Origin: Candidatus Iainarchaeum sp.
GTDB taxonomy: Archaea; Iainarchaeota; Iainarchaeia; Iainarchaeales; JAFCCW01
DNA length: 17,208 bases
Direction of reading: 5' to 3'
NCBI GenBank assembly: GCA_017609985.1
Contig: JAFCCW010000016.1
Span: forward strand, 1 to 17,208
The notes under the pieces are model-generated. The model had not been told where the DNA came from and made no database searches. It worked only from the letters and a program-made list of their open reading frames with translations. Positions 1 through 17,208 of the stretch are shown one piece after another (position 1 is the first letter of the stretch; each line of letters opens with the position of its first letter). The translations under genes were made by a program, and so were the position numbers.

Positions 1-43
1 CAAGCACTGCAATGCCGAAAACAGCGGCAATTATTTTTCGCAT
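1..43 (-). CDS. 5' end of a gene running off the window; probable secreted or membrane protein
   Basis: ATG at 43 on the minus strand reads MRKIIAAVFGIAVL: basic N-terminus then a hydrophobic run (signal-peptide-like). Divergent from the gene at 113 across a TTTTTAAAA box. Only 14 codons are visible. Confidence 0.55.
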   Translation of the reverse strand, partial: MRKIIAAVFGIAVL

Positions 44-67
44 AACAGTTGAATTTGAATCAAATAG

Positions 68-76
68 TTTTTAAAA
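68..76. promoter_or_regulatory. TATA-like box in divergent intergenic region
   Basis: TTTTTAAAA lies ~25 bp from the ATG at 43 (-) and ~36 bp from the ATG at 113 (+), and is readable on both strands. Confidence 0.5.
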
Positions 77-112
77 GGCCAGCATACAATGAATAATTAC
101 GGTTGAATAATC

Positions 113-1360
113 ATGATTGTTTGCGTTGTCGGTCTTGGCTATGTCGGGCTCCCCCTTACTGTTGAATTCGGCAAAAAGATGAAATGCATTGGCTTTGATG
201 AGTGTAAAGAACGCATTAAAGAGCTTGCAGATGGAAGGGACAAAAATGAAGAAGTGAGCCTTGAAGAGCTTGAAAAAAGCAGGGTTGAGTTCAGTTCAGA
301 AGCAGAAAGGATTGGAGAAGCAGACTTTGTGATTGTTGCCGTGCCAACACCAATTGATGAAGAAAAAAAACCAGATTTGAAAGCTCTTGAACAAGCTTCG
401 GTGACTGTGGCAAAAAACATGAAATCAGGTTGCATTGTGATTTATGAAAGCACGGTCTGGCCTGGTGTAACTGAGGAAATATGCGTGCCGATTCTTGAAA
501 AGGAATCAGGCAGGACTGCTGGAAAAGAATTCAAAGTTGCCTATTCTCCTGAAAGAGTTAATCCAGGAGAAAGAGAGCATTCTCTTGCAAATGTTGTCAA
601 GATTGTGTCAGGAATGGACAAAGAAACAACTGAAAAAGTAAGAGAACTTTATGAAACAATAATTGAAGCGGGAATATATATCGCGCCGGACATCAAAACA
701 GCCGAGGCGGCAAAAGCAATTGAGAATGTTCAGAGAGACCTGAACATTGCGCTGGTGAATGAACTTTCAAAAATATTTAACAGGAACGGACTTGACACCG
801 AACAGGTTCTTAAGGCAGCTGGAACCAAGTGGAATTTCCATTCATACCAGCCGGGTCTTGTCGGGGGACACTGCATTCCAGTAGATCCTTATTATCTGGT
901 TGAAAAAGCAAAGAAATTAGGTTATGAGCCAAAAGTAATTCTTGCAGGCAGGGAAATAAACAATTCAATGGCTGAATTTGTTGCAGAGCTTGCTGAAAAG
1001 GGGATTAAAGAAACAGGGAAAAATATTAATGGTGCAAGAATTGCAGTGCTTGGTTTAACATTCAAGGAAAATGTCGGAGACGATAGAAATTCAGGCGCAA
1101 AAAAGCTTTCAGAAATTTTAGGAAAAAAAGGAGCAGAGGTTTTTGAAATTGACCCGTTTCTCAAAATTGGAAATATTAAAAAGCTTGAAAGCATTGACTG
1201 CTTTGTTTTGGCTGTACCCCACAAAAAGTTTGGAAAAAAAGAAAAGCTTCTTGAAACCATGGCTGAAAAAGCACGAAAGAACCCTGTTCTAATTGATGTC
1301 AAATGGTTTTTGTCAAGGGAAGAAGCAGAAAAAGCAGGATTCAATTACAAGCGACTTTGA
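113..1360 (+). CDS. UDP-N-acetylhexosamine 6-dehydrogenase (WbpO/TviB-like nucleotide-sugar dehydrogenase)
   Basis: GLGYVG Rossmann motif, VPTP, ESTV, SPERVNPG, K..EN.QRDLNIA, GTKWNF, catalytic Cys in GGHCIPVDPYY, GLTFKEN. Overlaps the convergent gene by 16 bp. Confidence 0.9.
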   Translation: MIVCVVGLGYVGLPLTVEFGKKMKCIGFDECKERIKELADGRDKNEEVSLEELEKSRVEFSSEAERIGEADFVIVAVPTPIDEEKKPDLKALEQASVTVAKNMKSGCIVIYESTVWPGVTEEICVPILEKESGRTAGKEFKVAYSPERVNPGEREHSLANVVKIVSGMDKETTEKVRELYETIIEAGIYIAPDIKTAEAAKAIENVQRDLNIALVNELSKIFNRNGLDTEQVLKAAGTKWNFHSYQPGLVGGHCIPVDPYYLVEKAKKLGYEPKVILAGREINNSMAEFVAELAEKGIKETGKNINGARIAVLGLTFKENVGDDRNSGAKKLSEILGKKGAEVFEIDPFLKIGNIKKLESIDCFVLAVPHKKFGKKEKLLETMAEKARKNPVLIDVKWFLSREEAEKAGFNYKRL

Positions 1361-2277
1361 AAGTAATCAAGAGTTTTTGACAATCCATTCTCTAGCTCAA
1401 TTTTTGGTTCCCAGCCGAGCTCCTTTCTTGCTGTGGAAATATCCGGCTTTCTTCGCACAGGATCGTCAGGCATTGCATTGGAAAAAGAAATTTCAGACTC
1501 GCTTTTAGTCAGTTTTTTGACTAGTTCAGCCACTTCAAGGATTGTTTTTTCGTTTGGATTACCAAGATTGACAGGGTTTTGATATCCTGAAGCCATTAGC
1601 TTGTGAAAACCATTGACCAAATCACTTACATGACAGAAAGAGCGAGTCTGCTTTCCGTCTCCAAAAATTGTGAGAGGTTTGCCTTTAAGCGCACTTGAAA
1701 TAAATGCGGGAACCACTCGCCCATCATCAGGCCTCATTCTTGCCCCATAGGTATTGAAGATTCTTGCAATCCTTAGGTCAAGACCGTGCTTTTCCTTGTA
1801 GGCATAGCAGAGTGCTTCGGAAAAACGCTTTCCTTCATCATAGCAGGCTCTCGGACCAAAACAGTTTACGTTTCCTAAATATGATTCTTTTTGAGGATGC
1901 TCAAGCGGATTGCCATAGACTTCACTTGAAGATGCTTGAAGAAAGGAAGCATTTTTGTCAACTGCAAGATCTAGCGCGTTCTTGACTCCTACTGAGTTTA
2001 CTCCAAGAATTTCCACGGGAATTTCTAAAAAATCAAGGGGTGATGCGGGAGACGCAAGATTGAAAATCTGTTTCACGGAACAATCAATTTCAAATGGATC
2101 GACAAGGTCTTGTTTGATAAATTCAAAGTCTTTGTTTTCTTTAAGATGAGCAATGTTTTCTTTGTTTCCAGTAACAAGACTGTCAATTGCAATAACCTGT
2201 TCTCCTTTTGAAAGAAGGAGTTCACAAAGATGGCTTCCGAGAAATCCGGAACCACCAGTTACAACAATTTTTTTCAT
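1345..2277 (-). CDS. UDP-glucuronate decarboxylase (UDP-xylose synthase, UXS-like SDR)
   Basis: TGGSGFLGSHL, NLASPASP, ASSSEVYG, GPRACYDEGKR, RIFNTYG.RM..DGRVV, QTRSFC and DDP.RRKPDI are UXS-family hallmarks. Confidence 0.92.
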   Translation of the reverse strand: MKKIVVTGGSGFLGSHLCELLLSKGEQVIAIDSLVTGNKENIAHLKENKDFEFIKQDLVDPFEIDCSVKQIFNLASPASPLDFLEIPVEILGVNSVGVKNALDLAVDKNASFLQASSSEVYGNPLEHPQKESYLGNVNCFGPRACYDEGKRFSEALCYAYKEKHGLDLRIARIFNTYGARMRPDDGRVVPAFISSALKGKPLTIFGDGKQTRSFCHVSDLVNGFHKLMASGYQNPVNLGNPNEKTILEVAELVKKLTKSESEISFSNAMPDDPVRRKPDISTARKELGWEPKIELENGLSKTLDYFQSRL

Positions 2278-2301
2278 TCAATCACTTCTTAAAATCGCGT
2301 T

Positions 2302-3243
2302 CTATTTTCCAAAATCACACCTTAAAGATTCAAGTGTTTTTGATAACCCTTCCTTAAGACTTGTTTGTGGTTGCCAGCTTAAAAGCTTTTCTGAAAGGGA
2401 GATGTCTGCAATTGCATTGTCAACATCTCCTGTTCTTTTTTCAAAGTACTCGGGTTTGCCCTTTGTTCCAAAAAGTTCTTGCACTAAATTAAAAAGTGCG
2501 GTTACTGAAGTTGAATTTCCTGAACCAATGTTAATTGCAACACCGTTAAGGTTTGCCTTAGACTGCATTGCAGCAAAATTTGCTTCAGCAACATCACCGG
2601 CAAAAACAAAGTCTCTTGTCTGCTCTCCGTTGCCGTGAATAACTGCTTTCTTTCCGGCAAGTGCAGACAAGACAAATGCAGGGATTACAGAACCGTATCC
2701 TCCTGAGCAATCCTGCCTTGGACCATAGACATTAAAGTATCTGAGCGAGACACAGTCAAGACCTTGTTTAGAAAATTCTGTGCAAATCTGTTCTCCAGCA
2801 AGCTTTGTTTCAGCATAGGGAGAGGCGGGAATAAGAGGAGAAGACTCACAAAGCGGCTGTTTTTTTTGTTCCCCATAAACAGAACATGAAGAAGCAAAAA
2901 CAAATTTTTTTATGTTTTTTTCAGCACAGGCTTCAAGAAGAGTTCTTGTTCCCTCTAAATTCACTTTTAGATACTTGTTTTTCATTTCAAAAGACTCGGG
3001 AACAGACCTGAGAGCTGCGAGATGAAAAACAGTTGTCTGGTTATCAAGAAGTTTGATGAAAGAATCTTTTTCAAGAATGCTTGCTTCACAAAAATCAATG
3101 CTGTTAATTATTTTAGAAATGTTTTCAATTCTGCCAGTGGACAGATTATCTACAACAGAAACTTTTATTCTCTTTGAAACAAGTTTTTCACACAAATGGC
3201 TTCCGATAAAACCTGCGCCACCGGTGACAAGTGCCTTGTTCAT
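2302..3243 (-). CDS. NAD-dependent nucleotide-sugar 4-epimerase (WbpP/GalE-like extended SDR)
   Basis: TGGAGFIGSH, HLAA..SV..S, SS.SVYG, YxxxK (YAETK), RYFNVYGPRQD, G.GEQTRDF. The start directly abuts the upstream TAA, with an SD-like GGGTGG before it. Confidence 0.88.
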   Translation of the reverse strand: MNKALVTGGAGFIGSHLCEKLVSKRIKVSVVDNLSTGRIENISKIINSIDFCEASILEKDSFIKLLDNQTTVFHLAALRSVPESFEMKNKYLKVNLEGTRTLLEACAEKNIKKFVFASSCSVYGEQKKQPLCESSPLIPASPYAETKLAGEQICTEFSKQGLDCVSLRYFNVYGPRQDCSGGYGSVIPAFVLSALAGKKAVIHGNGEQTRDFVFAGDVAEANFAAMQSKANLNGVAINIGSGNSTSVTALFNLVQELFGTKGKPEYFEKRTGDVDNAIADISLSEKLLSWQPQTSLKEGLSKTLESLRCDFGK

Positions 3244-3981
3244 TTATCCACCCAGCTCTTTTCTTGCCTGTTCAAGCATTTCAAGACTTCCAATGTCAAA
3301 CCAAGGTTTCTTGAAACTGTAGCCAAAAACAGCTTCTCTCTTATAAAGCCATTCAAGAAAGTAACCCGGAGCATCAGGATTGTTTCCCTCTTCCAAGTAT
3401 TCATTGAAGAGTCGAACTACTCGTGCAGGATAAAAATAGATTCCAATTGAAGCAAGTGTGCTCTTGGGAGTCTGGGGTTTTTCCTGAAAGCCAAGAACCT
3501 TTTTTGAAGCAGGATCAAGTTCCACTATTCCAAATCGCTTTGCGTCTTCAATGCTTTGAACATTGTATGCTCCGATTATTGCTGACTTTTTTTGAAGAAA
3601 GTAATTGTGCATTCCTTGAAGAGAAAAGTTGAATAAATTGTCTCCACTAATGTCGAGCAGGGCGTCGTCAATCTTTTTTTCCCTGATTGCAAATGCTTTG
3701 TCGCCAATTGCTCCTAAACGGTCCTCATTTGAAGTTGTTTTGTCATTGATTACTTCAAGAGCAGGATTGCAATCGTAGGCAGAACACCATTCTTCAAAAT
3801 GAGTGTGAAATTTTTCATTGGTAACGATGTATATTTTTGAAACAGTTTCAAGCTCTTCAATTCTGTCAATTATGTGACCAAGAATTGCCTTGCCTCCAAC
3901 TTCGAGCAATGGCTTTGGCTTGTCTTTTGTAAGTGGATAGAGACGGGTTGCATAACCTGCTGCCATTATGATTGCGTCCAT
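3244..3981 (-). CDS. Sugar-1-phosphate nucleotidyltransferase (short NTP_transferase family)
   Basis: AAGYATRLYPLT..PKPLL, GDN, EKP, WFDIG. Start moved from 3990 to the ATG at 3981 because AAGGTG (SD-like) lies 6 nt upstream of it. Confidence 0.88.
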   Translation of the reverse strand: MDAIIMAAGYATRLYPLTKDKPKPLLEVGGKAILGHIIDRIEELETVSKIYIVTNEKFHTHFEEWCSAYDCNPALEVINDKTTSNEDRLGAIGDKAFAIREKKIDDALLDISGDNLFNFSLQGMHNYFLQKKSAIIGAYNVQSIEDAKRFGIVELDPASKKVLGFQEKPQTPKSTLASIGIYFYPARVVRLFNEYLEEGNNPDAPGYFLEWLYKREAVFGYSFKKPWFDIGSLEMLEQARKELGG

Positions 3982-4036
3982 AAAAAACACCTTAAGCAGT
4001 CAGTGCAGAAGCACTTAAAAACTGCATAAAAATTAT

Positions 4037-4157
4037 ATTCCCATTCCAATATAATTGAATCGCCTGTTCCGTCAGGCACTCTGCTGAGCACAAGCGGCAC
4101 TGTTTCCCCATCTGCGAGGGGGATTTATTCAGATTCCCATTCCAATATAATTGAATC
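4037..4157. repeat. Perfect 25-bp direct repeat (4037-4061 and 4133-4157) flanking a 71-bp GC-rich insert
   Basis: ATTCCCATTCCAATATAATTGAATC occurs twice with a period of 96 bp. The right copy is the last codons of ugd. Confidence 0.97.
4056..4131 (+). other. Candidate structured RNA or small inserted element
   Basis: Three 5-bp hairpins plus a closing TGAAT/ATTCA stem, found by eye. The insert is 41/71 G+C, well above the surrounding sequence. Function unknown. Confidence 0.4.
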
Positions 4158-5418
4158 CCTTTGAAATCATTTCATTTCTTGAAAACAGGTTTCTTCCGTC
4201 AATCACAAGAGGCTGCTTGAGTAGTTTTTTGACTTTTTCAAAGTCAAGATTTTTGAATTCATCCCACTCGGTCACGATAACAAGAGCGTCAGCATTCTTC
4301 ATTGTGTCGTATGGTGTTTTGCAGTATTCAATGTCAGGAAAAATTTTCTTGACATTTTCTGCTGCCTCTGGATCATATGCAGATATTTTTGCACCATCTT
4401 CAAGAAGCGAACCAATAATGTCCACTGCAGGAGCTTCCCTTATGTCGTCAGTGTTTGGCTTGAATGCTAATCCAAGAATCGCAATCTTTTTATCGCGCAC
4501 TACCCACAGAGCATCCTGAATTTTTCTAGTGAAAATTTTTCTCTGCTCCTTGTTTAAGCTTTGAACATCGTTGAGCAGTGAAAAATTGCATTTGTGTTTT
4601 TCTCCGATTTTTACAAAAGCCTCTACATCTTTTGGAAAACAGCTCCCGCCATAACCAATTCCTGCGTTAAGGAAGCTTTTTCCAACACGCTTGTCGAGAC
4701 CCATTCCCAATGCAACCTCGTTTATGTCTGCGTTAACAGCGTCACACAAGTTTGCAACCATGTTTATGAAAGAAATTTTTGTCGCAAGGAAAGAATTGCT
4801 TGCATGCTTTATTATTTCCGCGCTCTCAATTGTTGTTTCAATAATTGGAGCATTAAGCGGTTTGTAAAGTTCATTCATTTTTTCTAGAGCTTCTTTGCTG
4901 CTTGAACCAATTACGATTCTGTCCGGCTTCATAAAGTCTTCAAGCGCAGAACCCTCTCGCAAAAATTCAGGATTGCTTACAACATCAAACTCTATATTGT
5001 GAGGATTGTTCTGTCGCAGAGTTTCCCTTACTTTTTCCCCTGTTTCAACTGGAACTGTGCTTTTGTCAACTATGATTTTTTTTTCTTTTGCAGCAGCAGC
5101 AATCTGTCTGGCAACATTTTCAACATAAAAAAGATCGCAATCTCCACATTTGTTCGGCGGGGTTCCAACGCATATGAAAATTAGTTCAGAGCTGTTCACT
5201 GCAGCATCAAGATTTGTTGTAAAAGAAAGCCTTTCTTCTTTCATGTTCTTTTTGATGAGCTCCTCCAAACCAGGTTCGTAAATTGGGACTTTTCCCTCAT
5301 TAAGCATCTTAATCTTTTTTTCATCAATATCAACGCACACAACATTGTTTCCAAGGTCAGCAAAACAGCCTCCGGAAACCAAACCTACATAGCCTGAACC
5401 TATTACCGCAATATTCAT
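4129..5418 (-). CDS. ugd: UDP-glucose 6-dehydrogenase
   Basis: GSGYVG, VGTP, KSTVP, SNPEFLREG, K..SN.FLATKISFIN, catalytic GYGGSCFPKD, GLAFKPNTDD.RE, DGRN. Start set at ATG 5418 behind SD GGAGG (5426-5430). Confidence 0.95.
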   Translation of the reverse strand: MNIAVIGSGYVGLVSGGCFADLGNNVVCVDIDEKKIKMLNEGKVPIYEPGLEELIKKNMKEERLSFTTNLDAAVNSSELIFICVGTPPNKCGDCDLFYVENVARQIAAAAKEKKIIVDKSTVPVETGEKVRETLRQNNPHNIEFDVVSNPEFLREGSALEDFMKPDRIVIGSSSKEALEKMNELYKPLNAPIIETTIESAEIIKHASNSFLATKISFINMVANLCDAVNADINEVALGMGLDKRVGKSFLNAGIGYGGSCFPKDVEAFVKIGEKHKCNFSLLNDVQSLNKEQRKIFTRKIQDALWVVRDKKIAILGLAFKPNTDDIREAPAVDIIGSLLEDGAKISAYDPEAAENVKKIFPDIEYCKTPYDTMKNADALVIVTEWDEFKNLDFEKVKKLLKQPLVIDGRNLFSRNEMISKGFNYIGMGI

Positions 5419-5436
5419 TTCAAAACCTCCATATCC

Positions 5437-5460
5437 TATTTTCATATTTTCATATTTTTA
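5437..5460. repeat. 8-bp unit x3 tandem repeat upstream of ugd
   Basis: TATTTTCA TATTTTCA TATTTTTA, located between an AT-rich box and the SD. Confidence 0.8.
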
Positions 5461-5465
5461 AAGTT

Positions 5466-6332
5466 TTAAACATTGCTGTGCGAGCGAATAAATTTTTCAA
5501 TCAAGATTTTTTCTCTGATAATTTCTTCAGCGGAAACGTCAAGACCGTGCTCGAGGACAAGCGGAATTCTGTTAAGATAATCAATTTTTGAAAGCGTTTT
5601 TAGTGGAAAATCATTAGGAATTGGAGCGTGCTGATCTATTTTTTTGTCTGCTCCCTCCTTTTCTGAAAAGTGCAGGTGCATTTGCCTTACCTGTTGATGG
5701 AGTGAGAGAAGTTCGACAAGATTGTCTTCAAACAAGGCGTGTCCAAGGTCCAAAAGCAGACCAACTGATGGAAATTCAGTAAAAACTTCTCTGAAATCTT
5801 CAACTGAACCAACCAATGGCAGAACAGTGGATTTGCAAAGATTTTCTATTGAAAAATTTGTGCCAATATCTTCTGCTTTTTTGACACATTCTTCAAGAAC
5901 AATGAAAAGATTCTGCATTGCCTTCTGCCTTGGAATCAGGCCCTGTTTTTTTGGAAAAGACATTCCCTTCTTGCCTGTTGAAAAAGAAACCTTGTTTAGG
6001 AAACCAGGGTGAATGCTCACCATCTCTGCTTCTGCGATTTCAGCAGCTGCAAATAATCCTTCAACAACCTTTTTGTTCTGGCTGGTTAAACCCTCTGAAG
6101 GATTGAACCAGAATTTTTCCTTCAACGGAGGAAACAGCCCGTGAACAGTAAACTTCATTTCAGGAAAATCATTCTTGACTTTTTTAACAGTGTCAAGTGC
6201 ATCCTTTTCAAAGTCGTGGGCTGCTCCAAGTTCACAGAGTTCAAAACCAAGCTGCCTTACTGACTCGACCGATGAATAGATTGAACGCTTTTGAAAAGCA
6301 TAATAACTAGAGCTTAAACCCAGTAGAGCCAT
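5466..6332 (-). CDS. Sugar phosphate isomerase/epimerase-family TIM barrel (AP endonuclease 2 / xylose isomerase-like)
   Basis: Metal-ligand pattern H, HPG, IEN, LDLGHA, MHLH, DQH, LE. Start set at ATG 6332, ~26 bp after TTTAA (6358-6362), which suggests a leaderless transcript. Confidence 0.8.
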   Translation of the reverse strand: MALLGLSSSYYAFQKRSIYSSVESVRQLGFELCELGAAHDFEKDALDTVKKVKNDFPEMKFTVHGLFPPLKEKFWFNPSEGLTSQNKKVVEGLFAAAEIAEAEMVSIHPGFLNKVSFSTGKKGMSFPKKQGLIPRQKAMQNLFIVLEECVKKAEDIGTNFSIENLCKSTVLPLVGSVEDFREVFTEFPSVGLLLDLGHALFEDNLVELLSLHQQVRQMHLHFSEKEGADKKIDQHAPIPNDFPLKTLSKIDYLNRIPLVLEHGLDVSAEEIIREKILIEKFIRSHSNV

Positions 6333-6425
6333 AAATGAAACACATTGCAAAAGTAGTTAAAGGCTTTCAATTCCACGAACGTACTAAGAAGCTATTTAAA
6401 GGATAAAGCACTACAAATTAAAGTT
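6333..6425. promoter_or_regulatory. Divergent promoter region
   Basis: TTTAA on the minus strand at 6358-6362, and TTTAAA preceded by purine-rich AAGAAG on the plus strand at ~6395-6400. Each is ~25 bp from an ATG. Confidence 0.6.
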
Positions 6426-7364
6426 ATGAAAAATTATGAAGAATTGCCTAATGAGTCTGAAAGCGAGTGCGAGTCCTGCAGGATAGAATTTCCCCCAGAG
6501 CTCAAAGCAAGAGCAGAAGCTGCGTTAAGGAAGGAGCGAGTGACAGTTAATCTTGATGGTCAACTCCTTTTCGAGCTTGATGCGCTGGTTTCCGCAAACG
6601 AATTCAGGAACAGGTCGCATGCAATGGAGTCCCTGATTAAGAAAGGAATAGGTGAGAGTGAGCTTGAAACAGCATTTATCCTTGCAGGCGGAAAGGGAAG
6701 CAAGCTGAGACCATTGACTTATGAAGTGCCAAAGGCAATGATTCCAGTCAAGGGCAAGCCAGTGCTTGAATACCTTGTTCAGCTTTTGGAAAAGCACAAA
6801 GTCAAAAACATAGTAATTGGAACAGGCTATCTTCATGAAAAGATTGAAAATCATTTCGGAAACGGTGAGAAATTTGGAGTGAACATTGCTTACAGCAGAG
6901 AAAACAAAAAGCTTGGAACCGGAGGCGCATTAAGAAAAGCGCGCGGTTTGCTGGGTGGAGAGCACGTGCTTGTAAGCAACGGAGACGAATTGAAGGATGT
7001 GAACATCACTGAAATGCACAACGCACATGTCGAGTCAGGAGCAACAGCAACAATGGCATTGACTACGGCAGAAAACTCAGAGGATTTTGGAAATGTGCGA
7101 ATGGAAGGAAGCAGAGTTGTAGAATTTGTTGAAAAGCCAAAAAAAACAGAGCCAGGAATGCTGGTAAGCGCTGGCTTATACATAATGAATCGTTCTGTGC
7201 TTCAAAACATTCCCAAAAGCAAAGCAAGTCTTGAAAAGGACCTTTTTCCAAAGCTTGCTGAAACAGGAGAACTTTCAGGATTTGTTTTTGGAGGCCAGTT
7301 TTTGACAGCAGACACGCCTGAAAGATATGAAAAAGCAATTAAGCACTGGGGGGGAATTAAGTGA
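6426..7364 (+). CDS. Ribbon-helix-helix (NikR/CopG-like) domain fused to a sugar-phosphate nucleotidyltransferase domain
   Basis: aa ~36-75 KERVTVNLDGQLLFELDALV...RNRSHAMESLI fit the RHH pattern. From aa 82: ILAGGKGSKLRPLT..PK, LGTGGA, NGD, FVEKP. Confidence 0.88.
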   Translation: MKNYEELPNESESECESCRIEFPPELKARAEAALRKERVTVNLDGQLLFELDALVSANEFRNRSHAMESLIKKGIGESELETAFILAGGKGSKLRPLTYEVPKAMIPVKGKPVLEYLVQLLEKHKVKNIVIGTGYLHEKIENHFGNGEKFGVNIAYSRENKKLGTGGALRKARGLLGGEHVLVSNGDELKDVNITEMHNAHVESGATATMALTTAENSEDFGNVRMEGSRVVEFVEKPKKTEPGMLVSAGLYIMNRSVLQNIPKSKASLEKDLFPKLAETGELSGFVFGGQFLTADTPERYEKAIKHWGGIK

Positions 7365-8314
7365 GCAGGATAATGGTTTTAGGGGGAGCAGGATTTATTG
7401 GAAGCCACTGCACTGAAGAGCTTGTAAAGCAAGGGCACGAAGTTGTTGTTGTAGACAACCTGTTTCTTGGAAGAAAAGAAAATCTTGAAAGTGTAAAAGA
7501 CAAAATAGAATTTTGCAAAGAAGATTATTGCAATAAAGAATTTCTTGAAAAAAAAATCAGAGAACAGGGAACAGAGTATGTTTTCCATTTTGCTGGATTT
7601 TCTTCCGCGCCGATGTTTGACGGAAAAGAAGCAGAGGGAATTGAAAAAAACATTACTGGGTTTGCTCAGCTCAGTAGGCTGTGTGCTGACCATGGAGTAA
7701 AGCGGGTGCTTTATGCAAGCAGTTCAAGCATTTATGGTGATTTAAAAAAGCAGGTTGAAGATGCAAAGGTTTTCCCTCCGAATTTTTATGCAATGACAAA
7801 GTATGCAATGGAGCACACTGCAAGGCTTTTCTGGCAGGAGCAGGGTCTTGAAAGCATTGGTTTCAGGTTTTTTTCTGTTTATGGCAAGAATGAAAAGCAC
7901 AAGGGCAGGTTTGCAAATCTCGTCTCCCAGTTTCTCTGGGCTTTGCAGGAAGGAAATGAAATGATTATTTACGGAGACGGAGAGCAAACACGCGACTTCA
8001 CTTATGTTCTTGACATTGTTAAGGCAATGATTTTGGGAATGAAAGCAGAGGAAGAAAAAGCAAAGGCAAACATCTACAATGTTGGAACAGAAAAAAGTTA
8101 TTCCCTCAATGAGCTGTGCAACGTGCTTGAGAGAGAAACCGGATTGAAGGGAAGAAGAAAGTACATTGAAAATCCGCTTAAAAATTACGTTGAACACACA
8201 AAAGCAGACACTTCAAAGATTAAAAGAGAATTAGGTTTTGAAGCAGAATATGATTTGAGCAACGGGGTTAGTGAGATACTTTCAGACAGCAAGAAAAAAA
8301 CTAGGAGGTTTTAG
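7361..8314 (+). CDS. NAD-dependent epimerase/dehydratase (extended SDR, HldD-like ExHKG motif)
   Basis: GGAGFIG, ASSSSIYG, YAMTK, RFFSVYG..EKHKG, GDGEQTRDF. The GTG start overlaps the upstream TGA (GTGA). Confidence 0.85.
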   Translation: MSRIMVLGGAGFIGSHCTEELVKQGHEVVVVDNLFLGRKENLESVKDKIEFCKEDYCNKEFLEKKIREQGTEYVFHFAGFSSAPMFDGKEAEGIEKNITGFAQLSRLCADHGVKRVLYASSSSIYGDLKKQVEDAKVFPPNFYAMTKYAMEHTARLFWQEQGLESIGFRFFSVYGKNEKHKGRFANLVSQFLWALQEGNEMIIYGDGEQTRDFTYVLDIVKAMILGMKAEEEKAKANIYNVGTEKSYSLNELCNVLERETGLKGRRKYIENPLKNYVEHTKADTSKIKRELGFEAEYDLSNGVSEILSDSKKKTRRF

Positions 8315-8318
8315 GAAA

Positions 8319-9440
8319 ATGCCTGAAGAAAAAACAACAACAATTTCTGTGATAAAGGCTGACGTGGGCAGTTTGCCAGGGCACGTAATTGTGCCAGACT
8401 GCATGCTGGAAATACTGGAAGAGCATTTGAGAAAAGAAATGAAGGAAAGCAAGTTGTTGAACGACTACTATGTTTTCAACTGTGGAGATGATATCGAGCT
8501 TGTGCTGAGCCACAACCGGGGAGAGGATGATGAAAAAATCCACGAGCTTGCCTGGAACGGTTTTATGGATGCAGCAGAGCACGCGCGCAAGAACAAGTTT
8601 TATGGAGCAGGACAGGACCTGCTTGCAGACAGCTTTTCAGGAAATGTAAAGGGACAAGGGCCCGGAGTTGCAGAAATGGAGTTTGTTGAAAGAAAGTCAG
8701 ACCCCTTGCTTGTGTTTGCATGCGACAAGACAGACCCGGCAGCATTCAACCTGCCGTTGTTCAAGGCTTTTGCAGACCCGTTCAATACCGCCGGGCTAGT
8801 GATTGACCCAAGCACTACTGCTGGCTTTGAATTTGAGATAGTGGATGTTTACGACAGCAAAAAGGTTAGAATGAGCTGTCCAGAGGAAATGTATTCAATG
8901 CTTGCTCTGCTTGGAACAACCTCTAGATACGCAGTGAAAAGAATCTGGAAAAAAGGAGAGGAAAGCGAGAAAGAGAGAGTTGCCTGTTCTGTTTGCACTG
9001 AAAAGCTGAATGTTTCAGCAGGAAAGTATGTGGGAAAGGACGACCCAGTGGCAATCTGCAGAGCCCAGTCTGGAATGCCTGCTGTTGGAGAAATCCTTGA
9101 AGGGTTTACTACTGCGCATCTTGTAAGCGGGTGGATGAGGGGAAGCCACAAAGGTCCTTTGATGCCTGTTGCAAGAGCAGATGCTTCGCCAACCAGATTT
9201 GATGGGCCTCCGCGCGTGGTTGGAAAAGGTTTTCAGGTAAGTCATGGAAAACTGCACGGTCCAAGGGACTTGTTTGCTGACGTAAGTTTTGACCACACAA
9301 GAAAACAGTGCATGGAAATAGCACACTATATGCGCCAGCACGGGCCATTTGAACCGCACCGTGTGAGCGAAAAAGAGCTAGAGTATACTACGATGCCGCA
9401 GGTAATGGATGCATTAAAGGAAAGATTTGAGGATATATAG
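8319..9440 (+). CDS. fbp: Bifunctional fructose-1,6-bisphosphate aldolase/phosphatase (class V FBPase)
   Basis: KADVG..GH, GDD, YGAGQDLL..FSGN, DKT, FNTAGLVID, YVGKDDP (aldolase Tyr/Lys), GWMRGSH, FDGPP, RQHGPFEP, EYT. Start set at ATG 8319 behind AGGAGGT (8303-8309). Confidence 0.96.
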   Translation: MPEEKTTTISVIKADVGSLPGHVIVPDCMLEILEEHLRKEMKESKLLNDYYVFNCGDDIELVLSHNRGEDDEKIHELAWNGFMDAAEHARKNKFYGAGQDLLADSFSGNVKGQGPGVAEMEFVERKSDPLLVFACDKTDPAAFNLPLFKAFADPFNTAGLVIDPSTTAGFEFEIVDVYDSKKVRMSCPEEMYSMLALLGTTSRYAVKRIWKKGEESEKERVACSVCTEKLNVSAGKYVGKDDPVAICRAQSGMPAVGEILEGFTTAHLVSGWMRGSHKGPLMPVARADASPTRFDGPPRVVGKGFQVSHGKLHGPRDLFADVSFDHTRKQCMEIAHYMRQHGPFEPHRVSEKELEYTTMPQVMDALKERFEDI

Positions 9441-9455
9441 GCACAGGTGAATGAA

Positions 9456-10196
9456 TTGATTGCTATTGTGATGGCTGGGGGTTTTGCAAAAAGGCTCTGG
9501 CCACTCACAAAAAACAAGGCAAAACCGCTGTTAGATGTTAATGGGGAAAAAATAATTGAGTTTGTGCTGGAAAAAATTGAAGAAGTTGAAGAGATTGACA
9601 GAGTAATAATAACCACTAATGAAAAATTCGGAAAGCAGTTTGAAGAATTTCTTTCAGGCTACAAAGGAAAAAAGAAAGCAGAACTTTTTGTTGAGCCTGG
9701 GTTGAAGAATGAGCAAAAACTGGGTGCTTTGGGCGGGCTTGCTTATTTGATTGAAGAAAAAGAAATTAATGAAGACTTTCTTGTGATTGGAGGCGACAAT
9801 ATCTTTGAATTTGATTTGAATGAATTGATTGAATTGTTCAATGAAAAGGAAAAGAAAAGATTTTGTTTTGCTGTTTATGATATTAAAAGTCTTGAAGAAG
9901 CAAAAAAATTTGGGGTTGTGGAAGTTGATGAAGAAGGAAAAGTCACAAGCTTTGTTGAAAAACCTGAAAATCCAGAAAGCACGCTGATTAGCACCTGCTG
10001 TTATTTGTTTCCAAAAAAGTCAATTAGAATGCTGAAAGAGTATTTGAAGGGCAACAATCCAGACGCTCTTGGATTCTTTGTCGGATGGCTTCGGGCAAGG
10101 GAAGAAATCTATGCAATGCCGTTCTCAGAAAAATGGTTTGACATCGGAAGCTTTGAACAGCTGGAATCTGCGAGAAAGTATTTTGGGAAAAGTTAA
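9456..10196 (+). CDS. Sugar-1-phosphate nucleotidyltransferase (short NTP_transferase family)
   Basis: AGGFAKRLWPLT..AKPLL, GDN, EKP, WFDIG. TTG 9456 is preferred over GTG 9447 because AGGTGA (9445-9450) looks like the SD and the N-terminus then aligns with the paralog at 3981. Start uncertain. Confidence 0.85.
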   Translation: MIAIVMAGGFAKRLWPLTKNKAKPLLDVNGEKIIEFVLEKIEEVEEIDRVIITTNEKFGKQFEEFLSGYKGKKKAELFVEPGLKNEQKLGALGGLAYLIEEKEINEDFLVIGGDNIFEFDLNELIELFNEKEKKRFCFAVYDIKSLEEAKKFGVVEVDEEGKVTSFVEKPENPESTLISTCCYLFPKKSIRMLKEYLKGNNPDALGFFVGWLRAREEIYAMPFSEKWFDIGSFEQLESARKYFGKS

Positions 10197-10221
10197 TTAA
10201 CTGGTTAAGCTTCTTTCTTTC

Positions 10222-10755
10222 ATGGCTTCAAAGGAAATTGAAGAAAAGCTTTTTTCAGCTGAAGAAATTGGGAAGCGGGTGAAAGAGCTTGGAAAAGAAA
10301 TTGCAGAAGCTTACTCTGGCGTGAAAAAAATTACTCTTCTCGTAGTGCTCAAGGGAGCCTTCATGTTTTCAGCTGATTTGGTGAGGGCAGTGCATTCCGC
10401 GGGCGGGCCAGAGGCAGAAGTAGAGTTTGTAAAGGCATCCTCTTACGGAAATGAAACCAGTTCTTCCGGGAATGTGAATGTAGAGTTAAAACCTGACTTG
10501 AAAGGAAAGCACGTGCTGATAGTGGAGGACATCGTGGATTCAGGAAGGACTCTTAAAAAAATGAAGGAAATTGTTGCAGAAGAAGCAGAGAGTGTAAAGA
10601 TTGTTGCCTTGCTGGACAAAAAAGAGAGAAGAGAAGTTGAAATTGACGCTGATTTTGTTGGATTTGAAATTCCAAACAAGTTTGTGGTGGGCTATGGAAT
10701 AGACTATGCTCAAAAATTCAGAGACCTGCCGTATATTGCCGTAGTGAAAGAATAG
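10222..10755 (+). CDS. hpt: Hypoxanthine(-guanine) phosphoribosyltransferase, bacterial-like
   Basis: VLKGA..F.ADL, SSYG, PRPP-binding VLIVEDIVDSGRT, LLDK, FVVGYGIDY...RDLP. Confidence 0.95.
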   Translation: MASKEIEEKLFSAEEIGKRVKELGKEIAEAYSGVKKITLLVVLKGAFMFSADLVRAVHSAGGPEAEVEFVKASSYGNETSSSGNVNVELKPDLKGKHVLIVEDIVDSGRTLKKMKEIVAEEAESVKIVALLDKKERREVEIDADFVGFEIPNKFVVGYGIDYAQKFRDLPYIAVVKE

Positions 10756-10771
10756 AACTTTTCCAAAAATA

Positions 10772-10787
10772 TTTTCAAGCTTGAAAA
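10772..10787. repeat. 16-bp perfect palindrome between convergent genes
   Basis: TTTTCAAGCTTGAAAA in the 45-bp gap between hpt and the deaminase. Confidence 0.75.
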
Positions 10788-10800
10788 CTGTTTCCAATCT

Positions 10801-12054
10801 TTAAGTTTGAAAAATGTCTTCAACTGCTTTATTGAATTTTTCAATTGTTTTTTCTTCGCCCTCGACTTTCCTGTCTTCCATCAGCAGTTCTCCGTTGACA
10901 ATTGAGTGCGTGACAACAGAGCCGTTAGCAGAATAGACAATGTTTGAGTCAAGAGAATGCAGGGGAATTTTTGAAAGCTCTTTCAGGTCAACAAGGATTA
11001 AGTCTGCAAGCTTGCCCTCTTCCACCCTGCCAGCATTGAAGCCCAGGGATTCTGCTCCAGCACTGGTAGCCATTTGGATTGCTTCCCTCGCAGGCAGGAC
11101 AGTTGGATTATTGGAAGAAAACTTCTGAAGAAGTGAGGCAAACTTCATTTCTTCAAACATGTCAAGATTGTTGTTGGAGGAACAGCCGTCAGTTCCAAGA
11201 GAACAGGTTATTTCCTTGGAGCGAAGCATAGAGTAAGGAAACGTGCCTCCTACTGCAAGCTTCATGTTGCTTGTCGGACAGTGAACTGCTTTGCAGCCAG
11301 ATTTGCCAAGCAATCCTGCTTCTTTTTTGTTCAGGTGCACACAGTGGGCAAAAACCTTGTTGTCAGAAAGAAAACCAATGTTTTGCAGGTATTCAGCCGG
11401 GCGGGAGCCATGGTCTTTAACGCAGTCCTTGACTTCTTGGTCTGTTTCAGACAAGTGCATGTGTACCAAAAGATTTTGTTCTTCTGAAAAAGAGTTTATC
11501 CATTCAAGCTGTTCTTTGGTTACAGTATAGATTGCATGTGGCCCAAGAGATGGCTTAAGAGTTTCACACTCGTATTCGCGGAGTGCAGAGAGATTCTTTT
11601 TTGTTTCGCGCCTGCAATCTTCAACAGACTTGTTTGTGCCGATTATTACTGCGTTTAGAACAGACCTCAGACCTGACTTGGAAGTAGCTTTTGCGTTTGC
11701 TTCCGGATGCCAGTACATGTCAAGAAAGCAGGTTGTGCCAGACTTAATCATTTCAAGGCAGGCAAAGGCTGTTCCAGATTCAATATGCTTTGGCTTCAGC
11801 TTTGCTTCTGTTGGCCAGATTTTTTCTTCAAGCCATTGATTAAGAGGCAGGTCGTCAGCGTAACCGCGAAGCAGAGACATTGCAGCATGGGTGTGCATGT
11901 TCACCAGACCGGGAAGAACTGCTTTTCCCCGCGCATCAATCACTTTGTCTGCTTTGTTGCCTGCTTTTTCACTGATTTCTGCTATATTATTATCATTAAT
12001 ATATATATTGGTGGATTTTCCGTCAAAATAGACATCTTTGATGAGAATGCTCAT
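10801..12054 (-). CDS. mtaD: 5'-methylthioadenosine/S-adenosylhomocysteine (5'-deoxyadenosine) deaminase, amidohydrolase family
   Basis: PGLVNMHTH, LLRGYADD, WL...IWP.E, GPHAIYT, HMHLSET, AHCV, HCP.SNMKL, LGTDG.SSNN. Start set at ATG 12054 (MSILIK). Confidence 0.85.
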   Translation of the reverse strand: MSILIKDVYFDGKSTNIYINDNNIAEISEKAGNKADKVIDARGKAVLPGLVNMHTHAAMSLLRGYADDLPLNQWLEEKIWPTEAKLKPKHIESGTAFACLEMIKSGTTCFLDMYWHPEANAKATSKSGLRSVLNAVIIGTNKSVEDCRRETKKNLSALREYECETLKPSLGPHAIYTVTKEQLEWINSFSEEQNLLVHMHLSETDQEVKDCVKDHGSRPAEYLQNIGFLSDNKVFAHCVHLNKKEAGLLGKSGCKAVHCPTSNMKLAVGGTFPYSMLRSKEITCSLGTDGCSSNNNLDMFEEMKFASLLQKFSSNNPTVLPAREAIQMATSAGAESLGFNAGRVEEGKLADLILVDLKELSKIPLHSLDSNIVYSANGSVVTHSIVNGELLMEDRKVEGEEKTIEKFNKAVEDIFQT

Positions 12055-12080
12055 TGCATTTCCTCTCACTGCATTTCCTC
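12051..12080 (-). repeat. 15-bp tandem duplication of the phosphorylase gene end
   Basis: Minus strand reads GAGGAAATGCAGTGA GAGGAAATGCAATGA (1 mismatch). Both copies encode EEMQ-stop. Confidence 0.9.
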
Positions 12081-12758
12081 CAATGATGCGAGAACAAGCT
12101 TTTTGACTTTTTCAGCGTTTGCATTTTTTGCCTTTACTATTGCCTTGTTTGAAAGCTCTTCTTCAGCAAGACCGTGAGCGTAATTGTCAATTGAGCAGAC
12201 ACAGCTATAATCAAGCCCTGCTTCAGAGCAGAGTGTGGCTTCACTTGAAGCAGTCATTCCCACAATGTCGGCAAACTGGGACAACAGTCTGACCTCTGCC
12301 TTTGTTTCCAGGCGAGGGCCGGGAGTCTGAACATAAACTCCTTTTTTGATTGGAATGCCAAGCGATGAAGCTGTTTTCAGGATTGCATTGCCTGTTTTCG
12401 CTCCCATCAAAGGAACATCGTGAACTATCTTTTTGTCAAAAAAGGTTATTGGGGAAAACAAGCCAATAAAGTCTGTCACAAGAGCTAAATCACCTGGTTT
12501 GATTGCCTTATTGAGACTGCCTGTGGAGCAGACTCCAATGACGTGAGAACAGCCAGCTTTTTTTAGAGCAGAAATGTTTGCCTTGTGGTTAATCTTGTGT
12601 GGGGGAATTGCCGGGGGAGAGCCGTGCCTTGCGATGAAGCAGATGTTTCCATCAGAAAAAATTTCTGCGTCTCCAAACTCTGTTTTAACAGTTTCTTTCT
12701 TCAATGATTTGAAGAGAGGAACTTCAAAGAAAAGGCTTCCACAAATTACTCCAATCAT
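12066..12758 (-). CDS. MTAP-family purine nucleoside phosphorylase (probably 6-oxopurine / methylthioinosine type)
   Basis: RHG....PPHKIN..ANI.AL, GSL, GPRLET.AE, VGMT..SE, DNYA. True start is ATG 12758; the ORF-track extension to 13298 is antisense to grpE. Confidence 0.88.
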   Translation of the reverse strand: MIGVICGSLFFEVPLFKSLKKETVKTEFGDAEIFSDGNICFIARHGSPPAIPPHKINHKANISALKKAGCSHVIGVCSTGSLNKAIKPGDLALVTDFIGLFSPITFFDKKIVHDVPLMGAKTGNAILKTASSLGIPIKKGVYVQTPGPRLETKAEVRLLSQFADIVGMTASSEATLCSEAGLDYSCVCSIDNYAHGLAEEELSNKAIVKAKNANAEKVKKLVLASLEEMQ

Positions 12759-12912
12759 AAAATAAGTTAGGGTTGAAGGCAATAAAAGGTTTTCTGAAAA
12801 GGAAATATATAACTTAGAAATAAAAAAAGAAAAAGATAGGAAAAGCAATAAAAACTTTTTGTTCAATAAATTATGCAAATGTCTAAATAGTTTAGTCGCA
12901 ATGTGTTTGGTT

Positions 12913-13425
12913 ATGCCTGAAAAAAAACAACCCAACAAAGAGGAAAAAAACTCCTTAAAACCTGAAAAAGAAGAATCTGAAGAACTGAATAACTTAAAGG
13001 ACAGCATGCAACGTTTGCAGGCAGAGTTTGAAAACAGCAGAAAAAGACTGGAAAGGGAAAAACAGGAATTTGCCTTATTCGCAAACACAGAACTCATAAA
13101 AAAGCTGTTGCCATTGCTTGACAGCATTGAAGCAGCAAAAGAACATTTTGAAAAACAGGAAAATTTTTCGGGAAAAGATTGCGCAAACGGGCTTGAACTA
13201 ATTAAGAAACAATTGTTGGAAATTTTAATTTCAGAGGGATTAAAAAGAACAAAAGCAGTCGGAAAAAAATTTGACCCGCTTCTGCACGATGCAGTCACAG
13301 AAGACTGTGAAGAAGAAAAAGAGAATGAAATCGTGCTTGAAGAATTTCAAAAAGGTTATACTCTAAAAGAAAAACTCTTGAGACCTGCAAAAGTGAAGAT
13401 AAACAAATCAAAGAAAAGTTTATGA
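12913..13425 (+). CDS. grpE: Nucleotide exchange factor GrpE
   Basis: RLQAEFEN.RKR, LLPLLD, FDP..HDAV, QKGY.L...LLRPAKV. Sits upstream of dnaK. The start could alternatively be 12901. Confidence 0.94.
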   Translation: MPEKKQPNKEEKNSLKPEKEESEELNNLKDSMQRLQAEFENSRKRLEREKQEFALFANTELIKKLLPLLDSIEAAKEHFEKQENFSGKDCANGLELIKKQLLEILISEGLKRTKAVGKKFDPLLHDAVTEDCEEEKENEIVLEEFQKGYTLKEKLLRPAKVKINKSKKSL

Positions 13426-13468
13426 AAAAAAGTTTACGAAAATTTGAAAAAAATAGGAGGAATTCAGA

Positions 13469-15343
13469 ATGAGTAAAGTTATCGGAATTGATTTGGGAAC
13501 ATCAAATTCAGCTGCTTCTTTTCTTGAAGCAGGAAAACCAAGAATTGTTTCAAGCGCAGAAGGTGCAAGCATTTATGGCAAAGCTTTTCCAAGCTATGTA
13601 GCGTTTACAAAAGACAACCAGGTTCTTGTGGGCGAACCTGCTAAAAGGCAGGCTGTGAGCAACGCTGAAAACACATTCACTGCATTCAAGAGAAAAATGG
13701 GAACTGATTTCAAGTATACTGCAAACGGAAAAGAATATACTCCACAGCAGTTAAGTGCGTTTATCTTGCAAAAAATAAAAAAGGACGCAGAAGAATTTTT
13801 AGGAGAAAAAGTAGAAAAAGCAGTTATAACCGTGCCTGCTTACTTTGACGACAACCAAAGACAGGCAACAAAGGATGCTGGAAAAATAGCTGGATTGGAA
13901 GTAATTAGAATAATCAACGAACCCACTGCTGCTTCTCTTGCATACGGGCTTGACAAAAAAGAAAAAGAGCAAAAAATACTCGTGTTTGATTTTGGCGGCG
14001 GAACTCTTGATGTGACAATAATGGAGTTTGGAGACGGAGTCTTTGAAGTTAAGTCAACAAGCGGAGATACCCAGCTTGGCGGAACAGACATGGACAACGT
14101 GCTTGTTGACTTTGTTGTGTCAGAATTCAAGAAAGAGCAGGCAGTGGACCTGACAAAGGATAACAGGGCAATGCAAAGAATAAAAGAAGCTGTGGAAAAA
14201 GCAAAAATAGAGCTCTCAACAGTCTTGGAAACAGACATTAATCTGCCTTATGTGACAGCAGACGAATCAGGACCAAAGCATCTTGCAATGAAGATAAAAA
14301 GAGCAAAGCTTGAACAACTAGTTGAACCCACAATAAAGAGATGCGAAAAACCAGTGCAACAGGCTTTGGCAGATGCAAACTTACAGCCATCTGACATAAA
14401 AAGAATAATAATGGTTGGTGGCCCTACAAGGATGCCAGTACTGCAAAAATTTGTTGAAGATTTAATCGGTTCAAAGCTTGAAAGAGGTGTTGACCCGATG
14501 GAGTGTGTTGCAATGGGTGCAGCAATACAGGGCGGAGTATTAAGTGGAGAAGTAAACGATGTGCTGCTTCTTGATGTTACACCACTTACTCTTGGAATTG
14601 AAACACTTGGCGGAATCAGAACACCATTAATTGCAAGAAACACGACTATTCCAACAAAGAAAAGCCAGGTTTTTTCAACTGCATCAGACAATCAGCCAGC
14701 GGTTGACATTCATGTATTGCAGGGAGAGAGAGAAATGGCTAAAGACAACAAGACACTGGGCAGATTCCAGCTTGTTGGAATTCCACCGTCTCCAAGAGGA
14801 GTACCACAGATAGAAGTAAGCTTTGACATTGATGCAAACGGAATAGTGAACGTAAAAGCAAAGGATTTGGGAACAGGGAAAGAACAAGGAATAGAGATTG
14901 TTGCCTCACAAAAACTGAACGAGGAAGAAATTGAAAAAATGAAGCTGGAAGCAGAACAGCACGCAGCAGATGACAAGAAAAGAAAAGAAGAAATTGAAAT
15001 AGTAAATCAGGCAGACGCTCTGACTTACAGCGCTGAAAAAATAGCTGAAGAAATGAAAGGCAAGGTTGATGATGCAAAAATTGAGTCTGTAAAAAACAAA
15101 AACAATGAACTAAAAGCGCTTCTTGAAAAAGAACCAAAAGATACAGGCGCAATAAAAGCAAAATTTGACGAGCTGAACAAGGAAATGCAGGAGATTGGCA
15201 CAGAAATTTATCAAAAAGCACAACAGACAAAGAAACAGGAAACAACAAATAAAGAACAGAAACAAACAGAAGATGAAAAAAAAGAAGACAAGGTTGTTGA
15301 CGCAGACTATGAAGTAAAAGATGAGAAAAAGAAAGAAGAGTAA
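13469..15343 (+). CDS. dnaK: Chaperone DnaK (Hsp70)
   Basis: [56 protein letters not shown] tail. SD AGGAGG. Lacks the N-terminal insert of Gram-negative DnaK (archaeal/Gram-positive type). Confidence 0.98.
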
Positions 15344-15378
15344 CTCTTCTTTTCCTTAACTTCTTTTTTATTTTTTTT
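15332..15378 (+). terminator. Putative terminator after dnaK
   Basis: AAAGAAGAG-TAA-CTCTTCTTT inverted repeat around the stop codon, followed by long oligo-T tracts. Confidence 0.6.
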
Positions 15379-15423
15379 GTCTCTTTAAAGATTGGCAGAG
15401 ATTTGTATATTTGACTGATTTGC

Positions 15424-16563
15424 ATGACTAAAACACAAGATTATTATAAGATTCTTGGCTTGAGGAAAGAAGCTTCTTTAGACGAAGTTAAATCTGCTTA
15501 CAAAAAACTCGCAAAAAAATATCACCCTGATTTAAATAAGGAACAGGGAAGTGAAGAAAAATTCAAGGAAGTGCTTGAAGCATACCAAATTTTATCAGAC
15601 CCTCAAAAGAAATCAAACTATGACCAGTTTGGACATGCATCTGAAGGATTTAGTGGATTTCAGGGATTTGAAGGACAACAAGACTTTGATTTTTCAGATA
15701 TTTTTGGGGGCTTCGGAGGTTTTAGCGAATTTGGGAGCATGGCTGATACTTTAAGGCAGGCATTCAGCAGCAGAAACAGAACAAGAAACACATCATTAAG
15801 AGGAACAGACCTTGCAGTGGATTTATCGCTCAGTTTTGAAGAAGCAGCATTTGGAGTGGAAAAAAACATTTCAGTCACGAGAATTGAAGAATGTTCTGCT
15901 TGCAAAGGAAAGGGTGGCAAAGGCGAAGAAACTTGTGTCAAGTGCAATGGTTCAGGAGTGCTGACTGAAAACAGAAGAACCCCGTTTGGAATATTCAGAA
16001 CACAAACAACTTGCCCAAAATGTGGAGGAAACGGCAAGACAATAAAAAACATTTGCAAAAAATGCAGTGGCGCAGGAAGACTTAAAGCAAAAAAGAATAT
16101 TAAGATAAAAATTCCTGCAGGAATTGACTCTGGAAATCATTTAAGAATGGAAGGAGAAGGAAATGCAGGAAGCAATGGCGGACAGTCTGGAGACTTGTTT
16201 ATTGTAATATTTGTAGAACCGCACAAGTTATTCAAGAGAGACGGAGCAGATATTTTCACAGAAGTTCCAATTTCGTTCGCAGAATCTGCACTTGGAACAA
16301 AACTTGAGGTTCCAATTCTGAAAGGAGAAGCAACAGTCAAGATTCCTGCTGGAACCCAGACAGACACTATTTTTAGATTAAGCGAAAAAGGAATCAAAAA
16401 AATTAGTGAAAAAGGATACGGAGACGAATATGTAAAAGTAATTATTCAAACGCCAAAGAAACTGAACAAAAAACAGAAGAAATTGTTTAAAGAGCTTGAG
16501 AAAGAAGAAAAGCTCGCAAAGAAAAGAAAAAACTTCTTCAGTAAATTCAGGCACTCTGATTAA
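15424..16563 (+). CDS. dnaJ: Chaperone DnaJ (class A)
   Basis: J domain with HPD, G/F-rich linker, four CxxCxGxG repeats, C-terminal IPAG..GDL. Confidence 0.98.
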   Translation: MTKTQDYYKILGLRKEASLDEVKSAYKKLAKKYHPDLNKEQGSEEKFKEVLEAYQILSDPQKKSNYDQFGHASEGFSGFQGFEGQQDFDFSDIFGGFGGFSEFGSMADTLRQAFSSRNRTRNTSLRGTDLAVDLSLSFEEAAFGVEKNISVTRIEECSACKGKGGKGEETCVKCNGSGVLTENRRTPFGIFRTQTTCPKCGGNGKTIKNICKKCSGAGRLKAKKNIKIKIPAGIDSGNHLRMEGEGNAGSNGGQSGDLFIVIFVEPHKLFKRDGADIFTEVPISFAESALGTKLEVPILKGEATVKIPAGTQTDTIFRLSEKGIKKISEKGYGDEYVKVIIQTPKKLNKKQKKLFKELEKEEKLAKKRKNFFSKFRHSD

Positions 16564-16593
16564 ATTGCAGTTACATAAAACAGCAAAAAACAA

Positions 16594-17091
16594 TTAAACC
16601 GGCAAAAAACCATTCAGAAAAGAGAACGCTCCGATTGACAAGCCAGTCCAGAGCATACCGTTAAAGAACATGCCCACCGCATTTGCAATGAAGAGCTTGC
16701 GGTAACCGAACTTTAGAAGGAATGCAGCAAGAGTTCCAGAGTAAGTGCCCGATCCAGGGAGAGGAATAAAGATGAAGAGCGAGAGACCAAGAACGCCGTA
16801 CTTTTCTACATAAGGAGTTGCTTTTCTCTGCACTTTCATTACCTCGTTGTTGTAAAAGCGATTGAAGAAGTTTACTTTCAAAACAAGGTCGAGAAATTTT
16901 TCAAGGCAGAAATAAATTACTGGAGCAAGAGCAATGTGAATCAAAACGCTTGCGATAAAGACAGGAAACCAGGGAAGACCCCAGACAAGAATTGCCGCGG
17001 GAATTGTTGCACGAAGCTCGCTCAAGGGAATCAGATTCATTAAAAAAAGCCAGAGCCAGGGATTCGAGGTTAAGAGTGCAATATCAAGCAT
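16594..17091 (-). CDS. COG2426 / putative small multidrug export family membrane protein
   Basis: Hydrophobic 165-aa protein with P..ELR..IP and F..IPLPGSG..SG.LAA.LL family motifs. Confidence 0.82.
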   Translation of the reverse strand: MLDIALLTSNPWLWLFLMNLIPLSELRATIPAAILVWGLPWFPVFIASVLIHIALAPVIYFCLEKFLDLVLKVNFFNRFYNNEVMKVQRKATPYVEKYGVLGLSLFIFIPLPGSGTYSGTLAAFLLKFGYRKLFIANAVGMFFNGMLWTGLSIGAFSFLNGFLPV

Positions 17092-17208
17092 TCAAGAAGA
17101 AAAGAAGTTACATCTCTTTAAAAAGATTTTTGTGAAGAGATTAATATAGCTAAAAAAATTGCAGAATTGCCTTTAAACGGCCTAGAAGAAAACGGGGGAA
17201 GGGAGCAC

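Follow-up and report, generated by a model that had tools for sequence, protein, structure and literature searches.

The 17,208-nt window, the whole stretch of DNA analysed here and the one to which all positions refer, encodes a protein that joins a NikR-type ribbon-helix-helix (RHH) domain to a sugar-1-phosphate nucleotidyltransferase (NTase) domain (Table 1). The gene comes first in a tight same-strand run at 6426–10755, with gaps or overlaps of −4, −44 (nominal), 6 and 25 nt along it, and the divergent gene ends at 6350; it thus heads a putative operon at a divergent promoter, as the first-pass annotation of this DNA had proposed. The TATA-like box lies only 26–33 nt before the ATG at 6426, which suggests a leaderless or near-leaderless transcript, and related archaeal loci have A/T-rich boxes at the same distance from the start.

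Table 1. Positions of the fusion gene, its parts and the neighbouring features in the window
Feature	Position	Strand	Basis
TATA-box-like element TATTTAAA	6393..6400	+	Read from sequence; putative promoter element
Candidate operator, direct repeat TTATGA-AAAA-TTATGA, 10-bp period	6424..6439	+	Site in the window that fits the family repeat best
RHH-nucleotidyltransferase fusion gene	6426..7364	+	ORF, 312 aa plus stop
N-terminal extension, 35 aa, contains C-E-S-C	6426..6530	+	Alignment of homologues and AlphaFold2 model
NikR-type RHH domain (aa 36–75)	6531..6650	+	NCBIfam/profile matches, AlphaFold2 model
Sugar-1-phosphate nucleotidyltransferase domain (aa 83–312)	6672..7361	+	Pfam PF00483, NCBIfam, PDB relatives
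Glycine-rich loop GGKGSKLRP (aa 88–96)	6687..6713	+	Family alignment
FLTADT (aa 292–297)	7299..7316	+	Aligned to orthologue-group W[FL][PT]TDT
Rest of putative operon	7361..10755	+	ORFs and Pfam; presumed co-transcription
NAD-dependent epimerase/dehydratase	7361..8314	+	
Class V fructose-1,6-bisphosphatase	8271..9440	+	Start probably later
Stand-alone NTase	9447..10196	+	Canonical motifs
Phosphoribosyltransferase	10222..10755	+	

The RHH-NTase fusion is a real, conserved and uncharacterised family. It comprises 240 clusters at 50% identity and is widespread in DPANN archaea, with one further clade in Patescibacteria; the first-pass annotation had mentioned similar architectures in small-genome prokaryotes. 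Among the matches listed, all 119 homologues cover aa ~35–312 at 44–52% identity. Fused or unfused matches at E ≤ 1e-40 occur in 82/201 sampled genomes of the Iainarchaeota phylum, and unfused orthologues (44–51% identity) are present in the same archaeal order. Two Actinomycetota loci that matched from aa 10 (L035) and aa 35 (L037) were set aside as upstream-frame read-through and not RHH fusions. Databases name the fusion homologues only as NDP-sugar pyrophosphorylases, so that a regulatory role of the family would be invisible to annotation. We found no description of an RHH-nucleotidyltransferase fusion in the literature searched, including passages of PMC6393860, whose supplementary tables could list the cluster.

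The nucleotidyltransferase domain

The C-terminal domain matches Pfam NTP_transferase (PF00483) over aa 83–285 (E = 7.6e-41, 140.7 bits vs. a cut-off of 21.2). Its best NCBIfam match is mannose-1-P guanylyltransferase (E = 1.1e-49), at 169 bits against an equivalog cut-off of 440, and the domain reaches none of the NCBIfam equivalog cut-offs. The best PDB relatives are 8x7s, 7whr, 8yre, 7x8j and 7d72_K. Unfused NTases of the GDP-mannose/UDP-glucose pyrophosphorylase type (8x7s, 7whr, 7x8j) have a homologous catalytic domain (E = 1.5e-32 to 3.9e-29) and differ in having no DNA-binding domain.

The first-pass annotation read this domain as a degenerate enzyme, a reading that is only partly right. 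As it had noted, PK (aa 102–103), NGD (aa 185–187) and EKP (aa 236–238) are kept, and both stand-alone paralogues in the window have the canonical Arg and WFDIG (AAGYATRLYPLT with PWFDIGS and AGGFAKRLWPLT with KWFDIGS). It had also taken FLTADT to mark loss of the WxDxG Asp, a metal ligand in RmlA-type enzymes. T294 does align with the Asp of 7whr WxDxG, and D296 of the window protein lies two residues on. This arrangement, W[FL][PT]TDT with Asp at +2, occurs in 16/16 unfused orthologues of this archaeal order with the canonical GGKGxRLRPLT loop and also in 8/8 of the closest fused relatives; it is not degeneration. For the glycine loop the claimed deviation is real: it reads GGKGSKLRPLT (GKGSKL at aa 89–94) and lacks the canonical Arg of G-x-G-T-R-L-x-P-L-T, K93 sitting where 127/139 family members have Arg. 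Loss of activity does not follow from it, because T>S and R>K are conservative changes and PK, GD and EKP are intact. F292 likewise replaces a Trp that is 97% conserved in the family, and R93K and W292F are real oddities of the window copy. This copy shows 12 deviations at 68 conserved positions (median 1), is the 5th most divergent of 139 and has a terminal branch of 0.75 (median 0.22). Its activity could, on these grounds, be reduced or lost.

A less likely possibility in our view, raised by the first-pass annotation, is that the NTase domain of the fusion protein is a non-catalytic sensor that binds an NDP-sugar, an NTP or a sugar-1-P to control the RHH domain, the stand-alone NTases of the cluster being the real enzymes. 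The two substitutions, the divergence and the long terminal branch favour it, as does the presence of a canonical NTase in the same operon. So does group B, a clearly degenerate RHH-NTase paralogue found in relatives and absent from the source genome, in which PK, GD, (E/Q)KP and NAGY survive but the glycine loop has been deleted or scrambled. Group B is on the same contig as the catalytic orthologue in 14/16 genomes, within 5 kb in 13, and its clear degeneracy suggests that the NTase fold has turned into a non-catalytic module at least once in the family. As a general rule, an association of degenerate glycine loops with an adjacent canonical NTase was rejected: it holds for group B, but the G-x-G-[VIL]-[NK] group has an adjacent NTase (within three genes) in 2/8 loci only. 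A further precedent is GMPPA, described in PMC11228364 as a non-catalytic paralogue that regulates GMPPB and has the product, GDP-mannose, as its ligand. GMPPA shares the NTase fold (7d72_A, E = 4.9e-12; catalytic GMPPB 7d72_K, E = 1e-27) and is the best analogue both for a sensor and for group B, although it works through protein-protein contact with the enzyme, has neither DNA binding nor an RHH domain and is eukaryotic.

Other observations speak against a purely sensory domain. Besides the conservative nature of the loop substitutions, K103, G186-D187, E236-K237-P238 and LGTGG are all retained, and the seemingly missing Asp is normal for active-looking orthologues. The source genome (86.6% complete) contains no other member of the window protein's orthologue group and would be left without this enzyme if activity were lost. 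The in-operon stand-alone NTase is only 27% identical to the fusion NTase and belongs to a different subfamily. We lean slightly toward a window copy that still catalyses, which would make it a trigger enzyme like trifunctional PutA instead of a pure sensor.

The RHH domain and repeats at the starts of fused genes

Profile matches and the AlphaFold2 model place the N-terminal domain in the RHH (MetJ-Arc-CopG) superfamily, with a NikR-type character. NCBIfam NikR models match aa 37–81 (E = 3.7e-6 and 6.8e-6), the fusion protein covering only their first ~45 positions, and CdrS matches at E = 5e-4. A profile of 23 family RHH domains finds E. coli NikR (1q5v/2hzv) at E = 1.7e-6 and CopG at E = 0.015, and the family consensus strand RVTITLD is identical in E. 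coli NikR. The domain consists of a strand, KERVTVNLD (RVTVNLD at aa 38–44), helix 1 (aa 45–54), an N-R-S-H-A cap (aa 62–66) and helix 2 (aa 63–74). R38, D52, R63, S64, H65 and E68 are invariant in 30 aligned sequences, and conservation within the N-terminus peaks in the base-contacting strand (R-x-T-x-T/N) and the NRSH cap. The AlphaFold2 model (mean pLDDT 87.2) has an extended segment at aa 38–44 followed by both helices, with block means of 82–87 over aa 41–70. No strand is called for aa 38–44, as expected of a monomer since this strand pairs only in the dimer, and on the dimer ribbon the model is uninformative. With these NikR-model matches, the family profile and the modelled helices, the first-pass reading of aa ~36–75 as NikR/CopG-like stands. 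Despite its NikR-type RHH, the fusion protein does not belong to the NikR family proper, its C-terminus being PF00483. We found no other NikR-type RHH in the source genome, where the sole other RHH candidate is a 63-aa protein without the R-x-T-x-T/NRSH signature.

Fused genes also share operator-like repeats at their promoters. The exact pattern TCAYAC-N4-TCAYAC is present in 10/19 fused loci and 0/61 unfused loci, and paired GTATGA/TCATAC-type half-sites 9–10 bp apart (inverted N3 and direct N4 arrangements) lie within −90 to +20 of the start in 32/45 fused genes (4,877 nt searched). The same patterns hit 5 times elsewhere in the fused loci (249,483 nt) and 5 times in 81 unfused loci (653,004 nt). 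These figures overstate independence, since the sequences used to define the patterns were of the kind later used for counting and many of the loci are closely related (8 group A loci from one family, 15 group B loci from five). In three further fused genes a pair lies within 260 nt, and the remaining 10/45 have none within that distance. In five other genomes (1.2–1.3 Mb) the palindromic form occurs 0–2 times each, and 3/5 sites lie directly upstream of a fused gene. In archaeal loci the sites lie right next to the TATA box or downstream of it, and in bacterial loci they overlap a TTGACA-N16-TATGAT promoter, positions that fit repression. The half-site is the one in the E. coli NikR operator, given as GTATGA-N16-TCATAC in passages of PMC7055735 and PMC545781, a likeness recognised only after the motif had emerged from the loci.

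In the window, the first TTATGA half-site of the candidate operator contains the start codon, and each half-site equals the NikR half-site GTATGA except for its first base (T, not G). The site is without the inverted third half-site of the nearest relatives, and half of it is coding sequence. KTATGANNNNKTATGA at 6424–6439 is the sole exact match of a pattern search in the 1.16 Mb source genome, for which we estimate from base composition ~1 exact match by chance, and an identical copy of the 16-mer TTATGAAAAATTATGA from these positions is found at −12 in the relative L083. With up to one mismatch, the source genome has 8 direct-repeat sites vs. 19 for the reversed control and 14 inverted sites vs. 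40 for the control; no exact inverted site was found there. The significance of the window site thus lies solely in its position, since about one match is expected by chance and control sites outnumber the real near-matches. A wider regulon in the source genome was rejected on the same control counts, and none can be claimed beyond the gene's own start.

The first-pass annotation had proposed four regions for DNA binding. Two of them (44–112 and 3982–4032) contain no half-site and a third (5419–5465) has a single half-site and no pair; the paired site lies just outside the fourth (6333–6425). The broader suggestion of a local regulator is strongly supported by the new finding that an operator-like repeat is conserved where the gene itself starts.

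As a side observation, half-sites in T42 clades are mostly GTATGA, and those of N42 proteins (the window protein and group A) are TTATGA, ATATGA or TCATAA. This is suggestive; the third site of group A is GTATGA in 3/8 loci, against a simple N42 pattern. Covariation of the reading-strand residue with the first base of the half-site comes down to one or two evolutionary events and is not counted as evidence.

The RHH domain could instead be a structural or oligomerisation module, or bind something other than DNA, the repeats then reflecting promoter architecture or another factor's site. Pfam RHH_1 is indeed sub-threshold on the N-terminal piece of the window protein alone (E = 0.004–0.012, 16–17 bits vs. 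a cut-off of 20.5), the window half-sites are AT-rich and partly coding, and the bacterial half-site overlaps the −10-like TATGAT, so that conservation there could partly be that of the promoter. We nevertheless find this improbable: the most conserved part of the N-terminus is the base-contacting strand with the NRSH cap, the repeats accompany fused genes but not their unfused orthologues, E. coli NikR binds this half-site through its own, homologous RHH, and no second NikR-type RHH was found in the source genome. Least probable of all is that the gene encodes an ordinary enzyme with a mis-called start or a chance resemblance at its N-terminus. In its favour, nearly all homologues in the alignment are without the 35-aa extension (for which model confidence is low to moderate, a helix being called at aa 24–34), the frame offers just one other start ahead of the RHH, TTG 6444, and a GTG at V39 is preceded by AAGGAG. 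Against it, the invariant R38 would be lost with a start at V39, the KER-V/I-T strand comes right after the start in more than 100 homologues, and the TATA-like box stands 26–33 nt before ATG 6426; the NikR-model matches, homologue coverage, alignment and family RHH profile already contradict the idea.

A candidate self-regulating trigger enzyme

We consider it probable that the fusion is a one-component, self-regulating transcription factor (an autorepressor) built from a NikR-type RHH and a sugar-1-phosphate NTase domain. That the gene switches its own sugar-nucleotide operon on and off is the most likely reading of the sequence evidence, because a NikR-like domain is joined to a sugar-activating enzyme and a matching repeat lies on the gene's own start, both here and in dozens of relatives from tiny archaea and bacteria. 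RHH dimers would bind the two TTATGA half-sites, one helical turn apart, at the start of both transcription and translation, and their occupancy would repress, and not activate, the operon by blocking its initiation. The genes under control would be the fusion itself, the epimerase/dehydratase, the fructose-1,6-bisphosphatase, the second NTase and the phosphoribosyltransferase. The NTase domain would bring RHH dimers together, and its binding of a substrate or product, with an NTP, a hexose-1-P or an NDP-hexose as the candidate ligands, would set operator occupancy, so that the amount of activated sugar available would govern its further production. Probably this domain both senses the sugar-nucleotide state and still catalyses.

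Known regulators share parts of this scheme. NadR and BirA combine a DNA-binding domain with an adenylyl-transferring enzyme and repress their own pathways, with a product or intermediate as co-repressor. The likeness is that of a nucleotide-transfer enzyme doubling as repressor of its own pathway, but their DNA-binding domain is a helix-turn-helix, their catalytic folds are unrelated and their pathways differ. NikR is related through the homologous RHH, the common GTATGA/TCATAC half-site and the logic of an RHH followed by a C-terminal ligand-binding oligomerisation domain. In the fusion this C-terminus is a ~230-aa NTase fold, whereas in NikR it is an ACT-like tetramerisation domain with a high-affinity nickel site. 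Half-sites of the fusion family are 9–10 bp centre to centre (inverted N3 or direct N4) and those of NikR are inverted at N16. A nucleotide or sugar takes the place of the metal as presumed ligand, and the likely target is the fusion's own sugar-nucleotide operon. PutA (RHH, proline dehydrogenase and P5C dehydrogenase) switches by membrane association on flavin reduction, which is not expected in the fusion protein, and its enzyme fold and pathway are unrelated to those of the fusion NTase. If the NTase is active, PutA is nevertheless the best functional analogue: the trifunctional protein has an N-terminal RHH fused to an enzyme and is an autogenous repressor of its own operon (PMC5293562), a scheme with which the architecture and operator position seen here agree at the level of sequence.

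More tentatively, RHH-NTases may form a cross-domain family of sugar-nucleotide-responsive one-component regulators that use a NikR reading head, a GTATGA half-site and an NTase-fold sensor, and through which DPANN archaea and Patescibacteria would chiefly control their glycan-precursor supply at the local level. Every stage between an active trigger enzyme, with canonical motifs, and a dedicated non-catalytic sensor, as in group B, might be represented in such a family, with the fast-evolving window copy (R93K, W292F and N42 with TTATGA) in transition. DPANN archaea and Patescibacteria have tiny genomes with few recognisable transcription factors, and they need cell-surface glycans for host contact. 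To our knowledge, almost no regulation has been characterised in these organisms. For a family found in a large share of them, the analysis yields a predicted regulator together with the operator sequence it would bind, the operon it would control and a small set of ligands that may act on it. If these predictions are true, the NTase fold would join the known sensor domains of RHH regulators, and the family would offer a natural series for how an enzyme turns into a ligand sensor.

A NikR-type domain on a conserved nucleotidyltransferase fusion

The gene at 6426–7364 joins a ribbon-helix-helix (RHH) domain to a sugar-1-phosphate nucleotidyltransferase (NTase), and the first-pass annotation had proposed it as a sugar-nucleotide-sensing transcription factor built on a degenerate enzyme. 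Its observation on this gene is confirmed, and all the motifs that it listed were found in their places. An RHH of the NikR type forms the N-terminal domain, which bears out the earlier NikR/CopG assignment. Pfam RHH_1 by itself stays below threshold (E 0.004–0.012); NCBIfam NikR models match aa 37–81 (E 3.7e-6 and 6.8e-6). Against a profile built from 23 RHH domains of the family, E. coli NikR (1q5v/2hzv) scores E 1.7e-6, Pyrococcus NikR E 0.012 and CopG E 0.015, and in the alignment the family consensus strand is identical to the NikR strand RVTITLD. The AlphaFold2 model (mean pLDDT 87.2) is extended at 38–44, forms helices at 45–54 and 63–74, and has a linker of lower confidence (71–80) before the enzyme domain, of which aa 83–285 match Pfam NTP_transferase (E 7.6e-41). 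Lacking the nickel-binding domain, the protein is not itself a NikR. No second NikR-type RHH was found in the window's own genome, where the sole other RHH candidate is a stand-alone 63-aa protein (G000:C23:23486-23677; L128:187-378) with the strand KVTIAIP and without the signature, which may be CdrS-like.

Fusions of this kind form a conserved family rather than an isolated case. Each of the 119 listed homologues measures ~263–313 aa, is 44–52% identical and covers aa ~35–312; their source annotation is NDP-sugar pyrophosphorylase or nucleotidyltransferase and nothing else, and a precomputed RHH_1 match is recorded for 5/120 listed. R38, D52, R63, S64, H65 and E68 are invariant in a 30-sequence alignment. 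Among 1.84 billion proteins, 240 representatives (50% clusters, E ≤ 1e-10), many of them fragments, match a profile covering the RHH and the stretch up to and including the glycine loop, and fused loci make up 19 of the 80 best loci from species-level genomes. Two Actinomycetota loci with apparent long matches are not fusions. Homologues are assigned to Woese-, Aenigmat-, Alti-, Parv- and Nanoarchaeota, plus Patescibacteria. Our literature search, which took in excerpts of PMC6393860, found no published description of such a fusion.

Patescibacteria-type loci with the fusion are L008, L013, L015, L018 and L020, together with L010 from a mixed bin. Sigma-70 genes occur in 5/5 bacterial genomes with the fusion (by inferred contig mapping, on a contig number consistent with the fusion's in three), TFIIB occurs in 1/5, the mixed bin, and promoters are of the TTGACA-N16-TATGAT type with the −10-like TATGAT inside the first half-site of the repeat described below. 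The bacterial assignment holds. The five bacterial rows in the tree (L008, L010, L013, L015, L018) sit together in a single clade (95/96) amid archaeal rows, which suggests one inter-domain transfer. The fused gene L020:5001-5837 contains one in-frame TGA (after ...HQSHGH): the stop may be recoded or a sequencing error, or the gene may be a pseudogene.

Operator-like repeats at fused genes

The main new result is a repeat, resembling an operator, at the promoters of the family's own genes. Upstream regions of fused genes carry a direct repeat, TCAYAC-N4-TCAYAC, with a 10-bp period; exact copies occur in 10/80 loci (10/19 fused, and 0/61 with an NTase orthologue lacking the RHH), of which nine precede the fused gene and the tenth precedes a further fused paralogue, in L001. 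Two other arrangements of the same half-site are seen in genomes of the window's phylum that were added later. The closest fused relatives (group A) have TCATAA-N3-WTATGA-N4-DTATGA between TATA box and start, with the N3 pattern in 7/8 loci (degenerate, TCAAAA, in L083), and a second fused paralogue (group B) has a tripartite candidate operator, TCATAY-N3-GTATGA-N4-GTATGA; the ATG itself often falls within the last half-site, in group A and group B alike. Inverted-N3 or direct-N4 pairs lie within −90..+20 of the start in 32/45 fused genes (4,877 nt searched), against 5 matches in the remaining 249,483 nt of the fused loci and 5 in 653,004 nt of 81 unfused loci, counts made with patterns derived from these same sequences, among which many loci are close kin. 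Extending the search to 260 nt adds three fused genes with a pair and leaves ten of the 45 without one.

An external, independent check comes from the half-site itself, which is that published for E. coli NikR (GTATGA-N16-TCATAC, in excerpts of PMC7055735 and PMC545781), a protein that shares its RHH strand with the family. Scans of five related genomes count 0–2 copies of the palindromic form per ~1.2 Mb, and 3/5 sites lie at a fused gene, a pattern that speaks for autoregulation and against a large regulon.

The best match in the window overlaps the fusion's start, and both of its halves carry the same substitution relative to the family repeat. Exact KTATGANNNNKTATGA occurs only there in the 1.16 Mb assembly. 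Since about one exact match per genome is expected by chance (estimated from base composition) and near-matches are not enriched (8 vs 19 for a control pattern), the weight of this site rests on its position: given the TATA-like box, it covers the likely transcription start. L083 has an identical 16-mer at −12, its distance from the start codon differing by an offset of 10 nt. The window protein also has a 35-aa N-terminal extension (6426–6530) with C-E-S-C, lacking in nearly all homologues, which may, given that offset, stem from a start or frame change. Group A's inverted upstream half-site has no counterpart in the window, and paired half-sites were looked for and not found in the other intergenic regions previously nominated for binding.

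Features of the window and of related loci
Feature	Location	Strand	Remark
TATA-like TATTTAAA	6393–6400		26–33 nt before ATG
Candidate operator TTATGA-AAAA-TTATGA	6424–6439		first half includes ATG 6426
RHH-NTase fusion ORF	6426–7364	+	312 aa
RVTVNLD	aa 38–44 of fusion		RHH strand
NRSHA	aa 62–66 of fusion
GKGSKL	aa 89–94 of fusion		glycine loop
PK	aa 102–103 of fusion
NGD	aa 185–187 of fusion
EKP	aa 236–238 of fusion
FLTADT	aa 292–297 of fusion
Stand-alone NTase	3244–3990	−	loop Arg and WFDIG kept
Stand-alone NTase	9447–10196	+	loop Arg and WFDIG kept
Class V FBPase_3	8271–9440		nominal GTG start 8271 overlaps upstream gene by 44 nt
GlpX fructose-1,6-bisphosphatase	L003:3781-4764; L006:3742-4764; L015:5825-6814
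Group B example	L113:639-1451		group B set L111-L126, relatives' genomes

Catalytic motifs in the window copy and in group B

The reading of the window copy as a degenerate enzyme is only partly supported. As previously noted, both stand-alone NTases of the window keep the Arg and WFDIG, and the fusion retains PK, NGD and EKP. Two canonical motifs are altered in it, one in the way typical of its lineage. T294 aligns with the Asp of a related NTase structure (7whr), and W[FL][PT]TDT is shared by 16/16 unfused orthologues whose GGKGxRLRPLT loop is canonical and by 8/8 group A proteins; in the family, 27/138 aligned sequences lack Asp in this column, 20 of those having Asp at +2. The apparent loss of the WxD Asp is, by these alignments, lineage-typical. 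Other deviations are real: R93K is unusual (Arg 127/139, Lys 5, Asn 6, Gln 1), W292F occurs in no other member, and the protein deviates at 12/68 positions conserved at ≥90% (median member 1; rank 5th of 139), with a terminal branch of 0.75 vs a median of 0.22 and a tree placement that is not strongly supported. K103, D187, EKP and LGTGG are intact. The window's genome (86.6% complete) encodes four other NTases at 27–32% identity, and neither another member of the fusion's orthologue group nor a group B paralogue was found in it. Weighing these observations, we lean slightly toward catalysis being retained, perhaps in altered form.

The earlier idea of an NTase fold turned sensor appears to be realised in group B, the paralogue that the window's genome lacks. 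This paralogue, present in many relatives at 33–38% identity, has lost its glycine loop or keeps a scrambled version of it, while PK, GT, GD, (E/Q)KP, NAGY and EKDLFP persist. Its members form a single clade (100/100) with a long stem (0.93), and the paralogue shares a contig with the catalytic orthologue in 14/16 genomes (≤5 kb apart in 13). Group B looks like a dedicated non-catalytic regulator; loop loss with the RHH kept suggests that the NTase fold was converted, within the family, to a non-catalytic module on the same DNA-reading head.

Genomic context and proposed regulatory logic

The fusion does head an operon-like array at a divergent arrangement, as proposed: it is the first gene of a tightly packed same-strand run reaching 10755 (epimerase/dehydratase, class V fructose-1,6-bisphosphatase, whose GTG start is probably too early, NTase, phosphoribosyltransferase), 75 bp from the divergent gene. 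Across loci its context is hexose-phosphate supply and activation. A phosphogluco/phosphomannomutase gene lies directly downstream in 6/19 loci, an epimerase/dehydratase follows in the window, L001 and L021, and sugar kinases flank Aenigmatarchaeota and bacterial loci. GlpX-type fructose-1,6-bisphosphatase adjoins the fusion in L003, L006 and L015 and the class V enzyme lies two genes downstream in the window, so that two unrelated enzymes of one reaction show the same linkage.

In the Aenigmatarchaeota-type loci L005, L007 and L009 the fusion, whose loop is G-x-G-V-N/K, has a GHMP kinase as its neighbour, and DUF2797 and a metallo-beta-lactamase-fold protein stand downstream; the L007 kinase carries a fused SIS domain, and a HAD-NTase fusion comes after it. 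The gene set resembles a pathway of heptose-nucleotide type. Near the fusion (10222–13298) the window has, besides the phosphoribosyltransferase of the run above, a PNP_UDP_1 phosphorylase (with a ~180-aa N-terminal extension) and an amidohydrolase, and the phosphoribosyltransferase and the phosphorylase recur in its closest relative (L001:6817-8130), in what looks like a nucleotide-salvage module beside sugar-nucleotide genes.

Comparative evidence, chiefly the repeats at the family's own promoters, strongly supports the proposal of a local regulator. RHH dimers would occupy adjacent half-sites on one DNA face at the transcription start, tied together by NTase domains whose ligand state would tune occupancy. 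In the simplest logic the product NDP-hexose would act as co-repressor. If the NTase is active, the protein would work like trifunctional PutA (as described in part of PMC5293562), and its sensor variant would parallel GMPPA (in part of PMC11228364). Compared with NikR, the fusion protein has the same reading head and half-site and a different sensor domain.
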